Part shown: positions 1 through 64,000 of the stretch, piece by piece
Numbering within the stretch: position 1 is the stretch's first letter
Layout of the letters: the number at the start of each line of letters is the position of its first letter
Virus record (IMG/VR): IMGVR_UViG_3300037067_004901
Span: 1-64,000 of that record
Direction: 5' to 3' (one strand)
Origin: a virus
Lineage: Duplodnaviria; Caudoviricetes
DNA length: 64,000 nucleotides
Notes under the pieces: model-generated
The model's database searches: none
What the model was told of the DNA's origin: nothing
What the model saw: only the letters and a program-made list of their open reading frames with translations
Position numbers and translations under genes: made by a program

Positions 1-21
1 AACCAATTGAGCTACCTCTGG
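1..21 (-). tRNA. 5' fragment of a tRNA truncated by the window edge (identity unknown)
   Basis: Reverse complement CCAGAGG-TA-GCTC-AATTGGTT matches an acceptor 5' strand plus D-arm; it continues the tRNA array. Confidence 0.6.
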
Positions 22-137
22 ATGAATTTTTAAATATTCTTATTCAAATCTTTAAATCATCTACTTCTTTTTTCCACGGTTTCATCATAATTGTAAATAT
101 TATAACAGCAAAAATAATGACTATAGTTTCTTTTAAA

Positions 138-566
138 TTAAAAAAGAATCGAAATATTCGCTTCATTTTTCTCCCTTAATATCTTAATTGCTTTATCATA
201 ACGTTCACGAGCGGATTCACTTGATGTTTTATAATTATGTGCTATATCCGCAAGCTTCACATCTGTTGCTATTTTTGATTTTTTTATATTTTTAATATAA
301 TCAGAATATTTTTCCGATTTTATTCTTGTTAGTATTGATACTTCTCTAACGATTTCAAATGATATTCCCATTCTTAATAAATCTCGACTATCATAATGAC
401 TATCCTCTATAACATCATGTAATAAAGCAACACTTCTACGCAAATCATCTTTAAAATTACTTGCTACTGCTTCGCAGTGTGTTATATATGGCGTAATTTT
501 ATCATGTCTATATTGATTTCGATGCGCTCTATATGCTATCTGTCTTGCTAATCTCTCATACTTCAT
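138..566 (-). CDS. HD-domain protein, Mesh1/SpoT-like (p)ppGpp hydrolase family
   Basis: AHRNQYR..PYITH, ALLHDVIED and KLADIAHN motifs typical of small alarmone hydrolases. Confidence 0.8.
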   Translation of the reverse strand: MKYERLARQIAYRAHRNQYRHDKITPYITHCEAVASNFKDDLRRSVALLHDVIEDSHYDSRDLLRMGISFEIVREVSILTRIKSEKYSDYIKNIKKSKIATDVKLADIAHNYKTSSESARERYDKAIKILREKNEANISILF

Positions 567-587
567 TATTTCGTAATACTCCTATTT

Positions 588-662
588 TGGCGAATCCGCT
601 AGGATTCGAACCTAGGTGTTTGCTTTTGGAGAGCAACATATTAGCCACTATATGACGGACTC
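588..662 (-). tRNA. tRNA-Trp(CCA)
   Basis: Cloverleaf GAGTCCG/CGGATTC, anticodon arm TTGCT-CTCCAAA-AGCAA, T-loop TTCGAAT, encoded CCA. Confidence 0.92.
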
Positions 663-804
663 TTTCTTGTCTTTATTTTTACATTCTTCACATATATCCC
701 ATTCTACAGTTTTATTTTTATCTGGACAACGACATTGTGTTATTGTCTTTAAACATATTTTACATTTTTTAATAAAGTGCGACATATGTTCCTTTCTGTT
801 TTTT

Positions 805-896
805 TGGCGGAAACTGTAGGATTTGAACCTACGAGCCGATATTAATCGACTAATACGTTAGCAGTGTATCGCCTTCAACCACTCGGCCAAGTTTCC
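805..896 (-). tRNA. tRNA-Ser(GCT)
   Basis: Acceptor GGAAACT, loop CTGCTAA, long variable arm, GCCA end. Confidence 0.92.
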
Positions 897-897
897 A

Positions 898-1116
898 TTA
901 TTTTTCAAAACTATAATTTCTAACCCTATCAGGGTCATAATCTTCATATATAAACGTTTTAATTTTATTGCAAATACAACATTGTTTTTTTATTTTAACT
1001 AAAGCATACCCATTTTTAAATACGTTTTCAGTATTTTTTTTGCATTTAGATTTTCTTTTTAAAACTAATTCTGAATCTAAAATATTATGATAACAATGTA
1101 TTAAATGCATAAACAC
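898..1116 (-). CDS. hypothetical protein
   Basis: ORF filling the gap between tRNAs on the coding strand. Confidence 0.4.
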   Translation of the reverse strand: MFMHLIHCYHNILDSELVLKRKSKCKKNTENVFKNGYALVKIKKQCCICNKIKTFIYEDYDPDRVRNYSFEK

Positions 1117-1124
1117 CTTTTTTT

Positions 1125-1201
1125 TGGTGCGTGCGATAGGACTCGAACCTATAAGAACTTAGTTTTGAGTTAAGTATGTCTGCCAATTGCATCACACACG
1201 C
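1125..1201 (-). tRNA. tRNA-Leu(CAA), short variable loop
   Basis: Loop CTCAAAA, T-arm ATAGG-TTCGAGT-CCTAT, ACCA end. Confidence 0.88.
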
Positions 1202-1202
1202 T

Positions 1203-1289
1203 TGGTGCGCAGGGAGAGAATCGAACTCTCACGTTCTTACGAACACAGGCTTTTAAGACCTATGCGGCTGCCAATTACGCCACCCACGC
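1203..1289 (-). tRNA. tRNA-Leu(TAA)
   Basis: Loop CTTAAAA, long variable arm, ACCA end. Confidence 0.92.
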
Positions 1290-1294
1290 TTATA

Positions 1295-1582
1295 TTATGT
1301 TTTGATTAATGTATTTTTTGCTCGTTCTTCTGCTAATCTATTCTTTAAATCGTCTCTTTGCTTAATTACTTTTTTTAATTCATCTTCTAAATAAATAACT
1401 TGGGATTTTAATTCAGTATTCTCTGGTTCTTTTACACCTTTATATATGAAATCATAAATACGTGCTTTTGCAACTAAAGATTCTTGAAAGAAGCGACCCT
1501 CTCTACTTTGAACTCTTGATAATACTGATAACGCTTGTTCTAATGTTTTTATTGGTGATAATTTACTTTTATTTTCTTCCAT
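1295..1582 (-). CDS. hypothetical coiled-coil protein
   Basis: 95-aa ORF with AAGGAG RBS. Confidence 0.6.
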   Translation of the reverse strand: MEENKSKLSPIKTLEQALSVLSRVQSREGRFFQESLVAKARIYDFIYKGVKEPENTELKSQVIYLEDELKKVIKQRDDLKNRLAEERAKNTLIKT

Positions 1583-1603
1583 TCTTTCTCCTTTTTATTT
1601 AAT

Positions 1604-1688
1604 TGGTGCGGATAGAAAGATTCGAACTTTCACGCCTTACAGCATATGTTTCTAAGACATACGTGGTTGCCAATTACACCATATCCGC
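1604..1688 (-). tRNA. tRNA-Leu(TAG)
   Basis: Anticodon arm TATGT-CTTAGAA-ACATA, long variable arm, ACCA end. Confidence 0.92.
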
Positions 1689-1696
1689 GTAAATTT

Positions 1697-1790
1697 TGGC
1701 GGAAGAGATAGGACTTGCACCTATATGTCTCGTTAAAAGACAGGCAGTTTTCAAGACTGTTCCACGCACTATACTGTGGTCAACTCTTCC
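1697..1790 (-). tRNA. tRNA-Ser(TGA), atypical D-arm and T-loop
   Basis: GGAAGAG/CTCTTCC acceptor, loop CTTGAAA, long variable arm, T-loop TGCAAGT, GCCA end. Confidence 0.8.
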
Positions 1791-1800
1791 TTATATATTT

Positions 1801-1876
1801 TGGCAGATGGGGTAGGATTCGAACCTACACATTACGAATTAACAGTTCGTCTCAATACCAGTTTTGATACCCATCT
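1801..1876 (-). tRNA. tRNA-Asn(GTT)
   Basis: ACGAA-CTGTTAA-TTCGT arm, T-loop TTCGAAT, GCCA end. Confidence 0.92.
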
Positions 1877-1887
1877 ACATTAATATT

Positions 1888-1962
1888 TGGTGCTTGAATC
1901 GAGTGTCGAGTCGAATCTTCTGCGCTTCAAGCAGACGCTCTTACCATTTAAGCTATTCAAGC
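1888..1962 (-). tRNA. tRNA-Phe(GAA), degenerate T-arm
   Basis: GCTTGAA/TTCAAGC acceptor, TCTGC-TTGAAGC-GCAGA arm, ACCA end; T-arm non-canonical. Confidence 0.75.
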
Positions 1963-1963
1963 T

Positions 1964-2041
1964 TGGACGCTAGAGTGAGATTTGAACTCACGATTGTAAC
2001 GTTTTGCAGACGTTTGCAATTGTCCGCTCTGCCATCTAGCG
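1964..2041 (-). tRNA. tRNA-Cys(GCA)
   Basis: AACGT-CTGCAAA-ACGTT arm, U73 discriminator, CCA end. Confidence 0.9.
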
Positions 2042-2044
2042 CAC

Positions 2045-2130
2045 TGGTAGACTGGGCGAGACTTGAACTCACAGTGGATAACTATCCGACAGCTTAAAGG
2101 GCTGTTGCTCTACCATTGAGCGACCAGTCT
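2045..2130 (-). tRNA. tRNA-Lys(TTT) with long variable arm and C33
   Basis: AGACTGG/CCAGTCT acceptor, ACAGC-CCTTTAA-GCTGT arm, extra GGATA-GT-TATCC hairpin, ACCA end. Confidence 0.82.
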
Positions 2131-2317
2131 ATTTTAATTCTTTATATTCTTGCCATAATTTATAATGTTTACAACAACACTCACCATCTATTGATTCAAA
2201 ATAACCATCTTCCGCATCATCTGAACAAGAACAGCAACAATAAATATCTTGCTTTAATTCTTCACATCTACGTTTTTTAAATTCTTCCCAATTTTCGTTA
2301 GACATATAATTTTCCAA
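2129..2317 (-). CDS. hypothetical Cys-rich protein
   Basis: Short ORF with CCCSC and CCC; true start probably the internal MSNE. Confidence 0.4.
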   Translation of the reverse strand: MENYMSNENWEEFKKRRCEELKQDIYCCCSCSDDAEDGYFESIDGECCCKHYKLWQEYKELK

Positions 2318-2355
2318 AACAAAAGAGGCGCATCGTTTTCACTCTGCGCCTCTTT
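2316..2355 (-). terminator. intrinsic terminator (attenuator) upstream of the tRNA array
   Basis: 11-bp stem AAAGAGGCGCA/TGCGCCTCTTT followed by TGTTTT; competing strand CTGCGCCT at 2382-2389. Confidence 0.8.
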
Positions 2356-2378
2356 AATCTGTTTATGTGATATAGTTT

Positions 2379-2498
2379 TTAAGGCGCAGTTCGTTTTAGA
2401 TTTTCAAAATTTATATAGTCTGATACACTCAAAAGCCATGATAAGTGGCGTTTGCTACATAAACTCTTTACTCTAATCTCTTTGCACTTTAAAAACAT
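2379..2498 (-). CDS. putative 39-aa leader peptide MFLKCKEIRVKSLCSKRHLSWLLSVSDYINFENLKRTAP
   Basis: AAAGGA RBS; last codons ACT GCG CCT TAA coincide with the antiterminator strand. Confidence 0.65.
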   Translation of the reverse strand: MFLKCKEIRVKSLCSKRHLSWLLSVSDYINFENLKRTAP

Positions 2499-2512
2499 AT
2501 ATTATCCTTTGC

Positions 2513-2606
2513 TTATATTGGTTCTCTACATGGTTTCATTATACTGGATTTCTGTCATTGAATCTCATACAGGACCTCTCGTTGGTTTATATGGTTGATT
2601 TTTCAT
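2513..2606 (-). promoter_or_regulatory. three coupled micro-ORFs (MKNQPYKPTRGPV, MRFNDRNPV, MKPCREPI)
   Basis: ORFs at 2606-2565, 2568-2539 and 2539-2513, joined by ATGA and TAATG overlaps; AGGA RBS before the first. Confidence 0.55.
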
Positions 2607-2633
2607 ATATTCCTACTATTTAAACATCGTATA

Positions 2634-2662
2634 AGTATATCACATTTTTACCATTTTGTCAA
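2634..2662 (-). promoter_or_regulatory. sigma70 promoter of the leader/tRNA array
   Basis: TTGACA-17-TATACT with extended TG. Confidence 0.8.
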
Positions 2663-2897
2663 GTTTTTTCCCACAATTTCTACAATAATAATCTAATGTG
2701 CTTATTTCTTTTTTGCAATAATCGCATATTGGAAATTTTCTTTTTTCACGTAACATTTTTTTACCATCTTTATGACAAAAATTAGCATACGCAGATTGAT
2801 ACCCGCAACTTGGGCATATTTTGTTATGTTGTGGTAGAAAATATTTTAAATTATATTTTATATCATTAATTATTATTTTTAAAAAATTCATGCTCAT
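2640..2897 (-). CDS. double zinc-ribbon protein
   Basis: CPSC, CHKD, CDYC and CRNC motifs. Confidence 0.65.
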   Translation of the reverse strand: MSMNFLKIIINDIKYNLKYFLPQHNKICPSCGYQSAYANFCHKDGKKMLREKRKFPICDYCKKEISTLDYYCRNCGKKLDKMVKM

Positions 2898-3337
2898 TCC
2901 CTTCTATCTAATTTTTTACCAAAAAACCCGCAACCCCAATTCTGATGCCGATATACACCATCTGTGTTAAACCATGTAATTCTTTTACATGCTGGACACT
3001 CTCGCACCTCCTTCGCGTGACAATTTGGACATTCATCAACACGATACATTTCTTCCCATATACCTAAGTATGGTCTGTTCTTTAATTTTTCTTTTTCTTC
3101 AGCTATTCTTTTGTAGTCTAACGGTATTTCTGTGTTACAAAATGGACATGTTCTCCAAGAAAATTTGTATTCTTTCTTTACTTTTTTCTTTTTCTTGCGA
3201 GCAGAGCCAACACCTTTTTCAGGTATTAATGGGTCGTCTATTTTTGTATGACGTTTTGTAAATTTTCTAGGATGTCCCCAATTTCCACCGGCATACTTCT
3301 TATCTTTATTATTTATACGTCCACGAGAGGCATACAT
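2894..3337 (-). CDS. hypothetical zinc-ribbon protein
   Basis: CPFC, CPNC and CPAC motifs; basic N-terminus. Confidence 0.6.
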   Translation of the reverse strand: MYASRGRINNKDKKYAGGNWGHPRKFTKRHTKIDDPLIPEKGVGSARKKKKKVKKEYKFSWRTCPFCNTEIPLDYKRIAEEKEKLKNRPYLGIWEEMYRVDECPNCHAKEVRECPACKRITWFNTDGVYRHQNWGCGFFGKKLDRRE

Positions 3338-3497
3338 AGTTTTTTTATACCTTTTTTAAGTGGCGCATTATAATATTTCTTTAGATAGGCATCCACTCGT
3401 TTCTTTTCTGCTTTTGTAAAACATAATTCTTGAATATGTTCCTTAACACCAGTTCGTAATCTATTTCTACGTTGTTTTATCAATTCAAAACCCCCTT

Positions 3498-3830
3498 CTA
3501 ACCATTATACCACGATTCTTGTATAACACTACAAGTATCATCAATGCCTAATTGTTTTAATTGTTGTTCTATTGATTTTTTAAAAAAACCAAAAGTTTCA
3601 TAATCTTTCATTGTGGATAATTCTTTACCTACATAAACATTATCTTCATCTGGGTCAGCTACACAATATAGTTTATGTTTATTAAATAAAGTCTCTGCGA
3701 AATCATAATCTTTCGTGTCAACATTATTTTTCTTTGCTACTTCTTTTAGTTTACTTCGTTCTAAAGATACACCATAAATACAAAAACTTGTTGTACTCGA
3801 ATTACTTACAAAACCATATCGTATTTTCAT
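3498..3830 (-). CDS. GFVSNSSS-motif protein 4 (MKIRYGFVSNSSTTSF)
   Basis: Shared N-terminal motif; RBS AAAGGAG. Confidence 0.8.
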   Translation of the reverse strand: MKIRYGFVSNSSTTSFCIYGVSLERSKLKEVAKKNNVDTKDYDFAETLFNKHKLYCVADPDEDNVYVGKELSTMKDYETFGFFKKSIEQQLKQLGIDDTCSVIQESWYNG

Positions 3831-3844
3831 AATACACTCCTTTC

Positions 3845-4357
3845 TTATTCACTAAAAACTTCTCCTCTTATCTTAATGTTAGCATCGTGCGATGCAATTG
3901 TTCCAGCAATGATATGTATTAATTCTCCGAAATCACACATATCATTAAACATTATTGTCCAAGTTCGTAATTCTATTCTATTTCTTGGACATACTGTTAA
4001 TTTTATATTATTTTCTTTCAGAATAGATAATACTAACTCTTTTGCGCTCATTAAATCCATATCTTTTAAAAGTTGATTATAGTATTTCACTTTATCTTCT
4101 GATTCTTTTAACCATATTTTATGTAATTCAAGACGATTTTTATCTTTTGCTTCTTTAATTTCTGAACGTGTTTCTTTTACAAATTTTTCTTGCATTTCTA
4201 TTTGTTTTTTTATAAAACATGTAAACCCTCGCTTCGAGAATATACTATATGTAAAATCTGCAAGCATATTTTGTACAAATTCTTCAAAATCAATTCCTAA
4301 AGTCAAAACATAACTTGCACTGCTACTATTGCTTACAAAACCATGTCTGATTTTCAT
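3845..4357 (-). CDS. GFVSNSSS-motif protein 3 (MKIRHGFVSNSSSASY)
   Basis: Shared N-terminal motif; RBS AAGGAG. Confidence 0.8.
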   Translation of the reverse strand: MKIRHGFVSNSSSASYVLTLGIDFEEFVQNMLADFTYSIFSKRGFTCFIKKQIEMQEKFVKETRSEIKEAKDKNRLELHKIWLKESEDKVKYYNQLLKDMDLMSAKELVLSILKENNIKLTVCPRNRIELRTWTIMFNDMCDFGELIHIIAGTIASHDANIKIRGEVFSE

Positions 4358-4367
4358 TTTATTCTCC

Positions 4368-4730
4368 TTATCCTAAATGTACACGTTTAGCATTAAACAC
4401 ATCAGATATTAAATCGAATATTTCATAAGGTATTGAATTATCATCCGCACTGTTGACGAGTATTAAGTCTTTCTTATATCCTATCTTTGAATTCCAACCT
4501 TCATTTAAATATCGTATAGCTTCTTTATCAGCTATTCTCGGTTCTTGAAAAATGTCTTCAAACTTTGCGTTTGAGTCGATAATCCCCATTGCTTTAACAA
4601 AATCAAATATTTGATGTGTTTTCTTGATAACTTCATCGAGTGTTACTTTTTTCCTGCCTTCATACATATTCACATTACAAACAAAACTACTTGAACTACT
4701 GTTACTGACAAATCCTAATCTAGTTTTCAT
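4368..4730 (-). CDS. GFVSNSSS-motif protein 2 (MKTRLGFVSNSSSSSF)
   Basis: Start re-assigned to the internal ATG at 4730, which overlaps the upstream stop (TAATG). Confidence 0.8.
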   Translation of the reverse strand: MKTRLGFVSNSSSSSFVCNVNMYEGRKKVTLDEVIKKTHQIFDFVKAMGIIDSNAKFEDIFQEPRIADKEAIRYLNEGWNSKIGYKKDLILVNSADDNSIPYEIFDLISDVFNAKRVHLG

Positions 4731-5038
4731 TAGCGCCCTCTCGTTCCATATATTATTTTTATATCTTCTTTTTTTAAACCACATTCTTCAATTGTTTTAA
4801 TAGCTTCTTTTGTTGCTAAATCAATATCTATTGCACCACACTCTAAATAATCTTCGTTATTATTATCCATAATGACTTTACCTAAAAAACCAGGTCCATA
4901 ACTATCACTTAAATAATTATTGCCATTATCTAATAAGTTTTTGTCTATCTTTTCATATTGTAATTTATTTAATGAAACACCAATAATAACAAAAGATGAA
5001 GAACTTGAATTACTTACGAATCCCATCCGAACTTTCAT
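4730..5038 (-). CDS. GFVSNSSS-motif protein 1 (MKVRMGFVSNSSSSSF)
   Basis: Shared N-terminal motif; RBS AAGGAG. Confidence 0.8.
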   Translation of the reverse strand: MKVRMGFVSNSSSSSFVIIGVSLNKLQYEKIDKNLLDNGNNYLSDSYGPGFLGKVIMDNNNEDYLECGAIDIDLATKEAIKTIEECGLKKEDIKIIYGTRGR

Positions 5039-5696
5039 TTGTTTTCTCCTTTTGTAACTTCATTTTTTTATAATATGGATTATTTTTTCCTTTTAAATAT
5101 TTATTTATATATTTTTGTTTTTCTTTTTTAGAAACATTATTCATCCAACATTTATTTTTAAGTTGTTTTTTATTTAATTTACTTTGATAATTATTTTTGC
5201 CTCTTAAATTTTTATTTAACCAATTTTCACGTTCTTCTATTGACATTTTATTTAAATAATGATTTTTCCCACTAATAATAGAATTATTATAATTTGGATT
5301 ATTTTTTCCTAATCTATATTTTTTCATCCATTGTTTCTTTTTATTTTTTCCCATCCTATTTAAATAATGAAATTCCCCCTTACATCCAAAATTATTATCT
5401 CCACCAACAGTAAGATTATATCCATATTTTTTATTTAACGGTGCATATGTTTTTAATTTTTTGATATAATATTTTTCCAGTTTGTTTAATTCACTTATCT
5501 TGCATATCCTTATATAATCAAATGTAAAATTATGAAATCCATATTTTTTGATAGCATAATCAAACCCTATTTTTGCAATTTTTGAGTGTCGTAAATGCCA
5601 CTTAATTCTTGTTTCTAAATTATGTATAGTTTGCCCTATATATTTTTTATTATTTATTTTATTAACTGCTAAATATATTATTCCTTTTCTATTCAT
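5010..5696 (-). CDS. GIY-YIG homing endonuclease with NUMOD-like repeats
   Basis: GIIY..NKINNKKYIGQT, E..YI, GYNLTVGG; repeated GKNNPxY motifs. Confidence 0.85.
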   Translation of the reverse strand: MNRKGIIYLAVNKINNKKYIGQTIHNLETRIKWHLRHSKIAKIGFDYAIKKYGFHNFTFDYIRICKISELNKLEKYYIKKLKTYAPLNKKYGYNLTVGGDNNFGCKGEFHYLNRMGKNKKKQWMKKYRLGKNNPNYNNSIISGKNHYLNKMSIEERENWLNKNLRGKNNYQSKLNKKQLKNKCWMNNVSKKEKQKYINKYLKGKNNPYYKKMKLQKEKTNESSDGIRK

Positions 5697-6747
5697 TGCT
5701 ACCTATTTTAAATAAAATACAATTTCTATTATTATTTAATAATTTATTTCTAAATTCATTTGTTTTCTTTCCGCGCCAAATATTTGCAAGAAAATGTCTT
5801 GTTTTTAACACATCAATACCTTTTTCCCAATTTATTTCATTTTCACAAAAACTACATGGAAAGAACATACCATCTACATTTATATAACCAGAAAATAAAC
5901 ATGATTCACATGGTTCTGCCATTTTTTCTAATGATTTATAATCTATTCTATCTTTTATAGCTCTTAAAAACATGTTACAACCACAACTATCAAATCCGAT
6001 TCTTACATTATTTGTAAAAGCATAATCTACTAATTTTTTATATTTATCCAGTGAAGTTAATTGATGTAATTTATTTCGCTTACCTTTGGGTTTAAGCCAT
6101 AAGAAAACGATTGCGTTTAACTTTTCAAGACGTTTATCTTCTTTTGATAATTTCATTAATTCAAAACATTTATCATATGTTTCCTCGCAAAGAAGTGCGT
6201 GTATATTAACTTGCTTCATATTTCTATCTGTTAATTTTTGCACAGCATTGAAACAAGTTTCAAAACCATAATTGCTAACAGCAACAGCACCGCATAATCT
6301 CGCAAGATTGTCTGCGTATTCATCAGTAAGATTATCCCCATTTATTGTAATATTAGGTATTATTTTATTATCTCTGCAAAATTGCATTATCTTAAATAAG
6401 TCGGGATTTGCAGAAATATCACCGATACCAAACGCCGCCTGCGTGAGTGTGTCGGGGAATTTTTTAAACAGTTCAACAAATGTTGAATAAGACATATTTT
6501 TACCTTTAGCTGTATTCGATTTATAACACCAATTACAAGCACGAGAACAGATGCTTGATAATTCTATATCCAGTATCTCTGGGCCTATAGCACTATATTG
6601 TGGGTCGTCATTTAAAGTAGCACCAAAACGGATAAAAACTCCGTTTGTTCTATTAAAAGAATAATTATAATTGTGTGATTTTAATAACTTTATTTCTTCA
6701 CCCTTTTTATTCTTTGTTTCTGCAATCGAATACGCTATCATCTTCAT
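5689..6747 (-). CDS. radical SAM protein with C-terminal SPASM/twitch-like cysteines
   Basis: CSRACNWC (CX3CX2C); C-terminal PCES...YINVDG.FFPCSFC...RNC. Confidence 0.9.
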   Translation of the reverse strand: MKMIAYSIAETKNKKGEEIKLLKSHNYNYSFNRTNGVFIRFGATLNDDPQYSAIGPEILDIELSSICSRACNWCYKSNTAKGKNMSYSTFVELFKKFPDTLTQAAFGIGDISANPDLFKIMQFCRDNKIIPNITINGDNLTDEYADNLARLCGAVAVSNYGFETCFNAVQKLTDRNMKQVNIHALLCEETYDKCFELMKLSKEDKRLEKLNAIVFLWLKPKGKRNKLHQLTSLDKYKKLVDYAFTNNVRIGFDSCGCNMFLRAIKDRIDYKSLEKMAEPCESCLFSGYINVDGMFFPCSFCENEINWEKGIDVLKTRHFLANIWRGKKTNEFRNKLLNNNRNCILFKIGSNE

Positions 6748-6769
6748 CTCCTTTTTTTAGAACGATATC

Positions 6770-7024
6770 TTATCCAAGATACCATTCATTTAGTTTCTTA
6801 TTATTTAACTTCAAATACATTGCTTTATAAGCTCTACCACGCGCAATGTTTATTCCTCTTTCTCTGTTCTCAATATCATCATCAGAAAGACGAGAAGCGC
6901 CGTAATATTCTTTTTTTCTGCTGTCTATTAATTTGACAATAGTGTAACGTCCATTAACATTTACTTCCTCTTTTTCGATAGTAACGTGAATCTTTTCTAA
7001 CAAATCAAACAATTTCTTTTGCAT
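6770..7024 (-). CDS. small phage protein with G-x-S...D...G-x2-IA-x2-RA motif
   Basis: YYGASRLSDDDIENRERGINIARGRAY. Confidence 0.55.
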   Translation of the reverse strand: MQKKLFDLLEKIHVTIEKEEVNVNGRYTIVKLIDSRKKEYYGASRLSDDDIENRERGINIARGRAYKAMYLKLNNKKLNEWYLG

Positions 7025-7040
7025 TTTTTTCTCCTTGTTT

Positions 7041-7424
7041 TTATAAGTAATATACTATATCAACAGTATATATTAATTTAAATACTAAGTGCCATAATTG
7101 GTCACTGATTGGATTCAGATTATTATTACATTTATTAAAGTCTATAATCCAATGTGAAAACAATTCTATCATAGCAAATGCGAATGATATATACAAATTA
7201 CGCATTAAAAAATATGATACAAAAAATACACAACCTGCTTGTATAACAGAATGATGAGTGAGCCACATATACCAAAGATTCATTGCTTTTTGACCTTTAG
7301 GAACTCTACTCAAATCTATTTCTCTGTTCTTATTTTTACCTTTTGCCATCGCATCTGTTTGCAATGCTGTATCTGCAATGCAATGCGCAAAAAGATATAA
7401 GAAAAATATCATTAAAAATTTCAT
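7041..7424 (-). CDS. DUF3307-like membrane protein
   Basis: AHCIADTALQTDAMAKGK, HWIIDFNK and DQLWH motifs. Confidence 0.75.
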   Translation of the reverse strand: MKFLMIFFLYLFAHCIADTALQTDAMAKGKNKNREIDLSRVPKGQKAMNLWYMWLTHHSVIQAGCVFFVSYFLMRNLYISFAFAMIELFSHWIIDFNKCNNNLNPISDQLWHLVFKLIYTVDIVYYL

Positions 7425-7425
7425 T

Positions 7426-8217
7426 TCAACACCCTAACATTGATGGAGCTTCGAGTTTAAATTTATTTTGCTCAACTCTTGTAATAATCTTATCTATCAC
7501 GCTTACAGGTATATTTTTGTGATTATAAACAATAGTATTTACAATCTCTTGTCTCGAATGGTCTCTAAAATTGTTAGGGTCTTTCATCATCGGATTATAT
7601 ATTTTTAATATCTTATCCATAATTTCATATGAGCAACCAATCTCTTGCTCATCTGTTTGATTTTCCCAAAGACCTGCACTCGGATGTTTTTTAATAACTT
7701 CTTTTGGAACTTTTAATTCTTTTGCTATCTCTCGTACTTCTGTTTTATATAGATGCCCTATCGGTTCTAATGCACAAGCACCATCACCATGAAGCGTGAA
7801 ATAACCTAAATCAAGCTCTGTCTTATTGCTCGTACCAACAACAAGTGCATTGTTTATCGCAGAGCTGTTATATAGAATCATCATGCGAACACGTGCCATA
7901 ATATTACCTAAACGACGCTTATCATCGGTATGAAACGCATCTACTATTGGTTTTATATTAAAGAAGGCAGCATGAATATTAAATTTATCAATTACACTTC
8001 TTGAATGATGTATATCTTTTTGTTCACCGTATGGTAACAAAAGTCCAGTTACATTTCTATTTCCTAATGCTCTGCTACACAGCGCAACGATAACAGCAGA
8101 ATCAAGTCCACCGGATACGCCAACAACAGCGTGTTTGAAATTTTTATATTTAAAAATATTCTGTATAAAATAAATACATTTTTCTACTTCACGTTTCGCA
8201 TCAAGTTTATTTTTCAT
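7426..8217 (-). CDS. nadE: NH3-dependent NAD+ synthetase
   Basis: SGGLDS, NIMARVRM, GTSNKTE..LGYFTLHGDG, LYKTEV, PSAGLW..QTDE. Confidence 0.93.
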   Translation of the reverse strand: MKNKLDAKREVEKCIYFIQNIFKYKNFKHAVVGVSGGLDSAVIVALCSRALGNRNVTGLLLPYGEQKDIHHSRSVIDKFNIHAAFFNIKPIVDAFHTDDKRRLGNIMARVRMMILYNSSAINNALVVGTSNKTELDLGYFTLHGDGACALEPIGHLYKTEVREIAKELKVPKEVIKKHPSAGLWENQTDEQEIGCSYEIMDKILKIYNPMMKDPNNFRDHSRQEIVNTIVYNHKNIPVSVIDKIITRVEQNKFKLEAPSMLGC

Positions 8218-8386
8218 TATTATTTTTCCTTTACTTTTAGTTCAATTAATTTTGGATTTATAAGTGCTACTATTGGTAATGTAAAACATAATAATCCTAA
8301 TATGACACAAGCAAAAGCGATAAATAGAAAACAAATAAATAAAAACGGTGTTAATATCAATGTCATAATAAATTTATATATTCTTT

Positions 8387-9373
8387 CTAACATCTTGCGC
8401 TCCTTAAATATTTTAGTCCATCATCTGTTATAAAACGTCTATGTGTTGTGATAGTATAACCAATTCTATCAAGATAACTTAAATACATGTCCGATAATGT
8501 TCGTTTATCTATATTAACAATACCTGCTAATGTATTTATACCACTACCACGAGGATGTTTTGATAATGCTTTTAATATAGACAAATCATTCTCTGTTATA
8601 CCGTTCTTTCGAATTTTAAAATCTTTAAATAAACTTCTTGTAACCATATTATCAATCTGTTTACTACGAGTAACTAATCTTTTGTTTTCACAACTTTCGA
8701 TAAAATTAACCGCTATTCTTGGATTACCTCTACTATTATTAGCGATAATTTTTGTGGCGGTTTCTGTTATATTATATTTCTTTTGATTAACATTAAATTT
8801 TATAATTTTTTGTAAATCTTCTTCTGAATAATCCTTTAAAGCGCAAGTTATCTTAAATCTGTCGCGCATTGGCTTCTTTAATAATGCTGGGTCAGTTGTA
8901 GCACCTATAATAGTGAATGGTTTTAATGTTATAGTATTGCCTTCTACAACTAAATCATTAACTAGTGTTCCTTCTTTAACATTATGAAAGAATATATAAT
9001 CTTCTAATATAGTATACCATAATGTCTCTGGTATATTTTTCTTACCTAAATCATGTATCTCATCAATAAATAAGATTGCGTTTTTATTTTCATTCTGTAA
9101 AGAATATATCTTGGTTAAATATTTTAAAATGTCGATTGGTGTATGAAAAGCAGAACCAATTGTTTCTATAAACTCGGTATTCTTCATCTCGTGAGCGCAA
9201 ATTTTACCAAGAGTAGTTTTACCTGTTCCAGCTGGACCATATAACAAGATGTGTGGTAAAATCGTCTTTCTAATCTTTGATGCTTTGATAGCGTCTCTTA
9301 AAATGTTTACAGCTTGTTCATTGGAATCTAATTTAAAATCTTCTAATGTTTTTGGTCTTATCGTAGTTGTCAT
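8387..9373 (-). CDS. ruvB: Holliday junction branch migration ATPase RuvB-like
   Basis: IRPKTLEDF, GPAGTGKTT, FIDEIH, FTIIGATT, RDRF, RGNPRIA. Confidence 0.88.
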   Translation of the reverse strand: MTTTIRPKTLEDFKLDSNEQAVNILRDAIKASKIRKTILPHILLYGPAGTGKTTLGKICAHEMKNTEFIETIGSAFHTPIDILKYLTKIYSLQNENKNAILFIDEIHDLGKKNIPETLWYTILEDYIFFHNVKEGTLVNDLVVEGNTITLKPFTIIGATTDPALLKKPMRDRFKITCALKDYSEEDLQKIIKFNVNQKKYNITETATKIIANNSRGNPRIAVNFIESCENKRLVTRSKQIDNMVTRSLFKDFKIRKNGITENDLSILKALSKHPRGSGINTLAGIVNIDKRTLSDMYLSYLDRIGYTITTHRRFITDDGLKYLRSARC

Positions 9374-9391
9374 AATATATCACCACCAATC

Positions 9392-10306
9392 TTATTGTAT
9401 GCTTCTTTGTTTCATCATTGTATGATATTTCCTTGCCTCCTTCATTGGTCTGATTTTTCTTATGTTACATATTTTAAAAATTTCATCAAATTTTTTCATA
9501 CTTTTTATATTAAATAATTTTTTTATTACTAATAAATCAACACCAGCCTCAATAGCAGTTTTCAGTGTTAATAACTTTTTACCTCTTAAACCACCTATTG
9601 GCTTTTCGACTCCCGCTCTTTTAGCTATGTTTGCTAATATAATTCTTATATGCAAAGCTGTTAGTGGTAAATTATTTTTTGTAAAGAATAAATATTCATT
9701 ATTGATTACAGTGCGTATGCGATATTGTTTTATTGCTTGCACAGCTTCATCAGAAATATATAGATACGGAATATCGTTTTCTGTGATATCTTCTGCGTCC
9801 AAATCTATCATATTATAATTTAATTTTAAGTTCTTTACTTTTATTTTTGCTATATCTTTTATATTAATAAAAGAAGTGTAAGCTAATTTCCAAATAGTTC
9901 TATCTCTATCTGATAAATTGCCTCTATTTACGAAACGTTTTTGTCTGCGCACATCTTTCAAAGATTCATAATCTAAATGAACTTTTAACTTAGGCGAAGT
10001 TACTTTAAATTTTGGTACTTCTGCAATAATATTTTTTTCTTTTAAAAATTGAAAGAAAAGACGCAATGCCCAATAATTATTTGTAACAGAAGAATATGTA
10101 TTAAAGCATTGTGTTTCTTTTTTTCTATAAAAGAATCCGTTTATATCTTCTACATCAATATCTTGTGGTTCTTTTTCTATAATTTTTAAAGCGTGATTTA
10201 CTATCTGTTCATTAAGATGTTTATAATGTGCACTCCAATTTCTTTGTTTCGAATATTCTTCTACATATTGCGTTACTAATGGATGCTTTTTTATACTTTC
10301 AGACAT
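9392..10306 (-). CDS. XerC/D-like tyrosine recombinase fold lacking catalytic residues
   Basis: ALRLFFQFL SAM-like N-domain, RDRTIWKLAYTS, YLFFTKNN.PLT, AKRAGVEK, AGVDLLVIKKL; R, HxxR, H and Y not recognisable. Confidence 0.7.
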   Translation of the reverse strand: MSESIKKHPLVTQYVEEYSKQRNWSAHYKHLNEQIVNHALKIIEKEPQDIDVEDINGFFYRKKETQCFNTYSSVTNNYWALRLFFQFLKEKNIIAEVPKFKVTSPKLKVHLDYESLKDVRRQKRFVNRGNLSDRDRTIWKLAYTSFINIKDIAKIKVKNLKLNYNMIDLDAEDITENDIPYLYISDEAVQAIKQYRIRTVINNEYLFFTKNNLPLTALHIRIILANIAKRAGVEKPIGGLRGKKLLTLKTAIEAGVDLLVIKKLFNIKSMKKFDEIFKICNIRKIRPMKEARKYHTMMKQRSIQ

Positions 10307-10385
10307 GTATCTCCTGCATCTATCATCAAATAGGCTGAAAACGTCGATTATAGCTCATTTAAACAGCTTTTAAGCGTATTTTAAA

Positions 10386-10628
10386 CTATGTTGCAGAGTA
10401 ACTATGACCACGTTTACCAGATGAAGATTTACGATTTAACGTAGCGATATAATCATCAATATCTGATTTCTTATAAATATTCTGCGTGCCTATCTTTTGA
10501 TAAATATTAATTTTTTTATTACTAATAAGATAAAATAATCTTGCTTTTGTCCAATGTCGTTTATATGTTTCATTGACATAAGACAATACGTTATCAGTAG
10601 TCAATAAACCATTAGATAATATTGACAT
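10386..10628 (-). CDS. excisionase-like HTH DNA-binding protein
   Basis: LLTTDNV...KIGTQNIYKKSDIDDYI pattern. Confidence 0.6.
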   Translation of the reverse strand: MSILSNGLLTTDNVLSYVNETYKRHWTKARLFYLISNKKINIYQKIGTQNIYKKSDIDDYIATLNRKSSSGKRGHSYSAT

Positions 10629-10654
10629 TTATATCACCTACTTTCGATATTATA

Positions 10655-11590
10655 TTATATTTTTTTACCAACAACAAGATATTCGTGGGCTTTAGCTGCC
10701 ATTTTACGTTCTTCTATTTGGCTTGCGAAACATTGTCCAATACATGATTTCCATTTTACAATAATAACATCATGTAATTTAAATCCTACATCAACAAATA
10801 GCTTCATTATATCCGCATGATATGGAAAGAATTTGTTATCCATTCTGAAATCATTTATATTAAAAATACAATATTTATCTTTCTTTAATACCCTATAACA
10901 TTCTGCGATAATAACTTTTATTCTCTCTAAAAACTTTTCATAAGAACCAGAAAGACCTAACTGTTCGGGTTCATCACCATACCACTCAACACAGTAATAT
11001 GGCGGTGAAGTATAAATCATATCTATCGAATTACTATCCTCAAGCATCTTTTCTGATGATTGTTCTCGCAACGTAATTGTATATGCAGATTGGAATAATT
11101 GACCTGTCGTAATCTGCTCTTTTACTTTACGATTAAACTCCATAAAAACTTTACTCACATCGTAACCGATATAGTTTCTATCTAAAGAAAAAGTAACTTG
11201 CATGCGGCTATTATGTCCTGCACATGGGTCTAAAATTGTATCACCACGATTTGAATAAAATTCTACAATAAACTTTGCTAATCCTGGAGGAAAAGTGCTT
11301 ACACCACTTTGTTTGCCTCTAACATTTTGGCTTGACATCGAGAACGCTTCTTGTGTTTCATTATATTCAACAACAGTGCCGTCAGATTTGGTATAACTTT
11401 TGATATTATACTTCATCTTTGAATGTTTTTCTTCCGCTTTGACCTGTTGTTTACGTTCTTCAAATTCTATGATATCTTTGCCCCAAGAATAGTCTGGTTC
11501 TATAACAGAAGTCGGAATAAATCCATACTTGTTCAAAACCATTTCTCTTATCTTACGGCTTTCTTGTAAATCTTCTTGCGTTTTTGCCAC
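10655..11590 (-). CDS. DNA amino-methyltransferase (N4-C/N6-A)
   Basis: ILDPCAG SAM-binding motif followed by catalytic TSPPY; HEY motif at the C-terminus. Confidence 0.88.
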   Translation of the reverse strand: MAKTQEDLQESRKIREMVLNKYGFIPTSVIEPDYSWGKDIIEFEERKQQVKAEEKHSKMKYNIKSYTKSDGTVVEYNETQEAFSMSSQNVRGKQSGVSTFPPGLAKFIVEFYSNRGDTILDPCAGHNSRMQVTFSLDRNYIGYDVSKVFMEFNRKVKEQITTGQLFQSAYTITLREQSSEKMLEDSNSIDMIYTSPPYYCVEWYGDEPEQLGLSGSYEKFLERIKVIIAECYRVLKKDKYCIFNINDFRMDNKFFPYHADIMKLFVDVGFKLHDVIIVKWKSCIGQCFASQIEERKMAAKAHEYLVVGKKI

Positions 11591-11892
11591 TAATCGATAT
11601 CTCCCTCAAGCACTTTTTCGGTGCCATCTTTCATAATGAAAAGAGGAAGATATTTCCCCTGACATCTTTCATCTAATAAAATAACGAAATTATTTTCATC
11701 GTGTGCGGCGACTTTGATGCATTCTGGTGTTTCTTCTGCCAATGATAGAATTGTCTCATAACCCATTTCAACGCCTAACGATTTAACATAATCGCTACTA
11801 CATTCTTTGAATAATTTTAATTCGTGCAAATAGAACTTCATTAGACACTTCTTTTCTAACGAAGAAAGGTTGATTTTTTTACTCTTTATCAT
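11590..11892 (-). CDS. hypothetical protein
   Basis: ORF coupled to the methyltransferase. Confidence 0.55.
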   Translation of the reverse strand: MIKSKKINLSSLEKKCLMKFYLHELKLFKECSSDYVKSLGVEMGYETILSLAEETPECIKVAAHDENNFVILLDERCQGKYLPLFIMKDGTEKVLEGDID

Positions 11893-11923
11893 TTGAATAC
11901 CTTTCTACTCTTTTAGTAGAAAT

Positions 11924-11952
11924 AGTATATCATATTACGATGAAATTGTCAA
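11924..11952 (-). promoter_or_regulatory. sigma70 promoter
   Basis: TTGACA-17-TATACT with extended TG. Confidence 0.75.
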
Positions 11953-12377
11953 GCTCTTTTTAAATTTATTTCTTTAGATGTCCTTCAGGTGGTGACATAA
12001 ATTCATCTTCTCGCTCAACTATCTCTCCGCTATATACTACTCCGTCGTTAGTTTTAATTTTAATGAATAATTTTGTACCTTCATCGTTTGGTTCTATCTG
12101 CATATCAAAAGATTGATTATCTCCAATATCAATAAATATACGTGGCATTTATTTTACCTTTCTTAATATTGGTAGTTCGCCTTTATCAAGCATTGTCTCG
12201 ATTTCACTATCTTTTTCATCTTTTGTAATATGATTATTCTGATAATCTAAACATAATAAAAATAAATCGGCAACATGAAACGTCTCATCACTACTCATCG
12301 GTGCAAAATGTTTAGTTATCTTCTGTGCAGTTTTCGATAACTCATTTTCCAATTGTTCAAGTGTATGTTTTCGCATA

Positions 12378-12884
12378 TTATGCTCCAATTGTGACGTTAT
12401 ACTCTATTCTAATAGCGATTCTTTTAAATACAGATATGTTCGGTGCAACTATAGAATTCTTAATCAAGAAAGCTTTTAATTCTTCATCTGTATCAAAGCC
12501 AACAATGTTATGATTAATGTAGGCTAATATGTTTGCTTTTTCAAAAGTTTCTTTTTCTCTTAAAAGAGTCGCATTAGGTCTTTCTTCCCCATTTCTTTCG
12601 GCTCGCAATCTTTCGTTTCTTCTTGCATATGCTTCTTTTTTTATTTCTGGATATTTAACAAAACGTAACCATGTATACATTCCAGTCGCAGTAAGTGTCT
12701 TATTAAACTTCGTAAAATATTCTTCACATACTTTAAGCTCTATAATTGTTTTTGCTGTTATTTTTGGTAACGATTCACATTTTTCTTTCGCCCAAGCTTT
12801 TTCTTCTTCTGTGTGTTTAATTATTTTACAACCTAAAAGCGGCATATAATATTCCTTTCTATTTTTTGATGAACTGCATAACAT
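12378..12884 (-). CDS. hypothetical protein
   Basis: ORF on the coding strand; true start probably MPLLGC. Confidence 0.55.
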   Translation of the reverse strand: MLCSSSKNRKEYYMPLLGCKIIKHTEEEKAWAKEKCESLPKITAKTIIELKVCEEYFTKFNKTLTATGMYTWLRFVKYPEIKKEAYARRNERLRAERNGEERPNATLLREKETFEKANILAYINHNIVGFDTDEELKAFLIKNSIVAPNISVFKRIAIRIEYNVTIGA

Positions 12885-13278
12885 ACTCTATCAAGAATAG
12901 ACGCGGTGCGACTAAGCACTTAATCCATTCTAAGTGAGTAACAAAATTATATATTCCAGCTATAATTAAACCTACTGTAGCGAGTGCAAGAACAATAGTT
13001 TTAAATGTTGGTCCTGCTTGCCACCAATGCGTGCCTCTTGTTTCATCTTCTTTAAATTCTTTATTCATTACTTTAAGAAGCGCCGCAATTGTAAAACATG
13101 AAGCAATCAACATTAATATTGCTAAAAGAAACCATACTAAATGATACATTAAATTATATTGCACAATTTCTTTAATGACAATAGGACATTCTTTTTCAGC
13201 AATATCAATTGCTTTGATAATACCCTCTTTAGTCTTCTCGATTATAGGAAGTATTTGTTGCATTAAACGTTCGTCCAT
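12859..13278 (-). CDS. hypothetical two-TM membrane protein
   Basis: Two hydrophobic segments; APRLFLIEY end. Confidence 0.6.
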   Translation of the reverse strand: MDERLMQQILPIIEKTKEGIIKAIDIAEKECPIVIKEIVQYNLMYHLVWFLLAILMLIASCFTIAALLKVMNKEFKEDETRGTHWWQAGPTFKTIVLALATVGLIIAGIYNFVTHLEWIKCLVAPRLFLIEYVMQFIKK

Positions 13279-13283
13279 TTATA

Positions 13284-13721
13284 TCACCTCTTTTCTATTA
13301 AGAGTGGTGTCGCATTAATTCTACGACGCCCATCTACTGTTTGACTTAACACGTCTATCGTGTGTAATGCTTTCGGTTTAAAAGCAATACGTAAAGAATG
13401 ATGTCCATCTAATGATATAGCTTTATATCTACTATAAACGTGCGCGCCGTTTATTATTATAGAAGTTCCCATTTTCAATCGAACGATACCTTCATTTCGT
13501 AAATTCTCGACACTTTCTTTTGTTGTGTAACCTGATTTACCTAAATGAATGTAAATCGCATTTTCTTTACGTTCTGAAAACTTTTTTCTTATCCGACTAA
13601 TATGATACGTTATTTTTTTATTATTTGAATTTAACTCTGATGCTATTTCTGTGCTTTTTCTTTCGCACCCATCTGCGAGTAAATGCAATATTGCTCTTTC
13701 AAAATTCGTCAACTCTCTCAT
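13284..13721 (-). CDS. winged-helix DNA-binding protein
   Basis: LTNFERAILHLL...STEIASEL...ITYHISRIRKK. Confidence 0.65.
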   Translation of the reverse strand: MRELTNFERAILHLLADGCERKSTEIASELNSNNKKITYHISRIRKKFSERKENAIYIHLGKSGYTTKESVENLRNEGIVRLKMGTSIIINGAHVYSRYKAISLDGHHSLRIAFKPKALHTIDVLSQTVDGRRRINATPLLIEKR

Positions 13722-13746
13722 TTCAATTTTTTCCTTTCTTTTATGT

Positions 13747-14391
13747 TTATGTTACAAGCATATTAAGTGCGGGTATATCTCGCGTCTTTATCAAAAACAC
13801 CCCCTTTGCTTTCCACGATTTGTATATGCTTTCACAATCATAATTTTTTAATTCCTTCATTGCATCAGTTACAGCAACGACTTTATAATCTTCTTCTAAT
13901 AAACCTTTAATAGCGAAGTCAACGCATACATTTGTCGCGACACCATACACTACAACTATATCTGGACAAAGTAATGTTAAAACATTTAATGTCCAAGCAT
14001 TACCTTCAAATATATCGAACTTATCTTTATATAATACGATATTTCTGGCTCGTATTATTTTATCTATCGGTAAGTTATTTTCTGTATGATTTATCATTAC
14101 ATAATTATCTTTGAAATCTCTTATATCAGTTTCTTTTATAAACTCTGCGCCATCAGAACCAGCAATACAGTGTTCTGGGAAAGTTTTTTTAAAATCTGGG
14201 GATTTGCTTAATTCTTCCGATTTAATGGTGTGAAAATCTCCCGTCGAAATAACTTTTATAGATTTATCTTTTGCAAACTCTGTTAAAAATTTTAAATTAG
14301 GTTTTATCTGCTCTGCGTTTTTTATGTAAAGTTTACCATCTTTATTCATAAAATCTTTTTGTGTATCAACATTAAAAAATATAATTTTCAT
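13747..14391 (-). CDS. pncA: nicotinamidase (isochorismatase family)
   Basis: VDTQKDF, DFH, FPEHCIAGSDGA, KDKFD, GVATNVCV. Confidence 0.85.
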   Translation of the reverse strand: MKIIFFNVDTQKDFMNKDGKLYIKNAEQIKPNLKFLTEFAKDKSIKVISTGDFHTIKSEELSKSPDFKKTFPEHCIAGSDGAEFIKETDIRDFKDNYVMINHTENNLPIDKIIRARNIVLYKDKFDIFEGNAWTLNVLTLLCPDIVVVYGVATNVCVDFAIKGLLEEDYKVVAVTDAMKELKNYDCESIYKSWKAKGVFLIKTRDIPALNMLVT

Positions 14392-15657
14392 TTAATCTCC
14401 TTTAATAACTGCGAGTGGCTGAAGTTCTGTAATAATTTCTACCAAATCTGATTGATTATTCATAACATCTGTTATATCTCTATATGCACCACTTGCTTCA
14501 TCTAAATTATTTATAGAACGAAGACCATGTACAATACCTTGTGCATCTAATTTATTTTGTTCATCTATAAGATTTAATACTTTGCGTGCTTTGCTTCTAC
14601 TCATTATTCTACCTGCACCATGAGAGCAAGAGTTAAAACTTTCAGCATTGCCAAGACCGCGCACTATATATGATTTACGTCCTTGGTCGCCAGGTATAAT
14701 ACCAATCGTATTTTTAGTTGCAAGAGTTGCACCTTTACGATGTATCATAACGTTCTTACCGAAATGATTCTCCATCTTTGCGTAGTTATGCGCTATGTTA
14801 ATCATAGCTTCACTCATATCGGAAGTAATAACTGGAAATTTTTCACTACCAAATATGACAGCAAATATATTTAAAATTTTATTCATCATCAATTTTCTAT
14901 TAGCCAATGCAAAGTCAATGCAATATTGCATTTCTCTTATATATGCTTTACCTTCATCGCTATCTATTGTTAGAAATGCTAATGATTGTTCCATATCTTT
15001 TGGTAAATATGTATTTGAATGCCACTCTTTATTTAGTTCATATGCTACTTTATTATAATGTTTCGCTACTGTATAACCTATATTACGACTGCCTGAATGA
15101 ATCATAATCCAAACATTATCGTATTTATCTTTCTGTATCTCTATAAAATGATTGCCACCGCCAAGAGTTCCAAGTTGACGCAACGCAGATTGATATTCTT
15201 GATACACTATTGGATACATACACTGAAAATCAAATGGTTTACTTTCTGCGCAACTTCTTTCAGGCATTAACTTTTCATCTTGCGCATCTTTATTATGTTC
15301 CTTACCAACTGGTATTGTTTCTCGTATCTTACCCATTATAGTCTTGATTATTTCTTCGCTCAAATCTTTTGCTTTAAGAGAAGTCTTAACAGCACACATA
15401 CCACAACCAATATCAACACCAACTGCATTTGGAACTATCACTCTATCTGTTGCGAGAACAGCACCAATCGGCATACCATATCCACTATGACAATCTGGCA
15501 TTATCGCTATATGATGAAACGCGAAAGGTAAACAAGATAAATTCATTATTTGATTTTTTGCTTCATCTTCTATTTTATCCCAGTCTAACCAAAGTTTCAC
15601 TGGAACTTTTACAGCTTTACTATCTTTACTTATCCCTGTCACATCAATAACTTTCAT
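14392..15657 (-). CDS. rtcB: RNA ligase RtcB
   Basis: MPDCHSGYG, VGVDIGCG, GTLGGGNHFIE, HSGSR, HNY, HRKGA, SHGAGR. Confidence 0.95.
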   Translation of the reverse strand: MKVIDVTGISKDSKAVKVPVKLWLDWDKIEDEAKNQIMNLSCLPFAFHHIAIMPDCHSGYGMPIGAVLATDRVIVPNAVGVDIGCGMCAVKTSLKAKDLSEEIIKTIMGKIRETIPVGKEHNKDAQDEKLMPERSCAESKPFDFQCMYPIVYQEYQSALRQLGTLGGGNHFIEIQKDKYDNVWIMIHSGSRNIGYTVAKHYNKVAYELNKEWHSNTYLPKDMEQSLAFLTIDSDEGKAYIREMQYCIDFALANRKLMMNKILNIFAVIFGSEKFPVITSDMSEAMINIAHNYAKMENHFGKNVMIHRKGATLATKNTIGIIPGDQGRKSYIVRGLGNAESFNSCSHGAGRIMSRSKARKVLNLIDEQNKLDAQGIVHGLRSINNLDEASGAYRDITDVMNNQSDLVEIITELQPLAVIKGD

Positions 15658-15674
15658 ATTATCCTCTCATTATT

Positions 15675-15749
15675 CAGAGTGCGAGTATCTACTTGACAAG
15701 TTAAACCAAAAAGGAAAAGAAACTCATCTTTCGATACTCGCTATCTCTG
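15675..15749 (-). promoter_or_regulatory. long stem-loop between the Ubl gene and rtcB
   Basis: CAGAG..GCGAGTATC / GATACTCGC..CTCTG inverted repeat. Confidence 0.55.
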
Positions 15750-15755
15750 CTTACT

Positions 15756-15971
15756 TCAAAAGCTACCGCCGCTAACAGCACCGATAACAGTAATGATGTC
15801 ACCGGCATGAAGCACAGCGGTTTTGCTGACGACTACTCCATTCACTCTGATAGAAGCACTATATTTCATGTCCTTCTTTTCGAGAAATGAAGCCAGCGTC
15901 GTTCCCTCTGCACACGTCATAGGCTTTAACGGCTTTGCAAGCTCCGCAACCTTAACTGTAATGTTTGCCAT
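15756..15971 (-). CDS. ubiquitin-like (ThiS/MoaD beta-grasp) protein ending in GG-SF
   Basis: IRVNG...LHAGDIITVIGAVSGGSF. Confidence 0.8.
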   Translation of the reverse strand: MANITVKVAELAKPLKPMTCAEGTTLASFLEKKDMKYSASIRVNGVVVSKTAVLHAGDIITVIGAVSGGSF

Positions 15972-15973
15972 TT

Positions 15974-16684
15974 TTATTCACCCCCCTTCATTTGTTTATT
16001 TTTATCTGGTACAACAAATAATTTTAGTATAGATTTCTTTTTATCTCCAACTTCTTCAAGTTTCATTACTTCATCTGCTCCAGAAAAAGATAATAGAATA
16101 GCTTCTGTGTTTAAGTGTCTTAATTGTGAAATAATTGAACCACGTTCATCTTGACCTACATAAAAATTACCAGTGCGCGCTATCCCGCATGGAATTAAAT
16201 CTTCTTTATATATCTCTATCATAGCTTTACTTAAAAATTCTGCTGGTATACTTGGCATCGCATAACAACCACCATTACTTTTCATTGGTATTGCTCTGCA
16301 TATTAAATAATTTTTATCTCTACCCAACATAAATGATTTAGCATAGTGAAAACATTTAACAGAAGAATCAAAAAGTTTATTATAAATATTTTCTTCTATG
16401 AGATATTGATGTTTATTTCCTATTTTCTTTTTTGAAAGTTTTATCTTAACACGATTATCTTTATTAAAAAATTTTATTCTGCTTACACTGTAAGAATCTC
16501 TTGCATATGCTGAACCATCTCCTATCGACCACGAATACTTGAATCCTAATCTATCATGACATGATGCTCCATTTCTAATGTTTTGACATATATAAAATTG
16601 CCCATTTTCTACTTGAATTTTTGCATGACGTATTCTATCTTTACCAATAAAACAACTAATCTCCATATTTTTTCGTAGTTTCAT
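15974..16684 (-). CDS. hypothetical protein with possible inactive MPN/JAB-like C-domain
   Basis: Lies between E1 and Ubl; C-domain similar to 29518..30219. Confidence 0.55.
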   Translation of the reverse strand: MKLRKNMEISCFIGKDRIRHAKIQVENGQFYICQNIRNGASCHDRLGFKYSWSIGDGSAYARDSYSVSRIKFFNKDNRVKIKLSKKKIGNKHQYLIEENIYNKLFDSSVKCFHYAKSFMLGRDKNYLICRAIPMKSNGGCYAMPSIPAEFLSKAMIEIYKEDLIPCGIARTGNFYVGQDERGSIISQLRHLNTEAILLSFSGADEVMKLEEVGDKKKSILKLFVVPDKNKQMKGGE

Positions 16685-16696
16685 ATTTTAATATCC

Positions 16697-17356
16697 TTAA
16701 TCTCTTATCATAAACGATGCTTTGTTTATATTCTGCATATTAAAAACTATCTCTCTCGGATATTCTTCTTTAGATATTACACTTCTATATGAACGACATA
16801 TTAAAGAGGATAACATCAATACGTTATCAATGATAGCCCGCTCACTACAACGAAGCGGCGCTACGTCTTCATCTTTATATAAAGTTTTTTCATAAAATTT
16901 TATATTCTCTTTACTCTTGTCTCGTATTGTATAGACAACACCAAGTTGAGCACCCATTCTTGCTTCAATATAATTTTTGCATTGTTTCTGTTTCAAAAAT
17001 TGTTCCCACACTAAACATCTCGAACTCATTGAATCGGTTGTTACAATTACAGTTTCATGTAGTGGTTGATTCGTATAAAACATTGGCATAATCAACGTAT
17101 TATAACCTGTAAAATCTTGTATGATTTCGTTGAGTGCATCTACCTTAAACTGTTCTACATCTTTTATTCGGTAGAATTGATTTGGTAAATTATGCTCTGT
17201 TACGCCATCTTCATCATAGACTTCTATCATCATTGCGCCCATCTTGGAAAGCGTCAAAGCTGAAAAACTACCGATAGCACCAGCACCAATTAGCGTTATC
17301 TTCTTACTTTGTAACTTCTTCATGTTAATCATAGAAGATTGTCGAAGAAAGTCCAT
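16697..17356 (-). CDS. ThiF/E1-like activating enzyme
   Basis: IGAGAIGS, DEDGVTEHNLPNQ, TDS...R; putative catalytic Cys in PLRC. Confidence 0.88.
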   Translation of the reverse strand: MDFLRQSSMINMKKLQSKKITLIGAGAIGSFSALTLSKMGAMMIEVYDEDGVTEHNLPNQFYRIKDVEQFKVDALNEIIQDFTGYNTLIMPMFYTNQPLHETVIVTTDSMSSRCLVWEQFLKQKQCKNYIEARMGAQLGVVYTIRDKSKENIKFYEKTLYKDEDVAPLRCSERAIIDNVLMLSSLICRSYRSVISKEEYPREIVFNMQNINKASFMIRD

Positions 17357-18056
17357 ATTTTTTCTCCATTTCTTTTGCTGTTAAAACTTCACCATTAACA
17401 ACTATCGCATCATTCTCTACTGGAAATATTATACGATGAGAAGGATAAAGCGTTTTCTCATTCATTATGTTTACAATTTCATATTCTGGTTCTACTATTT
17501 TTACCTTTCGTTCAACTTCTTTTTTGCACGTTTCTCGTAAATCTATATAACCTGTAGGTAATATTGCGATAGATAATTCTTGTGTGTTACCATTTTCATC
17601 GACACGTGCTATCATATCGCCATCTTTATTAATACAGATAGAAAATAAAACAGTATCTTTCGAAAGATGTTTTATACAATCTTCATCAACAGAAGACCAG
17701 CCGACAGAAAAATCATTATGAGAATGCCACCATAATTTCCAGTTTTGCGGGTCTTCATTTTTCTTAACTAAATCAACTACGAATTTTGCAAGCATATCCT
17801 CATTTAATTCTGTATATGCACTTGAACACTCTTGCTCAAATATCAATGCTCTTGTTACTATCGCTATCTCATCATTTATTATCTTTATTTTACCAAGTCC
17901 AGAAATCTCACCCTTCGCGGCTCTCGTATAATAATACATTTTTAAATATGGTATTAAACTGATTTTTAATTTCATATCATAAAGTCCCCAATCTTTATTT
18001 TTGCGTATTTTTCTTGTACGATGTAAGCGTAACTTTGTTAAGTCTTTTACTTTCAT
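17325..18056 (-). CDS. JAB/MPN+ metallopeptidase
   Basis: EISGLG and WWHSHNDFSVGWSSVD (HxH-x7-S-x2-D); start may be at 17975. Confidence 0.85.
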   Translation of the reverse strand: MKVKDLTKLRLHRTRKIRKNKDWGLYDMKLKISLIPYLKMYYYTRAAKGEISGLGKIKIINDEIAIVTRALIFEQECSSAYTELNEDMLAKFVVDLVKKNEDPQNWKLWWHSHNDFSVGWSSVDEDCIKHLSKDTVLFSICINKDGDMIARVDENGNTQELSIAILPTGYIDLRETCKKEVERKVKIVEPEYEIVNIMNEKTLYPSHRIIFPVENDAIVVNGEVLTAKEMEKKYGLSSTIFYD

Positions 18057-19132
18057 ACAACTTTCTCCAATCTTTCGTTTACACGATATGGTCTACCAAC
18101 TTTATGTATATTTTTACCATCTACTTCTACTATATCGCCTGTCGCTACTCTTGAAGTAAATACTTGTCCAACTCCAAGCATATCGAAAAGTTTTATATTT
18201 AATTCTTTTTCTGCCTGCACAAATGCTTTTGTTTTATCAGCGTTTGCAAAACCAGATGATAATACTATTTTCACATCTTCGCAATCAATATCATTCAAAA
18301 GTTTTCTTAAAAGATATGCACCTTTTAAAGAAACACCTTTTGAATTAGATGATGTTGGTAAAACACCTTGCATATAGTTTTCGCCACAAGTATCGATTCT
18401 AACTCCAAATAAATCTTCATCTAATTCAGCGATTACTCTAAAGGTATCTATTATTTCTTGATTCGCATAATCAATTAAAGCTATGCGTGGAACATCTTTA
18501 TCTATATGTTTATTAAATGCTTTCGTAGCCTCTACAACTGCATTTTCTATACCATATTTATAATGATAAATTGCTTCAAGTGCGTGTGGTATCGTTCCTA
18601 CACTATAAGAACCTACACTTGACGCACCAATACCAGTAGAGCAAGACTTCGCACCTGCTTCAAAGCACGCTTTAGATATTTCGAAATCTCTATCATATCG
18701 CCAATGTCTTGCGCCCATGTATATAACTGCTCTATTACCAACAAGTTCCACTATTTTAGCCATATTTGCAGATACTTCTTTTAAATTAATATCTTGCTTA
18801 TCATTCTGTAATGTAGTTTCTGCGCTTATAACACCAAGATACATAGTTTCTAAATCTATAATATCTTGTACCGGTGCTTTGATTGTCATTATCGTTTCGC
18901 AATTCTCGATAAATAAACCTTCTTTTAACGCCCATATTTCTGCGCTTGGGGCATATTTCTGTATTATTGCGATAGCTTCATCAACGCCATAAACATAACA
19001 TAGACCTTTTCTAATAAAAACCTGCAACATTACTTTTGGGTTTAAATTTTCTTTTTGAAGTATCTCTTTACTTCTCAAAAAATATTTATCTATGTATGGT
19101 CTATAATCATCTGGTAAATTAAAGTTTTTCAT
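18053..19132 (-). CDS. pncB: nicotinate phosphoribosyltransferase-like (type II PRTase)
   Basis: DKYF, ETMYLG, MGARH, GTIPHA, LIDY, GVRIDT, VLSSGF, GVG, KVGR. Confidence 0.82.
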   Translation of the reverse strand: MKNFNLPDDYRPYIDKYFLRSKEILQKENLNPKVMLQVFIRKGLCYVYGVDEAIAIIQKYAPSAEIWALKEGLFIENCETIMTIKAPVQDIIDLETMYLGVISAETTLQNDKQDINLKEVSANMAKIVELVGNRAVIYMGARHWRYDRDFEISKACFEAGAKSCSTGIGASSVGSYSVGTIPHALEAIYHYKYGIENAVVEATKAFNKHIDKDVPRIALIDYANQEIIDTFRVIAELDEDLFGVRIDTCGENYMQGVLPTSSNSKGVSLKGAYLLRKLLNDIDCEDVKIVLSSGFANADKTKAFVQAEKELNIKLFDMLGVGQVFTSRVATGDIVEVDGKNIHKVGRPYRVNERLEKVV

Positions 19133-19486
19133 ATACCAAACCTTTCTACGAAATATTCCATTATTTCATATTGTATTTGAGTATTTAAATCAGCATTGAC
19201 ATTTTGTAATCTTTCGTCTACTAATGAATATATATCGTCTCTAAGAGCTTCAAAAAATTCTTTCGGATTTTTACAAATAGCTAAAATTAAACCAGACCTT
19301 AGTTCTTTTTCTACAACTACTTTTGTCATAGCATCTCCTTAAACTACAAAATCATGCTTTGTTAAACGCTTTTGTCTTACCGATAATATTTTCGTTTCTA
19401 TTTTTTCATACATTTGTCTATCTAAAATTTCTATAAAATCCTTGCTGACTTGTTTATTATATTTTTTGGCTAATTCTTTTAAAGTT

Positions 19487-19765
19487 TTAACTACTAATAT
19501 CTTGGCCATCTATTATCTCCTGTTCAGAATTTTCTTCGTAATCATCATATTCTTGCTGTTCTTTTTTTGTGAAACTACCTTTTAAGAAAAACGGTTCAGA
19601 GCAATCTCCACAATCTAAAAATGCTCTATGCTTTTTGAAATCAACATATATATATAAATTTGCCTCCGGCAAATCTGTAACGTTTACATCAAATATACCA
19701 GCGGCTATCTCACCGCCGATACATTCGAATCCAAAAGATTCGAATAATTTTATTCTATCTTGCAC
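19487..19765 (-). CDS. hypothetical protein
   Basis: ORF with GAGAGG RBS. Confidence 0.5.
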   Translation of the reverse strand: MQDRIKLFESFGFECIGGEIAAGIFDVNVTDLPEANLYIYVDFKKHRAFLDCGDCSEPFFLKGSFTKKEQQEYDDYEENSEQEIIDGQDISS

Positions 19766-19783
19766 ATAACACCTCTCTTTCCG

Positions 19784-20437
19784 CTACTTCGTTAAAAACA
19801 TATAATTAGTTATATCGGCTATTACTTCACGATAATATGATTGATTTTCCAAAACACGTTTTATTTGATTACAAATAGTCGATACTAAGAACCCAACTCC
19901 ATATATAATGGCTGAAGCTGTGCAAGTTGTTTGCTCTGAATGCTCATCTGGATAATAATGTTTTTCCCAAAAAGCTTGTTCGCATTTTAAGCGCATATCA
20001 ATAGTATAAACTCTATACTGTTCTGCACTTGCACGAGGGTCTATTACCCAATGCACATCTTTCATAGTTTTACAATATTCAAATATTTCTTTTCTGCATT
20101 TCATCGTATCAACACCGATTACGACTATACCTTTTAATGCTTGTTTTTCATACTTACAATTTTCAAATTTTATTTTTACTCCGCTAAAATCTTCGCATAT
20201 TTTCGACGTTTGCTCTGCTTTATATAAATTTAAATCTTGACGCTTAAAAAGCTGATTGGAAAAATTATGTTCTTCTACAAAGTCAAAATCATAAATCTTG
20301 ATATTGTTGCAACCCATCTTAGTCAAGAAGAAAGCTAAAATACTACCAGTTGCACCAGCCCCAATAATATTTATTTCTGCGTTATGATTTGCTGGTTTAA
20401 ATAAATCTAATTGTCTTAAATGCGTTTGAACTGGCAT
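19784..20437 (-). CDS. ThiF/E1-like activating enzyme
   Basis: IIGAGATGS, DFDFVEEHNFSNQ, GVDTMKCR; putative catalytic Cys in TTCT. Confidence 0.88.
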   Translation of the reverse strand: MPVQTHLRQLDLFKPANHNAEINIIGAGATGSILAFFLTKMGCNNIKIYDFDFVEEHNFSNQLFKRQDLNLYKAEQTSKICEDFSGVKIKFENCKYEKQALKGIVVIGVDTMKCRKEIFEYCKTMKDVHWVIDPRASAEQYRVYTIDMRLKCEQAFWEKHYYPDEHSEQTTCTASAIIYGVGFLVSTICNQIKRVLENQSYYREVIADITNYMFLTK

Positions 20438-20451
20438 TTATAACCTTTCTT

Positions 20452-21573
20452 TTAAGTATTATAAAGTATATGTCTATCTTTTTCTGTAAGTGTTATATCG
20501 TTTGCTTCTTCGTTATTATCAAAATATTTTGGGTCTGCGTATGGCATAAGCCCTGATTTTTCTATTTCATCGATAGTCAATTTTTTATTATCTTTATTAT
20601 AAACGTTATACATTTTTATTTCGCTATCCCACACAAAAGCAAAACCATCTAGCGTAAAATGATTACCAAAAATCTGCAACTGCATTGCGTTTAATTCTTC
20701 GATATCAATTGTAATGTCCGCATTTTTTTTAAATAAATCTGGTGGTACTCTTGCTTCTTCATCTATTTGTGCTTGAGCGTCATTTTTAGAAGCATCTGTC
20801 ATATAACCACGTTCACGATGTTCGTCTCTATAATCGTGAATGTTAGTAAACCCAGTTACTACTCTGCTCTTTTCTTTAAATACCTTTTGTTTAATTTCTT
20901 CTTGGCACGTTTTAAGTAACTGCTCTAACTCATCATTATCTATCATAACTACTTTTACGTTGTCTATTTTAAATTCTATTGGTTGATAGACATTTAATTT
21001 GCACTTAATTTCACCTTTATGATTTATGACTAATGAAATCATATAATCACAAACACTTTCACGACCGGTTTGCTCATCACGATTAGACCAGAACGCTCCC
21101 ATATGAGCGTGTGAATGCCACCAAAATTTAAGTTTACTTGGGTCTTTGCCCTCACTAATTAAACGTTGCATTAAAGCGCATTGGTCGTCAATATCCAATA
21201 CACAGCTTGAGCTTGTTACTGTTTGTTTTAAAAGATATATATCAACTATTCTAAATGTAAATTGACTAATACGCTCGACATAGCCAAGACCGGTTATTTC
21301 ATCATCTAATAATTTACAGTAACTATACATCTTATAATATATGTCTCTCGGAATCTCTATTCTCATCGATGATTCATATTGCATATCTTTTCCATCTGAT
21401 AATATTAAATTCGTTCTCAATTCATCGACATCTATTTTGTCAGATGGTGTTACAGCTTCAAGCGTAGCTTCTGTCTTATTATCTGTTGTAACTGGTATTA
21501 CCCCTACACAATTAACTAATGATTTCTGTGTGTCGTTAGAACTACCTCTAAAGCGTCTGTTCTTTCTTCTCAT
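20452..21573 (-). CDS. JAB/MPN+ metallopeptidase
   Basis: EITGLG and WWHSHAHMGAFWSNRD. Confidence 0.85.
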   Translation of the reverse strand: MRRKNRRFRGSSNDTQKSLVNCVGVIPVTTDNKTEATLEAVTPSDKIDVDELRTNLILSDGKDMQYESSMRIEIPRDIYYKMYSYCKLLDDEITGLGYVERISQFTFRIVDIYLLKQTVTSSSCVLDIDDQCALMQRLISEGKDPSKLKFWWHSHAHMGAFWSNRDEQTGRESVCDYMISLVINHKGEIKCKLNVYQPIEFKIDNVKVVMIDNDELEQLLKTCQEEIKQKVFKEKSRVVTGFTNIHDYRDEHRERGYMTDASKNDAQAQIDEEARVPPDLFKKNADITIDIEELNAMQLQIFGNHFTLDGFAFVWDSEIKMYNVYNKDNKKLTIDEIEKSGLMPYADPKYFDNNEEANDITLTEKDRHILYNT

Positions 21574-22997
21574 AATGAATCAACTCCTACTGTTATATTA
21601 TAGTTACACCCATTATCTTCTGTTTGATACGAACATTCATTGCAATTTATATCTTCCATTAAGTGATGCGTTGATGGACATCGTGCGCATTCGCAACGAT
21701 TTACTGCTCTATCGCATTTTCTACAAATATTCTGTCCGCAAGCGCATTCTTCTAATTCTCTATCGCAATTATCACACCATGCAATACCTTGACCCCAACC
21801 AATTGCAAGCTTTTTATATGGTCTTCCACCGCTCTCATTTACATATGTGCAAAGATATGTATGCAATAAATCAAATAACGGTAAAAACATAAAATTCTTT
21901 ATCATTTCTTGCACTTGTTCTTTAATATTTCCAAGACATGGTGCTTGATTATGAACGTGTGGGTGGTCATATGGGTCATTCTCTATCATATAAGGAGAAG
22001 TTAAGTTTTTCATTGTAACAGTTCCATCTAACTTAACAACTACTTTAAATTCTCCTACTTTAAATGTTTTCTTACGATATGTAATTTCGATAGCATGAGT
22101 ATAACCAGTTATACATTGTCCGTCTGGAGCAAAATCAAATGTTTTATATTTATTTGCTGTAAGAAGTGGTTCTAACATCTTCGTTACGCATTCTATATCT
22201 GAATCGTGTTTATTTTTATGAAATCTTTTTTCGGTTGATTCTTGCAATGCTACATTCGCTTCAATATCTCGTTCAAGTTTTTGAACCGCCCGATAATGAC
22301 TATAAATTTCTTCTTGTAATTCATCAATTTTTTGCTTTGTCATTCTATGGAAGTTTTGCTTTAATGCCTTAAAGAAAGTCATATATCTATCTAAAACACG
22401 TCTATCAAAACTAAAACGCCTATTAAGCGCACCTCCTTTTTCCATTATTTCATATGCTTTTAATGCGTCAACAAGAAAACTTTTGCGCATAAATTCATCA
22501 TTTAGCTGAGATGGTTCACTGATTAAATCGGTACAAAATACAATTTCATCCTGCATAGCAAATGCTATAAATACCTCTTGATTTTTAGACGATAAATATA
22601 ATGCTTGCATTGGAGAATGAGACATAAAACAACTTATTGTTACATCTTTTACAAAACGTAATATGATTTCTCCGATTGAAGAAGAATTAGATTTCTTTGT
22701 ATATTCATCTAATATTGTAAGATTATAACAATCGCTATTATTGAATGTTCCTAAATTAATTGGAACATAAATCATTAATTTATTTTTTGATACTTTAGCA
22801 GGATTCAAGTAGAAATCTCTATTTAATCCTACAACTTCAATTTTTTTCTTTAATTTTTTAGCATATTTTTCTAATATCGGAATTATTTCTTTCACTACTG
22901 ATATATTAGTAAAAGAAACGATGCTATCGTTTTTTTCTTTGTTATCTGTTTTTTCTATCGCTATTGCACTTGTTTCTCTTCCAACTTCGATAGCCAT
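21570..22997 (-). CDS. prokaryotic E2-like protein with coiled coil and Cys-rich tail
   Basis: HPHVHNQAPCLGN resembles the E2 HPN..ICL signature; located between Ubl and JAB/E1. Confidence 0.7.
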   Translation of the reverse strand: MAIEVGRETSAIAIEKTDNKEKNDSIVSFTNISVVKEIIPILEKYAKKLKKKIEVVGLNRDFYLNPAKVSKNKLMIYVPINLGTFNNSDCYNLTILDEYTKKSNSSSIGEIILRFVKDVTISCFMSHSPMQALYLSSKNQEVFIAFAMQDEIVFCTDLISEPSQLNDEFMRKSFLVDALKAYEIMEKGGALNRRFSFDRRVLDRYMTFFKALKQNFHRMTKQKIDELQEEIYSHYRAVQKLERDIEANVALQESTEKRFHKNKHDSDIECVTKMLEPLLTANKYKTFDFAPDGQCITGYTHAIEITYRKKTFKVGEFKVVVKLDGTVTMKNLTSPYMIENDPYDHPHVHNQAPCLGNIKEQVQEMIKNFMFLPLFDLLHTYLCTYVNESGGRPYKKLAIGWGQGIAWCDNCDRELEECACGQNICRKCDRAVNRCECARCPSTHHLMEDINCNECSYQTEDNGCNYNITVGVDSL

Positions 22998-23025
22998 AAA
23001 ATCTCCTATTTTAATATATAAAGAA

Positions 23026-23061
23026 AATATAGGACGAGCAGAGCTAAACTCGTCCTATATT
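23026..23061 (-). promoter_or_regulatory. 13-bp perfect hairpin downstream of the Ubl gene
   Basis: AATATAGGACGAG / CTCGTCCTATATT. Confidence 0.65.
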
Positions 23062-23089
23062 GAAGAATTATTAGAACTTTACTTTTTTG

Positions 23090-23296
23090 TTAATTCCCTT
23101 TTACTTGCGGAATAACGAAAATTGTATCGTTCGGATCAAGCGTATCTTCAAGTTCCGCTACTTCATTGTTAACCCTTATTTCTTTCGCAACATCAATACG
23201 TGCTCCCGCTTTACGAAGCGCGGTTTCGATTGTCGCGTTTTCTGAAACTTCTACATCTGCCATTATTCCGCCTTGCTCTACAACTCTTACTTTCAT
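23090..23296 (-). CDS. ubiquitin-like beta-grasp protein ending in KG-N
   Basis: IRVNNE...LDPNDTIFVIPQVKGN; first gene of the Ubl-E2-JAB-E1 operon. Confidence 0.8.
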   Translation of the reverse strand: MKVRVVEQGGIMADVEVSENATIETALRKAGARIDVAKEIRVNNEVAELEDTLDPNDTIFVIPQVKGN

Positions 23297-23504
23297 TTTT
23301 GTCTCCTTTCGACAAATTGTATGTTTAGTTTTATCTTTATATCATATAGACGGTTTTTTTTATTTATCGCCTCGCTTTCTTTCTATACAATACGCAGACA
23401 GGAAACTAAACTTTATAACCTGTCACGCTTTCTACAAATAAATTCGCTACTCATAACCGATAATGAGTAGCATATAGACATATTTCTTCTACTGTATTTT
23501 GTCA

Positions 23505-23533
23505 AGTATATCATAAATTAAATGAAAAGTCAA
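23505..23533 (-). promoter_or_regulatory. sigma70 promoter of the Ubl operon
   Basis: TTGACT-17-TATACT with extended TG. Confidence 0.7.
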
Positions 23534-23546
23534 TAACTCTGTTACC

Positions 23547-23798
23547 CTAAACGACAGCTTGAATTTTGTTATGTTTCTCTGCTTCAATAAATCGTTTTAT
23601 GTGTTTACATTTACGTTGTGTCGCAACAAAAATCGGGCAACTACATACATATCTATAATGCTTTTTATCCCTTTTTCTTATCTTTGCTACCATATACTCT
23701 GTATCTTCTTTTGTTTCTGATGGAATCAGTGCATACTTTCTTGCACCAAAACGATTTCTTGCTGACATTGTTTGTTTTACTTTTAGTTTTGCTGACAT
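23547..23798 (-). CDS. SWIM zinc-finger protein
   Basis: CSCP...CKH. Confidence 0.75.
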   Translation of the reverse strand: MSAKLKVKQTMSARNRFGARKYALIPSETKEDTEYMVAKIRKRDKKHYRYVCSCPIFVATQRKCKHIKRFIEAEKHNKIQAVV

Positions 23799-23812
23799 AA
23801 ATATTCTCCTTT

Positions 23813-24877
23813 CTAATAACTTGATTCTATTAACTCGTTAGTTCTGAAAAGCTCCAAGATGATTATGCTTATAATAATAGAAGCTATAAATAATATAATT
23901 AAAAATATAGATGGTAACTCTACACGTAAATATTCAAACTTGCTAAAATTCTCCTCTATAAACCCTCTTTCTTTAATATCGTTATACACTATCGATATAA
24001 TAGAATCAAAGTTTTTTAAGTCGTGATGTTTATCCATAATATCATACTTAATCTTTGAACGTAAATATTCGTTTCCCCAACATACTACATCTGCATTATG
24101 TAATATATTTTTTTCATCCACAAAAAGAAGTACAATGCAATCATTTGCTTGACCACCACGCCATTGATTTTTAAGATAATCGTAATATGTTTCTGGCAGT
24201 GTCGTTATTATAAATCCTATATTAATGTTATATCTATTTAACATAGAATTTATTAAATTAACTTTTGCGTGATAGTCTTTATCTAACTTGACATTACCTA
24301 TTACTGTTACACGATTTATATCAAAAAGATTATAAATCTTTGGTGTATGAGGTATTGGGAATTGACTTTGCTTTATTTTCTTAAACAACGTATTACGATT
24401 GCGTTTAATTGGATTTTTGTATGTTTCTATCCATGCGGCAATTTCTCCAATAGAAGTTGCGTTATATTTACTACTATCGCAATCTAAAACGATTCCATTA
24501 TTTGAACCAATAAGTTCCCCATCATAATATGATTTTTGTTTTGTTACATTCATAACTTTTTGCTGTGCTACAAAAATCACGTAATCATCCGGTACTGTTA
24601 CTGTATATGTTTCAAGCGATGTATCACCATCACTATCGGTAGTCATGCGCACTCTTGTTTCTTCGTGTTCTGGGATATAACGTTTACCAACAGTATAACC
24701 GCTTATTATTTTTTTATCATTTGTATTAACAGTGCTAAAGATAGCAACGGATGCGAATGTTAAAGCAACTATAATAGCAAGTGTAATGGCGAATTCTAAA
24801 AAAGTAATGTCTCGATGAAACTTTATTTTATAAAATATCGCTATTACAAATGGTATAATTAACGCAAAATAATGCAT
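23813..24877 (-). CDS. membrane protein, partner of the LemA-like gene
   Basis: N- and C-terminal TM segments, WRGGQAND motif; coupled to the LemA-like ORF. Confidence 0.65.
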   Translation of the reverse strand: MHYFALIIPFVIAIFYKIKFHRDITFLEFAITLAIIVALTFASVAIFSTVNTNDKKIISGYTVGKRYIPEHEETRVRMTTDSDGDTSLETYTVTVPDDYVIFVAQQKVMNVTKQKSYYDGELIGSNNGIVLDCDSSKYNATSIGEIAAWIETYKNPIKRNRNTLFKKIKQSQFPIPHTPKIYNLFDINRVTVIGNVKLDKDYHAKVNLINSMLNRYNINIGFIITTLPETYYDYLKNQWRGGQANDCIVLLFVDEKNILHNADVVCWGNEYLRSKIKYDIMDKHHDLKNFDSIISIVYNDIKERGFIEENFSKFEYLRVELPSIFLIILFIASIIISIIILELFRTNELIESSY

Positions 24878-25416
24878 TAAAACACCCCCACAGTTTTATC
24901 CTTTCCGCTATCAAAGACTTCTTGCACTTCACTTATTATCGGAGTTGTCGGTGTTTTCTTTGTCTTGTGCATAAATGTTTTATTTATGATATTATTTGGG
25001 AATATAGATATATAAGTATTATATTCTCTTACAGTATCTATATGTATTTTTTGTATCATATAAATTTCGTTTCTTCCAGATACAATTATTCTTTGCAATT
25101 CTATAAATGTCGATTGCTCTATCGGAAGATTAGCTTCTACAATAAGTTTTGCCATTTCATTTCCAGATTTTCTTCCGGAAATAATTAGTTCGTATATTTC
25201 TTTCAGTTTAGCTATCTGCTGTGTCGGAACTTGCGCACTTTCTTTTACCTGATTAAAATACTTATTATAGTTTGCTGTCATATCGCTTACTTGTGCTGTA
25301 ATGGTATTATCAAAAGCGACAACAGCATTATTAAAACTGATTATATTGGCAACTGCCACTAACGCTAACATCGCTATTGCTATAACAATAGTAATTAAAA
25401 TTTTTGATGCTTTCAT
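24877..25416 (-). CDS. LemA-like protein
   Basis: N-terminal TM, ISFNN, EANLPI...LQRII.SGRN, YNTYISIFPNNI. Confidence 0.65.
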   Translation of the reverse strand: MKASKILITIVIAIAMLALVAVANIISFNNAVVAFDNTITAQVSDMTANYNKYFNQVKESAQVPTQQIAKLKEIYELIISGRKSGNEMAKLIVEANLPIEQSTFIELQRIIVSGRNEIYMIQKIHIDTVREYNTYISIFPNNIINKTFMHKTKKTPTTPIISEVQEVFDSGKDKTVGVF

Positions 25417-26550
25417 TTTTTCTCCTTTTTTATGGTCAACTGTTAAATTTTACCGATTAATACAAACATTTTTAAAAAAACTAAACTAGATTACTCCTTT
25501 CTACGATTAACTCGTTGTTATTATCTGTATCTTTTCTTTTTCTGGCATTTTACAGAACTTTCTAATTCTGCGCACTACCATTGTGCGACAATTATTATAA
25601 CCACCAAAATATGATATTTTTTCTTTCGGCGTTTTTAACGTAAAAGACTTTTTTAACATTGGTGGTAGCATTATTTCTATCATAGCTTTTTGAATATTAC
25701 GAGTTGCGTCTGCTATAAATTTATCTTTGCTTTTTTTATCTATATCTAAAATAGGACAATTTTCGCACTTAGCTTTGTCAATTTCAAATTTTATAATATC
25801 ATACATTGTTATTTCCGACATCTCATTTCTCCTTTTGTAGTCTGTATTTAATAGCATAATATCGTTTACGTAATTCATTAAGTTTACAATGTCGTAAACT
25901 TTTTTTTGCAATAAATCGTTTTAAAAAATCTATAAACTCACTTCTGTATTTCGGAGCATAAAAATCTCTAAATAAAGTTTGCGACATATGAATTAACCTT
26001 TAGATTTAAAACGTTCATATTTTTTTTCTAAAATATATTCTTGCTCAGATACCTTAACGAAAACTTGTATATAAGCAAATCTTATTTCTTCTTGTCCTTT
26101 ATGAATATGCGCTACTCTTGCGCCACAACCATCGTGTGTTATGTCTATCACAGTTGCGTATGGACTTTCACCATCTACAATATCAGCAATTTGCACAACT
26201 TTGTCATTTTTTTTAATTTTTATTTCATACATATCACAAATCTTCCGATATTTGTTTTATTATATTACTTAACTCGTCATAACTCATAGTGTTTAAAGTA
26301 TCCGTATAAATTGGAGAAAATTCTTTTATAAAATCGCGCATTATCTTTAATTCTCTCGTTTGCCTTTTTTTGATTACTTTATCTGCTATGCTATTTTTAG
26401 TATTATCTTCTGTTATTATCTTAACGATTTCAAAAGAATCCTCTACATACTCTTTCGGTAGTTCTACGTTTCTTAAAAAACTTCTCGCATCGACTTTTTC
26501 TGGTATATCAAATTGAAGATTAACATTTACTATACCTATACGTTTCATTT

Positions 26551-27117
26551 TTATACCTTTCTATTCATACAGCATTTTTTATATTTTTTACCGCTACCAC
26601 ATACGCATAAATCGTTACGACCAACTTTTTCTTGTTTCTTGTGAGCGAAATCAGTTATTAATAGACCATTCATATGCGCTATTTCGTGCTGAATAACTAA
26701 TGCTTCGAGTGCGCTGAAATAAGCTCGCTTTTCTTTCTTCTCGTCGAAGTCAATCCACTTTACCACTATCTCTGCGTATCTATCTGTGTCAACAAGAATA
26801 TCGGGTAAAGACAGACATCCTTCATTTTGCAAAGTCATAAGTGTTTCTTGTTTCTCAATAACTGGATTTATCATATTGAGATTCAGTTCTTTACCATTTT
26901 CATGCTTTAATCTAATAACACACGCTCTTATTGCAAAATCAATTTGTATAGCTGTAAGACCAACACCCGGTCTACCTTTATGTTCACTATCTTTTAAAGC
27001 GTCTTGTAGTCTATCAAATATAGAAATTGTTTGACATTGCTCGATACTCGTTTCTCGTGAAATCTTACGCAACTGCGATATATCTGTTATAATCATATTA
27101 ACCTCATATATAAACAC
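26551..27117 (-). CDS. def: peptide deformylase with C-terminal SEC-C motif
   Basis: GVGLTAIQ, EGCLS, QHEIAH; GRNDLCVCGSGKKYKKCC. Confidence 0.9.
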   Translation of the reverse strand: MFIYEVNMIITDISQLRKISRETSIEQCQTISIFDRLQDALKDSEHKGRPGVGLTAIQIDFAIRACVIRLKHENGKELNLNMINPVIEKQETLMTLQNEGCLSLPDILVDTDRYAEIVVKWIDFDEKKEKRAYFSALEALVIQHEIAHMNGLLITDFAHKKQEKVGRNDLCVCGSGKKYKKCCMNRKV

Positions 27118-27963
27118 TCAAGTTATTTTTTTGTGACTTCCTTTTTCATTTCTTTTTCTTTATCTATCATCTGTAAAATAGTTTCTCTACTATAATTTTT
27201 CGCAATAAGTTTAAGATGATTTGCTTCAAGCCAATATTGAACACTATTGTTAAATTCCTTCATTACTGAATCAGGATTTTTACAATTTAGTTTATAGAAA
27301 TTTACGAGAACATTTCCATCTGTATCAATATTCTCTACTAATCCACGTGAACCAATATCAGTTATAAGATATGTATTCTTTACATTCATTTCTACTAAAT
27401 CGCCTTTTTCAAAATTTATTTTGTTCATAGATAATAAAAATATCCTTTCATCGAATAACTAATATTTGTTTTTCTCCAATTGCAGTTATTTTTCTTACGA
27501 GTATTCTTTTTAATTCATATCCACAATATGACAAAGCATCGAGTTCGTCTTTTGAAAACCAATTATAAACTTGCTCAAGATTAAGAAATGCGCAAATCTC
27601 CGCTGTTTGCATATATCGTCTTATTTTTTTATCTCTTATCGGACTAGGATATCTTTTTGTATCATAATGCGATTTTAATATTCTATCAATTTCTACGCTG
27701 TCGTCGTAATATGGTCCGTCTCCATCTTTATTTTGTACGCGCCAGACACGAAATTTATTCAAACGAGAAGATATATTTGTCGTGTTCATAATAAATCCTT
27801 AAATAAATCTTGTTGCTGAATTATCGATAGCATAGCTCTTTCTATTGGATGCTCTACTATCATCTGCTCTGCGTTACTTTCATCATAATCATCCGATTTG
27901 ACTCTTTTTTTGGATTCGGCGAAAGCTATTTCTCTATAATACTGCATCGAATAATCATCTTCG

Positions 27964-28308
27964 TCAACTTCTTTTGCCAATCGTTTCGCTTCTCTCTTTT
28001 TTCGCACCATCTTTTTTCGCGCCTTTCATACGCATTAACGAATTTAATATATCTTTACGAGCTTTTTCACCATCTAATTGTTTCAACAGTTTCACGTTAG
28101 ATGGTAAGATAGATACTTTGTTATTGCGTATAGCACGAACCCATTTATTGTGTTTACAAGATTTATGAATATGACCTGCAATGCAAGAGCATTTAAAACC
28201 TTTATCTTGTTTGTTGGAAACTGTATATTCTTGTTCTTCGAATCCGTGATTATATTTCTTAACTTTAAATTCGTTTTTACTGACAGCGATTATCTCATAT
28301 TCTATCAT
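27964..28308 (-). CDS. SWIM zinc-finger protein
   Basis: FKCSC...CKH. Confidence 0.7.
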   Translation of the reverse strand: MIEYEIIAVSKNEFKVKKYNHGFEEQEYTVSNKQDKGFKCSCIAGHIHKSCKHNKWVRAIRNNKVSILPSNVKLLKQLDGEKARKDILNSLMRMKGAKKDGAKKERSETIGKRS

Positions 28309-28599
28309 AATTTTTTTATCTCCTCACTTGTTTCTTCACCTATCATGAATTCTTTTAACAATAAACGAAATCTATCTGATGCACCTATATCTATATATGC
28401 ACGTATACATTTCACCAATTTAAAGTATTCGTATATAGTGTTAGTATGTTCATCAACGCTTTTATTATAATTTTTTAAAAGCTCTTGATAGTCTGTGTGA
28501 TAATCCTGTATAGATTTTATGAGAAAACGAACTAATTCATCTTTCTCTAAATTCGCTTTATTTTTCTTTTTGAAGAATAACATCATCTCTCCTATTATT

Positions 28600-28859
28600 C
28601 ATATAACTTGGCGAGAATCGAACTCGCAACGGGGCTTTAGATAAATAAGTGTGATTGTTTTTCGCGGGGTCTTGTTACATAAAACCACGATTACGTCATA
28701 TCACACGCTTCACGTTTGGCAAGATAACGCACCCTTGCTAAATGGTTTCTTGTTATCTCGTAGCTTCCAAATTCCTACATTTAAGTCAACTTATCTTTTC
28801 TCACTATGCCCTTCGCTATAAGTAGTGCGTTTCCTCCGTGAACGCCATCAAGTTATATG
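28600..28859 (-). ncRNA. ~260-nt tRNA-like structured RNA with a large internal domain
   Basis: 11-bp closing stem CATATAACTTG/CAAGTTATATG, D-arm-like GCGT..ACGC, T-arm GCGAG-TTCGATT-CTCGC; fills an ORF-free gap. Confidence 0.65.
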
Positions 28860-29139
28860 TTTTAACTTAACAAATTCGCCTTCTTAACTTCTGTTATCAA
28901 TTCTTCTAATTGCTCGGATATATATTCTTGATAACGTGTCTGTGTTGAATTGGTAAACAAAATTGCGAACAACATACACATTAAGAAGGACTGCCAATAA
29001 TTGATTGTTGCTAAATGAAACATAGATACCATTATACTATTCCATAATAGTTTTAATAATATAATTTCTATAACTATCGACACCAACATTCTTAATTGAA
29101 ATCTTTCTTTTCTTGATAATGTCATTTTATTATCTCCTT

Positions 29140-29502
29140 TTAATGTTCGCTTGGTAGTAACAATACACCTTGTTCATACCATACTTCTACATAAGACATT
29201 GGAAAATCTGTATATTCTATTTTTTCTTTATGTAAGACATTACCATTACCATCTTCGCAAGTCAGCGTTGCTGGTAAATTCGAGTTTAAGATATGTTCTT
29301 TTACGTCTAACTTCCAAACGCTAAAATCGACTTGCACTTTCTTTTTGTGCCGAATCAATATAAGTATCTTATCAAGAAGCCAATATGCTTTCGCTTCATC
29401 TGCAAGATACTTCACTCCATCTGTATATTTAAAGCCACTTAATGCGTGTATGTAATGATGTTCTGTGCCAGTAAAATTATCTAATGCTTTTTGTGTTAGC
29501 AT
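29140..29502 (-). CDS. DUF6876-like protein
   Basis: FTGTEHHY...YTDGVKYLADEAKAYWLLD...CEDGNG...YTDFP...LLLPSE. Confidence 0.7.
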   Translation of the reverse strand: MLTQKALDNFTGTEHHYIHALSGFKYTDGVKYLADEAKAYWLLDKILILIRHKKKVQVDFSVWKLDVKEHILNSNLPATLTCEDGNGNVLHKEKIEYTDFPMSYVEVWYEQGVLLLPSEH

Positions 29503-29517
29503 AATTATATAGCCTTT

Positions 29518-30219
29518 CTATTTAACAACGCTATAAACGAAACGATTATTATAACGACCTCTCTTAGTCAAACTTTCTATCAAAATATCAGCACGATTTC
29601 GCTGTGAAATTGATAATATTATTGCCGCATACTCACCGCCACGAAGTAATTCGTTCAAAGCGTAATTTGCGCTACCCTCGTCTGCTGAACGAGAACTCCA
29701 TCGTCCATCACCAAAGCGTGCAAGACCAATAGCCATTCTATCTTTTATCGCAAGTTTAATCATCGCTTGCGATAAAACTTCAGCAGAATATCGTGGCATA
29801 TTTTCGCAACCGCCACCACGTTCTTTGTGTAATGATACTAAAGTATCTATTACGTTTTTATTATTCATACCCATCATAAAACATGTAATACCTCTATTAT
29901 ATTTATGCACATTATCTAATATATTAGAAAAACGATTATGAATTTTTTCCGATATTTTTATAGTCGTTACTTTTTGCGCTCTTTCTTTTTTAATTAATCG
30001 AAAACAGGACATATATCCAAAACGACAATGACCTTCTTTACCACGACCTCCACAACTATGCCCACCACTAAAAGTTCTATCAAATTGCACCCCAACATTA
30101 TCATTCGAATTTTCCGGAGCACTTACAATTGTGCCACGATAGCCGATTAAATCTAGACCGTCAACAGCTTTTATTGCTTCAACTCTGACACCTTTTTTAA
30201 AATCTCTGTATGTAATCAT
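29518..30219 (-). CDS. CAP-Gly/SH3-like N-domain fused to a C-domain shared with 15974..16684
   Basis: GTIV..VGVQFD...GGHSCGG; C-terminal GGC..MP...AE.LS.AMI. Confidence 0.55.
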   Translation of the reverse strand: MITYRDFKKGVRVEAIKAVDGLDLIGYRGTIVSAPENSNDNVGVQFDRTFSGGHSCGGRGKEGHCRFGYMSCFRLIKKERAQKVTTIKISEKIHNRFSNILDNVHKYNRGITCFMMGMNNKNVIDTLVSLHKERGGGCENMPRYSAEVLSQAMIKLAIKDRMAIGLARFGDGRWSSRSADEGSANYALNELLRGGEYAAIILSISQRNRADILIESLTKRGRYNNRFVYSVVK

Positions 30220-30257
30220 AGTTTAATGTCTTTCGTTATTTATCTATTAATTATTAA

Positions 30258-30509
30258 TTACGAATTATAAGCTTCGATAACCACTCGCTCGATTTCGTCT
30301 TTCACTTCTCTGCGTAATGGCACAACTACATTATACCACTTTCCATCTCTAGTTTCTTCGCGAGGCATACTTATAAATAATCCATTGGTGCCTTCTACAA
30401 CTCTAATACCGTTTATAATAATACTATCTTCAACTGATACATCAACTAATGCTTTTGTGGCACTGATATTATCAAGTTTATGTAATCTTATTACTTCAAA
30501 TTTTAACAT
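30258..30509 (-). CDS. spoVG: SpoVG-family nucleic-acid-binding protein
   Basis: KALVDV...INGIRVVEGTNGLFISMP...DGKWYNVVVP...VIEAY. Confidence 0.88.
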   Translation of the reverse strand: MLKFEVIRLHKLDNISATKALVDVSVEDSIIINGIRVVEGTNGLFISMPREETRDGKWYNVVVPLRREVKDEIERVVIEAYNS

Positions 30510-30757
30510 TGTAGTCTCCTTTAATTAAAAATCGGTGAGTGTCAGCATTTTATCAACAAGACCTACCTCAGAGGTAATTGACATACTTGATTTTTACTCA
30601 CCGCACTTCATAATTTTGCTACTTGTTATATAAATAAATATAGTTTTAATTATATTTTTTTATATCACATAATAAACCTCCTTGTTATATATGTATAAAC
30701 AAAAATCGAGACTTGCTTTCCTGTCACAAAGCTTATCTCGAATTATTGATATATGTT

Positions 30758-30785
30758 AGTATATCATATCGCAAAGTAATGTCAA
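30758..30785 (-). promoter_or_regulatory. sigma70 promoter
   Basis: TTGACA-16-TATACT with extended TG. Confidence 0.65.
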
Positions 30786-31253
30786 TAGTGCGGAGAACTA
30801 TTTCATTTCCACTTCTCATTGCTAAAATTGCTCAAATCTGCTACTGCGACACGTGTTTCATATCCGCTCTCTGCGTCAAGATTACGTGTTATACCAACAT
30901 CGCCTAATCTGCTGGCCATCACTACTCGCACTCTTTTTTGATTATATGTCGCAAATAGTTTTGGTTTACAATTATTGACTTCAGCTAAACATTTCATCAT
31001 AGCTGGTAATCTATTAATAAATAGAAACCAACGTAAACAATCTGGCTGTTCATAATCATCTATATAATCGTCGCAATGTTTCATACATCGTCCTTTTTTA
31101 TCATAGCTTGACAATATATTTCTTTTCCAAAGAATGCTGATACGGGTATACAATGCGTAACAGAACCTTGACATACATAACCCATATTCATAAACTCTTT
31201 GACTTTATTTTCGAGAGCTATCTTAGAGTTAGCTTCTAATATAACATAATCTT

Positions 31254-31784
31254 TCACGATTTTTCTCCTTTTATTATCCATACATATGGTAGATTACTTT
31301 TTTCTTTCCAATTAAACTTTTTGTAATACTTTTTATCTTTGCGTAATAGATTACTTCTATGGCTTGCGTGAAATTTTCTGTTTCTTAACCAATTTGGATA
31401 ATCATCTTTTTTTAGAAGATAACCTAATCTACATATTTCTGATAAAAATCTTTCTTTCATTGTATCTTTATAACCACGTCGTATCCATTCATTACACATT
31501 ACGAGTCCATATCGCAGTAAAACATCTTCGTAATTATACCACATCTTAACGATTGGATGATACTCCCACGCTACATTATACCAACCGTGTAATACTATCA
31601 TGTGGTTTTCTCTATTAATACACCATTCTTTGAAAGATTTGGACTTGCATTGCCTATTACGTTCTTTTATTTTTTGTAATGTCTGATAAATCTGCCAAGC
31701 TTCAACACGTTGTTTACCTAGTCTTCTATAATCAAGACACTTTGCTGACTTCTCGAAACTCTTATATGGTAAGAATGTTTGCAT
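31254..31784 (-). CDS. pyrimidine-dimer DNA glycosylase / DenV-like protein
   Basis: MQTFLPY..F..SA..LD.RRLGKQRVEA, HP..KMW, SHRSNLLRKD, LPYVW. Confidence 0.85.
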   Translation of the reverse strand: MQTFLPYKSFEKSAKCLDYRRLGKQRVEAWQIYQTLQKIKERNRQCKSKSFKEWCINRENHMIVLHGWYNVAWEYHPIVKMWYNYEDVLLRYGLVMCNEWIRRGYKDTMKERFLSEICRLGYLLKKDDYPNWLRNRKFHASHRSNLLRKDKKYYKKFNWKEKSNLPYVWIIKGEKS

Positions 31785-32470
31785 TTTTATCCTTTTGCTT
31801 CAGTTAGCAACCTATCAGCTTTATCGAGATATTCATTAACACATACTATCTCCTTCTCATTTCTTTCAAAGAGAGATTGTACTATATCCAATTCTTTATT
31901 AATTTGATTGGTGATTTTATTATAATCTTTACGAAATAAAAAAGTAAGTTTATGCCGATTTTCTATATTTCTGCATTGTTTTATTAAAACTATACATTTT
32001 TGCCTTTGTTCTTTAATACGTTTGTTTCCGTTTTCAAGCATTGCATTAGTGTTATTAGCTAAATTTATCAACGCATTTGCTCGCTCATATAATTTTAGCA
32101 TTGTTAATCTCCTTATTTAAAATGATTTATTATTTTATCTGCTAACATACAATTACTTGATATCCATATGTGTATTGTATTATATAACGCAAATAATATA
32201 CTAATGATTATAATTGGTATTATTATACATAATAAGATTATTATGAAACCTTTAACGAATAAACATATACAATCATCTGAATAGACATATGTGAATTTAC
32301 TTTTATAATCAAGATATGGTCCATATTCAGTTGTTGGAAATTTCTTTTTTAAATAATTGTTATGAATTTTTCCAATAAAGTAAGGTGCTATAAAACATAA
32401 ACAAAAAGCAAAAATTTCCAATATTTTTAATGCAATTACTAATGCGATTTTAAGATACATCGTTTCTCCT

Positions 32471-33040
32471 TTATTTTAAGTTAAGTACATCTAACGCTAT
32501 TCTTGCAGTAGCCTTCATCACCTGTATTAGAGTTTTATATTCACCTATACTTATTTCGCCATTACCTGCTATTTCCATTTTTTCTATCTTCTCAAGTGCC
32601 GTACGATATTTATTTAACTGTTTTTTATTTAATTCATTTGAAGCTAATAATCCTTCATACATCGCCAATGTAGTATCTAATCTTTGGTGCAATTTCTTCT
32701 GTTCAGTAGGCTCTGATTTGCTTGTGCCGTTACATCCATAGCAATCTTTTATCTCTTTAAAATTATGATATTGTAACTTTCCCGTTCCTCCACATACATC
32801 GCACTTCCCCTCTACTTGCGCGGGAGACTTACCAATGATACACTCTTTTGAATAATTATTGCAATTCGTGTTAGTGCAAATATCAGGACATGCAACTTGC
32901 TCTTTGTGAGACAGGATGACTTTAATACAATCTTTTATTCCTTGATTATAAGCTTCAATATCATTTAGTTCTTTTTCTCCCATCCAGGTTTCTTTTTTGC
33001 ATAATTTAGGTAATTGCTCAAGTAATTTATCTCTATACAT
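32471..33040 (-). CDS. hypothetical protein with a DnaJ-type CxxCxGxG zinc finger
   Basis: CDVCGGTG...CYGCNGT. Confidence 0.55.
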   Translation of the reverse strand: MYRDKLLEQLPKLCKKETWMGEKELNDIEAYNQGIKDCIKVILSHKEQVACPDICTNTNCNNYSKECIIGKSPAQVEGKCDVCGGTGKLQYHNFKEIKDCYGCNGTSKSEPTEQKKLHQRLDTTLAMYEGLLASNELNKKQLNKYRTALEKIEKMEIAGNGEISIGEYKTLIQVMKATARIALDVLNLK

Positions 33041-34008
33041 TTTTCATCTCCTTCAAGATATCATCATAAATATTATTATCTCGGAAACATTTTAATACAA
33101 AATTACGAATTTGTAGGCAACGATTTTCTACTTCGTTCTCTCTACAGGTGCATACGCACATATGATGTTTGGGTATATGATTTTCTATTATCTCTATAAG
33201 CTTCTCTTTTTTAGATATCGTAGATGGCACTTTACCAAATAAAGATTTTGCAGTTTTAATTAAAGATATTACTAAATGGTCTTTGTTCGTTTTACTTACT
33301 TTTAAGGCGTTGTCTATAATGATATTTCTTATTTCCTTTTCACTCGCCAACTCCCCGATACGACCTTCAATTTTGGCGGAGGCGAGAGCGAGTAAAGGTA
33401 TTATAAAATCATTCTGTTCTTGACAATGGTTTGCCATTATTTTTGGTGCTTCCCATTTAGATTTAAGCCCTTCAGATATTACTCTTTTATTTTCTTCTAC
33501 ATAAGAAGAAGCCTTCTTCACCGATTCTTTCAGTTGTTCGTTATTTGGTATATCATTTGGTTTCATCGAATAAACCTCCTGCTGTTTTTATGCCTTGATT
33601 AAAAGTTCGTTTACGCTCACAATCAATATGCATACAAGTAAGTCCTTTAGAAGTTTTACACACACCATCTACATAATTTTCCTAGATTAACTTCTTTAAC
33701 TCCTGTTTGGCGATGGCAAGTTCTCGTTCTCTAAAATCTTCTAAAGAAAATCGTTCTGCACAATGGTATTTTTTAGCGAAAGCTACCAATATTTCATCTA
33801 CCGTATTAATTTTTTTATTCTTCATTTCTTGGGGGGTCATTTTATAGCTCCTTTATAGTCACTTCAACTTTTTTATCATAAAAATCATATTTACTTTTAG
33901 TCAGCACTAACTCTATGCTTGGGTTACTAGGAGTATATTGTAACTTAAATTTTTTGTGCCATTGATTACCTAAATACTCTACCAACGTCTTCTTCCGTTT
34001 CTTCGCTT

Positions 34009-34674
34009 TCATTTAGGCTCCTTTGGTATATTAGTAAGAGCAGATGCAAGATAAGTTAAGTATCCTTCTGCGTTTTCAGAATGTGTATTGTGCCATTCTT
34101 TACTTGCTTCCCATAATTTTTTATTTATTTCGGGTCGTGTCATAAACTTCTCTGCCAATTGCTTTTTAAGCTTCTTATACTTTGTATGAACAATTAAGGC
34201 ATAGTCTACTATATGAGTTTTTATTTTAGTCTCTCCTGGACTAACTATATCTAATAGCATTTTAGAAGCATTGTTATATTCATCTAAAAGCAACTCTTTC
34301 TCTTTCTTTTCCTCTAATAGTTGCTTCTTTAGTTCGGCAATTTCTTGTGGCATTTTGTAACCCTTAATAATATTCCTAAGTTCATCTACCACCTCTTTCT
34401 CCACCAACTCTCCCTTTAAGAGTGAGGTAAGGATAGAGAGAGCAAATTTAACCGAACTAAGACGAGGTGGAACTGCCTCATGTTGTGATAATTCAAAATC
34501 CTCGATAGTCTGTTTCAACTGTAATTTTTTGTTTGTATCTATCACTTTATCAGGACATTTTTCACAAGTTTGACCTGCAAGAAGTTGATGATGTTTCTTA
34601 CAATAGTCTTCGGCAAGTTTAATATCTTTCCGATATTTGATGATATGATGTAAACAATTTTCTTGATTTGTCAT
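34009..34674 (-). CDS. hypothetical coiled-coil protein (paralog of 34671..35300)
   Basis: Shared GELV, KQL.EKFMT..EI and ASALT segments. Confidence 0.6.
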   Translation of the reverse strand: MTNQENCLHHIIKYRKDIKLAEDYCKKHHQLLAGQTCEKCPDKVIDTNKKLQLKQTIEDFELSQHEAVPPRLSSVKFALSILTSLLKGELVEKEVVDELRNIIKGYKMPQEIAELKKQLLEEKKEKELLLDEYNNASKMLLDIVSPGETKIKTHIVDYALIVHTKYKKLKKQLAEKFMTRPEINKKLWEASKEWHNTHSENAEGYLTYLASALTNIPKEPK

Positions 34675-35300
34675 TTTTTCTCCTTCGATAGAGATGTTAA
34701 CGCGGATGCAACATCATTCGATACTCTGTCTAATGTTTTTTGGTCGGGTATTAATTCTCCTATACTTATTAATAGCTCATCTTTAACTTTATTTTTAATT
34801 TCATCCAGTGTCATAAACTTCTCTAATAATTGCTTCTCAAAATTTTGATAATGTCTACAATATTTAGGTTTATATACTAAACATTTAGACATAGTTCCTT
34901 CTTCATATTTACATTTATCTTCACAACTAATACAAAGATGATATTGGTTTTCTTCTTTAAGTTTTGCGATTTCTTTTTCCAATTCTTCTACTTTATCATA
35001 TCTCTCTAAAACATCACCTATTTTATGATTTTCGAATATATTTTTATAACGAGAAATTTGTTTCTCCAATTCTTGATTATAAGCAATAGCATCTTTAATG
35101 GCTTGTGAGTGACGTTCGCAACGTTCATTTTTATTAACCAACTCACCATTCATAAATGCGCTAACAATAACGAAAGCAATTTCTTCGTATTTATTTCTTT
35201 CTTCTCCTACTTCACCGATTTCTAAATATCTAGCCGTATCTTTTATTTCTTCATTTGTGAATTGCTTCATATGAATAATTCTCCTTGTTCTATACAACAT
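34671..35300 (-). CDS. hypothetical coiled-coil protein (paralog of 34009..34674)
   Basis: Shared GELV, KQLLEKFMT..EI and ASALT segments. Confidence 0.6.
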   Translation of the reverse strand: MLYRTRRIIHMKQFTNEEIKDTARYLEIGEVGEERNKYEEIAFVIVSAFMNGELVNKNERCERHSQAIKDAIAYNQELEKQISRYKNIFENHKIGDVLERYDKVEELEKEIAKLKEENQYHLCISCEDKCKYEEGTMSKCLVYKPKYCRHYQNFEKQLLEKFMTLDEIKNKVKDELLISIGELIPDQKTLDRVSNDVASALTSLSKEKK

Positions 35301-35326
35301 ACTTTATTGTCCATTTGCTCGATTTC

Positions 35327-35500
35327 TTATTTTGTTATCATCAACAATGTTATAAAGATGCCTATTAAAAGCGAAAATATACTCGCTAACATAAGACGCA
35401 ACATATTTTCTTGTTTTTCGCCTGTTATTATGAGCCAAACAAAAATAGCAGAACAAAACATAAAACCCAAAAGATTTACTGATAGCTTTATAAGATACAT
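35327..35500 (-). CDS. 57-aa two-TM microprotein (absent from the ORF track)
   Basis: MYLIKLSVNLLGFMFCSAIFVWLIITGEKQENMLRLMLASIFSLL...; paralog at 41368..41538. Confidence 0.7.
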   Translation of the reverse strand: MYLIKLSVNLLGFMFCSAIFVWLIITGEKQENMLRLMLASIFSLLIGIFITLLMITK

Positions 35501-35572
35501 TTGCTCGCGCCCTTTCTTATATTAAAAATAAATATAGCTTCGCACTTGATAACCGTAAACTATCATCATAAC

Positions 35573-36025
35573 CTACTGTGTGTTATATCTGTATTGAGTC
35601 TTTGCGCAAGCGTCGCCTAATCTCTTATGACATACTTTGTGCCAACCACTAACACGCTTGTTAACAGCCCATTCTTTCTTGCATTCAGGACATATCGCTA
35701 TGAACTTCTTCGCTGGCTGTATTACTGTTGCGCTATCATACGCTCTGCGCGGGGAACAACCTATTTCAACGCATTTTAATTTAAATATTCTATTATGACC
35801 ATTATAACTACCAACTAAAGCGTGCGCTATCTCGTGAAGTATAACATCAGTAACCGTTTCTTCATTATTCAATTCAACTAAACACGCCGAAAGTGTTATA
35901 GTCTGCGTTCTAAAATGAGCGCAACCAAATCTACGCTTTGCGTTATCAAAACAAAAAGTCCAATCAAGCAGATTATGCTTCTGCATTAACTTTTTTGCCT
36001 TTTTTTCGCAATGCTCAATATTCAT
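35573..36025 (-). CDS. SprT-like zinc metalloprotease
   Basis: AKRRFGC, ILHEIAHAL, H...F, CPEC. Confidence 0.85.
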   Translation of the reverse strand: MNIEHCEKKAKKLMQKHNLLDWTFCFDNAKRRFGCAHFRTQTITLSACLVELNNEETVTDVILHEIAHALVGSYNGHNRIFKLKCVEIGCSPRRAYDSATVIQPAKKFIAICPECKKEWAVNKRVSGWHKVCHKRLGDACAKTQYRYNTQ

Positions 36026-36805
36026 ATATAACCCTTATACTCGACTTCTCAGATAGTCATAACCCATTTCAACGAGTGTTTTATGCTCTTTAAATTTTAG
36101 TTGTAGCTTGTGTTTATTCTTCAGACAATTCATTATCGCATACGAAAAGAATAAACGCCTATTACGACGTTTACGACCGCTCAAATATATAAAATAACTG
36201 AGTGTGGGTTTTATCACACGTTTCCAAGTTTTGCGTTTCTCGGAAATTAATGATGGGTCTTGATACTCTAATACGTGGTCCGTTATTTTCCCGCACGTCT
36301 TGCATACTATATACGGTATGTTCTCTTGTTTACGCCCTAAAACTCGACTATCGTATTGCTTATCTTCTTTATTACTCGCTTTAAATGAAAATTTTGGGAA
36401 AACACGATTATATTCTTTTTGCGCTTCTTCATCGCCTTCTTTAATTAACTCTAACAAACGATTTTTAACTGCCTGCTTATACTGCTTTTGCTTGCTGTCT
36501 TTTAAAAGTATTTCTTCGCTTTCCTGTAACTGTGTTATAGACATTTCGCGCTGTCCTTTCGTTCTATTCTAACTCCTGCATTATAAATACAAGTTCTGCA
36601 TCTGATATACTATACTTATCTTGGAAATTGCTTATAACATCTTTACTCCAATAAGCATTGTAATTATATCGCAATAATATATCCTTTTCTAACATCTTTT
36701 GCAATATTCTCGCCAACTTACTTTTGTGTATTACAGGAAACTTCTTCATTTTTCTCGGCATATTGTTCTCACCTCGCTTTCAGTTTTAATTTACTATATG
36801 ATAAT

Positions 36806-36833
36806 AGTATATCACATAACAAACTAAATGCAA
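36806..36833 (-). promoter_or_regulatory. sigma70 promoter
   Basis: TTGCAT-16-TATACT with extended TG. Confidence 0.6.
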
Positions 36834-39800
36834 CTAGTAGGCGACGATTTACTTCACCTGCGCTATTAACTGCTCAACTTCTTTCTGATAGCTGTAATCA
36901 TTTTTGCGAATACCTAATTTCATCTTCGCTTTCTCGTAATCCATACCAGCATATTTTGATTTCTTTGCGTTCTTTAGATTACGTTCAACTGCTTCTGTAT
37001 ATTTATCGCTTAATGATTTCGCCATTTCTATTCTCCTTTCATTTCATTTTGTATTATAGCTTCTTGTATTGGAAAATGTTGCTGTATTTTACCGCAATCA
37101 GCGCAGTAAGAAAATTCTATATAATCTCCACCTTCACCTAAACCGATTGTAGCGGGTACATAACCATCATAGTTAATATCTTTATAAGTTGCAGAAAAAC
37201 AATCGCTTGTTTTTCCACTTATACTTATTATTCTATCACTTTTACAATGAATACATTTTGGCATTTTTTCTCCTTTTGCTCGACTTCTTATTTACTATCT
37301 AATTCTGAACTATCGAGACCGTACACAACAAAAGTGTTTTTTCTGTCTGTCAATTCTGCAACAACACCTTCTGTGCGTAATATATTTAACTCCTCATCAG
37401 AGCTGAATAATATCTTTGCGTTGTCTGGAATATCATTCAGTATCTTTTTTAAATCTTTAACTAACATCTATTATCACCTCACTTTCATATAATTATCGTT
37501 GCTCTCGTTTGGCTTGTTCTAATATCTCGCTAAACTTTCCATATTTTGATTTATCTACGTAGTTTATATCTTTAAATACGGGAATTAAACGATGATATCC
37601 GCGTTCTATTTTGTTATTTCTCGTCTTCTCGACAAATACAATATCAGCTTCAATAAAACGTGGTCTTACGACCAAATCATTTATGATAGCTATTGCGATT
37701 AAAAGCAAAATTCCAAAAGCAATTGCACATACACTTTCTAAATTTTTCATATCTTTCTCCTTTGTCTTATCGGTCTCCAGCACATATCTTTCTTATCATA
37801 ATAATCTATAAGACCACCGTGCTTTTCTTGTATTTGTATTGCATATTTTAATAAAGAAGATAACCCGAGTATCACATCTTTATCTATTACGCGAAACGGA
37901 TATTTATGAGCGAGAGTGTCAGTATCCTTTTTTCTTATTTTGCATAAAAAATCAAAATCATCTTTTAAATACTGTTCTCTATGATTATGCAGTTGTTGCT
38001 TTATTGAATATAAAACTTTAAAACGCTCTTTATCCGAATCTCGTGTGTCTTGCAATGCTTCTTCAATAACATTGCTCAACACAAATGCTTCGCGACCCGC
38101 TTTAAGCGTTAATGTAATATTTTTGTTTGACATATCGCAGCCTTTCTTATTTTATTTCTTCTAACTGCATTACTTGTTCTGGAATAAACATACTAAATGT
38201 CACCCAATAATATGCACGCAACGTCTTGCGTATTTTTATACCTTTTAACGTGCTATTATATAACGCTTTTGCAGAGGCATATCTGCATATGTAATCGGAT
38301 AAATTCGTTGATTGTTTTATATTGTCGAGTGAGCCATTAAGCAACGTAGCGTTACTCGTGTTACTTTCTTTATAATAGGCTTCGCGCACGCTTTGTATTT
38401 CTGAACCGTATGACAAAACGCTTTCTTTTGACTTAACTAAATCTTCGTAAACATATAAATTGGCTTGATATGCACCTAAAATTCCCATAATCATTACAAT
38501 TGCGATTATGATTGGTGCTATGCAAAATCCAGTCTTAAAATTCTTGCTTTTATCTATAAACGCCCCTAAAATAGACAACACTACAAAGAACAGCGTAAGC
38601 AATATTAAAAACATTTCAATACCCTCCCTTATCTGTTAGAGTTCATTATTTCTTCATTAAGCACGTTTTCGACTTGTGTGAAAGCCATCTCCCAAGTGTC
38701 GAAAATCGCGTTTGGCACACGCGCCATTACATTTTCACGCACTACTCGATAGTCTATACTGTCTGTTATAGAGAACTTGCTCAATTCTTCTCTAACCAAA
38801 CTTTTTATTAACTTAATATTCTTCGCACCTATGCTTCGCATATTATTTCCTTTCTTTTCTTTTCTAAACTCTATTCCTGCTCTTAAATCTTGCTCTAATA
38901 ATTCGGTATAATTATCCGCTAGTTCTGTTTTACCAGATTTTATATTTTCTAAATCTTTTTTTAAAGCTATGATTAGTTTATTTTTAAAATCTTCTATATA
39001 GTGTAGCATGTTTCTCCTTTATGATGAACAAACAGCGCCAAATAATACATTTGTCTTTTCTTGTTTTGGTAATTTTATATTTCCAACAATTTGACAAGTA
39101 GGTATCAATCGTTGTTTATTATCATCGCATTCAAATATTGCTATACCCGCATCAGCAGTATACTTTACAAACTTCACTACTTTATATTTTGCATATCCTT
39201 TTTTCGGCATTACACAAAACCCATTATAGAAAAAGTTCTCGACTTTATATAACATCATACCCTCCAAATTGGTTCGCATAATATCCCATCAGGTGTATTA
39301 GCGTGCGCAATAGCTGTCTTATCTATTGGGTCTTTTATTTTTAAAGCACTTATTGTATATTGATGTTCATTTTTTATCTGCTCATCATTTATAATACCAA
39401 CAACACCGCATACAACATATACTTTTTTACCGGCTCTTATTTCTTCTGTCTTACGAAAGAATAATTGACCACTGAATATGGGTTCTTTTTTATCTGACAT
39501 TTTTAAAAATTCTTTTACTGTTGTTCCTTTAGCAACAAGTTTATTATTTACCATTATCATTTTACTTGCTTTGCGCATCTCGCGACTCCTTACAGTTTAT
39601 ATCTTTACCGAGCGTAACAATTGTATATTCAAGACCGCACTTATCACATCTATACACGATAGATGTTGTGCCTAAACAAATGCGTTGTATTGTAACAAAA
39701 TAAGAATTAACGTCATTCGCACTTCCTCTTATGCTTTGCGTGTCTATTCGTTGCGGCTCTGCATAAGTTCGTGCAATCTCCTTATACTCGTGTTTACAAG

Positions 39801-41367
39801 TCAATACATTTGTGCAACCTGACAACAAGATACATCCAATCAACGCTATTACTAAAAACTTTTTATTCATTTTTATCTCCTTTTTTATCATCAATAGATT
39901 TAAGACAAGTCATAGCCATTGCAAGACGCATAATGAGAGAACATTGCTCGTATTTCTTTCCGACGACTTCTTCCATATCTGTTAGTGTTGTCATATTATA
40001 TTATCTTTTCTCCTTGAAAGTTATAACCTCGCGCTCTTTCTGGTTTAAAATTACGCTTTTGCGCACCTTTTAACCATTGTTTCGCTTGTTTTTCTTTAAT
40101 ATCTTTTTTAGAATATTTCGCTAACAGCCTTCTTAAAAATTGCAATTCTTCTTCGTTTCTATAAATTTCTCGTTGGCTATAGTCTGCGCAACGCATTTGG
40201 CGTCTGTCATTTAATATTCTGCCCATTCGTTTTTTAATTTGTGCTACTGTTAATCTTTTTATCATCTTATTTTTCCTTTTACTATACAAGACTTTTATTC
40301 CATCTTCTTATCTCTTTTTCTTTCTTTACAGCACGCAACACGTGCATAAACTCCTCTTTCTGAATACTATCGAATAAATTCTTTTTCACCACTTGCTCGA
40401 CTTCATTCCCGAATATACTCACAAGTCTATTCGCTATCTGAATAGGCTTTTTCTTTAATAATTGCTGTAACTCGAACGTGCTATGTCTATGATTATCTAT
40501 CACAAACACCCTGTTCATACATCACCTCTTTGGTAGAATACCAGTCGCTAAAAATATTCTTAAAATCTTTTCGTATTTCTCTATTTCTTCTACCCAATAT
40601 TTCTTTTTTTCTTCACTTTTAGCTGTGTTATATCCAAAAACTGCGCCACCATACAAACAAGTAAACTGTCTAACAGTATGTATATTAGCTCCTGTAGCTT
40701 TAAGCTCTACTTGTCTTTCTAAATCGAAATCACATTTTATCATAGTATTAGTTTTTATTGCTTATGCGTTCAATGACTTTTATACTTTTGCATTTCGGAC
40801 ATTCTCTGTATCTTTCAATGCCACTATCAGCTTTTCGAGAACCACCAAATGGTCCACACCCGCGTGTAGCTGGGTCATTATAATGACGTGTCTTTAATAT
40901 ACCATCATGAACGAACCCGCACGCAAGACAAGCATACATAACAGTCTCCTTTTAGAAATGATAAAGTGATATAAATCCATTGATGAAATCTACACGACCG
41001 TCATCCAATATAACTTTAGTATCCATTTTTGTATACGAATCATAATTGCTTAAACACGTTCTGCATTTATCCAAGAATATTTTCTCGGCTTCTTCGTTCG
41101 AATAAAACGGTATATTTTCTTCTATCACATTATCTTTAATAACTATAACAGAGCCAAGCGCAATATCGTCTTTACCCTTAAAGAAATTGTTATGCTTACT
41201 CTTTATATAGTCAGCGAGCTTCTTAGCGCCTATAAGCGATAGTCGCGGCTCGTGTTCTCTTTGACACGCTTCGCATTTACCAGTATATATATCTCTGGCT
41301 ATATCAATATTGACTTCTCTTAACAGCTTAATGAATGGTATTTTATAATACATCGCATTGTTCTCCT

Positions 41368-41538
41368 TTATTTTATCTGTAACAGAAAAGACAGAAACAT
41401 ACCAACCCAAAAAGAGAATATACTCGCTAACATCAAGCGCATTATATTCTTTTCTCTTTCACCGCTTATTATACAGTATACATATAGTGCTGAACACATT
41501 AAAAAGCCAAACATCAATACAAGCATTCTTATAATCAT
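41368..41538 (-). CDS. 56-aa two-TM microprotein (absent from the ORF track)
   Basis: MIIRMLVLMFGFLMCSALYVYCIISGEREKNIMRLMLASIFSFW...; paralog at 35327..35500. Confidence 0.7.
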   Translation of the reverse strand: MIIRMLVLMFGFLMCSALYVYCIISGEREKNIMRLMLASIFSFWVGMFLSFLLQIK

Positions 41539-41551
41539 AATAGCCACCTAT

Positions 41552-41929
41552 CTATGCGAGTTTCGTATAACACATTACTTTTTCGCTTCTGTAATAATAT
41601 AATCGTATTTCTACGTTGTTAGGCTTTCGACTTGCAACTTTGCTCAAAGCAAGTCGCTCACGTGGTTCTATATAGCCGTTCTTCTTACACGTTATCCACA
41701 ACTGTCGCTTATTCTTCATCTGAACTACTATATCAATAGCACTATGCGAGCCTGCACTTCGAATAGCGAATAAAACGTCGTTTCTGTTCTTAAATGAGCG
41801 CAGTATTCGAAACTCCATCGCTTCACCTAATTTTCTATTGTTTCGACCGCGTTCTGCGTTCTGTTCATAAATCATTCGCAGGACTGTCTTATCTTCTTTT
41901 GCACAGCTTCGCACTTGCGTTCCACTCAT
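41552..41929 (-). CDS. Hjc-like PD-(D/E)xK nuclease (Holliday junction resolvase-like)
   Basis: G..ME, IRSAGSHSAIDIV, ITCK. Confidence 0.7.
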   Translation of the reverse strand: MSGTQVRSCAKEDKTVLRMIYEQNAERGRNNRKLGEAMEFRILRSFKNRNDVLFAIRSAGSHSAIDIVVQMKNKRQLWITCKKNGYIEPRERLALSKVASRKPNNVEIRLYYYRSEKVMCYTKLA

Positions 41930-41966
41930 ATGGCTCTCGCTTTCTTTTGTGTTTCTGTATAGTAGA

Positions 41967-41994
41967 AGTATATCACGAGCGCACAGAAAGTCAA
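41967..41994 (-). promoter_or_regulatory. sigma70 promoter heading the leftward arm
   Basis: TTGACT-16-TATACT with extended TG. Confidence 0.7.
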
Positions 41995-42129
41995 TGCTAA
42001 ATGTTGCCCATCATCACTACAATTACATTTAAGAATATAAAAAGTTACTTTCTGGGCAATGCGTGAGATAAGCTGATAAATAGGCTTTAAAAAGCGCAGA
42101 GAAAAGAGTATAGTATATCTACAACTAAA

Positions 42130-43130
42130 ATGACGTGATTTGGGTCTCGGGTCTCGTGAGCGAGCCCTTCTCGGATTTTGTCTCAAAAATCAGGTAAAAA
42201 CCGTTTTACTCGCAAGTCGTTTGTCTTTAGTTCGACACCCGAGTATCAATTCTCGCAACTCGCAGCCACGTATCGACATACGAATATCGCAACTCGACAT
42301 TCACCAATCGACATTCACTACATATCTCTCAACTCTTAACAGTAGATTGGTATAATCCGTTCAACTGTCAAGAGTAGAAAACTGGCTTTCGAGACTTAAC
42401 TTTCGAGAACTGGCTTTTAATAGTTGGATTTCGACATTCTATTCTCAACTATATAGAAAGTTAGTTTCTTAACGGAATAGCGGCTATAGTAAGTTCTTAA
42501 CAGAATGAACTGTAAATATGATACTCGCGTCTCGGCAATAGATAAAATCGCTTAAAAACGCTTACATTTTACGCCATTTGCTCTACTTTCTATAGGAACT
42601 AACTTTTGTTTACACAAAAAACTCGAAACTCGGATGAGCTAGTTTCACACTCAAAAGCCAGTTATTTCGCTCGGCAAAAGTTAGAAACTGGCTTTTTGTT
42701 AAGAGAATTTTTTAGTTGGTGATGTCCTAGTCTAATTACACCCGAGTGCTTTTTTCGGGTGCAGGAAAATACACTGCAAAAACACACAACAAACTACGTG
42801 AAAGTGACCAACGGTTACAAAAAAAACGACCTTCCATATGGGTGCCTGTAGGAGTCGTGGAAAATGCTAACCAAAAAAATATCTAACTTTTTATATAAAT
42901 ATATATATTCTTAACAGGAAACTTGTGCTGGTTTTGTTTAACAGATTTTTATACTTTTAACTGTTAAGAGAATTTGTGTGATTTCCAATTATATAGACAT
43001 ATATCAACATAGTGCTTTTTTTCGTAACTATTGGTCACATTCGAGCGTCAAAGTGAAGTTTTTTAAATATCCATTTTTTTTACAAAATAGCTGTTTTTCT
43101 TCATTAAAACGATTTTATTTTGCAGGTTAA
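42130..43130. repeat. ORF-free strand-switch region with short dispersed repeats
   Basis: AACTGGCTTT x4 (about 42380, 42408, 42686; inverted at 42654), several TCTTAAC/GTTAAGA, TCGACATTC repeats. Confidence 0.6.
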
Positions 43131-43137
43131 GATAATG

Positions 43138-43166
43138 TTGACAAGTGTATAGTATTATGATATACT
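43138..43166 (+). promoter_or_regulatory. sigma70 promoter
   Basis: TTGACA-17-TATACT with extended TG. Confidence 0.8.
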
Positions 43167-43172
43167 TCTATA

Positions 43173-43482
43173 TGTAAGCAGAGAGTTTTGCGACTTCTCT
43201 TGTTTACTCATGGTTATCGGTTGTGTTGATTACGAAAAGTAGGATAATAGTGTAAACTATGTAATTATGAGCGTAAAATTCTACATTGAACGGCGTAGTT
43301 GCTCGTAACGTGCTTACCAACACAACTCGTGTTTCGCGCAGAGTGGACATCGTGTTCACTCGCTTTCGAAGAAGAAGAAGCTGAGAATAGAAAGTGTTGA
43401 AGTTGATTCCTCCTTCACGAGTATATTTTCAGTTTCTTCTTCTTTTTTTCTGGTCAACCTTTTACATTAACCGATATAGCCA
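43173..43482 (+). ncRNA. putative ~310-nt structured ncRNA
   Basis: Starts just after a consensus promoter, has no ORF, and contains nested helices (TATCGGTT/AACCGATA, GTTGTGTTG/CAACACAAC, GAGTGGAC/GTTCACTC, GAAGAAGAAGCTGAGAATA/TATTTTCAGTTTCTTCTTC). Confidence 0.6.
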
Positions 43483-43598
43483 CAATTCGATTAAAATGTA
43501 ATTATTTTTTTGCGAAAATTGATTGGAAGGATCCTAAATTAAGAGAATTGAAAAGTTAGCCACGGTTTGTAGTAGGCTGAGAAAAATGCTCGTTTAAA

Positions 43599-43627
43599 TT
43601 GACTTTTAGTTGTATATGTGATAAACT
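43599..43627 (+). promoter_or_regulatory. sigma70 promoter
   Basis: TTGACT-17-TAAACT with extended TG. Confidence 0.65.
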
Positions 43628-43662
43628 ATAAATAAAGAAAGAAAGTTAAAAATAAAGAAAGG

Positions 43663-43905
43663 ATGGGTTGTTATATGAATAAGATAATGTTAGTTATTAG
43701 TATAGCATTAGTTATGCTGTTTGCAAATGAAGCGTCTGCGCTAAATGTAATGCGTGTCAACGGGTCTGTTACGCATAGAAGTATAAATCGAAAAGAAATG
43801 CGTAATATAACAAATCAAGATAGGGTGAATTCATCACGTTATATCTTTATAAATAACAAAAAGAGAGGGGGTGAACAAGATGAAGAAAAGGATAAAGCTG
43901 AATAA
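43663..43905 (+). CDS. hypothetical secreted protein
   Basis: Signal-peptide-like MNKIMLVISIALVMLFANEASA. Confidence 0.5.
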   Translation: MGCYMNKIMLVISIALVMLFANEASALNVMRVNGSVTHRSINRKEMRNITNQDRVNSSRYIFINNKKRGGEQDEEKDKAE

Positions 43906-44194
43906 ATATGTCGTGAACACGACTAAGGCTGGAGGGCTCGTATTTACAGCTTTGAAGACGCTCGCTAATAATAAAAAGCGAACTGACAAAGCAACGTTAT
44001 CGAGAAGTGAAGTCAATGAATTGAAGAGGGCGAAATCGAAAGACGCCTTCTTTTCACTTGTTGATAAATATATCGTAGATAGAGCTAAGATTGGCTCTGC
44101 GGCAAAACGCGCGGGTCAGACACTAAATACCGGTTATGACGCGGCTCATTATCGAGTTGCGAAAGAATTGGGTTTAGCGAAGATAGTAGCGTAA
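43871..44194 (+). CDS. basic hypothetical protein (paralog of 45706..46125)
   Basis: Shared LK.A...F.S...K and NT.YD..H...AK.L motifs. Confidence 0.7.
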   Translation: MNKMKKRIKLNKYVVNTTKAGGLVFTALKTLANNKKRTDKATLSRSEVNELKRAKSKDAFFSLVDKYIVDRAKIGSAAKRAGQTLNTGYDAAHYRVAKELGLAKIVA

Positions 44195-44200
44195 CGAGAA

Positions 44201-44239
44201 AAGAGGGGCGAGCGTAGAAATGCGCTCGTCTCTTTTTTT
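44201..44239 (+). terminator. intrinsic terminator
   Basis: GC-rich stem GGCGAGCG/CGCTCGTC followed by a T7 tract. Confidence 0.8.
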
Positions 44240-44321
44240 GGCTTGTGAAATACAGTTGGACGCGCGCTCGTCCAATGACTTTTGCATATTTTGCTCGGTG
44301 AAGTTATAGTTAGCCGAGTGC

Positions 44322-44349
44322 TTGACTTGCGCTTTGCATAGTGTATACT
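44322..44349 (+). promoter_or_regulatory. sigma70 promoter
   Basis: TTGACT-16-TATACT. Confidence 0.6.
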
Positions 44350-44887
44350 TATAGTAGAAAGCGAGAGAGAAACGAACACAAAAGAAAGCGAGTTGAAAAA
44401 TGCCAAAATGTAAAGAATGCAAGAAAAGCGACAAAGTAGTTATTGCGAGTTATAAGTTAAGAAACGGTAAAAAAGATAAGTATTTTGAATGTGAACGCTG
44501 TAACTGTGTTGTTAAAAGAATAAGTAAATTTAAAATAGACTAATAGAAAGGAGATGAGTAAAATGTTTACACAAATACATTATGTAGAAGTAGCAAAAGT
44601 TATTAACAAGAATATACAGAAAGCAGATAAAGTTGGTATATTCTCGAAACAAGCTGTTGTAAGCGTTGCTGTGGATTTCGCAAAATTGTTTGCAAAAGAT
44701 AATGCGAAATTTGATGTTATGAAATTTAAGTCAGCGTGCGGTATATAAAAATAATCGAAAGCGAGGCGCGAAATGACCGAATTATTAAGATTTGTCTATA
44801 AGTTAGAAGCTGAAAGACAGAAGCGAGAGATTAAAGCGGCGCTCATTAAGTTATTAAAGACAAAACGAGCGAGAAAGGCGGTGGCTA

Positions 44888-45478
44888 ATGTCTAATATGT
44901 CGAGATTAGCGCAGGGTATCGAAGAAGCGTGCAATGCGTGTCAAGATATGAAATGCGAGGGTTGCAAAATTGTTGTAGACATTGGCGACAAAGTAGTTAC
45001 TGTCAACGGTAAGACGCACGACATTTTGAGCGTCAAGCTTAAAGAAGAAGTAAAAAAAGAAAAAGTGAAAGAAGCTTGTATGAATTATTCGAAAGGCAAG
45101 TGGAATTTCTCGAAGTTAGCACGTTTTTTGAAACACGTTGCGTGCGTTGTGTTATTGTTGTTAATAACGCACAATGCGTTTGCAGTTGAAATAAATATTG
45201 AGAAATTGGCAGACGCAATATACAAAGCAGAGGGCGGTAGTAAGACTTCGCATCCTTACGGAATATTGAAGCATTACAAGTATACAACTGCAAGACAAGC
45301 CTGCATCAACACTATAAAGCACGCATTAAAAGATTTTAATGAGCAAGGTGACTTTATAGAGTTTTTAGGAAGTCGTTATTGCCCAACACATTGGGAAAAT
45401 ACATATCAAGCTACAAGAGAAGAATATCTATTGAATAGATATTGGGTAAAGAACGTCAAATACTTCTATAATCAATAA
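44888..45478 (+). CDS. putative lysozyme-fold / glucosaminidase-like protein
   Basis: Internal signal peptide, then LADAIYKAEGG...PYGIL...FLGSRYCP...WVKNV; true start probably MNYSKG. Confidence 0.5.
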   Translation: MSNMSRLAQGIEEACNACQDMKCEGCKIVVDIGDKVVTVNGKTHDILSVKLKEEVKKEKVKEACMNYSKGKWNFSKLARFLKHVACVVLLLLITHNAFAVEINIEKLADAIYKAEGGSKTSHPYGILKHYKYTTARQACINTIKHALKDFNEQGDFIEFLGSRYCPTHWENTYQATREEYLLNRYWVKNVKYFYNQ

Positions 45479-45705
45479 AATAAAATAATTTTGGGCAACT
45501 AAAAAAAATAACCGATATATTCCTATTACGGTTTGGAGAAAATATAAACAGGTTATCAACATTTTATCAACAGGAAATCCACATTTAAAAAGTTTTTAAA
45601 AAGAAGTTTAAAAAAGAACTTAGGAAGGTTCCTAAAAAAATAAGCAAAAAAAATTCGAGAAGTAAAAGACAATTTGCGCTTTGTGTTTTGTGTGTGTTTT
45701 TATTT

Positions 45706-46125
45706 TTACTTCTTTGCTTTTGCTTTCGTTGTTGTCTTTGATGTCTTCTTGACTTTCGACATCTTGACAAGCGACGCTTTGACTTCTTTCTTACGTCTAT
45801 CGTTTGACGCTGTAAAAGCGTCTTTGTTTAAGAGCTTCGCTATCGACGTATGAACTTTGTCATAGTGCGTGTTTTTCGTTAACATCGCTTTGCGTGCTTG
45901 TGCGTCGAGATGCTCGACTAACAAGAACTTGTTAGCGACGCTTGTAAACTCTTTGAACGTGCGCGCGCTTTTTAGCTTTGCGCTGTCTTGCGCGTCGAAC
46001 ACATAAGCACGCTTTTCGCTTGTGTTGTCGCTGTATAAGCGAACATAAGAGAGAGCGACTTTATTTTTTATCTGCGACGCTGTTAAATTCAGCACTTTCA
46101 AAATCATCTTTTTGAGTTTTGACAT
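45706..46125 (-). CDS. basic hypothetical protein with Lys-rich tail (paralog of 43871..44194)
   Basis: Shared motifs; own promoter at 46286-46313. Confidence 0.7.
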   Translation of the reverse strand: MSKLKKMILKVLNLTASQIKNKVALSYVRLYSDNTSEKRAYVFDAQDSAKLKSARTFKEFTSVANKFLLVEHLDAQARKAMLTKNTHYDKVHTSIAKLLNKDAFTASNDRRKKEVKASLVKMSKVKKTSKTTTKAKAKK

Positions 46126-46285
46126 TGTGTATCTCGCTTTCTTGCGCTTTGTCTTTTACTTCTCGAACTTTACTTTTTAAATGTTTACTTACTCGACGCT
46201 ATGCTTTCGCATTAGTTTATAACGTTTTACGTTCAGCATTTAAATTTCATTATTTGTTAATGAGCGTTTAACTTCTTATGTATAT

Positions 46286-46313
46286 AGTATATCATATTAT
46301 ATACTAAATGCAA
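46286..46313 (-). promoter_or_regulatory. sigma70 promoter
   Basis: TTGCAT-16-TATACT with extended TG. Confidence 0.6.
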
Positions 46314-46569
46314 GAATTATTTTATATTTTTTCGTTTTTATTTTTATGCTAATAAGCACGAAAAGATATAACATACCCCCCAGTTATTTCTCGTCGAGAA
46401 AAAAAGTTGAAAAATAAAAATCGATGTCTACTGTATCTTACACTGAAGGTCCGCATTTTTTGTAATTGTAGTATAGAATATCACCAACTAAATATAATAT
46501 GTCATATATGTTATTTTTATTATCGAAACTTCACTTTTATTTCAAAATATATATTTTTTTATTTTTCCC

Positions 46570-46598
46570 TTGACAAAAACGATTTTATATGATATACT
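46570..46598 (+). promoter_or_regulatory. sigma70 promoter heading the rightward arm
   Basis: TTGACA-17-TATACT with extended TG. Confidence 0.8.
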
Positions 46599-46629
46599 TT
46601 ACACGAAAATAAAAGAAAGGAGTTTATGA

Positions 46630-46935
46630 ATGCATAGAGATTATGTTTATTATGGACACGATGCACAGATAGATGTGTCAAATGGGGTTTTTCAAAATCC
46701 TTTTTCAGTAGAAAGTGAAATTGTACATATACACGACAATCCAGATAACATGCGCGCGAGAAGCAAGTATCAAAAAACAAGTAACATAGCAAAATTCTCA
46801 TCTACAGCAACACTTACAATTGCTGATTTAGAAGAAGCAAAACGACGCATATCATCTGTTGAATCATCAGAAATTCCAATTGCACCAATACGTTTTATTA
46901 ATTCTTATTCTATTACAGGCGGTGCTAGCTCATGA
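46630..46935 (+). CDS. hypothetical protein
   Basis: AAAGGAG RBS directly after the promoter. Confidence 0.55.
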   Translation: MHRDYVYYGHDAQIDVSNGVFQNPFSVESEIVHIHDNPDNMRARSKYQKTSNIAKFSSTATLTIADLEEAKRRISSVESSEIPIAPIRFINSYSITGGASS

Positions 46936-46999
46936 GTTCTAGCGTCATATCATATATATATTATATTTCGCGCTAGAAAGCATCGCCTTTTTAAATTAT

Positions 47000-47075
47000 T
47001 GCGGGATGGACAAGTGGTTAAGTCGATTGGCTCATAACCAATATATCATGGGTTCAAATCCCATTCCCGCTACCA
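47000..47075 (+). tRNA. tRNA-Met(CAT), initiator-like
   Basis: ATTGG-CTCATAA-CCAAT arm, 1:72 mismatch, ACCA end. Confidence 0.88.
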
Positions 47076-47381
47076 ATTTGTCGCTGTGTGTCACGCACTA
47101 GAACGCACGATGTTTTTGCTACTCATCGTAGTTATAAATCATAGACCCAATGATACATATGTTTAATCATGTAGATGTGTATATCTGAAGCACAGACTTG
47201 AAGATATCTAGAGCGACGATTATTTGGGTGCGACAACTTTGCCCAGCTATTTAGTTGTTGTATGTATGATTATCTCGATAAGAGCATATACCCGTCAAAT
47301 AGCTATGGTATACGCGCGGCGGCGTGGAATCGCGTTGAGCATTGAGACACGCATTTTAAAAATAAGAAAGGAGATTTTTGA

Positions 47382-49010
<1,629 letters not shown>

Positions 49011-49041
49011 AATTTTTTTATAGATAAGGAGACTTTTTTTA

Positions 49042-49869
49042 ATGCAAGTCGTTGATTTATCAAAAAAACAAGAATTAGAAAAATTTGATGTTAAAGTAAG
49101 CGAAGAACTTATTGTAGCGATAAGTCAATACAAGAGTATTGATTATACAAAATCGGCTATAGAAGCATTAAAGAAAGAGGGCGTTAAGTTTACAACGCTC
49201 ATTTTGTTTGATGGTAGTTCTGATGAAGATTATGAGAAAATTCAGAATCTTGCTGATATAAGCATTCGAATAAAGAAACGGATAAATAGCTTACCACAAA
49301 TATGGAACATCATGTTTGGCGCAGCCAAGCTCACCGCGGCTAAATATTTGTATTGGCAAGGTTCTGATATGTTATTAAACGAGCATGGTTTAGAAAATAT
49401 GCTCATGACTATGAAGTTAGGTTATGACGCAGTAAGTCCAATTAAAATTGATAATGATGTTGAAAGATTTAAAAATTATAAAAGAGTTTATAATCGCGTA
49501 ATGCGATGTGCTGGTATAAATGATAGCGCATGTCTATTTCGTTTAGATAAGCTAGACTTTTTTTGTTTTGATGAAATGTATGCGCCGTATCAATTCGAGA
49601 CAAGCGCGTTGGGTTATGCGCTGTTTCGTAAAAAATGCAGAATGTGCATAGATGATAACGCTGTCATATTACATTATTGCAGTAAAGATATAGAGCATAG
49701 CCCAAAAGAGCGTGAAATCGGAAGTAAAACTTGGGATATGAAGCGCGATTATTTTTTAAAAGACGCAAGTGAAGATAAGAGATGGTTCTTTGAAAAATCT
49801 ATAATGAACAGCGAAATCGTAAAAGATATTGGGTTCCCAGCGCATATTTATTTAGGAGACCCAAAATGA
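49042..49869 (+). CDS. GT-A (family 2-like) glycosyltransferase
   Basis: LILFDGSSD, WN, SD, SACLFR, FDE.Y pattern. Confidence 0.6.
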   Translation: MQVVDLSKKQELEKFDVKVSEELIVAISQYKSIDYTKSAIEALKKEGVKFTTLILFDGSSDEDYEKIQNLADISIRIKKRINSLPQIWNIMFGAAKLTAAKYLYWQGSDMLLNEHGLENMLMTMKLGYDAVSPIKIDNDVERFKNYKRVYNRVMRCAGINDSACLFRLDKLDFFCFDEMYAPYQFETSALGYALFRKKCRMCIDDNAVILHYCSKDIEHSPKEREIGSKTWDMKRDYFLKDASEDKRWFFEKSIMNSEIVKDIGFPAHIYLGDPK

Positions 49870-50924
49870 ACATACTAGTTTGTGTCGGAGCAAGTGAACC
49901 GAGTTATACGAGTAGCAAGAGTTTTATTAGAGCGTTAAAACGCGCTGGGTATGATGTCAGAACGTGTGGTGCATATTATAAATACGATAGAGAACGCACA
50001 GAACAAGTCGATTTTGAATTAGAAGACAAATGTTTTCCAGAATTATATACATATGAAGAAGTATTAAAAAGCACTAAAGATTTTAAAGCAGATATTATAT
50101 TACAAATAGAACCACATTTTTATTTATGTGGGGAAAAACCAAAAGATATAAAAAGTTATTATTGGATTCTAGACCCACATCGAGGTGGTTATGCATACAG
50201 AAATCTTGCTAAACAAGGTGATTTTAATGCATTGTTTATGTCGCAAACTTATTTTTCTGATAGTTATTTAGAATTTGCAAAAAAAATTTATTTCTTTCCA
50301 CAAGCAGTAGATATAGATAGAATTAAATATGATGAAAACATTAAAGCAGAATGCGACATCGCGTTTATCGGTGAAACAGGCATTGCAGATAGATGCATGA
50401 GATACGACAAACGAGATGCAGATAATTATGAATATACGAATTTAATTAATGATAATTATATATTAGATTCAGAAATATATAAAGATTACGCAGAAAGAGC
50501 GAAATTGTTAATGTTGTTATCTCGTGGCTTTGATGTTCGTATATATAAAAAGAATTTTAATACAGATTATTCTAAAATAATACAAAAAGGTAAAATTGCT
50601 TTTCATCGTAGTTTATTTAAAGATATAACATTGCGAAATTTTGAATCTTTAGCTTTAAAGCGTGCGCTTGTATGCGATTACGTACCGAATCTAGAAAAGT
50701 TGATGATAAACTATAAGCATTGTCTTATGTATAAAGCTTTTGGATTCAATACAGAACTTGAAAACTTTAAACTTGATTATGAACAGGCGAAAGAAGCTGT
50801 TGACATTTTGCTAAAAGATGATAAAATGAGAAATGATATTGCAGAGAATGCGTATCAACATGTTATGAAATATCATACTTTTGATAATCGCGTTAAAGAA
50901 ATGATGAGCGTTATTACGGGATAG
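49866..50924 (+). CDS. CgeB-like GT-B glycosyltransferase
   Basis: YWILDPH, PQAVD, DIAFIG, LRNFE, IAENAY..V...HTFDNRV. Confidence 0.8.
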   Translation: MNILVCVGASEPSYTSSKSFIRALKRAGYDVRTCGAYYKYDRERTEQVDFELEDKCFPELYTYEEVLKSTKDFKADIILQIEPHFYLCGEKPKDIKSYYWILDPHRGGYAYRNLAKQGDFNALFMSQTYFSDSYLEFAKKIYFFPQAVDIDRIKYDENIKAECDIAFIGETGIADRCMRYDKRDADNYEYTNLINDNYILDSEIYKDYAERAKLLMLLSRGFDVRIYKKNFNTDYSKIIQKGKIAFHRSLFKDITLRNFESLALKRALVCDYVPNLEKLMINYKHCLMYKAFGFNTELENFKLDYEQAKEAVDILLKDDKMRNDIAENAYQHVMKYHTFDNRVKEMMSVITG

Positions 50925-51005
50925 GGTAATTGGTAGCCCAGCAGACTTTGAATCTGCCAGAACAAAATAGTTCGCGTGGAAGTTCGAATCTTTCTCCCGT
51001 AACCA
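50915..51005 (+). tRNA. tRNA-Gln(TTG) with long variable arm
   Basis: TACGGGA/TCCCGTA acceptor, GCAGA-CTTTGAA-TCTGC arm, extra GAAC-AAAATA-GTTC hairpin, ACCA end. Confidence 0.85.
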
Positions 51006-51443
51006 AAAAAGATAGGAGAGAATGATATGTATAAAGTAACAATAAAACTAAAGAACGTTGATTCTGTAGTTTATGATGATGTAGAAGATTATGATATTGA
51101 CGAAGTTACTATAGATTTAAGCATTGGTGAAAATAGGAAAATAATTTTTCCTCTTATTAATGTAGAATCAGTAGATATAGCAAAGTTAGATGAATCTTAA
51201 AAAAATGAAGATTATTTTAAGAAACGAGAATATAGAACAGATGAGAAAGCGTCACGAAAAAGAAATCGAGACGCTTCAGAAGAAATGTAAACATAAAGAA
51301 ATTAGTGACTGGATGGAGTATCATTTTGCAATTGGTCACTTTTCGCATTATGTAAAAGTTTGTAAATATTGTGGTAAAATTATAAAAGAAGATAAACCGA
51401 AATTCGTAACACATAATATAGGATTTGAAAAAGCAGTTAAATT

Positions 51444-51520
51444 GGGGGATTAGTAGCTAACTGGGAAAACATGTGCTTTGCAAGCATGAATTATCGGTTC
51501 GAATCCGATATCCTCCACCA
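51444..51520 (+). tRNA. tRNA-Ala(TGC)
   Basis: G3:U70 pair, loop TTTGCAA, ACCA end. Confidence 0.92.
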
Positions 51521-51708
51521 AAAAAAGGAGTGAAAGAAAGTGAAAAAAGCAAATAAGACGATACGACGCGAAAAAATAGCAGTAATCAATGCATGGATGA
51601 ATAAATTCCCATGTAAAAATTATTTTAAATATCAAGATGGCGGTTGTATTCATGACCGTATTAATGCACGCGAAATATATAATTTTATAGAAGCAAAATT
51701 TAGATAAT

Positions 51709-51785
51709 CAGGACGTGGGCTAGTTTGGTAAGTCACTCGGCCTGGGACCGAGTAATCGCTGGTTCAAATCCAGCCGTCCTGACCA
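51709..51785 (+). tRNA. tRNA-Pro(TGG) with C33
   Basis: CAGGACG/CGTCCTG acceptor, CTCGG-CCTGGGA-CCGAG arm, ACCA end. Confidence 0.88.
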
Positions 51786-51876
51786 ATTTTAATAGAGATA
51801 ATATGATTGAAATATGCGAGTTGTGTAAAGAATGTCCATATAAGAATATTTGTACTGAAACAGATAAATATGTGGA

Positions 51877-52218
51877 GTGTATATGACAGATGAAGAAATA
51901 TTACAAAAAGTAATCATCAAAGCAGAGAAGAATGGGTATAAAGGTCATATGCAGTATCTTCCCATGTTTCTCAAACGAGACCCAAGTAAAAAGAAAAAAC
52001 TTTCTAAAAAAGATTTCATGAAGTTTATGTCTCGTATTTGGTTTATTCATAAGAACGATATAATTTACTCACACGAATTTGCAAAAGCGTTTTTTGGTGA
52101 AAAAAAACATATGGAGTGTTGTGGGTCATTAGGTAATAATTTAAAAGAATATCAATATTACTTAATGTGGTTAGTTAAAATTCCACACCCTATAATAGAA
52201 CTGGAAAAATTTTTATGA
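51877..52218 (+). CDS. hypothetical phage protein
   Basis: MTDEEILQKVI.KAEKNGY...IIYSHEFAKAFFGE. Confidence 0.6.
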   Translation: MYMTDEEILQKVIIKAEKNGYKGHMQYLPMFLKRDPSKKKKLSKKDFMKFMSRIWFIHKNDIIYSHEFAKAFFGEKKHMECCGSLGNNLKEYQYYLMWLVKIPHPIIELEKFL

Positions 52219-52322
52219 CAATAAAAACTGTAATAAAGAATGGTAAAATTGTAATTAAAGATAAACATATCACACATAGACCAAAAAAATCACCGTGTGG
52301 TCAAAGAGTTAAAAAAATATGA

Positions 52323-52399
52323 GCGCGGTTTGTGTTAATGTTCGAGCATGTCAGTCTTCCAAACTGAAGGGGAGAGTTAAAGTCTCTCACCGCGCACCA
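52323..52399 (+). tRNA. tRNA-Gly(TCC)
   Basis: GCGCGGT/ACCGCGC acceptor, TCAGT-CTTCCAA-ACTGA arm, ACCA end. Confidence 0.88.
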
Positions 52400-52642
52400 A
52401 AATTATGAAACTATTAACATTATTTTCTATATCTATAACATTAATTAGTTTTCAGTTCGGATTTTTCTTTATCCAACAGCAACACAATGAATATAAGATG
52501 AATGATATTTTGAATTATTGTGAAAAAGTTAAGGATAAACTTGATATCAGTATTATAGATGAGCAAATTACAAGAAAAGAAGCTCAAATTTATATTAAAT
52601 CAATACAAAAAGATATAGAACGTAATAGTGTAATAAAAAAAC

Positions 52643-52717
52643 GCCCGCATAGCTTAGTTGGTAAAGCAGTAGTTTTGTAAACTTCAGACAGCCGTTCGAT
52701 TCGACTTGTGGGCTCCA
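52643..52717 (+). tRNA. tRNA-Thr(TGT)
   Basis: GCCCGCA/TGTGGGC acceptor, loop TTTGTAA, CCA end; some stem mismatches. Confidence 0.82.
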
Positions 52718-52914
52718 ATAAAATGAGAAAAAATGCATATAAAAACTGAAAAAGGTCTTGAAATCGAATTAAATGTTGAAGAAATAAGGCATTTTAAAAT
52801 AAACAATGCAAAATCACTTAAAACTTTTGTTTCAGAGCTTGTTGAGAACGAGAAGAAGATTGGGTTTCACGCGCATAAAGACGAACCAACGAAAAAGTAA
52901 AGGAAAAATTAAAA

Positions 52915-53256
52915 ATGCACGAAGAAATAGTAAAAAAACCATGGGGCGAAGAATCAATTCTGCATATAACAGATAAAACGAAGTTAAAATATATATCTGT
53001 TAAGAAAGATGAAGCATTAAGTTTACAATATCATGAGAAAAAAAGAGAATTTATCGTTTGTATTAGCGGTGAAGTTCTTATACAAGTAGAAAATGATGTA
53101 TTTAAGTGCAAAGAAAACGATAATTTTTTTGTAGATGTAAATAAAAAACATAGAATCGTAGCAATTACTGATGTAGAAATAGTTGAACTATCTGTTGGTG
53201 ATGATAGTGATATTATACGAATAGAAGATAAGTATGGACGCACAACAAAAGTATAA
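52915..53256 (+). CDS. cupin, mannose-6-phosphate isomerase type II C-terminal-like
   Basis: KPWG, LSLQYHEKKRE, HRI, DIIRIEDKYGR. Confidence 0.85.
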   Translation: MHEEIVKKPWGEESILHITDKTKLKYISVKKDEALSLQYHEKKREFIVCISGEVLIQVENDVFKCKENDNFFVDVNKKHRIVAITDVEIVELSVGDDSDIIRIEDKYGRTTKV

Positions 53257-53625
53257 AATACTGAACAAACTAGCGTATAATTGCGCAGAAATATATAAAT
53301 ATTTTCACACACCAAAATCAAATGACTTTAATTGGAAGAAAGCAGAAGAAGCACTTGAATTAGATAAAAGAATAAATGGCGAAGATTTTTTATTATGTAT
53401 GTTAGAGGAGACTAATGGCTAAAATTAAAGTTTTAATCAATAAAAAGAACGCAGAAGGTTGTGATACAGGTGATAGAATAACAGTCGAAGCAGATTTTTT
53501 AAAAGATAATGCTACGAACATTCTAGTGAAATTACCAGATGGTAATATAGTCACCAGAAAAAAGAAACGCGATATAATAATGTAATTAAGGAAATAGCAG
53601 TTTAATAAAAATTTTAAAAAAATAC

Positions 53626-53654
53626 TTGACAAAATCACATTTATGTGTTATACT
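53626..53654 (+). promoter_or_regulatory. sigma70 promoter of the Y RNA/Ro60 unit
   Basis: TTGACA-17-TATACT with extended TG. Confidence 0.8.
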
Positions 53655-53703
53655 TACTATAATAGAAAAGAAAACGTAAGATTATTTAAAAATCGGGGAT
53701 AAA

Positions 53704-53940
53704 ATGGCAGAAAATGAAAAGGATTTTAAAGTTAATATAAAATGTCCATCTTGTCAAACTATAAATAAAGTAGACTATTCTACTTTTAAGATGGCAATGC
53801 TTGCAAACCATTTTTATAGATATACATGTGATAATGATAAATGTAAATCAAGATTTTTAGTTACTTATAAAATGATGTTTGTACCAATCAAAAGCAATCA
53901 GCTCCCTGAACAAGCTTTTGAATCTTTGATAATCGAATAA
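53704..53940 (+). CDS. zinc-ribbon protein
   Basis: CPSC...CDNDKC. Confidence 0.6.
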   Translation: MAENEKDFKVNIKCPSCQTINKVDYSTFKMAMLANHFYRYTCDNDKCKSRFLVTYKMMFVPIKSNQLPEQAFESLIIE

Positions 53941-53944
53941 GATT

Positions 53945-54028
53945 TTGGGTGGCGTAGATGAGACTTACTTCGTATGATACACGCATGTGGCGTCGAGCCA
54001 CAGTCTGTTTCATCGCTTGTTCCCCCAA
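53945..54028 (+). ncRNA. Y RNA-like unit 1
   Basis: GGTGGCGTA-GATGAGAC-TTACTTC...GTTTCATC-GCTTGTTCCC; upstream of Ro60. Confidence 0.75.
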
Positions 54029-54035
54029 TTCATTT

Positions 54036-54124
54036 TAAGGTGGCGTAGATTAGGGTTACTTCATACTCAGAGAGTTCGGGCAATTTCCCGGACATAAAAA
54101 GTCCCTTATCGTTTGTTCCCCTTA
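54036..54124 (+). ncRNA. Y RNA-like unit 2
   Basis: GGTGGCGTA-GATTAGGG-TTACTTC...CCCTTATC-GTTTGTTCCC. Confidence 0.75.
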
Positions 54125-54131
54125 TTAAAAT

Positions 54132-54192
54132 TGCGGTGACGTAGGCAAGACATACTTCGGCTATGAAAAAGTCTTGTCGCTTGATTCCCGCA
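54132..54192 (+). ncRNA. Y RNA-like unit 3 (minimal)
   Basis: GGTGACGTA-GGCAAGAC-ATACTTC...GTCTTGTC-GCTTGATTCCC. Confidence 0.75.
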
Positions 54193-54212
54193 TCGTTCTT
54201 TTAAAACTGTAT

Positions 54213-54534
54213 TGGGTGCCGTAGAATACGTGATACTTCGTATACTGACAAGTAATGTAAGCGCATAATAAATGAGATATAAGCGCGCTTGATATTTAAT
54301 GATATAAGAATAGACTTACAAAGTTGAAAACTTGTATCATTATGTAAGCAAAGCATTCTTCTACATGTCTTGCATGCGACATTGCTTTTATAGAATGTGT
54401 AACAATAAGATGTGACGGTAAACCGCGTTATAAATTGTCATGTGAACGCCTAGCGTGAGCATAGACAACTTACTATAACAGTTAAGGTTCCCAGCCGTTA
54501 AATGGACCAAGCTCACTGTTCGCTTGTTGCCCCT
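54213..54534 (+). ncRNA. Y RNA-like unit 4 with a ~270-nt structured insert
   Basis: GGTGCCGTA-GAATACGTGA-TACTTC...TCACTGTTC-GCTTGTTGCCC. Confidence 0.7.
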
Positions 54535-54566
54535 ATATAGTTCTAAAATAAAAAAAGGAGATAAAA

Positions 54567-56090
54567 ATGTCAAGATTTAATCAATCTACAAAAACTGTAA
54601 AATCTTCTAAAACTGTAAATGCAGAAGGTGCAGAAGCATACACTTTAACACCAAAGTTAGAGTTGTATTCGCTTGCTTGTACTTTTCTTGGACAGGATAA
54701 ATTTTATGAGAAAGCAGATAAGCAATTAAAAAGGCTTGTAGAACTGATTAAAAAGAATGACCCGGAATTTGTCGCGAAATTGGCTGTATATGTTCGCGAG
54801 AAAATGTATTTGAGAACATTACCACTTGTATTGTCTGTTGAATTAGCCAAAGTACATAGTGGTGACAATCTAGTATCTCGTGCTGTTGAGCGCGTTATAC
54901 AACGTGTTGATGAATTAACAGAGATACTTGCATATTATCAATTTTCAAACAACAGAAAGGATGTAAAAAAACTTTCTAAACTTTCCAAACAAATCAGATT
55001 AGGTATTGCAAATGCTTTTAATAAATTTGATTCTTATCAATTCTCTAAATATAATCGAGATAATGAGATTAAACTAAAAGACGCTTTATTTATTTCGCAT
55101 CCGTTTCCAAAAGATAACAAACAAGAAAATATTTTTAAAAAGATAGTAGATGATACTTTAGAAGTTCCATATACTTGGGAAGTAGAGCTATCGCGTTTAG
55201 GTCAACAAAAGTTCGATACAGAAGAAGCGAAAGCAGAAGCAGTTTCTAAGAAATGGGAAGAACTGATAGCTAGCAATAAACTTGGTTATATGGCTACTCT
55301 AAGAAATTTAAGAAATATCTTGGATGCTAAAGTCTCTACTATTTATATAGAGAAAGTCTGTCAGTATTTATCGAATGCAAAAGCTGTAAGAAATTCCAAA
55401 CAGTTACCTTTTAGATTTTTCTCTGCATATAGAGAATTAGAAGGGAATGCTTCGAAACATACTGACAAAATACTTTTTGCTTTAGAAGAAGCAGTTAAGA
55501 TAAGCATAGAGAACATACCAACCCTTAATGGTGATGTTCTGATTGCTTGTGATGTGTCTGGGTCTATGCAAACTCCTATCTCTGCTAAATCTAAAGTTGA
55601 ACGTTACGATATTGGGTTATTGTTAGGACAGTTGTTAAGATTGAAATGTGAAAACAATATACTTGGTATCTTTGGAGATACGTTTAAAGTAAAAAGAACA
55701 ACTAGCAAAGAACTACTATCGAATACAATGAGACTTCACGATATTGAAGGCGAAGTAGGGTATTCTACTAATGGTTATCTAGTGATAGATTGGTTGATAA
55801 AAAACAAAGTAGTGATGGATAAAGTAATAATGTTCACTGATTGTCAGATGTGGGATAGTAGATATGGGAACACTCAAAACTTCGCTGATTATTGGAGAAC
55901 ATATAAACAGATTGCACCAAAAGCAAAACTTATTCTCTTTGATATGGCTGGATATGGAAATACTCCTATAGACACAAAAACAAATGATGTGTATTTGATA
56001 GCAGGATGGAGTGATAAAATATTCGATATGATAGAAGCATATGAAAATAAAGAAAGTGCTGTCAAAGAAATAGAAGCGATGGAGATATGA
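54567..56090 (+). CDS. rsr: Ro60/Rsr TROVE-vWA RNA-binding protein
   Basis: N.EG.EAY...LELY, FVAKLAVY.R, YMATLRNLRN, SKQLPFRF, DVSGSM (MIDAS), FTDCQ. Confidence 0.92.
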   Translation: MSRFNQSTKTVKSSKTVNAEGAEAYTLTPKLELYSLACTFLGQDKFYEKADKQLKRLVELIKKNDPEFVAKLAVYVREKMYLRTLPLVLSVELAKVHSGDNLVSRAVERVIQRVDELTEILAYYQFSNNRKDVKKLSKLSKQIRLGIANAFNKFDSYQFSKYNRDNEIKLKDALFISHPFPKDNKQENIFKKIVDDTLEVPYTWEVELSRLGQQKFDTEEAKAEAVSKKWEELIASNKLGYMATLRNLRNILDAKVSTIYIEKVCQYLSNAKAVRNSKQLPFRFFSAYRELEGNASKHTDKILFALEEAVKISIENIPTLNGDVLIACDVSGSMQTPISAKSKVERYDIGLLLGQLLRLKCENNILGIFGDTFKVKRTTSKELLSNTMRLHDIEGEVGYSTNGYLVIDWLIKNKVVMDKVIMFTDCQMWDSRYGNTQNFADYWRTYKQIAPKAKLILFDMAGYGNTPIDTKTNDVYLIAGWSDKIFDMIEAYENKESAVKEIEAMEI

Positions 56091-56509
56091 TTGAACAGTT
56101 TTCAAAAGAATATATAAATTTTTTAGAAAAGAATAAACTATTGCCACTGGATGAAACTGCAAAATATCTAAATATACACCCCGCAACGTTACGTACATTA
56201 GTTAAAAGAAACGAAATAAAAAGTGTAAAAATAGGTAAAAGATATTATTTTAATTTAGAAGATATTAAAAATAATAACAGTAAAGTTGTGTATCCAAGTG
56301 GCATAAGTGTTAGTAATGGATATCTGAAAGTTCTTGTTGGAAAAGATTTCCCAAACGCTGATTTAGATGGATATATTGCTTTACATAAATTAATATTAGA
56401 AGCTTCTTTATTAAGACGATTATTACCAACAGAAGAAATACTTCATAATGATGGTAATACTATGAATAATTTATTAAGTAATTTATTAATAAAGATAGTA
56501 AATTCGTGA
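56087..56509 (+). CDS. HTH (excisionase-like) fused to an HNH-like domain
   Basis: ETAKYLNIHPATLR; GYI..H.LILE...LLPTEEILHNDGNTMNN..SNL. Confidence 0.7.
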   Translation: MIEQFSKEYINFLEKNKLLPLDETAKYLNIHPATLRTLVKRNEIKSVKIGKRYYFNLEDIKNNNSKVVYPSGISVSNGYLKVLVGKDFPNADLDGYIALHKLILEASLLRRLLPTEEILHNDGNTMNNLLSNLLIKIVNS

Positions 56510-56686
56510 TTAAAGAAAATATAAAAAATAATTTTTACAATAAAAAATGTTGTTTTATATGTAAAAAAATATTTACAAAAAGAGATAAAATAGAAAATAA
56601 TATAATCGAAGTTTTTGATACATCATTTGGTTGTGCCGTTAAAATACATAAACAGCACAACAATTTTTTTGTAGGAGGTATGGATA

Positions 56687-56941
56687 ATGCCATATAGTTC
56701 TATTAATGAAATACCTGATTATGTAAAAAAGAAAACAAAAAATTCTAAAAAACGTAGACAATGGATGCAAGTTTTTAATAGTGTATATAGACAAACGAGA
56801 AGCGAAGCACGAGCTTTCGCGGCAGCTAATGCAGTAATGAGTAGAAAGAAAGAATATACAAAAGAAGAAGTAAATAGTATTATCAAAGATTATATAAATT
56901 GTAATAGAAAAGGTAAGTTTATAGAAGAAGATGAAATATAA
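56687..56941 (+). CDS. ChaB-family protein
   Basis: MPYSSINEIPDYVK...WMQVFNS.Y...EARAFAAANAV. Confidence 0.75.
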   Translation: MPYSSINEIPDYVKKKTKNSKKRRQWMQVFNSVYRQTRSEARAFAAANAVMSRKKEYTKEEVNSIIKDYINCNRKGKFIEEDEI

Positions 56942-57846
56942 TGGCCGTAGAAAAAAGAAAAGAATCTGTTGATTTTTCTGATAAAGAAAAAGATAATATC
57001 AATACTGAATCAGAACAAAACAAAGATAATATTGTTATTGCAGTAGAGCCATTGGTATCACACAAAAGAAATGCTTTAAAATTTGATAGTGGTAAAATAT
57101 CTGATTTAAAATATCTAGAAGATATATTTTCTTCAGATTACGATAAATTTCATTCATTAGATTTTTTAAAAAAAATTCATGCCGAATTACTCTCACAAGG
57201 ATATCCACAAACCCCAGCATTAAACGAATATTTATTTTGGACAACCATTTCTAGAAGAATGCAGATTATCTATCAAGAAAATCATAAAAAAGAAATGGGA
57301 GAATTAGAAGAAGGTGAATCCTTAAAAGGTATTGAAGATTTAAAATTCTTAGATTCATTACAAAGTGTAGCTGAACATGTTACGGCATTGCAAAAAGTTA
57401 TAGATGTTTCTTTAGAGACAGCTAAACAAGTTAAAGATGTTGTAGATTTACATAAAGAAACATGTGAACGAGCAGAAAAGTTTTTAGCGGCACATTTTGG
57501 GGAATATGTAAAGAGACATTCAGCTAGTGGTAAAATAACAGATATCATAGATAAAGCTTATTGGGCTTTTATACAGGATGTTATTTATAAAGAAGATGGT
57601 ATAGAAAACGTAGATTATGTTTGGTCTGAAGAATTAAAATTTTTAATTGATAAAAAAATAATACCAGTAGAAATTATGGCTTTTATATTGCGTACTAGTA
57701 TAGAATCATTGTATAATACTGCAAAGATTAGAAAAGATGAAATGATAGAAATTGACAAAGAAAAAGCTGAAAAAAATCTAAAAGAACTTATGTTAGAATT
57801 TGAATTATTACGTGATGCAAAAGATAGAGAAATATTAGAGAAATGA
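56941..57846 (+). CDS. hypothetical protein in the terminase small subunit position
   Basis: Helical 301-aa ORF overlapping the TerL start; call based on position only. Confidence 0.45.
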   Translation: MAVEKRKESVDFSDKEKDNINTESEQNKDNIVIAVEPLVSHKRNALKFDSGKISDLKYLEDIFSSDYDKFHSLDFLKKIHAELLSQGYPQTPALNEYLFWTTISRRMQIIYQENHKKEMGELEEGESLKGIEDLKFLDSLQSVAEHVTALQKVIDVSLETAKQVKDVVDLHKETCERAEKFLAAHFGEYVKRHSASGKITDIIDKAYWAFIQDVIYKEDGIENVDYVWSEELKFLIDKKIIPVEIMAFILRTSIESLYNTAKIRKDEMIEIDKEKAEKNLKELMLEFELLRDAKDREILEK

Positions 57847-59471
57847 AATTAGACCCAGAAATAAAACGTGCATTAGCATATTATATAGTAATGAAGCATC
57901 AAATAGAGTTTGAAAACTTTTTTGGTCCTATTGCATGGCAAAAACCATTTAAAGTTCGTTATTATCAATATGGATATACCATTGCAGATGATTGTGTTGT
58001 TTATGGTGGTCGTTCTTTTGGAAAATCTATTACACTAGAATTTAATATGGCGCAAAATGCTATTAATATATATAACGAAGAAAGTTTATTAACTACTTTT
58101 AGACGTATGCATATAAAAGATAGATTTGAGAAAGTCATATCTTATTTTACTAGAATCCCTTACTTCAGAAAATTTTTAAAAGGTGCTGGTGATAAATCCA
58201 CAAAAGAATCTATAACGAGAACACCGTTTTATGATATACACTTGCGTAATGGGCACTCTCTTAAAGGTATTAGTGTTGGTGACGACCCATTAGCTGTAGC
58301 TATACAAGGTACTCACCCAGTAAGAAGATATATAGACGAAACACAAATGTTTCCAAGAGAAGCTTGGGTAAAGTTTCAATCTACAAGAGACCCAAAAGGT
58401 AGCAATGATAAATACTTTGGATGTTGTGATGGAAGAATCACTACTCCATATTATGAACTAGAAAAATCTAGAAAGTTTAAAAATAAAAGATTTCATGTAC
58501 CAAGATTATACGAACCATATTTTAATCAAGAAGATAAATTTAATTTAATACAAACACTAGGTTCTGAAAATAGTAATGAATATTTACAACAAGTGCTTGC
58601 ATTGCATGGAGAACCAGAATGGGCTGTATGGCCAGAAGAATCAATAAGAGCTTGTATCGATAAGACAGAAGTTAAAGTGGGAACCGGGATATTGTCTCAT
58701 CATATTGATTTTATAACTATATCTGCAAAAGATTATAAAGATTCTGGTAATCCAATGTTATTTTTACAATCATTAAAAATACCAAAAGGTGTTACAGAAA
58801 CAATATTAGCTATAGATGCTGGATATTCAGAACCGACAGTAGTATTACCTTTTATGAGAATTAATCATAAGTGGCACTTATATACTATTATAGAATTAAT
58901 TGATAGAATGATACCGGATGACCAAACAGAAATTATAGATTATATTGCAAATTTTTATAATGCAATGATAATACCGATAGATTGTACATCTGCTGATGGG
59001 CGCGCAGTAGCATCATCATTACAAAATCCAAAACGGGAAGAATATAAAAATAAGAATTATGACAAGAGAGTTATTTGGGTAGAATTTAATAAATATTTTG
59101 AAGTAGGCAAAAGAATAAATGAAAAAACACAAGAAGAAGAACCAATTAAAGAAAAGGTTAAAGATAAGACAACGACTGTATTAAGACAAATGTTTGCGAA
59201 TCAAGATTTTTTTATGTATTATTCTGAAGAATTACTTGTACAATTTAATGCAGAAAGTCAACGAAGAACAAGTGCTGGTAGAATTGAAATTAAAACTCCT
59301 GATTGGGTGCATATTCCAGAAGCGTTTCGTTGTTTTGCGGCTGCATATTACGAAAAATATATGAATGTTAAACCAGAAATAGAAGAAGATGAGTATGGTG
59401 AAATGGCGCATGCAGAAAATATTGAATTAAATTTTACAATTTTTTCTGATAATAAGGATAGATATGAATAA
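57843..59471 (+). CDS. terL: terminase large subunit
   Basis: Walker A GGRSFGKS, Walker B YIDE, RNase H-like ILAIDAG, C-terminal HIPEAFR. Confidence 0.8.
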   Translation: MKLDPEIKRALAYYIVMKHQIEFENFFGPIAWQKPFKVRYYQYGYTIADDCVVYGGRSFGKSITLEFNMAQNAINIYNEESLLTTFRRMHIKDRFEKVISYFTRIPYFRKFLKGAGDKSTKESITRTPFYDIHLRNGHSLKGISVGDDPLAVAIQGTHPVRRYIDETQMFPREAWVKFQSTRDPKGSNDKYFGCCDGRITTPYYELEKSRKFKNKRFHVPRLYEPYFNQEDKFNLIQTLGSENSNEYLQQVLALHGEPEWAVWPEESIRACIDKTEVKVGTGILSHHIDFITISAKDYKDSGNPMLFLQSLKIPKGVTETILAIDAGYSEPTVVLPFMRINHKWHLYTIIELIDRMIPDDQTEIIDYIANFYNAMIIPIDCTSADGRAVASSLQNPKREEYKNKNYDKRVIWVEFNKYFEVGKRINEKTQEEEPIKEKVKDKTTTVLRQMFANQDFFMYYSEELLVQFNAESQRRTSAGRIEIKTPDWVHIPEAFRCFAAAYYEKYMNVKPEIEEDEYGEMAHAENIELNFTIFSDNKDRYE

Positions 59472-59949
59472 TAGTGAGATTCCTGTAGGTGTATTAATAA
59501 TTACTAAAATAGTAAAAAAGGGTGCAAGAATATATCAAACTGGTAGTAAACGCCCTATTGCTATAGCAGAAGAAAATTTTTTAGTTGGTGATATGGGGAT
59601 TCTTGATTACTCTACATCATATCCAATAGATGTCAGAAATAAATTATTAATATTACCTGGTCTAAAAAAAAATGCAAATCTAGAGAAATACATAAAAAAC
59701 TTAGTGGAGAAAAAATGTCCGAACAAGAAAAAATAATAACACAAGAAGAAAGAATTAAACAATTATTATCTAAATATGCTTCTTTTATAAATCAATCACA
59801 CGAAGAAAAAATAAAAATTGTAAGATTATGTGGTATACTTTCATATTTAGAGGCATTAAAATCACAAAATATGAATATAGATGGCGCTATAAAGCAATTA
59901 GAAAATTTTTTAGATAAAATCATATTACCTTATATAGGAGGTGATACAA

Positions 59950-60009
59950 ATGGCAAAAAAACCTAATGGTGGCAAAAAAAGTGGAAAGGGTGGTGGGTGT
60001 GGACGTTAA
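59950..60009 (+). CDS. putative 19-aa Gly/Lys-rich peptide MAKKPNGGKKSGKGGGCGR
   Basis: Strong AGGAGGTG RBS; overlaps both neighbours. Confidence 0.5.
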   Translation: MAKKPNGGKKSGKGGGCGR

Positions 60010-60538
60010 AGATTATTTAAAAAAATATTTAAATGAAAATTTAAAAGAAAAAGTATTATTAATGTATGATGCCATACAAGAAGATTTTTCGCATTGGCCT
60101 GCTAGTATTAAATACCATCATAATTATGAAGGTGGTCTTTACAAACACACACAAGAAGTTATTGAATCTGGTTTAAAACTATATAAAACATTTGAAGAAG
60201 ACTTTAAAAAGAAATTAATTACAGAATCAGATATAGTTTTTGTATGCTTTATACATGATTTGGAAAAACTTACAAAATATAATGATAATAAAAAATTTGA
60301 TTCTGAAAACTGGCAGGCCAATGTATATGAATTTGAATTTAATAATAATAAATTAGATTGTCATGATAGCGCGAAAGTTGTTAATATTTGTGCAAAGTAT
60401 GGAATTTTTTTATCCGATAAACAACTTAACGCAGTTTCTTATCATCATGGTGGCTGGACTAAAGATGGAGGAAAAATGCATGCATTAGCTGTATTATTGC
60501 ATATGTCAGATTTAATGAGTGCAAATGTCAAATCATAA
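59966..60538 (+). CDS. HD-domain phosphohydrolase (YhaM-like)
   Basis: PAS.KYHH.YEGGL..H, HDLEK, HHGG, LHMSD; probable start at GTG 59999. Confidence 0.8.
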   Translation: MVAKKVERVVGVDVKDYLKKYLNENLKEKVLLMYDAIQEDFSHWPASIKYHHNYEGGLYKHTQEVIESGLKLYKTFEEDFKKKLITESDIVFVCFIHDLEKLTKYNDNKKFDSENWQANVYEFEFNNNKLDCHDSAKVVNICAKYGIFLSDKQLNAVSYHHGGWTKDGGKMHALAVLLHMSDLMSANVKS

Positions 60539-60674
60539 GGAGATGTTATGGCAAATTATTGTATTAATTTAGAAAAATCTGAAAACTGTAAATTTTTATT
60601 TAGAGGTGTTGTTATTGGCACTGATAAAAAATTATGTAATATTTTATCAGGTGTAAAACCATGTCTTACGGAAT

Positions 60675-61349
60675 GTGTTTGCGTGGAAAACTGCAAATGT
60701 GAAAAAAATAATCAAAATGGCTAATATAGACAAAAGAATCGATGTTTTAATACTATCTGCTGGAAAAGGCAGTAGAATTAAATCGCAATTTGGGAACACA
60801 CCAAAAGCATTAATAGAACATAATGGGGAAGTTGCTTTAAATAAAGTATTACATCCATTTACTAAAAGTGTAGATGATTTTAAAATATCTATTAATGTTA
60901 GAAAAGATGAAGTTGATGTATTTAAAAATTTAGGTTTTGATTTATTGATTGAAGATTTTCCATTAGGCAATGCTGGCGCGATTAAATTATTTGGTGCTAA
61001 TTTATCTGACCCATTTATTGTTAGTCATAATGATGTAGATTTACGAGATATCAATGCAATCGATTTTTATATGGAACATTTACAAAATGATAGTTTTGTA
61101 ACGATGTCTGTTTTTAATACTGCGCATGAAAAAGAACGTGGTATAATAGTTAAAAAATATAACAAAGTATTAAACTTTACGCGTGAGCGTTGGGTAAACT
61201 GTGGTTTTTATTGTGTAAGTCATAAAACTTTTGATATTCTTGATGATGGTTTTCAGGATATTGACGAACATATGTTACCAAGATTATCTTCTATACATCA
61301 ATTATCTTGTTATGAGTATAAAGGATTTTATGAAGATTGGGGTAGATAA
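60675..61349 (+). CDS. sugar-phosphate nucleotidyltransferase
   Basis: LSAGKGSRI...PKAL, PLGNAGAI, HND, VNCGFY, EDWG; probable start near MANID. Confidence 0.85.
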   Translation: MFAWKTANVKKIIKMANIDKRIDVLILSAGKGSRIKSQFGNTPKALIEHNGEVALNKVLHPFTKSVDDFKISINVRKDEVDVFKNLGFDLLIEDFPLGNAGAIKLFGANLSDPFIVSHNDVDLRDINAIDFYMEHLQNDSFVTMSVFNTAHEKERGIIVKKYNKVLNFTRERWVNCGFYCVSHKTFDILDDGFQDIDEHMLPRLSSIHQLSCYEYKGFYEDWGR

Positions 61350-61936
61350 TGAATTATAATGAATTAGTAAAAGAAGCACTAGAAAAGTATAGTGTGAATG
61401 GTTTGGGTGGTTGGATGTCTGTTATAGATAGAGATTGGATATCACAATTTTTAACTACTAAATTTGATAGAAATGTTACAATAGAGATAGCTGAAGTAGG
61501 TGTATTTCAGGGTGGTTCGTCATTAATTTATTTAGTTGCGCTTCCTAATTGTAAATTTCACGCAATAGACAATTGGCTTGGTGGACCAGCTTCACCTGGT
61601 TTTGAAACAATTAAAGAAGGATTTATTTATTTTACAAAACAATTTGAAGATAGAATAGTAATGCATAGTGGTGATTCTACAGAAATTGGAAAACAATGGA
61701 ATATAGAATTAGACTTATGTATGGTAGATGCAAATCATGATTTACATTTTCCAAGAGAAGATATATTCTATTATAGTAAATGGATTAAGAAAAATGGTTA
61801 TTTGTTAATTGATGATTATGATATGCCAAACGTAAAACAAGCTGTAGACTTTATGATACTTAATCATCCTAATTGGAAATTTATACATAATACTGTGCCA
61901 GATGGTGGCAAAGTAATAACATTTCAGAGGATGTAA
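61349..61936 (+). CDS. class I SAM methyltransferase (Methyltransf_24-like)
   Basis: EVGVFQGGS, GDS, VDANH, IDDY. Confidence 0.85.
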   Translation: MNYNELVKEALEKYSVNGLGGWMSVIDRDWISQFLTTKFDRNVTIEIAEVGVFQGGSSLIYLVALPNCKFHAIDNWLGGPASPGFETIKEGFIYFTKQFEDRIVMHSGDSTEIGKQWNIELDLCMVDANHDLHFPREDIFYYSKWIKKNGYLLIDDYDMPNVKQAVDFMILNHPNWKFIHNTVPDGGKVITFQRM

Positions 61937-62553
61937 TGTTAAATATAAAACAACAATTTTTAAATAAATGGCATAAATATCTAGAATCAGAAAAATGGAA
62001 TAAACATGGTGGAGATGGATTCAAAACATGGGGTCATGGAAATTTTCCATTTGTTGCATCATTAGTTCCAGATAGTGCAAAAAAAGTTTTAGAAATAGGT
62101 TGCGCAGATGGATATTTATCACATCTTTTAATACAAAAAGGACATGATGTTATAGGTTTAACATATGCAGAAAATGAACAACGTAATTGTATAAAAAATG
62201 GTGTTAATGCTATATTATCAGATATGCATGACTTACCATTTTTAGATGATACATTTGATGCTATTGTATCAAGACAAACATTAGAACATGCTTTATCTCC
62301 ATTAGTAGTTTTATTTGAATGTAATAGAGTATTAAAACATAATGGTTATTTAATAATACATATTCCATATAGTTTAGACGGGACAGATTATTCATTAGAT
62401 TATCATCACTCTCCCTTCACACCAATACAATGGAGATTTTATTTATATAAATCTGGTTTTAGAGAAATACTTAAAGAAGATAGAGATATAGAACAAAACT
62501 CATATTACTTTATAGTAAGAAAAACAGAAGTATTGACTTGGGAGATTTCGTAG
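61936..62553 (+). CDS. class I SAM methyltransferase (Methyltransf_11-like)
   Basis: VLEIGCADG, DMHDLPF.DDTFD, LEH, RVLK.NG. Confidence 0.88.
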   Translation: MLNIKQQFLNKWHKYLESEKWNKHGGDGFKTWGHGNFPFVASLVPDSAKKVLEIGCADGYLSHLLIQKGHDVIGLTYAENEQRNCIKNGVNAILSDMHDLPFLDDTFDAIVSRQTLEHALSPLVVLFECNRVLKHNGYLIIHIPYSLDGTDYSLDYHHSPFTPIQWRFYLYKSGFREILKEDRDIEQNSYYFIVRKTEVLTWEIS

Positions 62554-63143
62554 TGAACATTGATGAAATATTAAGAACAGTTGATAAAATACCTGGTACT
62601 GGTGGCAGAATGGATTATGCTATGAATTTACATAAAATTGCAATGAAATTACCGGATAATGCGATTATTGTAGAGATTGGAACTCAAAATGGTGGTTCAG
62701 CCGCAACATTTGCATTAACGTTAAAAGAACGTGGTGTTAAAATATATTGCATAGACCCTTGTTTTATCAAAGAAGAAGATAGACCAGCATCATATAGTCA
62801 ATATGCTATTGGGGCATACACTATGAAAGGTATTGTAGAAAAATTTACTGAATTGAATATTTTAAATAACTTTATATTTTTAGCTGGTACAAGTCAAGAG
62901 GTGTTACCTAGATATAATGGTGAAAAATTTGACATGTTATATATTGATGGGTCTCATACATATGAAGAAGTAAAAATTGATATATCTTGGTTAAAACATG
63001 CAAAAGATAAATGTATATTAATGCTTGATGATTGGATAAAACCCGTTGAACAAGCTTGTAATGAAGAAATAATAAAATTTAAAAACTTTACACAACGTAC
63101 AGATAATAATTTTTGGCCTATGTATTTTACTAGAGGATATTAA
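62538..63143 (+). CDS. class I SAM methyltransferase (Methyltransf_24-like)
   Basis: VEIGTQNGGS, IDP, YIDGSHTYE, LDDW. Confidence 0.85.
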   Translation: MGDFVVNIDEILRTVDKIPGTGGRMDYAMNLHKIAMKLPDNAIIVEIGTQNGGSAATFALTLKERGVKIYCIDPCFIKEEDRPASYSQYAIGAYTMKGIVEKFTELNILNNFIFLAGTSQEVLPRYNGEKFDMLYIDGSHTYEEVKIDISWLKHAKDKCILMLDDWIKPVEQACNEEIIKFKNFTQRTDNNFWPMYFTRGY

Positions 63144-64000
63144 TGAAAATTTTTATACCATATAGACCATCTCGCGGTGGTTTAGATAGTATTGGAAATA
63201 ATCCAATGCAACTAGATGATTATTCTTTTCAAGCAGATAATAATAACAATAGAAGACATCCTGATGATGATATACATAGATGTTTAAAATCTATAGCTAA
63301 AAATTCAAGATATAGACACGAAGCAGTGGTTTGCATTGATGAAGATTTACAAATATGCGATGATTGGCTTAAACATTTAAATATACAAGATAGACTTGAT
63401 ATTACTATCTTTCGATGTAAAAATAAAGGCATAACAGATGCACATAATAGATTACCAGAATCTTTAAAACAAGCAATATTATCGCTAGCTACAGATAAAG
63501 ATATTATTGCATATGATTTAATAGCAGATGCTATAGTTTGTAAAAACTGGGATGTACAGATTATAAATTGTGTGAAAGAATTTGGAGAAAAATATTATTA
63601 TGCATCAATGTTTGTTGAACCAAGAACAGAGCAATCTAGAGCATTAGTAAGTGATATATCAAGACAAGATGTAATTGAGGATATAAAGAAATGTTCTCCA
63701 CAAACTGTAAATAATATATGGAATTTATGGAGAAAATCTATTTGTTGTCATTCATTAACAATGATACCAAAATTAGATAGAAATTATGCTATTGAATCTG
63801 ATTTCGATGAATATATATCTATAGCAAACCAATTTGATAAAGAATATATAATAGAAAATGCAGGAGAAAGAACTTATGGATATTGGGCTCCATTAATATC
63901 TACGGGTAGAATATTCAAAGAATTATTACAAAAAATGGTGTGTATCTCTGGTTCTGATTTATGGTTAGATAATAATTTCCCAATGCAAAAAATGGTATTA
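63143..64000 (+). CDS. partial ORF, possible GT-A glycosyltransferase
   Basis: MKIFIPYR...RCLKSIAKNSRYRHEAVVCIDED; appears open to the window end; coupled by TAATG overlap. Confidence 0.55.
   Translation, partial: MKIFIPYRPSRGGLDSIGNNPMQLDDYSFQADNNNNRRHPDDDIHRCLKSIAKNSRYRHEAVVCIDEDLQICDDWLKHLNIQDRLDITIFRCKNKGITDAHNRLPESLKQAILSLATDKDIIAYDLIADAIVCKNWDVQIINCVKEFGEKYYYASMFVEPRTEQSRALVSDISRQDVIEDIKKCSPQTVNNIWNLWRKSICCHSLTMIPKLDRNYAIESDFDEYISIANQFDKEYIIENAGERTYGYWAPLISTGRIFKELLQKMVCISGSDLWLDNNFPMQKMVL

Follow-up and report, generated by a model that had tools for sequence, protein, structure and literature searches.

A candidate ribosome-operated transcription attenuator in front of a tRNA array of an uncultured groundwater phage

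Candidate attenuator at the head of the tRNA operon

A ribosome-operated transcription attenuator, heading a compact operon of one small gene and a tRNA array, is the explanation that we tentatively prefer for the leader found near one end of an uncultured phage contig. We analyzed a window of 64,000 nt (64 kb), which is the start of a 105.5-kb phage contig. All structural features of a leader-peptide attenuator that can be assessed in silico were found at the locus, and none of them was missing. What the analysis shows directly is the set of sequence elements with their energies, geometry, and statistical rarity, as presented below. The initial annotation of this DNA had proposed an attenuator of the trp/his type; the anatomy fits this type better than was recognized there, with a third competing helix and a gene-like Shine–Dalgarno sequence, and the operation of the switch is a prediction. 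The evidence comes from one locus in one sequence, read in silico. The switch is a single-locus prediction and a good candidate for the bench rather than an established finding.

The phage and its contig

The contig was derived from an uncultured groundwater phage and is non-circular and incomplete; its sequence was present in one groundwater and one landfill metagenome. The G+C content was ~31%. The coding strand changes at ~44 kb, from minus to plus. Among the products encoded by the phage were RtcB (14392–15657), GroEL, a PHROG "RNA-binding protein" (phrog_850), a clamp loader, and an HD_4 protein. The strong promoters of the phage follow the common pattern cTTGACAA-N13-TRTGnTATACT, and the ribosome-binding sites of its genes are of the AAAGGAGG type; this style of promoters and ribosome-binding sites suggests a host that may be Firmicute-like. 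Coordinates of the features of the locus are given in Table 1.

Table 1. Elements of the leader and genes located behind the terminator (window coordinates; all switch elements are on the minus strand).
Feature	Position	Strand	Remarks
Sigma-70/sigmaA-type promoter	2634–2662	−	TTGACA-17-TGaTATACT; 11/12 matches, extended −10
Three coupled micro-ORFs	2513–2606	−	AUGA and UAAUG junctions
Micro-ORF 1	2606–2565	−	MKNQPYKPTRGPV-stop
Micro-ORF 2	2568–2539	−	MRFNDRNPV-stop
Micro-ORF 3	2539–2513	−	MKPCREPI-stop
Shine–Dalgarno sequence of ORF39	2505–2510	−	AAAGGA; 6 nt before AUG, just outside the long hairpin
Segment 0, candidate anti-antiterminator	2483–2502	−	AUAUA-U-GUUUUUAA-A-GUGCA (ORF39 start); alternative pairing partner of 2388–2370
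ORF39, candidate leader peptide	2379–2498	−	MFLKCKEIRVKSLCSKRHLSWLLSVSDYINFENLKRTAP-stop; 39 codons, end ACT GCG CCT TAA
Segment 1, ORF39 end	2370–2389	−	antiterminator strand CUGCGCCUU at 2389–2381
Segment 2, terminator 5' arm	2344–2355	−	AAAGAGGCGCAG; common to antiterminator (2352–2344) and terminator (2355–2345)
Segment 3, terminator 3' arm	2312–2332	−	UGCGCCUCUUU (2332–2322) into tract UCUUUUGUUUUGG
ORF58, first putatively gated gene	2129–2317	−	Cys-rich; 58 aa from ATG 2305, 62 aa from TTG 2317; stop adjoins tRNA-Lys
tRNA-Lys(UUU)	2130–2045	−
tRNA-Cys(GCA)	2041–1964	−
tRNA-Phe(GAA)	1962–1891	−	Rfam
tRNA-Asn(GUU)	1876–1801	−
tRNA-Ser(UGA)	1790–1701	−	Rfam
tRNA-Leu(UAG)	1688–1604	−	followed by ORF95
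tRNA-Leu(UAA)	1289–1203	−
tRNA-Leu(CAA)	1201–1125	−	followed by ORF72
tRNA-Ser(GCU)	896–805	−	followed by ORF45
tRNA-Trp(CCA)	662–588	−
HD_4 protein	566–138	−
Truncated eleventh tRNA	20–1	−

Promoter and 5' leader

The consensus promoter reported earlier was confirmed and is the top-scoring promoter-like site within 6 kb (TTGACA, 2662–2657; 17-nt spacer; TG-a-TATACT, 2639–2634). The 105-kb contig contains seven promoters of nearly identical sequence, of which this is one; the TGA of its extended −10 element serves as the stop codon of an upstream 85-aa ORF. Transcription is predicted to start near 2627, and the leader, U tract included, would be ~311 nt in length. Scanning of the minus strand from the sister promoter at 11952 to 2355 revealed no other strong terminator. 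The terminator at 2355–2312 is probably also encountered by polymerases that transcribe the early operon upstream.

The promoter, ORF39, and the terminator of the leader were in place as first described; the three coupled micro-ORFs at 2606–2513 had been overlooked. Each micro-ORF closes a 26-nt unit with AGA-NNN-CCN-RTA-TRA, corresponding to R-x-P-V/I-stop. This motif had three matches in 64 kb, all at the micro-ORFs, versus 0.12 expected. TRF detected no tandem repeat in the region 2300–2700, and the 26-nt periodicity is visible only as the degenerate motif. The 120 nt upstream of the ORF39 hairpin were unstructured (folding z −1.0). A boxA/nut-like reading of CGCCUUAAAAA was dropped because other leaders were without a similar element.

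Terminator and competing helices

The 11-bp intrinsic terminator was present as annotated (2355–2322 plus the U tract). Its perfect stem, formed by AAAGAGGCGCA (2355–2345) and TGCGCCTCTTT (2332–2322), encloses a 12-nt loop and is followed by the tail TGTTTTGG; its energy of −20.8 kcal/mol places it among the three strongest terminators in 105 kb.

The 8-nt complementarity between the end of ORF39 and the terminator, on which the initial annotation was based in part, was exact: CTGCGCCT (2389–2382; CUGCGCCU as the antiterminator strand) is the complement of AGGCGCAG (2351–2344). Moreover, it extends to a helix of 9 bp (2389–2381/2352–2344), in which the stop codon takes part with its first base, through a U-G pair. 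This pairing is beyond chance. When the upstream 146 nt were shuffled with preservation of dinucleotides, only 5 of 3000 shuffles reached the energy of the antiterminator duplex, −17.6 kcal/mol, as did 2 of 596 genomic windows paired with the same arm. In 105 kb, both strands counted, the heptamer TGCGCCT occurred five times, and three of these occurrences were at this locus. No significant upstream complement was found at eight other terminator-like hairpins of the genome (p 0.08–0.93).

The ORF39 region itself forms a long irregular hairpin (2502–2370, −33.8 kcal/mol, z −4.35, 0/200 shuffles), in which the start-codon region is paired with the stop-codon region and seven of the nine antiterminator bases are sequestered. 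Stepwise folding, which had been suggested along with the attenuator model, indicated that the growing transcript passes three successive states: the start–end hairpin, the antiterminator (3' end at 2344–2335), and the terminator (3' end at ≤2330). At equilibrium, the terminator was always more stable once its 3' arm had emerged; thus, the decision between terminator and antiterminator would be kinetic. Without a ribosome, the equilibrium probability of the antiterminator was 0.93 versus 0.05 for the start–end helix, and the start–end hairpin could act as an anti-antiterminator only kinetically.

The effect of a translating ribosome was considered with a footprint model in which the ribosome occupies −12 to +15 nt relative to the P site; this model takes into account geometry only. 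With the P site on codons 1–31, the antiterminator probability was 0.93–0.98; with the P site on codon 34 or beyond, or on the stop codon, it was 0.00. According to this model, fast translation to the end of ORF39 is predicted to result in termination, and a lagging ribosome in read-through.

ORF39 and its codon composition

The candidate leader peptide gene is present in exactly the form that had been annotated. Its ribosome-binding site is gene-like: the anti-SD duplex of −6.3 kcal/mol equals the median for the genes of the phage and is equalled by 5.4% of other ATGs. ORF39 was absent from the gene calls of the source collection, and its neighbours were singleton clusters in the source protein collection. 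No homologues of ORF39 were found by HMMER among 1.84 billion representatives; the sole marginal match (E 6e-5, 640 aa, no aligned stretch) was rejected as noise.

Codons of ORF39 cover all ten complete downstream tRNAs, as had been claimed. Such coverage was observed in 0.28% of 38-codon windows from the phage genes and 0.17% of random draws based on codon usage; for spurious short ORFs the figure was 0.4–2%, and for composition-random ORFs 1.6%. Its frequency by chance, 0.3–2%, is lower than the initial annotation had assumed. Cognate codons account for 22 of the 38 codons versus a genome-wide background of 33.5% (p 0.006 against genes and ~0.03 against spurious ORFs). The codon-mirror tests were post hoc, with p values of 0.003–0.006 against gene windows and 0.004–0.03 against spurious ORFs, and they cover the ten complete tRNAs of an array that runs off the contig end. 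The mirror between ORF39 codons and downstream tRNAs is suggestive; it is partly explained by the AU-rich character of the hairpin.

The tRNA array

At least ten tRNA genes were found downstream, in agreement with the earlier reading; however, they do not follow the terminator directly, since a 58/62-codon ORF (2305/2317–2129) intervenes. ARAGORN detected eight tRNA genes, and Rfam added tRNA-Phe(GAA) and tRNA-Ser(UGA). Between the tRNA genes lie small ORFs and an HD-domain gene, and the intergenic gaps in the array are only 1–21 nt. An independent promoter below 2316 would have argued against control by the terminator, as was recognized from the start; no minus-strand site there scored above 9/12. 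With such short gaps and no such site, the array looks like one unit dependent on terminator read-through.

At the head of a second tRNA array (47000–52717), tRNA-Met is preceded by a promoter, an ORF of 101 aa, and a long hairpin with U5. No significant antiterminator was found at this second array; any on-demand logic would not be general within this phage.

Relatives and strain variation

A blastn search with the region 1–6000 against 50,697 phage records of GenBank yielded tRNA matches only. The 147-aa, 58-aa, and 352-aa neighbours had no relatives among IMG/VR proteins. In a collection of 5.8 billion proteins, the 147-aa neighbour had eight homologues with identities of ≤52%, and no syntenic leader or tRNA head was found on their contigs (L001–L007); ORF58 matched only itself. 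The 352-aa radical SAM protein matched only T4-like enterobacterial phages (~41% identity), which was of no use for synteny. A three-part DNA motif had 21 matches in IMG/VR, all of them on contigs with 45–70% GC and unrelated by blastn, and these were discarded. Two pattern scans of JGI metagenome contigs gave no match.

A second strain, represented in two metagenomes, was ~89% identical across 2404–2514 and diverged upstream of 2514. Strain differences thus cover 2404–2514; the stretch 2375–2403, including the antiterminator strand, is uncovered. All eight listed differences fit the hairpin: three are located in stems and keep the pairing (C-G to U-G, G-U to A-U, and C-G to U-G), and five are unpaired, a pattern with p of ~0.03–0.05 by a rough estimate. 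In the peptide, three radical replacements (K6S, R17C, and L22R) were accompanied by three silent changes, which indicates that the sequence of the ORF39 peptide is not visibly constrained. What is conserved between the strains looks like the RNA structure rather than the peptide.

Proposed mechanism

In the attenuator that we propose, RNA polymerase would start near 2627 or arrive from the upstream early operon, and it would have to pass the terminator at 2355–2312 to reach ORF58 and the tRNA genes. The last codons and the stop codon of ORF39 would pair with the 5' arm of the terminator, this 9-bp antiterminator being transcribed first. A ribosome that keeps pace and is located on codons 34–39 or on the stop codon would cover the antiterminator strand, and the terminator would form. 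A ribosome delayed at any of codons 1–32 would allow the antiterminator to form and the polymerase to read into the tRNA genes. When no ribosome loads, the start–end helix may serve as a kinetic anti-antiterminator. We infer that ORF39 is translated, that transcription and translation are coupled at the locus, and that read-through is regulated at all.

The signal sensed is most likely the general speed of decoding. Since ORF39 is rich in codons of the downstream tRNAs, the signal may include a shortage of exactly these tRNAs. In a more specific version, tRNAs would be supplied on demand: cleavage or depletion of host tRNAs, e.g., by anticodon nucleases, would delay the lead ribosome and turn the array on, providing, together with RtcB, a self-regulating counter-defence. 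We consider this version improbable. The trigger, depletion of host tRNAs by anticodon nucleases, is purely conjectural, and the RtcB encoded upstream by the phage lends it no more than circumstantial support.

Alternative explanations

The hairpin at 2355–2312 may be an ordinary terminator, ending both an early operon of ~9 kb and an early RNA of 311 nt (a structured small RNA or the mRNA of a small protein). The array would then be expressed by constitutive leak or with the help of an antitermination factor of the lambda N/Q style, and the complement at the end of ORF39 would be a relic of duplication. We regard this explanation as somewhat unlikely. It would account for the direct repeat AAAACGA-N0-2-TGCGCCT, found twice, at the end of ORF39 and in the 3' half of the terminator. 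The shared repeat is longer than the pairing needs, and AAAACGA, common to both copies and yet unneeded for pairing, suggests either duplication within the locus or binding of a factor. Sister promoters are also relevant here: another member of this promoter class is followed by a non-coding RNA of ~300 nt that ends in a terminator of its own (43138–43443), and promoters 30785 (−) and 73437 (+) have terminators within 45–75 nt (30741–30706 and contig 73507–73543, respectively) with no ORF in front. These two bare promoter-proximal terminators hint at a general factor-dependent read-through. The lack of ORF39 homologues, the poor conservation of its peptide between the strains, and the strong structure of its region, as expected for a small RNA, point in the same direction. 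However, a 9-bp GC-rich complement is rare in a genome with 31% GC (p ~0.002) and unique among the terminators of this genome, and it would be a further coincidence for this complement to lie precisely under the stop codon of an ORF with an SD sequence. A duplication relic should also decay unless constrained, and neither an antitermination factor nor a nut/QBE-like element was identified in the phage.

It is also conceivable, albeit improbable in our opinion, that the switch is real and is set not by the ribosome but by a trans-acting RNA-binding protein of the phage or the host, or by an RNA. Such a factor would act in the manner of TRAP, PyrR, or LicT, its target being the AAAACGA-UGCGCCU element or, in the leader, the three 26-nt units. 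In favour of this reading, the alternative pairing is statistically significant. The 14-nt element is present in the antiterminator strand and again as the terminator loop and 3' arm, and the three tandem units share an invariant AGA..CC..TA.T.A core, unique in 64 kb. On the other hand, the 26-nt units vary solely where Arg, Pro, Val/Ile, and stop are preserved, which argues for selection on the peptides and not on an RNA site. No candidate binding protein was identified, and no cis-regulatory family of Rfam was found at 1–4000 with E values of up to 1.

Control of leader stability or folding by an antisense RNA across ORF39, transcribed from the extended −10 copy TTTATGTGATATAGT (plus strand, 2362–2376; inside the antiterminator loop), is very unlikely: the inverted 12/13-nt match between the −10 region of the promoter (2633–2645) and 2365–2377, and the agreement with 15 positions of the 17-nt extended −10 region of promoter 73437, are outweighed by the missing −35 element (GCCTCT at the expected place), by the rough estimate that a 12/13 match is near the chance expectation for 450 AT-rich bases, and by the absence of a following plus-strand gene or terminator.

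Comparison with known systems

The closest models of the ribosome-operated attenuator that we tentatively prefer are the leader-peptide attenuators of amino-acid operons, such as trpL, hisL, leuL, thrL, and ilvL of E. coli. Like this class, the phage locus has a promoter, an SD-bearing short ORF, and a terminator whose 5' arm can also pair with a partner that overlaps the end of the ORF; a further upstream helix can sequester that partner, and the outcome would depend on the position of the lead ribosome. As in trp, the completed terminator is always more stable than the antiterminator. In contrast to the trp/his class, which controls biosynthetic enzymes, the genes behind the phage leader are tRNAs and small ORFs; ORF39 spans the whole first hairpin and has a broad sample of the codons of downstream tRNAs instead of a run of a single codon, and the equilibrium without a ribosome favours read-through and not super-attenuation. 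Neither sequence homology with trp/his-type leaders nor a match with an Rfam leader family (1–4000) was found.

Ribosome-stalling attenuators are also known for resistance genes, including bmrCD, vmlR, and lmo0919. The mef(E)/mel attenuator of Gram-positive antibiotic-resistance genes belongs to the same kind (PMC4335068). There, as proposed for the phage, a leader peptide and a terminator/antiterminator pair sense slowed ribosomes in general and induce genes that bring relief, and the TRTG extended −10 element and the SD sequence of the phage fit a similar kind of host. Resistance attenuators respond, however, to a drug-bound ribosome on a specific arrest peptide, whereas the candidate switch would have tRNA as its output and contains no established arrest motif.

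Promoter-proximal terminators overcome by N or Q are represented by lambda pR'-tR' and the nut sites. The phage locus resembles pR'-tR' in having a strong promoter, a strong terminator within a few hundred bases, and a need for read-through downstream. The two sister promoters at 30785 and 73437 have this arrangement in its bare form. At the tRNA locus, the ORF-overlapping antiterminator has no counterpart in the N/Q systems, and neither a Q- or N-like protein nor a corresponding binding element was identified in the phage. T-box riboswitches of Firmicutes are likewise related to tRNA, choosing between terminator and antiterminator by tRNA status; but they read uncharged tRNA by direct RNA–RNA contact and need no ORF. 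A search of 1–4000 with the Rfam covariance models, including the T-box model, at E values of up to 1 gave no T-box match, only tRNAs and chance plastid matches.

The nearest published biology is the trn L-array of Anabaena PCC 7120, which stays silent as long as translation is unimpaired and shares its regulation with rtcB; this control is exerted through promoter repeats and the TrcR repressor instead of attenuation (PMC8421152; PMC10272220). The text of PMC8421152 does not mention attenuation, a terminator, or a leader peptide. The common features are spare tRNAs and the link with RtcB, which is encoded by this phage too; unlike the phage array, the Anabaena array is located on a cellular megaplasmid.

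Arrays of tRNA genes in phages are now regarded as a response to defences that cleave tRNAs (PMC10264068, PMC11555353). Regulated expression is not mentioned in the papers on phage tRNAs as counter-defence, our literature search revealed no publication on tRNA genes preceded by a leader-peptide attenuator, and the control of phage tRNA array expression has hardly been studied. If the proposed switch is true, it would carry trp attenuation, the oldest regulatory logic known from bacteria, over to the translation machinery itself, forming a compact feedback loop from decoding speed to tRNA supply.

Micro-ORF module and ORF39

The three tandem 26-nt units preceding the 39-codon candidate leader-peptide ORF (ORF39) translate as three coupled micro-ORFs with the C-terminal ends RGPV*, RNPV*, and REPI*; ORF39 ends in RTAP*. 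Within the 64-kb window, the terminal motif of these units was confined to this module. Variation among the units was limited to positions preserving Arg, Pro, Val/Ile, and the stop, which suggests that the peptide ends are under selection; slow termination is possibly their role. A second strain (groundwater and landfill metagenomes) was ~89% identical to the window across 2404–2514 and unlike it upstream of 2514; thus, as judged from this comparison, a mosaic boundary lies exactly between the micro-ORF and ORF39 modules.

On the antisense (plus) strand, the loop of the antiterminator, the helix formed by the ORF39 end and the terminator 5' arm, contained a copy of the extended -10 element used by the phage, TTTATGTGATATAGT (2362–2376). 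This copy had no -35; it may be a coincidental match or a weak promoter for antisense transcription.

Promoter family and promoter-proximal terminators

Seven near-identical strong promoters with the pattern cTTGACAA-N13-T(A/G)TG-n-TATACT were found, all of them oriented with the local genes; several drive RNA genes or long leaders instead of ordinary genes. Downstream of two of these promoters (30785 and contig 73437), strong terminator hairpins occur only ~45–75 nt past the promoter with no ORF in between, and the genes beyond the hairpins are one that is SpoVG-like and one preceded by a GGAGG site. The 30785 leader also carries a second terminator-like hairpin (about 30604–30530, minus strand), into which a 19-codon ORF extends. 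Promoter-proximal termination thus looks like a general theme in this phage.

Features of the promoter family, leaders, and translation-repair genes (window positions unless marked as contig, the full 105.5-kb G000:C1)
Feature	Position	Strand	Details
Three tandem 26-nt units	2513–2606	-	each terminates in AGA-NNN-CCN-RTA-TRA
Promoter family members	2662, 11952, 30785	-	sequence pattern
Promoter family members	43138, 46570, 53626	+	sequence pattern
Promoter family member	contig 73437	+	sequence pattern
Strong terminator hairpin	30706–30741	-	downstream of promoter 30785
Strong terminator hairpin	contig 73507–73543	+	downstream of promoter 73437
Head of second tRNA region	46570–47075	+	consensus promoter, 101-aa ORF, two-tier hairpin, tRNA-Met in order
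101-aa ORF	46630–46935	+	after consensus promoter
72-nt two-tier hairpin + U5	46917–46995	+	immediately 5' of tRNA-Met
HD_4 (RelA/SpoT-like hydrolase) domain protein	138–566	-	within tRNA array
RtcB RNA ligase	14392–15657	-	same arm as tRNA array

tRNA regions and translation-repair genes

In the segment heading the second tRNA region, the stop codon of the 101-aa ORF falls within the 5' half of the two-tier hairpin; therefore, translation to the stop would melt the hairpin, a logic opposite to that of ORF39. No significant antiterminator was found in this segment.

In the first array, tRNA-Lys(UUU) (2045–2130, minus strand) had a total length of 86 nt and an extended extra arm, which is atypical of lysine tRNAs. 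ARAGORN missed tRNA-Ser(UGA) (1701–1790, minus strand), whose sole match was to the tRNA-Sec model, below the model threshold, and likewise tRNA-Phe(GAA) (1891–1962, minus strand). The HD_4 protein and RtcB of the phage form a translation-repair gene set resembling the one linked to the tRNA array of Anabaena PCC 7120.

Follow-up and report, generated by a model that had tools for sequence, protein, structure and literature searches.

Genomic setting of the leader

The phage record that holds this locus is 105.5 kb long, comes from an uncultured phage, has a GC content of 31% and is about 60% complete; its first 64 kb are the stretch of DNA analyzed here, which we call the window. Genes run leftward throughout the first 42 kb, which places the micro-ORF locus on the minus strand. 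In transcript order, the locus runs from the end of an 85-aa gene through a promoter, three micro-ORFs, a 39-codon ORF, a terminator and a 58-aa ORF to a tRNA array. The elements that frame the leader are the following.

2897-2640, minus strand: 85-aa zinc-ribbon gene, which precedes and overlaps the promoter in transcript order
2634..2662, minus strand: promoter TTGACA-N17-TGnTATACT with an extended -10, matching 11 of 12 consensus positions plus the TG
2305-2129, minus strand: 58-aa Cys-rich ORF, downstream of the terminator
2130-588, minus strand: tRNA array of 8-9 genes (Lys, Cys, an extra tRNA found by Rfam only, Asn, three Leu, Ser and Trp)

The putative transcript start lies near 2627. 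The promoter belongs to a class with seven near-identical copies genome-wide, this one included, which probably represents the early, host-sigma class of the phage. A 40-nt stretch of the promoter matches a second copy at 73430-73469.

2662-2634, 11952-11924 and 23533-23505, minus strand: sites of the class TTGACA-N17-TGnTATACT
43138-43166, 46570-46598, 53626-53654 and, in genome coordinates, 73437-73465, plus strand: sites of the same class

Between 23505 and 23300 (minus strand), behind another consensus promoter, a leader with two hairpins extends for about 200 nt, and a ubiquitin-like gene starts at +209. Downstream of the promoter at 43138, more than 200 nt contain hairpins but no credible ORF. 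The largest non-coding gaps of the genome, 42340-42977 and 43167-43662, sit where gene orientation and GC skew flip, and may be an origin region or encode a non-coding RNA.

The cargo downstream of the leader, that is the 58-aa ORF and the tRNA array, spans 588..2305 on the minus strand. Because no promoter of the conserved class was found inside the array, expression of the tRNAs appears to depend on read-through of the terminator. A ninth, atypical tRNA of the array (1891-1962, minus strand) scores 50.9 bits with Rfam and is absent from the ARAGORN output. At the gathering score, Rfam 15 finds only tRNAs in the window, and with permissive filters it finds nothing better than E = 0.099 in 2250-2750. 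Non-coding DNA makes up 7.7% of the phage genome, or 8.1 kb. An alternative genetic code was rejected, since neighboring real genes use TGA stops.

Three overlapping micro-ORFs

An earlier note on this DNA had described three micro-ORFs, chained by ATGA and TAATG overlaps, that tile the space between the promoter and the leader peptide. They are found exactly as described, on the minus strand, with the sequences and overlaps listed below. Of the roughly 130 nt that separate the promoter (2662-2634) from the 39-codon ORF, they occupy 94 nt, and the proposed layout, from promoter through three chained ORFs and a leader ORF ending in KRTAP-stop to a terminator, is correct.

2499..2628, minus strand: unstructured 5' third of the leader RNA, which contains the micro-ORFs
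2565..2606, minus strand: micro-ORF1 (ORF1), 13 codons, MKNQPYKPTRGPV, TGA stop
2539..2568, minus strand: micro-ORF2 (ORF2), 9 codons, MRFNDRNPV, overlapping ORF1 by ATGA
2513..2539, minus strand: micro-ORF3 (ORF3), 8 codons, MKPCREPI, overlapping ORF2 by TAATG

The start sites differ in strength. As a reference for SD pairing, the median of 98 long ORFs is -6.55 kcal/mol and the median of random ATGs is -1.2 kcal/mol. The SD of ORF1 pairs at -4.2 kcal/mol, and its ATG lies 28 nt past the -10, the first genes behind sister promoters beginning at +32. ORF2 has the SD GAGAGG, which at -7.7 kcal/mol is stronger than that of the median real gene and is equalled by just 4% of random ATGs. Both ORFs have usable SDs located in open RNA. 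The SD of ORF3 is weak (-2.3 kcal/mol), with 34% of random ATGs equally strong. ATG itself occurs six times in the tract, against 2.4 expected (p = 0.03). In view of the SD energies, the start position and the unfolded tract, initiation on ORF1 and ORF2 is likely, and both are probably translated, as far as sequence features can tell; initiation on ORF3 would need coupling. Junctions of the reinitiation type are present between ORF1 and ORF2 (ATGA) and between ORF2 and ORF3 (TAATG), while 14 nt separate ORF3 from the leader ORF, with no overlap.

The RNA that carries these frames has little predicted structure. Positions 2499..2628 fold with an MFE of -15.7 kcal/mol (z = -1.23), and 24 of 200 shuffles fold as well; the central hairpin by itself reaches z = -0.9. 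No pairing partner for the tract was found in attenuator regions 1-4. A structured non-coding RNA over the micro-ORFs was rejected on this fold (z = -1.2). Sensing of the phage's own tRNAs by the micro-ORFs was likewise rejected, as only 7 of their 27 codons are cognate to the downstream tRNAs (p = 0.61). An origin from a decayed gene was also considered: a 36-nt match links the start of ORF1 to the start of a 64-aa gene in the nearest relative found, G001 (MKKQSNKP/MKNQPYKP). The match ends there, and this origin was rejected; the 64-aa protein has no counterpart in this phage genome.

A degenerate 26-nt repeat behind the shared ending

The three micro-ORF stops, at 2565, 2539 and 2513, are spaced by exactly 26 nt, and the sequence between them is organized in the same period.

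2590-2565, 2564-2539 and 2538-2513 (together 2513..2590), minus strand: three degenerate 26-nt tandem units, each ending in the core AGAnnnCCnrTATrA

The core contains a purine-rich, SD-like stretch, a CC and the stop/start overlap, and the in-frame translation of its 15 nt is R-x-P-[VI]-stop, the ending that the three peptides share. Among the 26 columns of the unit, 9 are invariant and 12 are the same in two of three units; pairwise, the units are identical at 11, 16 and 12 of 26 positions, against about 7.4 expected. All nine invariant columns fall within the last 15 of the 26, and none in the other 11 (p ~0.01-0.03). With a constant period, head-to-tail units and identity above background, the tract is a tandem repeat by definition, and it is too degenerate to be called by TRF or by a seed-based finder. 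The units have also diverged in their junctions. Unit 2 has lost the ATGA and has a TAATG overlap 3 nt further on, and it contains a perfect TATAAT; unit 3 has no restart codon.

The period explains the chain. Since 26 equals 27-1 (3x9-1), the stop of each unit is read in the frame set by the ATG of the unit before it, and a triplicated stop/start unit of period 3n-1 therefore produces a chain of short ORFs, each one frame back. Because core and period dictate both, the peptide motif and the relay are one fact, a degenerate repeat, and not two independent coincidences.

How often such arrangements arise by chance depends on which feature is counted. Overlap-coupled chains of at least three micro-ORFs occur 3.7 +/- 2.0 times per random genome (second-order Markov copies), and the same expectation scaled to the 8.1 kb of non-coding DNA, both strands, is about 0.3. 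The micro-ORF chain alone is chance-level in AT-rich phage DNA, and because such chains are expected by chance, no selection is needed for this one once the repeat exists. The core AGAnnnCCnrTATrA has three occurrences in the 105-kb genome, all at this locus, against 0.43 expected. In an unbiased scan, equally spaced triple 15-mers of equal information are found at 0.12 loci per random genome, or about 0.01 when the expectation is confined to the non-coding 7.7%. The triple core, and with it the repeat, is moderately non-random, as judged by repeat and periodicity tests that were framed post hoc and are mutually non-independent.

A probable attenuator around the 39-codon ORF

Downstream of the micro-ORFs, the leader contains a longer ORF and three helices.

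2379..2498, minus strand: 39-codon leader ORF, ending KRTAP-UAA, with the SD AAGGA at 2510-2506
2370..2502, minus strand: helix 1:2, in which the arm 2502-2483 (leader AUG) pairs with the arm 2388-2370 (leader stop)
2344..2389, minus strand: candidate antiterminator 2:3, in which CUGCGCCUU (2389-2381) pairs with GAGGCGCAG (2352-2344)
2316..2355, minus strand: intrinsic terminator 3:4, an 11-bp stem of 2355-2345 with 2332-2322, then a U-tract

Helix 1:2 surrounds the entire 39-codon ORF, and its fold (MFE -33.8 kcal/mol, z = -4.24) was matched by none of 200 shuffles. The candidate antiterminator is a 9-bp pairing of -14.1 kcal/mol (z = -4.1), and the terminator is a perfect 11-nt inverted repeat of -22.3 kcal/mol (z = -6.7). 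The 3' arm of the antiterminator is shared with the 5' arm of the terminator, such that 2:3 pairing blocks the terminator stem. The codons of the leader ORF also match the cargo, with 18 of 38 cognate to the downstream tRNA array against a background of 26.8% (p = 0.005). Taken together, the 1:2, 2:3 and 3:4 elements around the 39-codon ORF look like a leader-peptide attenuator gating the phage tRNA array, and this attenuator is a stronger finding than the micro-ORFs. Computationally, the 39-codon ORF has both alternative helices and cognate codons; the micro-ORFs have neither helix selection nor a bias toward cognate codons.

The SD of the leader ORF pairs at -6.3 kcal/mol, and because this ORF has a good SD of its own, it needs no coupling. 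The stop of ORF3 lies 14 nt before the leader AUG (2498-2496) and 10 nt before the foot of helix 1:2 (2502), with the leader SD located between the ORF3 stop and the leader AUG. Because a ribosome terminating at ORF3 would sit on the leader SD, both hand-off and interference are possible.

Searches for related leaders

Relatives of the locus were sought in several collections, and no homologous leader was found in any of those searched. At the nucleotide level, a blastn search of 2000-3400 against 50,697 phage records gave no match, and an exact search of IMG/VR with a micro-ORF 21-mer and the adjacent tRNA-Lys 22-mer returned nothing. At the protein level, both flanking proteins (58 and 85 aa) form singletons in a set of 5.8 billion protein clusters, and 1.84 billion representatives contain no homologue of the 39-aa ORF; the sole match of this ORF, a repetitive 640-aa protein, reflects summed weak repeats and was rejected as homology. 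A search for related loci with the neighboring 147-aa and 352-aa proteins found no close relative, three more loci with homologues of the 147-aa protein have no leader, and a search of bacterial genomes found no homologue.

The nearest relative found, G001 (IMGVR_UViG_3300014205_000184), has a major capsid protein that is 80% identical. Its 147-aa gene is 57% identical and is followed by different genes, and it has 2 tRNAs and no leader. Synteny between G001 34044-36000 and window positions 3337-588 holds up to the 147-aa gene. Beyond that point, this phage has the 85-aa gene, the leader, the 58-aa gene and the tRNA array, and G001 has an SPFH/band-7-like gene. Because synteny stops there, the tRNA module behaves as an accessory island.

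A degenerate two-unit motif was also used as a query, giving 0 matches in IMG/VR, 6 in JGI metagenomes and 2 in GTDB genomes. All are unrelated and were set aside as coding sequence, true 26-nt tandem repeats or a Clostridium promoter region. The last of these, at 2428-2468 of locus L032 in an uncultured Clostridium MAG (CAYMPG010000019.1), has two 15-nt direct repeats, TAGAATyCCGATATAA, spaced 26 nt apart and overlapping a TTGACA...TATAAT promoter just upstream of a PadR-like gene. These repeats are probably an operator pair and are unrelated to the phage tract, matching it by the degenerate pattern alone. The true multi-copy 26-nt tandem repeats, in sediment and JGI metagenome contigs (L030 4310-4350 and L028 10364-10404), have a unit of approximately GAGACTACCGGTATGACAGTGAGTAC and lie in non-coding DNA of unrelated organisms.

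Proposed origin and alternative explanations

The reading that we favor, with roughly even confidence, is that the micro-ORFs are upstream ORFs born of the repeat, with at most a generic role in ribosome loading or shielding. A degenerate 26-nt triplication, read frame by frame, would yield the three micro-ORFs and would sit at the unstructured start (first 130 nt) of a leader that runs from promoter to terminator and gates the tRNA array. The regulatory decision would be made downstream, by the 39-codon ORF and the mutually exclusive helices 1:2, 2:3 and 3:4. Ribosomes on ORF1 and ORF2 would at most cover the 5' leader, and those finishing the micro-ORFs would do so 14 nt before the leader start, beside the leader SD, in a manner suggestive of generic loading or hand-off and not of a sensor. 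In favor of this by-product reading, structure is confined to the downstream elements (z = -4.2, -4.1 and -6.7, against -1.2 for the tract). Several observations stand against it, however. The clustering of the invariant columns in the core hints at constraint over uniform decay, and the coupling in unit 2 survived sequence change. The SD of ORF2 beats the median real gene, ORF1 begins at the start distance of a first gene, and ATG is in excess in the tract (6 against 2.4). In a genome with just 7.7% non-coding DNA, it would also be unusual for 130 nt to lie idle.

A rival reading is a selected relay, in which ORF1, ORF2 and ORF3 are translated serially by termination-reinitiation and the last ribosome is freed 14 nt before the leader AUG. 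The cell's capacity for initiation, termination and recycling would then steeply govern leader translation, and with it the choice made by the attenuator. We consider such a relay unlikely, though worth keeping in mind. ATGA and TAATG are the overlaps classically used for coupling (PMC6728339), the SDs of ORF1 and ORF2 are usable, with ORF1 at a normal first-gene distance from the promoter, the tract is unstructured, and the leader AUG (2498-2496) is paired in helix 1:2, whose foot at 2502 is 10 nt past the ORF3 stop. Conservation of the core among units, the overlap kept in unit 2 and the ATG excess can be added to these. However, a 3n-1 repeat generates the chain automatically, the chain by itself is chance-level, the SD of ORF3 is weak and unit 3 has no restart, and no homologues were found in the collections searched. 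The independent SD of the leader ORF moreover stays accessible for about 110 nt of further transcription, until region 2 has been made. The fuller version, in which the relay meters ribosomes to the buried leader start such that the tRNA array is switched by the translation state of the host together with its own tRNA supply, appears a shade less likely again. At the other extreme, the micro-ORFs could be pure coincidence, three chance ORFs in AT-rich non-coding DNA with similar ends. Random genomes do contain 3.7 such chains each, 12% of them contain an equally strong spaced triple motif, and TRF calls no repeat here. Against this, the triple-motif expectation within the non-coding 7.7% is about 0.01, and the exact 26-nt spacing, the clustered invariant columns and a YC periodicity (p ~5e-4) point to a real periodic element, which makes coincidence very doubtful.

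That YC periodicity raises a different kind of explanation, a cis-acting nucleic-acid element, in which the tract would be a periodic RNA (less likely DNA) binding platform. Its most concrete form would be a rut-like, Rho-loading YC tract masked by ribosomes on the micro-ORFs; alternatively, another protein could bind the repeated sites, or the units could act as -10-like pause elements. The perfect TATAAT in unit 2 counts in favor of a nucleic-acid element. The primary binding site of Rho has been described by the rule [(YC)N9-13]6 (PMC6144790), and YC dinucleotides in the tract fit it, recurring every 12-14 nt as six to seven dimers with 9-12-nt linkers, with runs of six beginning at 2598 and 2585. 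This spacing arises in 0.05% of region shuffles, the sense strand of the 42-kb arm has 2 such loci against 0.14 expected, and the tract is single-stranded. At 1.07, its C/G ratio is high for this arm (91st percentile, average 0.64), although the tract is not C-rich in absolute terms: with 16 C and 15 G in 94 nt, C makes up just 17%, about as much as G, and there is no clear C>G bubble. The YC spacing is also the same non-randomness as the 26-nt repeat, seen post hoc, and the intrinsic terminator already supplies default termination. Both the spacing of 26 bp, or 2.5 helical turns, and the location, +48 to +114, would be odd for a DNA operator, and no repeated hairpin module is present. On balance, an element of this kind seems improbable. 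A further possibility concerns the peptides themselves. The earlier note had likened their endings to RAGP/RAPP-type arrest motifs and had stated that proline near a stop slows termination. On such a reading, the R-x-P-[VI] ends might stall in the manner of SecM, ApdA and ApdP, or slow termination, and space ribosomes before the attenuator. Arg and Pro two residues apart near the C terminus do recall R-A-P-P and R-A-G-P, the RGP of ORF1 corresponds to the first three residues of RGPP, and Pro accounts for 6 of the 27 micro-ORF codons against a background of 2.7%. However, RAPP-type arrest requires Pro in the A site (PMC10951233), or, in the ApcA variant, a Gly codon there after RAG (PMC10951233, PMC12992588). 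Arg-Ala/Gly-Pro is highly specific for arrest (PMC10951233, PMC12992588): the Arg is irreplaceable and is followed by Ala or Gly, with Ser, Asp and Pro partly tolerated, and then by Pro, the motif being placed in the P site (PMC12992588). The micro-ORFs end in RGP-V, RNP-V and REP-I, with a permitted middle residue in ORF1 alone and N or E in the other two, and the codon after Pro is GTA, GTA or ATA, then the stop, which would bring V or I and neither Pro nor Gly to the A site. The peptides are also just 8-13 residues long. Slow termination of the TnaC, pheL and YbeL type has been linked to proline as the final residue, with Pro-tRNA in the P site at the stop codon (PMC3082878). Each micro-ORF has its Pro one residue earlier, in the penultimate position, and a Pro-stop ending is found just in the 39-codon ORF (TAP-UAA). 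The Pro excess arises because the CC of the repeat is counted in each unit, three times in all. Both parts of the analogy therefore fail, and sensors of this type are highly improbable. From the earlier interpretation, what has been borne out is the layout and the fallback of a degenerate tandem DNA repeat (26-nt period, 11-16 of 26 positions shared pairwise), which we favor, and what has not is the comparison with arrest peptides. It is harder still to credit that the frames encode micropeptides, each 8-13 residues long, with functions of their own. All three frames are open and begin with a start codon, and two have SDs, but they have no homologues in the collections searched, their common part is limited to what the repeat core dictates, no precedent was found for function at such a size in such a context, and the whole module of 85-aa gene, leader and 58-aa gene is a singleton among 5.8 billion protein clusters.

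If the micro-ORFs are indeed by-products of a decayed repeat, the locus would be a cautionary case for AT-rich phage DNA, as a 3n-1 repeat with a stop/start overlap always mimics a chain of coupled micro-ORFs with a shared tail. If instead the relay were true, a second input, general translation capacity, would be added to an attenuator that controls phage tRNA supply, which would bear on how phages respond to host defenses that target tRNAs. As a separate observation, across the whole genome and both strands, tracts of six regularly spaced YC dimers are nearly confined to the antisense strand of each gene arm, where 11 and 15 loci were counted, the sense strands having 2 each. This antisense bias follows GC skew, and such tracts would favor Rho-type silencing of antisense transcripts.

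Comparison with known systems

The resemblance of the micro-ORFs to SecM, ApdA, ApdP and ApcA lies in an Arg and a Pro one residue apart near the C terminus of a small upstream ORF. Unlike in those arrest peptides, V or I takes the place of Pro or Gly in the A site, two of the micro-ORFs have N or E in the middle position, the chains are shorter than tunnel length, and no Sec/YidC or other regulated gene lies directly downstream of the micro-ORFs. With rut tracts, the micro-ORF tract has in common the [(YC)N9-13]6 spacing (PMC6144790) and a single-stranded character, but it is C-poor (17%, with C about equal to G) and has no clear C>G bubble.

Systems with several short or coupled ORFs offer other points of comparison. 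The Salmonella mgtCBR leader contains the short ORFs mgtM and the proline-codon-rich mgtP, each of which governs its own stem-loop choice and answers a defined signal (PMC3641672). As in mgtCBR, several short ORFs, including a proline-codon-rich kind, are found here in one long leader ahead of an attenuation decision; unlike in mgtCBR, the micro-ORF tract has no significant structure (z = -1.2) and its ORFs overlap as a chain. Stop/start overlaps of the ATGA/TGATG type are junctions of termination-reinitiation coupling (PMC6728339; reviewed in PMC12548453). The ATGA and TAATG junctions, and an SD-like stretch within ORF1 ahead of ORF2, resemble those of genes coupled in this way. The known cases are real genes, whereas the micro-ORFs have 8-13 codons and are derived from a repeat, and one of the three junctions here, that after ORF3, has no overlap.

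The closest parallels for the downstream part of the leader are the trpL, hisL and pheL attenuators. As in these, the 39-codon ORF is short, close to its promoter and preceded by an SD, an intrinsic terminator is the last of three mutually exclusive helices, and the leader codons are enriched for the operon's own supply; as in pheL of E. coli, the leader ends in Pro-stop (PMC3082878). The phage leader differs from all three in the extra upstream tract of 94 nt, which looks translated and is unpaired with the switch, and in its cargo, which is a phage tRNA array in place of biosynthetic genes.

Follow-up and report, generated by a model that had tools for sequence, protein, structure and literature searches.

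The Tagged Gene Array and Its Operon

The 64,000-nucleotide stretch of DNA from a large uncultured phage analyzed here (the window) raises the question of why four consecutive genes that encode otherwise unrelated proteins begin with the same short peptide, and whether this peptide is acted on by the radical SAM (rSAM) enzyme encoded beside them. The four open reading frames (ORFs), whose products are referred to here as clients, are tightly packed on the minus strand, with lengths of 102, 120, 170, and 110 amino acids. As reported in a preliminary description of this DNA, all four share a start motif, the tag, with the consensus MK[VTI]RxGFVSNSS(S/T)(S/T/A)S(F/Y), in which M1, K2, R4, G6, F7, V8, S9, N10, S11, S12, and S15 are common to the four copies, the only ones present in the whole 105.5-kb contig.

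Beyond the tag, the proteins differ, their bodies having been described as largely divergent in the same description. Client 1 (102 residues; 4730–5038, minus strand, tag at 4991–5038) belongs to a sub-family marked by FVIIG immediately after the tag and by a GTR(S/G)(C/R)-type C-terminal end; it has full-length homologues (P0005, P0011, and P0012) and a pI of 5.1. Client 2 (120 residues; 4368–4730, minus strand, tag at 4683–4730) is a member of a sub-family with the ending DDNSIPY...RVHLG, for which at least 17 relatives are listed, and its neighbors in the ESM Atlas are viral hypothetical proteins or clusters only. A Shine-Dalgarno sequence precedes its ATG at 4730, with an upstream ATG at 4784 also being offered by the ORF lister, and such sequences are found ahead of the other three tagged ORFs as well. 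The body of client 3 (170 residues; 3845–4357, minus strand, tag at 4310–4357, ending in SASY) is a singleton in the set of viral loci, with the relatives P0014 and P0062, and its N-terminus aligns with the first 26 positions of phrog_7397. Client 4 (110 residues; 3498–3830, minus strand, tag at 3783–3830) falls into the largest sub-family, with the signature FCIYG...IGR...DDETG..FK...WYNG. The four bodies are assigned to four different body clusters and are unrelated to one another, and three of them match different sub-families found elsewhere.

No credible family was recovered for the four clients of the window in Pfam, NCBIfam, or PADLOC. In the AF2 model of client 4 (pLDDT 85), residues 13–24 form the first beta strand, and residues 1–12, modeled with low confidence, appear to extend flexibly beyond the client fold, although the low confidence may reflect the invariance of the tag rather than true flexibility. 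No structural relative of this fold was found, given that the best scores (E 0.037 in Foldseek and Z 4.9 in the VIA-wide comparison) point to nothing more than a common alpha/beta arrangement.

The preliminary description placed the array after the rSAM gene in one operon. The spacing of the genes in the region (−8 to +14 nt) and the lack of any terminator-like site on the minus strand within 3498–6747 are consistent with a single operon, but the array does not follow the enzyme directly, because a gene for a GIY-YIG homing endonuclease (5010–5696, minus strand; phrog_314, E 4e-17; phrog_5123, also GIY-YIG, E 1.8e-7) sits between the two and overlaps both of its neighbors. Related endonuclease ORFs were found in only six of 79 neighborhoods, and this gene is an insertion in the same transcription unit, rather than a conserved part of the system. 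A promoter scan of the region gave no signal higher than the shuffled expectation, a comparison of the region at the nucleotide level with 50,697 phage records found no match, and tblastn with a client protein produced nothing useful, the serine run having probably been masked.

Conservation of the Tag

Both the Arg codon families and both the Ser codon families are used in the tags of the four genes, and every invariant serine position in the 312 tags taken from other phages shows all six serine codons. The use of all the synonymous codon families at the tag positions implies that selection acts on the peptide, as had been proposed from the codon differences in the window. In 318 unique tagged viral ORFs scored for conservation, K2 is present in 98% and R4 in 99%, while G6, F7, S9, N10, S11, and S12 are present in 100%, and the tag begins at residue 1 in approximately 99% of the cases. 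A tag-only profile recovered 24,173 protein clusters (counted at 50% identity) among 1.84 billion representatives, with the tag, once again, nearly always at residue 1.

The bodies that carry this tag are diverse, with 101 body families among the 312, and Pfam identified no domain in the 101 client representatives. The tagged proteins are mostly acidic, with folded bodies and sizes of 100–280 residues; none longer than 298 residues was found, which is weak evidence. The possibility that R-x-G-F is a glycyl-radical site was considered and rejected, given that the spacing is unlike that of the R-V-x-G-Y motif and that all 120 bacterial tags have Asp instead of Gly6. The motif string was not found in the literature searched, nor was any published description found of the pairing of this enzyme with the tag, in agreement with the earlier remark that no characterized function is known for the system.

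Linkage of the Tag and the Enzyme

The tag and the enzyme are strongly linked, whichever of the two is taken as the starting point. Starting from the tag, a homologue of the rSAM enzyme is found within 10 kb in 52 of 78 tag-selected IMG/VR loci, and when ten further contigs were checked in full, the enzyme was present elsewhere in six, including all three that are at least 90% complete. Tagged proteins do not, then, usually occur without the enzyme, the genomic outcome that the preliminary description had named as counting against its proposal. Starting from the enzyme, 71 of 80 enzyme-selected IMG/VR loci carry tagged genes, with no strict tag within 10 kb in the other nine, and 286 of the 287 tags in these viral loci lie on the strand of the enzyme. 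The enzyme loci of metagenome-assembled genomes (MAGs) follow the same pattern, with a tag in 15 of 18.

The order of the genes varies between loci, while the adjacency of enzyme and tag is retained, and there is no third conserved gene, with no other family being found in more than 11 of 79 neighborhoods. An apparent fusion of enzyme and client in one locus (L035) was rejected, as the genes for the two proteins are divided by a stop codon. The system also occurs in T4-like phages. The cultured Escherichia coli phage RB16 and the cultured Klebsiella phage KP15 each encode the enzyme and two tagged proteins, with the tagged genes located approximately 20 kb from the enzyme, which indicates that co-transcription is not required. 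The enzyme genes of these phages are RB16p156 and KP15_135, and KP15_97 is one of the tagged genes. These genes are not discussed in the papers on KP15/KP27 and the slopekviruses.

The Radical SAM Enzyme

The members of the radical SAM superfamily bind a SAM-cleaving [4Fe-4S] cluster through a CX3CX2C motif in a partial TIM barrel. The 352-residue enzyme of the window (5689–6747, minus strand; phrog_7293, E 4e-80) belongs to this superfamily, with a PF04055 match (E 1.3e-8) of 35.7 bits against a cut-off of 29.5 bits, and its motif (C67, C71, and C74) is invariant in an alignment of 41 homologues. An N-terminal beta domain of four strands (residues ~7–41), which is extra and conserved according to the alignment and the AF2 model (pLDDT 95), is followed by the rSAM core and a C-terminal twitch/SPASM-like region.

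The SPASM domain has a pattern of seven cysteines (CX9-15GX4C ... CX2CX5CX3C ... C) and two auxiliary clusters, whereas the twitch domain, as in BtrN and SkfB, is a shortened C-terminal domain with a single cysteine-ligated auxiliary cluster. The preliminary description had assigned SPASM/twitch-like cysteines to the enzyme. The CX3CX2C motif is borne out in full; for the auxiliary region, the SPASM match (PF13186) reaches 21.0 bits, just under the cut-off of 21.5 bits, and the first half-motif can be seen by eye, with no CX2CX5CX3C block, so that the region does not qualify as a full SPASM domain. Beyond the SAM cluster, only C255, C280, C298, and C343 are invariant in the 41-sequence alignment. 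These four residues fit one cluster, and the content predicted from the sequence is that the enzyme has the cysteines for a single auxiliary cluster only.

The AF2 model matches rSAM structures, and the top matches in Foldseek are SuiB (E 2.5e-11), SkfB, anSMEcpe, TigE, and CteB, with E-values of 2.5e-11 to 2.5e-8. In this search, SkfB ranks sixth, BtrN 23rd, and viperin 26th or lower. On the evidence of this model, then, the enzyme resembles the rSAMs that modify peptides and proteins, such as SuiB, SkfB, and anSME. SuiB, SkfB, CteB, TigE, and anSME combine the CX3CX2C core with an auxiliary Fe-S domain at the C-terminus, and the substrate of each is a peptide or protein to which it is genetically linked. 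The sequence similarity of the window enzyme to the SPASM/twitch maturases is marginal, however, with only the four conserved auxiliary cysteines, and the best E-values of a profile search against the PDB are equally marginal (7e-4 for the twitch region of BtrN and 1e-3 for SkfB). The sequence is very far from that of every characterized rSAM, and the type of reaction cannot be read from homology.

The rSAM maturases of the RiPPs bind the leader of a short leader-core precursor through an N-terminal winged-helix, PqqD-like recognition element (RRE). The window enzyme gave no PqqD-type Pfam match, which sets it apart from the RRE maturases, and has the four-strand N-terminal domain in place of the PqqD-like domain; its putative substrates are whole folded proteins with an N-terminal tag, rather than leader-core peptides. 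The anSMEs have two auxiliary clusters, a linked sulfatase gene, and a substrate motif, (C/S)-x-(P/A)-x-R. This motif is absent from the tag, in contrast with anSME substrates, and the enzyme has one auxiliary cysteine set and no neighboring sulfatase, so that it is not an anSME, and the Foldseek match to this group (E 7.8e-9) is one of structural likeness alone. No FxsB-type NCBIfam model was found among the matches at E ≤ 0.1.

A different reading would be that the enzyme is viperin-like, or another rSAM that modifies small molecules or nucleotides, and that the tagged proteins are a separate family with a structural N-terminal strand. The prokaryotic viperins (pVips) are rSAMs with a nucleotide-binding pocket and no auxiliary-cluster domain, and are often linked to kinases. 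PADLOC gave weak pVip matches for the window enzyme (E 6e-4) and a bacterial homologue (E 4e-12), and residues 13–24 of the modeled client do form its first strand. These matches span only the generic rSAM core, however, in an enzyme that has both the auxiliary-cluster domain and the extra N-terminal domain, and that lies far closer in Foldseek rank to the peptide modifiers than to viperin; it is not, then, classified as a pVip. The bodies that follow the tag are unrelated folds, moreover, which makes a shared structural role of the tag unlikely, and viperin products were not detected for the analogous Avap1 of Klebsiella pneumoniae (PMC11564622). This reading thus appears highly improbable.

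The Bacterial Sister System

The tag is not confined to phages. The preliminary description had referred to a family of small phage proteins, which holds for many phages, but a sister tag, MK[IVL][KR]xDFVSNSSSTSF, is found in Avs2-like STAND cassettes of the Proteobacteria. In six bacterial loci, the order of the cassette is a SMEK_N-NACHT protein (PADLOC Avs2, E 8e-27), a protein of 121–125 residues, a tagged protein of 131–133 residues, and the rSAM enzyme, with the STAND gene being interrupted by an IS66 element in one of the six. The bacterial enzyme is only 30% identical to that of the window, and the pairing with the tag persists. The core FV(S/T)NSSSxSF is retained, position 9 being S or T. 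Positions 4 and 6, which are R and G in the phages, are mostly K and always D, respectively, in 120 bacterial tags.

The nearest published relative appears to be one of kind, the anti-phage operon KpAvs2-Avap1-Avap2 of K. pneumoniae, which combines an Avs2-type STAND NTPase with the rSAM Avap1 and the small accessory protein Avap2 (Bechon et al. 2024, PMC11564622). The bacterial sister cassette is of the same kind (STAND NTPase, rSAM, and small protein), in a comparison made by description rather than sequence. The window differs in that no STAND gene is found in its neighborhood, which places it outside the KpAvs2-type cassettes, and in encoding four diverse clients in place of a single conserved partner. 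Avap2 is defined by an HHpred match to DUF6375 (PMC11564622). No match to this family (PF19902) was found in the contig of the window, two plasmid records, one MAG genome, or 400 genomes of the class of MAG G011, and a link to Avap2 would thus be conjectural.

The bacterial loci also bear on the possibility that the tag is a sorting signal, such as a capsid-targeting sequence for loading into the head and injection, with the enzyme being either unrelated or involved in preparing the signal. The internal proteins of T4 are diverse small proteins encoded in tandem, with a shared N-terminal capsid-targeting sequence, which is cleaved; no modifying enzyme is known to be associated with them. The tandem, hypervariable small proteins with a common N-terminal peptide recall these loci, and the system is present in T4-like phages. 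The sequences differ, however, and the tag is also found in bacteria, where the STAND cassettes that carry the tag-enzyme pair have no capsid. In addition, the tag lacks an acidic residue of the T4 prohead protease kind, the genes around the operon of the window are accessory genes of an early type (NAD synthase, RuvB-like, and methylase), and the tight two-way linkage with the rSAM enzyme would be left unexplained. Sorting is, given this, a very unlikely function of the tag.

A Proposed Modification System

The reading preferred here, to which a probability of roughly 0.6 is assigned, is a two-component system of protein modification, in which a single rSAM enzyme acts on many clients, probably effectors of host takeover or counter-defense, by modifying the portable tag at their N-termini. 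A twitch/SPASM-type enzyme would recognize the tag, a stretch of 16 residues at the very start of the protein, M-K-h-R-x-G-F-V-S-N-S-S-S/T-S/T-S-F (where h is I, V, or T), and carry out a radical modification, by hydrogen abstraction, within the universally conserved core F-V-(S/T)-N-S-S-S. The same modification would be made on every tagged client, in this case four unrelated small proteins, and would give them some shared property. The post-translational maturation put forward in the preliminary description is supported by the two-way linkage, the bacterial pairing, and the kinship of the enzyme fold, from which we infer the modification itself.

The candidate chemistries are a three-residue cyclophane cross-link from Phe7 to Ser9, an oxidation of serine of the formylglycine type, or an epimerization. 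In the triceptides, the cross-link runs from an aromatic ring to a C-beta. The synthases of these three-residue cyclophanes act on aromatic-X-X motifs (PMC11499958), into which the invariant F7-V8-(S/T)9 would fit, a cross-link at this point being hypothetical. The FxSxx-COOH systems, in which rSAM/SPASM enzymes are associated with STAND-type NTPases (Kaur et al. 2020, PMC7159879), offer a further likeness, as they too bring together an F-x-S peptide, a SPASM-type rSAM, and STAND NTPases. Unlike both of these systems, the motif described here lies at the N-terminus of full proteins, each of which has a single copy.

Alternatively, the tag may be a docking peptide only, with the tagged proteins acting as interchangeable adaptors or regulators that direct the rSAM enzyme to other substrates, such as host proteins, nucleic acids, or small molecules, in the manner of F-box-type adaptors, which have a short motif and varied bodies. 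This would account for the same co-occurrence data, for the variety of the bodies, and for the strict placement of the tag at the N-terminus, and has a precedent in Avap2, which works through binding to a partner (PMC11564622). Against this, the clients are very small and have no recognizable binding domains, the invariant Ser/Asn-rich stretch has the character of a substrate loop, not of an interface, and the structures nearest to the enzyme modify the peptide that they bind. Docking alone is, on these grounds, unlikely, and the tag is more probably a substrate. The clients of this modification system would be fast-diversifying, small, mostly acidic accessory proteins of phages, and it is these features, together with their arrangement in tandem, that point to a probable role in takeover or counter-defense.

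A tentative, and on balance doubtful, extension is that phages and the NLR-like, Avs2-type STAND immune cassettes of bacteria share a tag code, in which a covalent rSAM mark on FV(S/T)NSSS would allow proteins to engage the STAND machinery. Bacteria would arm or restrain their sensor through one conserved marked partner, and phages would deploy their own enzyme together with arrays of marked proteins that diversify rapidly and serve as decoys or inhibitors of such sensors.

Implications for Phage and Bacterial Biology

Provided that the tag is indeed modified by the enzyme, the 24,173 tagged clusters would represent a system of post-translational modification with a very wide reach, which acts on whole folded proteins through a portable N-terminal tag of 16 residues, in contrast with the leader-peptide logic of the RiPPs. 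It would provide a common point of entry to thousands of currently unannotated phage proteins, as well as a concrete hypothesis for the unexplained rSAM partner of the Avs2-type immune operons. As RB16 and KP15 carry the system, direct testing is possible by standard genetics and mass spectrometry, and a short tag that steers radical chemistry onto any protein could become a tool for protein engineering. Should the code prove to be shared by phages and bacteria, it would constitute a very widespread and unrecognized layer of immune and counter-immune signaling.

The gene cluster and its surroundings

Every gene between positions 3498 and 6747 of the window lies on the minus strand, in a tightly packed arrangement that includes a radical SAM (rSAM) enzyme of 352 amino acids (5689-6747) and four small genes encoding proteins of 102, 120, 170, and 110 amino acids. 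The four proteins have a common N-terminus, MK[VTI]RxGFVSNSS(S/T)(S/T/A)S(F/Y), the Ser-rich 16-residue tag that defines them as clients, and no further copies of this motif were found in the contig. Each of these genes has its own Shine-Dalgarno sequence, and in the second (120 amino acids), the start at 4730 is supported, but not the upstream ATG at 4784 called by the ORF lister. The preliminary description placed the tagged genes behind the rSAM gene in a single operon, which is consistent with the shared strand and the packing, although the two are not directly adjacent, given that a GIY-YIG homing endonuclease gene (5010-5696, minus strand) sits precisely at the junction of the rSAM gene and the first tagged gene, overlapping both. 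As related endonuclease ORFs occur in only six of 79 comparable neighborhoods, this gene looks like a recent mobile insertion.

The window covers positions 1-64,000 of an IMG/VR virus record of 105.5 kb, which has a GC content of approximately 30%, 14 tRNA genes, and a completeness of approximately 60% (CheckV estimate). The upstream neighbors of the enzyme (within 7041-11590, minus strand) encode a DUF3307 membrane protein, an NAD synthase (PF02540, E 8e-69), a RuvB-like AAA+ protein, a tyrosine-recombinase-like protein, and an N6/N4 DNA methylase, and an HD-domain protein is found at 138-566. The tRNA genes of the window form two clusters, at 588-2130 (minus strand, eight genes) and 47000-52717 (plus strand, six genes), the first of which is interspersed with small, Cys-rich, zinc-ribbon-like ORFs, such as that at 2640-2897, with weak, sub-threshold Pfam zinc-ribbon matches. 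Both the GC skew and the gene strand switch at approximately 42 kb.

The tag and its clients

The codons of the tag differ among the four copies in the window, with switches between the TCN and AGY families of Ser and the CGN and AGR families of Arg, and every synonymous codon family is used at each invariant position in 312 tags of other phages, which shows, as initially proposed, that selection acts on the peptide, rather than the DNA or RNA. In 318 unique tagged ORFs from 78 IMG/VR loci, conservation reaches 98% at K2, 99% at R4, 100% at G6, F7, S9, N10, S11, and S12, and 98% at S15 and F16. In approximately 99% of these ORFs, the start codon is also the first codon of the tag, and this strict position suggests that recognition involves the free N-terminus. 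Methionine aminopeptidase leaves the initiator Met in place when residue 2 is Lys, so the Met of the tagged proteins should be retained.

A profile of the four proteins recovered 327 proteins from a collection of 5.8 billion, and the same 16 starting residues were present in all the matches listed. A 32-position profile of the tag alone produced 24,173 matches (E <= 1e-3) among 1.84 billion representative proteins, with the tag at residue 1 in nearly all those listed. The best-scoring matches (P0123-P0130) contain two tag matches within a single predicted protein of 123-288 amino acids, and may be either true double-tag proteins or gene calls that read through from one tagged gene into the next. 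No tagged proteins of more than 298 amino acids were found, although this is weak evidence.

The bodies are as divergent as first described, with 312 proteins forming 101 BLASTP clusters, 71 of them singletons, and no Pfam domains in the 101 representatives. Conserved bodies and C-terminal ends set the sub-families apart, and a clear match to a separate listed sub-family was found for three of the four window genes. The proteins are mostly acidic (median pI 4.7, with 90% below pI 6), and up to 14 tagged genes are found per locus. Being small, acidic, hypervariable, and arranged in tandem, the clients look like phage accessory or counter-defense proteins. In the AF2 model of the 110-amino acid client (pLDDT 85), residues 13-24 form the first beta strand of a small alpha/beta fold, for which structure comparisons returned no convincing relative. 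Residues 1-12, outside this strand, are modeled with low confidence, which makes it probable that the invariant residues M1-S12 form an exposed extension, although invariant columns with no covariation signal could alone lower the AF2 confidence there.

Coupling of the tag and the enzyme

Starting from the tag, a homologue of the window enzyme (33-61% identity) was found within 10 kb, on the same strand, in 52 of the 78 loci, with the full-length enzyme being mostly directly upstream of the tagged array, and sometimes downstream. Of ten larger contigs with no nearby enzyme, six encode it at another position, among them the only three with a completeness of 90% or more, and the four with no enzyme are fragments (26-79% complete). 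Starting from the enzyme, at least one strict tag lies within 10 kb in 71 of 80 IMG/VR loci, and 286 of the 287 tags in these loci have the same orientation as the enzyme. An adjacent tag was also found in 15 of 18 enzyme-selected loci from GTDB genomes, all but two of them labeled as MAGs, and several binned as archaea. Tagged proteins are thus not usually separated from the rSAM gene, and this linkage in both directions supports, at the genomic level, the preliminary interpretation of a post-translational maturation system.

An all-against-all comparison of 79 neighborhoods revealed no third conserved gene, the next commonest family being a ThyX-like ORF (identified by eye) in 11 of the 79, and the tag and enzyme therefore constitute a two-component system. 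In a Promethearchaeota MAG (793-kb contig, 7831-11479), an rSAM gene and one convergently oriented tagged gene adjoin an OLD-family ATPase-TOPRIM nuclease (AAA_15 E 5e-23, OLD-like TOPRIM E 6e-11), a defense-island-like environment, and the contig was binned with the Asgard archaea.

The enzyme (approximately 40% identity) is also encoded in 182 deposited phage genomes, mainly of T4-like phages of Klebsiella, Enterobacter, Cronobacter, and Citrobacter, together with the E. coli phages RB16, RB43, Lw1, and phT4A. In Klebsiella phage KP15, the enzyme is KP15_135, and the tagged genes, KP15_97 and KP15_102, which start alike (MKIRSGFVSNSSSSSF), are approximately 20 kb distant; RB16 encodes the enzyme RB16p156 and two tagged ORFs. 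Between the KP15 tagged genes lies KP15_100 (record 67826-70042), a protein of 738 amino acids with an annotated MIDAS (vWA-type) site. Proteins of the vWA type are part of the conflict systems in Kaur et al. 2020 (PMC7159879), and this placement may be coincidental. The tag motif is not mentioned in the literature searched, and papers on KP15, KP27, and slopekviruses do not discuss these genes.

The enzyme

An alignment of 41 homologues has seven invariant Cys, C67, C71, and C74 of the SAM cluster, together with C255, C280, C298, and C343. The latter four would suffice for one auxiliary cluster. The Pfam SPASM score falls slightly below the cut-off. The NCBIfam models of SPASM maturases (tungsten-cofactor, mycofactocin, ScmE, and PqqE) match the core region weakly, all far below their cut-offs, and the sequence-only link to solved structures is marginal (at best, the BtrN twitch region, 7e-4, and SkfB, 1e-3). 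In Foldseek, the enzyme is matched best by SuiB, SkfB, anSMEcpe, TigE, and CteB, which modify peptides or proteins. The AF2 model, which is confident (pLDDT 95), has an additional four-strand beta domain ahead of the barrel. The motif of this domain, YNY.F....G.F.RWG...EDDP, ranks among the most strongly conserved regions of the family, and the domain is a plausible candidate for the tag-binding element.

A sister system in bacteria

Plasmid tblastn searches recovered enzymes approximately 30% identical in Agrobacterium, Rhizobium, and Rhodobacter. A fixed four-gene order was observed in all four plasmid loci examined and one Vibrio parahaemolyticus genome: a SMEK-domain-annotated protein of approximately 880 amino acids (divided between two ORFs in the Rhizobium record), an untagged protein (121-125 amino acids), a tagged protein (131-133 amino acids), and the rSAM enzyme. 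Both SMEK proteins scanned contain SMEK_N and match PADLOC Avs2 (best E 8e-27), and one also matches NACHT. The same three downstream genes are found in a Methylomonas chromosome (4446-9441 of the locus), beside F-type conjugation genes, where IS66 copies interrupt the gene of the STAND protein (an immune-sensor NTPase), and neither the rSAM gene nor either of the small genes is disrupted.

The bacterial tagged protein is a single conserved family (301 matches, approximately 50% full-length identity). As its tag is M-K-[IVL]-[KR]-x-D-F-V-[ST]-N-S-S-S-T-S-F, the core common to phages and bacteria is F-V-(S/T)-N-S-S-S-x-S-F, with positions 4 and 6 varying in step with the enzyme clade.

[quoted passage not shown] The DUF6375 model cited for Avap2 had no match in the window contig, two plasmid records and one MAG genome, or 400 same-class genomes. 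Kaur et al. 2020 (PMC7159879) reported an association, similar in theme, of SPASM rSAMs with FxSxx peptides and STAND-type NTPases.

Proposed mechanism and significance

In the best-supported reading, the enzyme would bind the exposed N-terminal tag and modify a residue of the invariant core on all the clients. The chemistry may be the oxidation of Ser to a formylglycine-type aldehyde, for which the rSAM dehydrogenases anSME and BtrN, both among the matches of the enzyme, provide a precedent. Epimerization is another candidate, as is a three-residue cyclophane formed at F7-V8-(S/T)9, a sequence that conforms to the aromatic-X-X rule of the triceptide synthases that form such cyclophanes (PMC11499958). 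Each of the three has a precedent, and none is favored in silico. A glycyl-radical site in the tag is excluded, because Gly6 is replaced by Asp in the bacterial tags.

The gene context in bacteria suggests that the tag-enzyme system is connected with STAND immune sensors. This system is widespread and, in the literature searched, undescribed, and it is experimentally tractable.

Follow-up and report, generated by a model that had tools for sequence, protein, structure and literature searches.

A probable phage-borne ubiquitin-like conjugation module comprising Ubl, E2-like, JAB peptidase and E1 genes

All four open reading frames of a putative ubiquitin-like protein (Ubl) operon were confirmed on the minus strand of the window, the whole 64,000-nt stretch of DNA that was analysed. 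They encode a 68-aa beta-grasp Ubl of the ThiS/MoaD/SAMP type with the C-terminus QVKGN (23090..23296), a 475-aa E2-like protein (21570..22997), a 373-aa JAB/JAMM metallopeptidase (20452..21573) and a minimal ThiF/MoeB-type E1 of 217 aa (19784..20437). The four-gene cassette is compact: one ATGA holds both the stop codon of the E2-like gene and the JAB start codon, and only 14 nt separate the JAB gene from the E1 gene downstream. The contig (105 kb, only about 60% complete) is a tailed-phage genome encoding a major head protein, head protease, tape measure and tail fibre, together with a tRNA array and RtcB. The Ubl-E2 module is placed in the phage accessory arm, alongside NAD-salvage and other conflict-type genes. 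An additional set of Ubl, E1 and JAB genes (Ubl2, E1b and JAB2) lies just downstream (15756-19132) and has no E2 gene of its own. Two small ORFs of 92 and 56 aa (19339..19765, minus strand) directly follow the E1 gene. Their homologues occupy the same position in the closest related phage contig (L001; 41% and 44% identity) and were not found in the other loci examined; they are possible accessory genes with a weak link to the module.

A promoter-like site (TTGACT, 17 nt, TATACT and an extended TG; 23505..23533, minus strand) was located some 210 nt ahead of the Ubl start codon. Read from 23533 to 23505, it gave the top sigma-70-like score of the region (10/12 matches plus the extended TG). 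Sigma-70-like sites as a class were no more frequent in the region than in shuffles, and the site is therefore only a candidate promoter. A 5' leader hairpin (23445..23472, minus strand; 10-bp stem) lies between this site and the Ubl gene and was assigned -16.3 kcal/mol (z -4.4) by RNA folding. The Ubl-E2 spacer contains another hairpin (23026..23061, minus strand), with a 14-bp stem and then a T-rich tail (-20.6 kcal/mol, z -7.5; 0/200 shuffles as good), and a strong hairpin was also present in 25 of 31 distinct Ubl-to-E2 spacers of other loci. The spacer hairpin is inferred, with reasonable confidence, either to terminate transcription partially or to stabilise the transcript at its 3' end, which would hold the Ubl level above enzyme levels.

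The Ubl sequence on its own matched ThiS weakly (E 0.011). The family profile (A7) matched Pyrococcus PF1061 at 3.6e-13, SAMP2 at 2.5e-12 and ThiS and MoaD at 5e-6, with TtuB also among its best matches; the Ubl is a ThiS/MoaD/SAMP-type beta-grasp protein, nearest to archaeal SAMP2. Gly67 was invariant in 33 sequences. The next column was occupied by Gly in 27 sequences and Asn in 6, and Asn68 aligns there with the second of the two Gly residues in which the family usually ends. This column is conserved, and the caps beyond it vary (GNI, GNN, GNR, GNA, GNVFF), as do those beyond Gly-Gly. Gly-Asn ends were found in the Ubls of the window, of L001 (53% identity) and of a further locus, L003 (18% identity), and loci of this type are split over two separate E1 clades. 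In one locus (L013), Ubl copies are joined head to tail into a poly-Ubl through KGN|TTL junctions, the last of them terminating exactly in GN. GN-type sequences number only about 12, with two independent origins, and a GxGATG loop common to all GN-type E1s was also paired with four GG-type Ubls. The mature Ubl end is inferred to be either Gly67 or Asn68. To our knowledge, no characterised Ubl conjugation system uses Asn rather than Gly as the Ubl end.

The 475-aa protein was assigned to no family in Pfam, PHROGs, PADLOC or NCBIfam, and neither it nor any of 51 relatives matched a Pfam family, including UQ_con. A total of 304 relatives was collected, and the family spans no fewer than 304 clusters of sequences at 50% identity. 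An AlphaFold model built with alignment A2 (pLDDT 85.9) comprised an N-terminal alpha/beta domain (residues about 22-195), a long helix (199-261), a UBC-type core (262-405; 21783..22214, minus strand) and a Cys-rich tail (407-466). The order of elements in the core agrees with that of UBC E2s (helix, beta-meander, HPx loop, Cys, helices), and the top Foldseek match of the model was UFC1 bound to UBA5. The only PDB matches of the core profile (A5) were to UbcH7 (E 0.08-0.15), with HPH aligned on HPN and Cys354 on Cys86. The HPH...C...G motif (21930-21965) reads HPHVHNQAPCLGN at residues 345-357. HPH...C was present in 146/150 top relatives, and the Cys and both His were invariant across those 146 diverse sequences; the invariant His residues precede Cys354 by 7-9 positions, and downstream of it no His is invariant. 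Taken singly, every measure gives only a weak E2 match. The model and alignment together predict a UBC/E2-type fold with HPH and Cys placed on the E2 catalytic motif.

The tail of this protein (21600..21779, minus strand) contains some 12 conserved Cys, arranged as CxxC and CxC pairs, whose positions are kept in the 11 closest relatives (alignment A3); 13 Cys follow the motif in the window's protein. Eight or more tail Cys were counted in only 21/184 complete family members, and the tail is therefore accessory. It is probably a zinc-binding module, zinc binding being inferred, and might serve as a built-in E3-like or target-binding element.

The JAB protein matched the PADLOC JAB model (1.5e-5), and its best PDB matches were Rpn11/PSMD14 (3e-5). 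The full JAMM motif (E92, H153, S154, H155, S163 and D166) was conserved in 62 relatives; the JAMM domain spans about residues 70-200 and is followed by a C-terminal extension without assignment. The E1 matched Pfam ThiF above cut-off (1.6e-14), and its profile (A6) matched ThiF at 1.3e-17, UBA5 at 3.4e-17 and, in the PDB, MccB at 5e-14. The match to BubCD was distant (4.9e-10) and confined to the nucleotide-binding part. Over 43-49 relatives, invariant residues were G26, G28, G31, D50, D52, N58, K73, D110, R115 and C172, and R8 was nearly invariant (98%). Cys172, the sole conserved Cys, aligns with the ThiF Cys184 region. The protein is a single adenylation domain, with no rhodanese, separate Cys domain or CxxC zinc site (no CxxC pairs are present).

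About 190 loci on phage, metagenome and MAG contigs, fetched via the E2 motif alone, keep the E2-like gene beside JAB, E1 and Ubl genes, and this recurrence of the same four families is therefore more than chance. A true E2-family member was present in 118/120 metagenome loci and 73/76 GTDB loci. Gene orders were Ubl-E2-JAB-E1, E2-JAB-E1-Ubl, E2-E1-Ubl and E2-JAB; many family loci had no detectable nearby JAB or E1. Among IMG/VR loci found via the motif, E1 followed E2 in 5/5 and JAB lay between them in 4/5 (tblastn); L003 was JAB-positive in an HMM pass. In L001, the nearest related phage contig, all four genes are retained, with 35-55% identity. The E2-like family is also common in Methylomirabilota and Chloroflexota MAGs. 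The Methylomirabilota operons have housekeeping-like neighbours (SurA-type PPIase, DUF2203, NTPase) and are apparently chromosomal rather than in defence islands, and a phage-specific role therefore cannot be assumed.

An earlier note, made from the sequence alone, had read these genes as one phage Ubl-E2-JAB-E1 operon, and this held in every test run (ORFs, families, catalytic residues and linkage). Its beta-grasp Ubl ending in KG-N, its 475-aa protein with E2-like site, coiled coil (modelled as a long helix) and Cys-rich tail, its JAB with intact HSH..S..D and its minimal ThiF/E1 were likewise upheld by the results above, and the UBC fold that it suggested looking for in the product of 21570..22997 was supported by the Foldseek and profile matches. 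Its promoter held in part, as the best site of a class no commoner than in shuffles. Its statement that no thiamine or molybdopterin genes lie nearby also held in part: ThiG, MoaE and cysteine desulfurase did not turn up among the scanned neighbouring ORFs, which were not searched directly for them. It had missed the second Ubl/E1/JAB set, the Ubl-E2 hairpin and the family's occurrence in bacterial MAGs.

The operon was compared with known systems. All four criteria were met for the broad prokaryotic Ubl-E1-E2-JAB operon class (Iyer et al., 2006; 6a-6e): a small beta-grasp Ubl with a conserved Gly at or close to its C-terminus, a rhodanese-free ThiF/MoeB E1, an E2-fold protein with conserved Cys and His, and a JAB with intact JAMM motif adjoining the E1. 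Bil operons (BilABCD, Type I and Type II; Chambers et al., PMC10557695; Hor et al., 10.1101/2023.09.04.556158) resemble it in having Ubl, E2, JAB and E1 as four separate genes, a catalytic Cys in the E2, a conserved Ubl Gly close to the C-terminus with a short extension beyond it, and an E1-to-E2 thioester relay as the likely chemistry. The Bil E1 is a large enzyme that pairs inactive with active adenylation domains and has a mobile Cys domain and a zinc site besides (PMC10557695); the phage E1, a single ThiF-like domain, shows none of this. BilB carries a His after the Cys (CEHH), whereas the phage E2 has HPH before it, as in eukaryotic E2s. Unlike in Bil, the residue after the conserved Ubl Gly is itself conserved (Gly or Asn) in the phage-operon family, and the owner here is a phage. 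Bil membership was rejected on the 217-aa single-domain E1 and the lack of an invariant His after the E2 Cys. No Bil chain appeared among the A5 PDB hits or the listed fold-search rows, an absence that does not exclude a relationship.

Bub (formerly 6E/DUF6527) and Type II CBASS Cap2/Cap3 resemble the operon as bacterial E1, E2 and peptidase systems conjugating a protein C-terminus. Bub forms Ser oxyesters, has an E1 without catalytic Cys and uses Ubl-E2 and peptidase-E1 fusions (Ye et al., PMC11601596); Bub membership was rejected because the phage genes are separate and E2 Cys354 and E1 Cys172 are invariant. CBASS relies on a fused E2-E1 protein whose substrate is a CD-NTase, whereas E2 and E1 are separate here. 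Type II CBASS was rejected on this point and on the lack of a SMODS/CD-NTase match on the contig, which is about 60% complete. The comparison with Bil and Bub drawn in the earlier note thus holds as analogy only, the operon being a member of neither.

Likeness to the archaeal SAMP/UbaA/JAMM system lies in the PF1061 and SAMP2 matches of the Ubl, the small ThiF/MoeB-type E1 and the JAMM peptidase partner. The archaeal system is not known to have an E2, whereas the most constant member of the present operon has an E2 fold and an invariant catalytic motif. Eukaryotic UBC E2s (UbcH7/UBE2L3, Ubc13, E2-25K) share the fold order and the alignment of HPH on HPN and of Cys on the catalytic Cys; the phage protein differs in a third motif residue of His, not Asn, and in its large N-terminal domain, 60-residue helix and Cys-rich tail. 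The minimal UBA5-UFC1 pair is a further likeness, UBA5 matching the E1 profile almost as well as ThiF. Membership of the curated UQ_con family was rejected, the 475-aa protein reaching neither Pfam UQ_con nor any Prok-E2 model and carrying HPH instead of HPN; it is E2-like nonetheless. The criterion for a ThiS/MoaD sulfur-carrier system, a neighbouring sulfurtransferase plus a cofactor or tRNA-thiolation enzyme, was not fulfilled by the contig as searched for rhodanese and PP-loop enzymes or by the neighbouring ORFs that were scanned, although host enzymes could serve.

The operon is likely to be a working phage-borne Ubl conjugation module. The fold and family of all four proteins, the conservation of catalytic residues and the gene linkage are shown; activity is inferred without experimental data, as are every chemical step, the transfer order, the mature Ubl end, the targets and the benefit to the phage. 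The operon would be transcribed from the promoter-like site at 23533, and the strong hairpin after the Ubl gene would leave the tag in excess over the enzymes. The 217-aa E1 would bind the 68-aa Ubl and adenylate its C-terminus with ATP, and the Ubl would probably be passed to the invariant E1 Cys172 and then to Cys354 of the 475-aa protein, whose HPH...C is placed like the eukaryotic HPN...C. The variable N-terminal domain, long helix and Cys-rich tail of the E2 may pick the target, an amine of which would receive the Ubl. The Rpn11-like JAB would mature capped or tandem Ubl precursors, strip Ubl from targets, or both. The earlier note cited, for bacterial Bil/Bub operons, JAB trimming that exposes a C-terminal Gly; with the conserved Asn68 aligned on the second family Gly, simple trimming to Gly is therefore not established for the phage Ubl. 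Host or phage proteins might be modified during infection, and takeover, virion assembly and defence or counter-defence are possibilities that were left unranked. The roles proposed earlier (tagging host or rival-phage proteins, counter-defence) are guesses only, and the family is also present in bacterial chromosomes.

Several rival explanations were weighed. A sulfur-carrier system, in which a Ubl thiocarboxylated by the E1 gives sulfur for tRNA thiolation or cofactor synthesis, with the 475-aa protein serving as scaffold or sulfur relay instead of as an E2, is favoured by the Ubl profile matches to sulfur carriers (ThiS, MoaD, TtuB, SAMP2), by the best E1 match to ThiF with Cys172 where ThiF uses a Cys for sulfur chemistry, and by the tRNA array and RtcB of a tRNA-rich phage, which it would suit. 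Archaeal SAMPs do both conjugation and sulfur transfer. This rival is nevertheless very unlikely: no rhodanese or TtuA-type PP-loop enzyme was found on the 105-kb contig (the sole PP-loop match was a NadE-like gene, below cut-off), ThiG, MoaE and cysteine desulfurase did not turn up among the neighbouring ORFs scanned, the E1 has no rhodanese domain, and an E2-fold protein with invariant His and Cys, which such systems do not need, is linked to E1 and Ubl in about 190 loci. An Rpn11-like peptidase with intact active site is linked as well. Equally hard to sustain is the reading of the 475-aa protein as a non-catalytic UEV/RWD-like adaptor, with any conjugation E2-independent as in SAMP/UbaA. 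The weakness of the E2 match and the E2-less second set (E1b/JAB2/Ubl2) speak for it, and E2-less conjugation exists in archaea; against it stand the invariant Cys and His pair and the absence of the Cys from the inactive E2-fold domains that Iyer et al. reported (PMC1779556).

Activation of the Ubl at Asn68 instead of Gly67, with JAB only removing post-Asn residues or cutting tandem repeats after Asn, is considered unlikely. So is a bolder form, offered by analogy, in which the E1 adenylates Asn68 and the Asn may cyclise to a succinimide as in MccB microcin C synthesis. In favour are the conserved second-Gly column with variable residues after it, the recurrence of Gly-Asn ends across two E1 clades and in the last poly-Ubl copy, and the MccB match of the E1 profile; MccB adenylates a C-terminal Asn. 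Against it, JAB removal of a single-residue cap (Gly97-Ala98) is proven for Type II BilA of E. aridi (PMC10557695), and a one-Asn cap occurs on yeast Rub1 and on the last ubiquitin of UBI4; the GN-type sequences are also few, and their E1 loop is shared with GG-type loci. A phage-carried defence or exclusion cassette, tagging structural proteins of rival phages in a Bil-like manner and protecting the infected cell for its owner, is suggested by the link of Bil, Bub and CBASS to immunity (PMC11601603) and by the accessory-arm position beside NAD-salvage and conflict-type genes. It is also doubtful, as neither the E2 nor the Ubl is matched by any PADLOC defence model and the Methylomirabilota neighbours are not defence islands. 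This proposal concerns biological role only and is compatible with the proposed mechanism.

To date, ubiquitin-type conjugation in prokaryotes is established for three operon families, CBASS Cap2/3, Bil and Bub, each of which was investigated as a bacterial defence against phages. The conjugation module described here appears to represent a further family, in tailed phages and uncultured bacteria, whose components seem nearer to their archaeal and eukaryotic counterparts: the E2 is of the HPx...Cys type, the peptidase resembles Rpn11, the tag resembles SAMP2, and the minimal E1 is UBA5/ThiF-like. Its Gly-Asn end poses a directly testable question on what an E1 can activate; activation at Asn68, if true, would be a conjugation chemistry or linkage new to Ubl systems and borne by a virus of bacteria. 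If active, the module would show that bacterial viruses wield their own protein-tagging machinery, and would offer biochemistry a compact four-gene system and a data point on the origin of E1-E2 cascades from ThiF/ThiS-type ancestors.

The operon lies on a 105,537-bp IMG/VR virus record whose completeness is estimated at about 60%; the window takes in its first 64 kb. The contig was assigned to a tailed phage on the basis of genes beyond the window, which specify the major head protein, a protease for head maturation, a tape-measure protein and a tail fibre. G+C content is about 31%, and every gene up to about 42 kb is oriented leftward. Four ORFs were confirmed on the minus strand: a 68-aa Ubl (23090-23296), a 475-aa E2-like protein (21570-22997), a 373-aa JAB/JAMM peptidase (20452-21573) and a 217-aa minimal E1 (19784-20437). 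The 475-aa ORF ends in a stop that overlaps the JAB start (ATGA), JAB and E1 are separated by 14 nt, and the region's best sigma-70-like site was located at 23533-23505 (minus). The earlier note had described these four ORFs and a promoter ahead of them, and its description held in every detail checked. The operon is housed in an accessory arm, surrounded by NAD-salvage genes, RtcB, a tRNA array and a radical-SAM cluster, with structural genes elsewhere. Just upstream of the promoter-like site, an 83-aa ORF (23547-23798, minus) gave a weak SWIM zinc-finger match (E 0.029), and a homologue of it was found about 3 kb from the operon in one related locus (L090). Further upstream, a 188-aa ORF (26551-27117, minus) was read by eye only as peptide deformylase-like from its HEIAHMNG motif, with a C-terminal Cys-rich SEC-C-like tail (CVCGSGKKYKKCC), also read by eye only.

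The 475-aa protein had no match in Pfam, PHROGs, PADLOC or NCBIfam, and a word-based protein search returned the query alone. INPHARED phages gave 0 DNA and 0 tblastn matches, so no cultured phage is known to carry this protein. HMMER searches of 1.84 billion representatives recovered 304 relatives at E ≤0.001 (59 at <1e-10), which share the region of residues about 200-466. H345, P346, H347, C354 and G356 were invariant in 146 aligned sequences, and the motif HPH[VI]x5-6C[LFWY]G was present in 146 of the best 150 relatives. Folded without an alignment, the protein reached a pLDDT of 35 and the model was unusable; AlphaFold supplied with the relatives' alignment reached 85.9. This model comprises an N-terminal alpha/beta domain (about residues 27-187) and a 60-residue helix (199-261), after which a helix leads into a beta-meander and the HPH loop, with the Cys and more helices following.

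Foldseek comparison of the model with the PDB gave weak E-values (best 0.024), yet E2, UFC1 or UEV chains filled 49 of the 50 top rows. A profile of the E2 core (A5; 43 sequences) gave just eight PDB matches at E up to 10, of which six were UBE2L3/UbcH7 chains and two had a near-identical sequence under another name. The A5-UbcH7 alignment spans the first helix through the meander and matches HPH to HPN and Cys354 to the catalytic Cys. Weak as the E-values are, both results point, in all likelihood, to E2 enzymes. Searching the whole PDB with VIA-align was uninformative, being swamped by coiled-coil matches to helix 196-262, and the whole-length profile (A1) likewise returned only coiled-coil noise from the PDB. 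Complex prediction of the E1 profile (A6) with the E2 core (A5) scored 0.00 and was taken as evidence for neither side. Residues 22-195 gave no usable lead in the ESM Atlas (TM under 0.5). The N-terminal domain and the Cys-rich tail are variable accessories, eight or more tail Cys residues being present in just 21 of 184 complete family members, and such variation fits target selection.

The other three proteins were recognisable. Pfam places the 217-aa protein, an E1, in the ThiF family (1.6e-14), and the best matches of its profile were E. coli ThiF (1.3e-17) and human UBA5 (3.4e-17). The glycine-rich loop, D50, D52, N58, K73, D110, R115 and C172 were invariant across 43-49 relatives, and R8 was kept in 98%; C172 aligned with the ThiF Cys184 region (profile against PDB). 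This E1 lacks a rhodanese domain, a CxxC zinc site and an inserted Cys domain. A JAMM peptidase is encoded by the 373-aa ORF (PADLOC JAB, 1.5e-5), and its sole PDB matches at <1e-3 were Rpn11/PSMD14; E92, H153-S-H155, S163 and D166 were conserved among 62 relatives, and no domain was assigned to residues 200-373. By itself the 68-aa Ubl gave a weak ThiS match, and a profile of 33 family members matched Pyrococcus PF1061 (3.6e-13) and SAMP2 (2.5e-12), as well as ThiS and MoaD.

For genomic context, a degenerate DNA pattern for DHPH[VI]x5C[LFW]GN was searched in IMG/VR (5 loci), JGI metagenomes (at least 120 loci) and GTDB genomes (76 loci). These counts are biased samples, because the pattern fits only 60 of 150 listed family representatives and the metagenome count is a lower bound. 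Loci were screened by ORF calling and iterated HMM searches seeded with the window's proteins only, which confirmed a true E2 family member in 118 of 120 metagenome loci and 73 of 76 GTDB loci. The neighbours of E2 were drawn from the same three families, Ubl, JAB and E1, in the orders Ubl-E2-JAB-E1 (that of the window), E2-JAB-E1-Ubl, E2-E1-Ubl and E2-JAB. E1 followed E2 in all five viral loci, down to 27% E2 identity, and JAB lay between them in four of the five by tblastn; the L003 locus was also JAB-positive by HMM. The closest relative, a 130-kb viral contig (L001), keeps the four genes at 55%, 35%, 44% and 50% identity and also two small ORFs after E1. Since the same families are linked across viral, metagenome and GTDB loci, the operon represents a real module that occurs repeatedly, not a chance juxtaposition of genes.

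Of the GTDB matches, about 35 were Methylomirabilota (NC10) MAGs and 13 were Chloroflexota, and the remainder included CPR bacteria, a single DPANN archaeon and members of various other phyla; contigs of 100-300 kb carried some of the matches and a 4.5-Mb chromosome carried one. The E2 family is therefore unlikely to be confined to phages. Within the GTDB loci (L127-L202), the NC10 operon was mostly E2-E1-Ubl (e.g., L139, L174, L196, L197), and some NC10 MAGs carried two copies. Recurring NC10 neighbours were a SurA-type PPIase, DUF2203, an NTPase (NTPase_1), a bifunctional nuclease and an alpha/beta hydrolase, a set that most likely reflects chromosomal housekeeping genes and not a defence island or prophage. 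As MAG binning can misplace viral contigs, this chromosomal setting is probable rather than shown.

Directly downstream of the phage operon is a second Ubl set (15756-19132, minus). It comprises a nicotinate-phosphoribosyltransferase-like gene (18053-19132, minus; NCBIfam PRK07188, 2e-51, below its cut-off), JAB2 (17325-18056, minus; 27% identical to the first JAB), E1b (16697-17356, minus; 34% identical to the first E1), a 236-aa orphan ending KGGE (15974-16684, minus) and Ubl2 (15756-15971, minus), followed by RtcB (14392-15657, minus). Ubl2 ends GGSF, matches Pfam ThiS above the cut-off (2e-6) and matches the first Ubl's profile at 2.6e-6. A search of the contig for the E2 family returned one member only, leaving the second set without its own E2. 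No relatives of JAB2 or of the 236-aa orphan were found in IMG/VR, and the ESM Atlas was uninformative for the orphan.

The spacer between the Ubl and E2 genes contains a hairpin of 14 bp and, after it, a T-rich tail (23061-23026; -20.6 kcal/mol, z -7.5). Strong hairpins, often ahead of a T run, were predicted in 25 of 31 distinct Ubl-E2 spacers of other loci (including L001, L013, L037, L043, L055, L056, L087, L090, L095, L097, L110, L153 and L170), and the sequences are unrelated. The spacer hairpin would yield more tag than enzyme, via partial termination or a stabilised 3' end. That it is a conserved device for tag excess is inferred from predicted structures alone.

The earlier note had also implied that JAB trims the final Asn of the Ubl and exposes Gly. 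Trimming has a proven precedent in Type II BilA, where Ala is removed from Gly97-Ala98 by JAB (PMC10557695), but here it was not established, and the family alignment is less simple. G67, preceded by Lys66, was invariant in 33 sequences, and the next column held Gly in 27 and Asn in 6. Past the second Gly column are 0-3 variable residues (R, K, C, Q, S, V, VL, IL, LR, QLV, VSL etc.), and the Asn group, with ends GN, GNI, GNN, GNR, GNA and GNVFF, carries variable residues of like kind. Ubls with as little as 18% identity share this Asn, and loci with GN-type Ubls fall in two separate E1 clades. One metagenome contig (L013:3-326:+) encodes a head-to-tail, polyubiquitin-like poly-Ubl of identical 69-aa units, with ...RIKGN at each junction followed directly by TTLTVKV..., and GN is the exact end of its final copy. 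Ubl ORFs of 135-160 aa, possibly of two units, are present in several further loci. Extra residues after GG or GN showed no significant association with JAB presence (Fisher p 0.43); all nine Ubls with 2-3 extra residues were from JAB-containing loci.

On the simplest reading, Asn stands in for the second Gly, and the mature Ubl may end with it; this remains tentative. A conserved one-residue Asn cap, such as yeast Rub1 has, is a rival that could not be excluded. Activation of the Ubl at Asn by E1 is a bolder reading and is doubtful. MccB, an E1 relative, adenylates a C-terminal Asn and drives succinimide formation, and MccB was among the PDB matches of the E1 profile. The five GN-type E1s in the loop census (window 19784-20437, L001, L003, L081 and L090) have GxGATG, where most of the family has GxGGIG, and the L177 E1 also has A-T by alignment; because four GG-type E1s share the AT form, the link between loop and Asn end is only suggestive. 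The main mechanistic rival to conjugation is a sulfur-carrier role for the Ubl. It was rated very unlikely, since the constant partners are an Rpn11-like peptidase and an E2 whose catalytic residues are invariant, and no sulfur-transfer gene was found on the contig, which was searched for rhodanese and TtuA-type PP-loop enzymes.

The families known to conjugate comprise Type II CBASS together with two types (I and II) each of Bil and Bub (PMC11601603). The module resembles Bil in its inferred working but lacks Bil's defining features: in Bil, the E1 combines two adenylation domains with a mobile Cys domain and a zinc site (PMC10557695), whereas the window's E1 is a single adenylation domain with none of the rest, and BilB has a His after the Cys (PMC10557695). 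Bub is distinguished by Ser oxyesters and fusion proteins, and Type II CBASS by an E2-E1 fusion and a CD-NTase; no SMODS gene was found on the phage contig. Among solved structures, the four parts come closest in sequence and fold to UbcH7-type E2s, Rpn11, SAMP2/PF1061 and ThiF/UBA5. The literature searched, which lacked most subscription journals, yielded no paper about E1/E2/JAB/Ubl operons encoded by phages or about the E2 family of the window. This E2 family is also absent from the four profile libraries searched. Its operon is common in NC10 MAGs beside recurring housekeeping-like neighbours, which suggests a cellular, vertically kept version. In the phage, the operon may serve to take over the host, to mature virions, to exclude rival phages or to counter defences.
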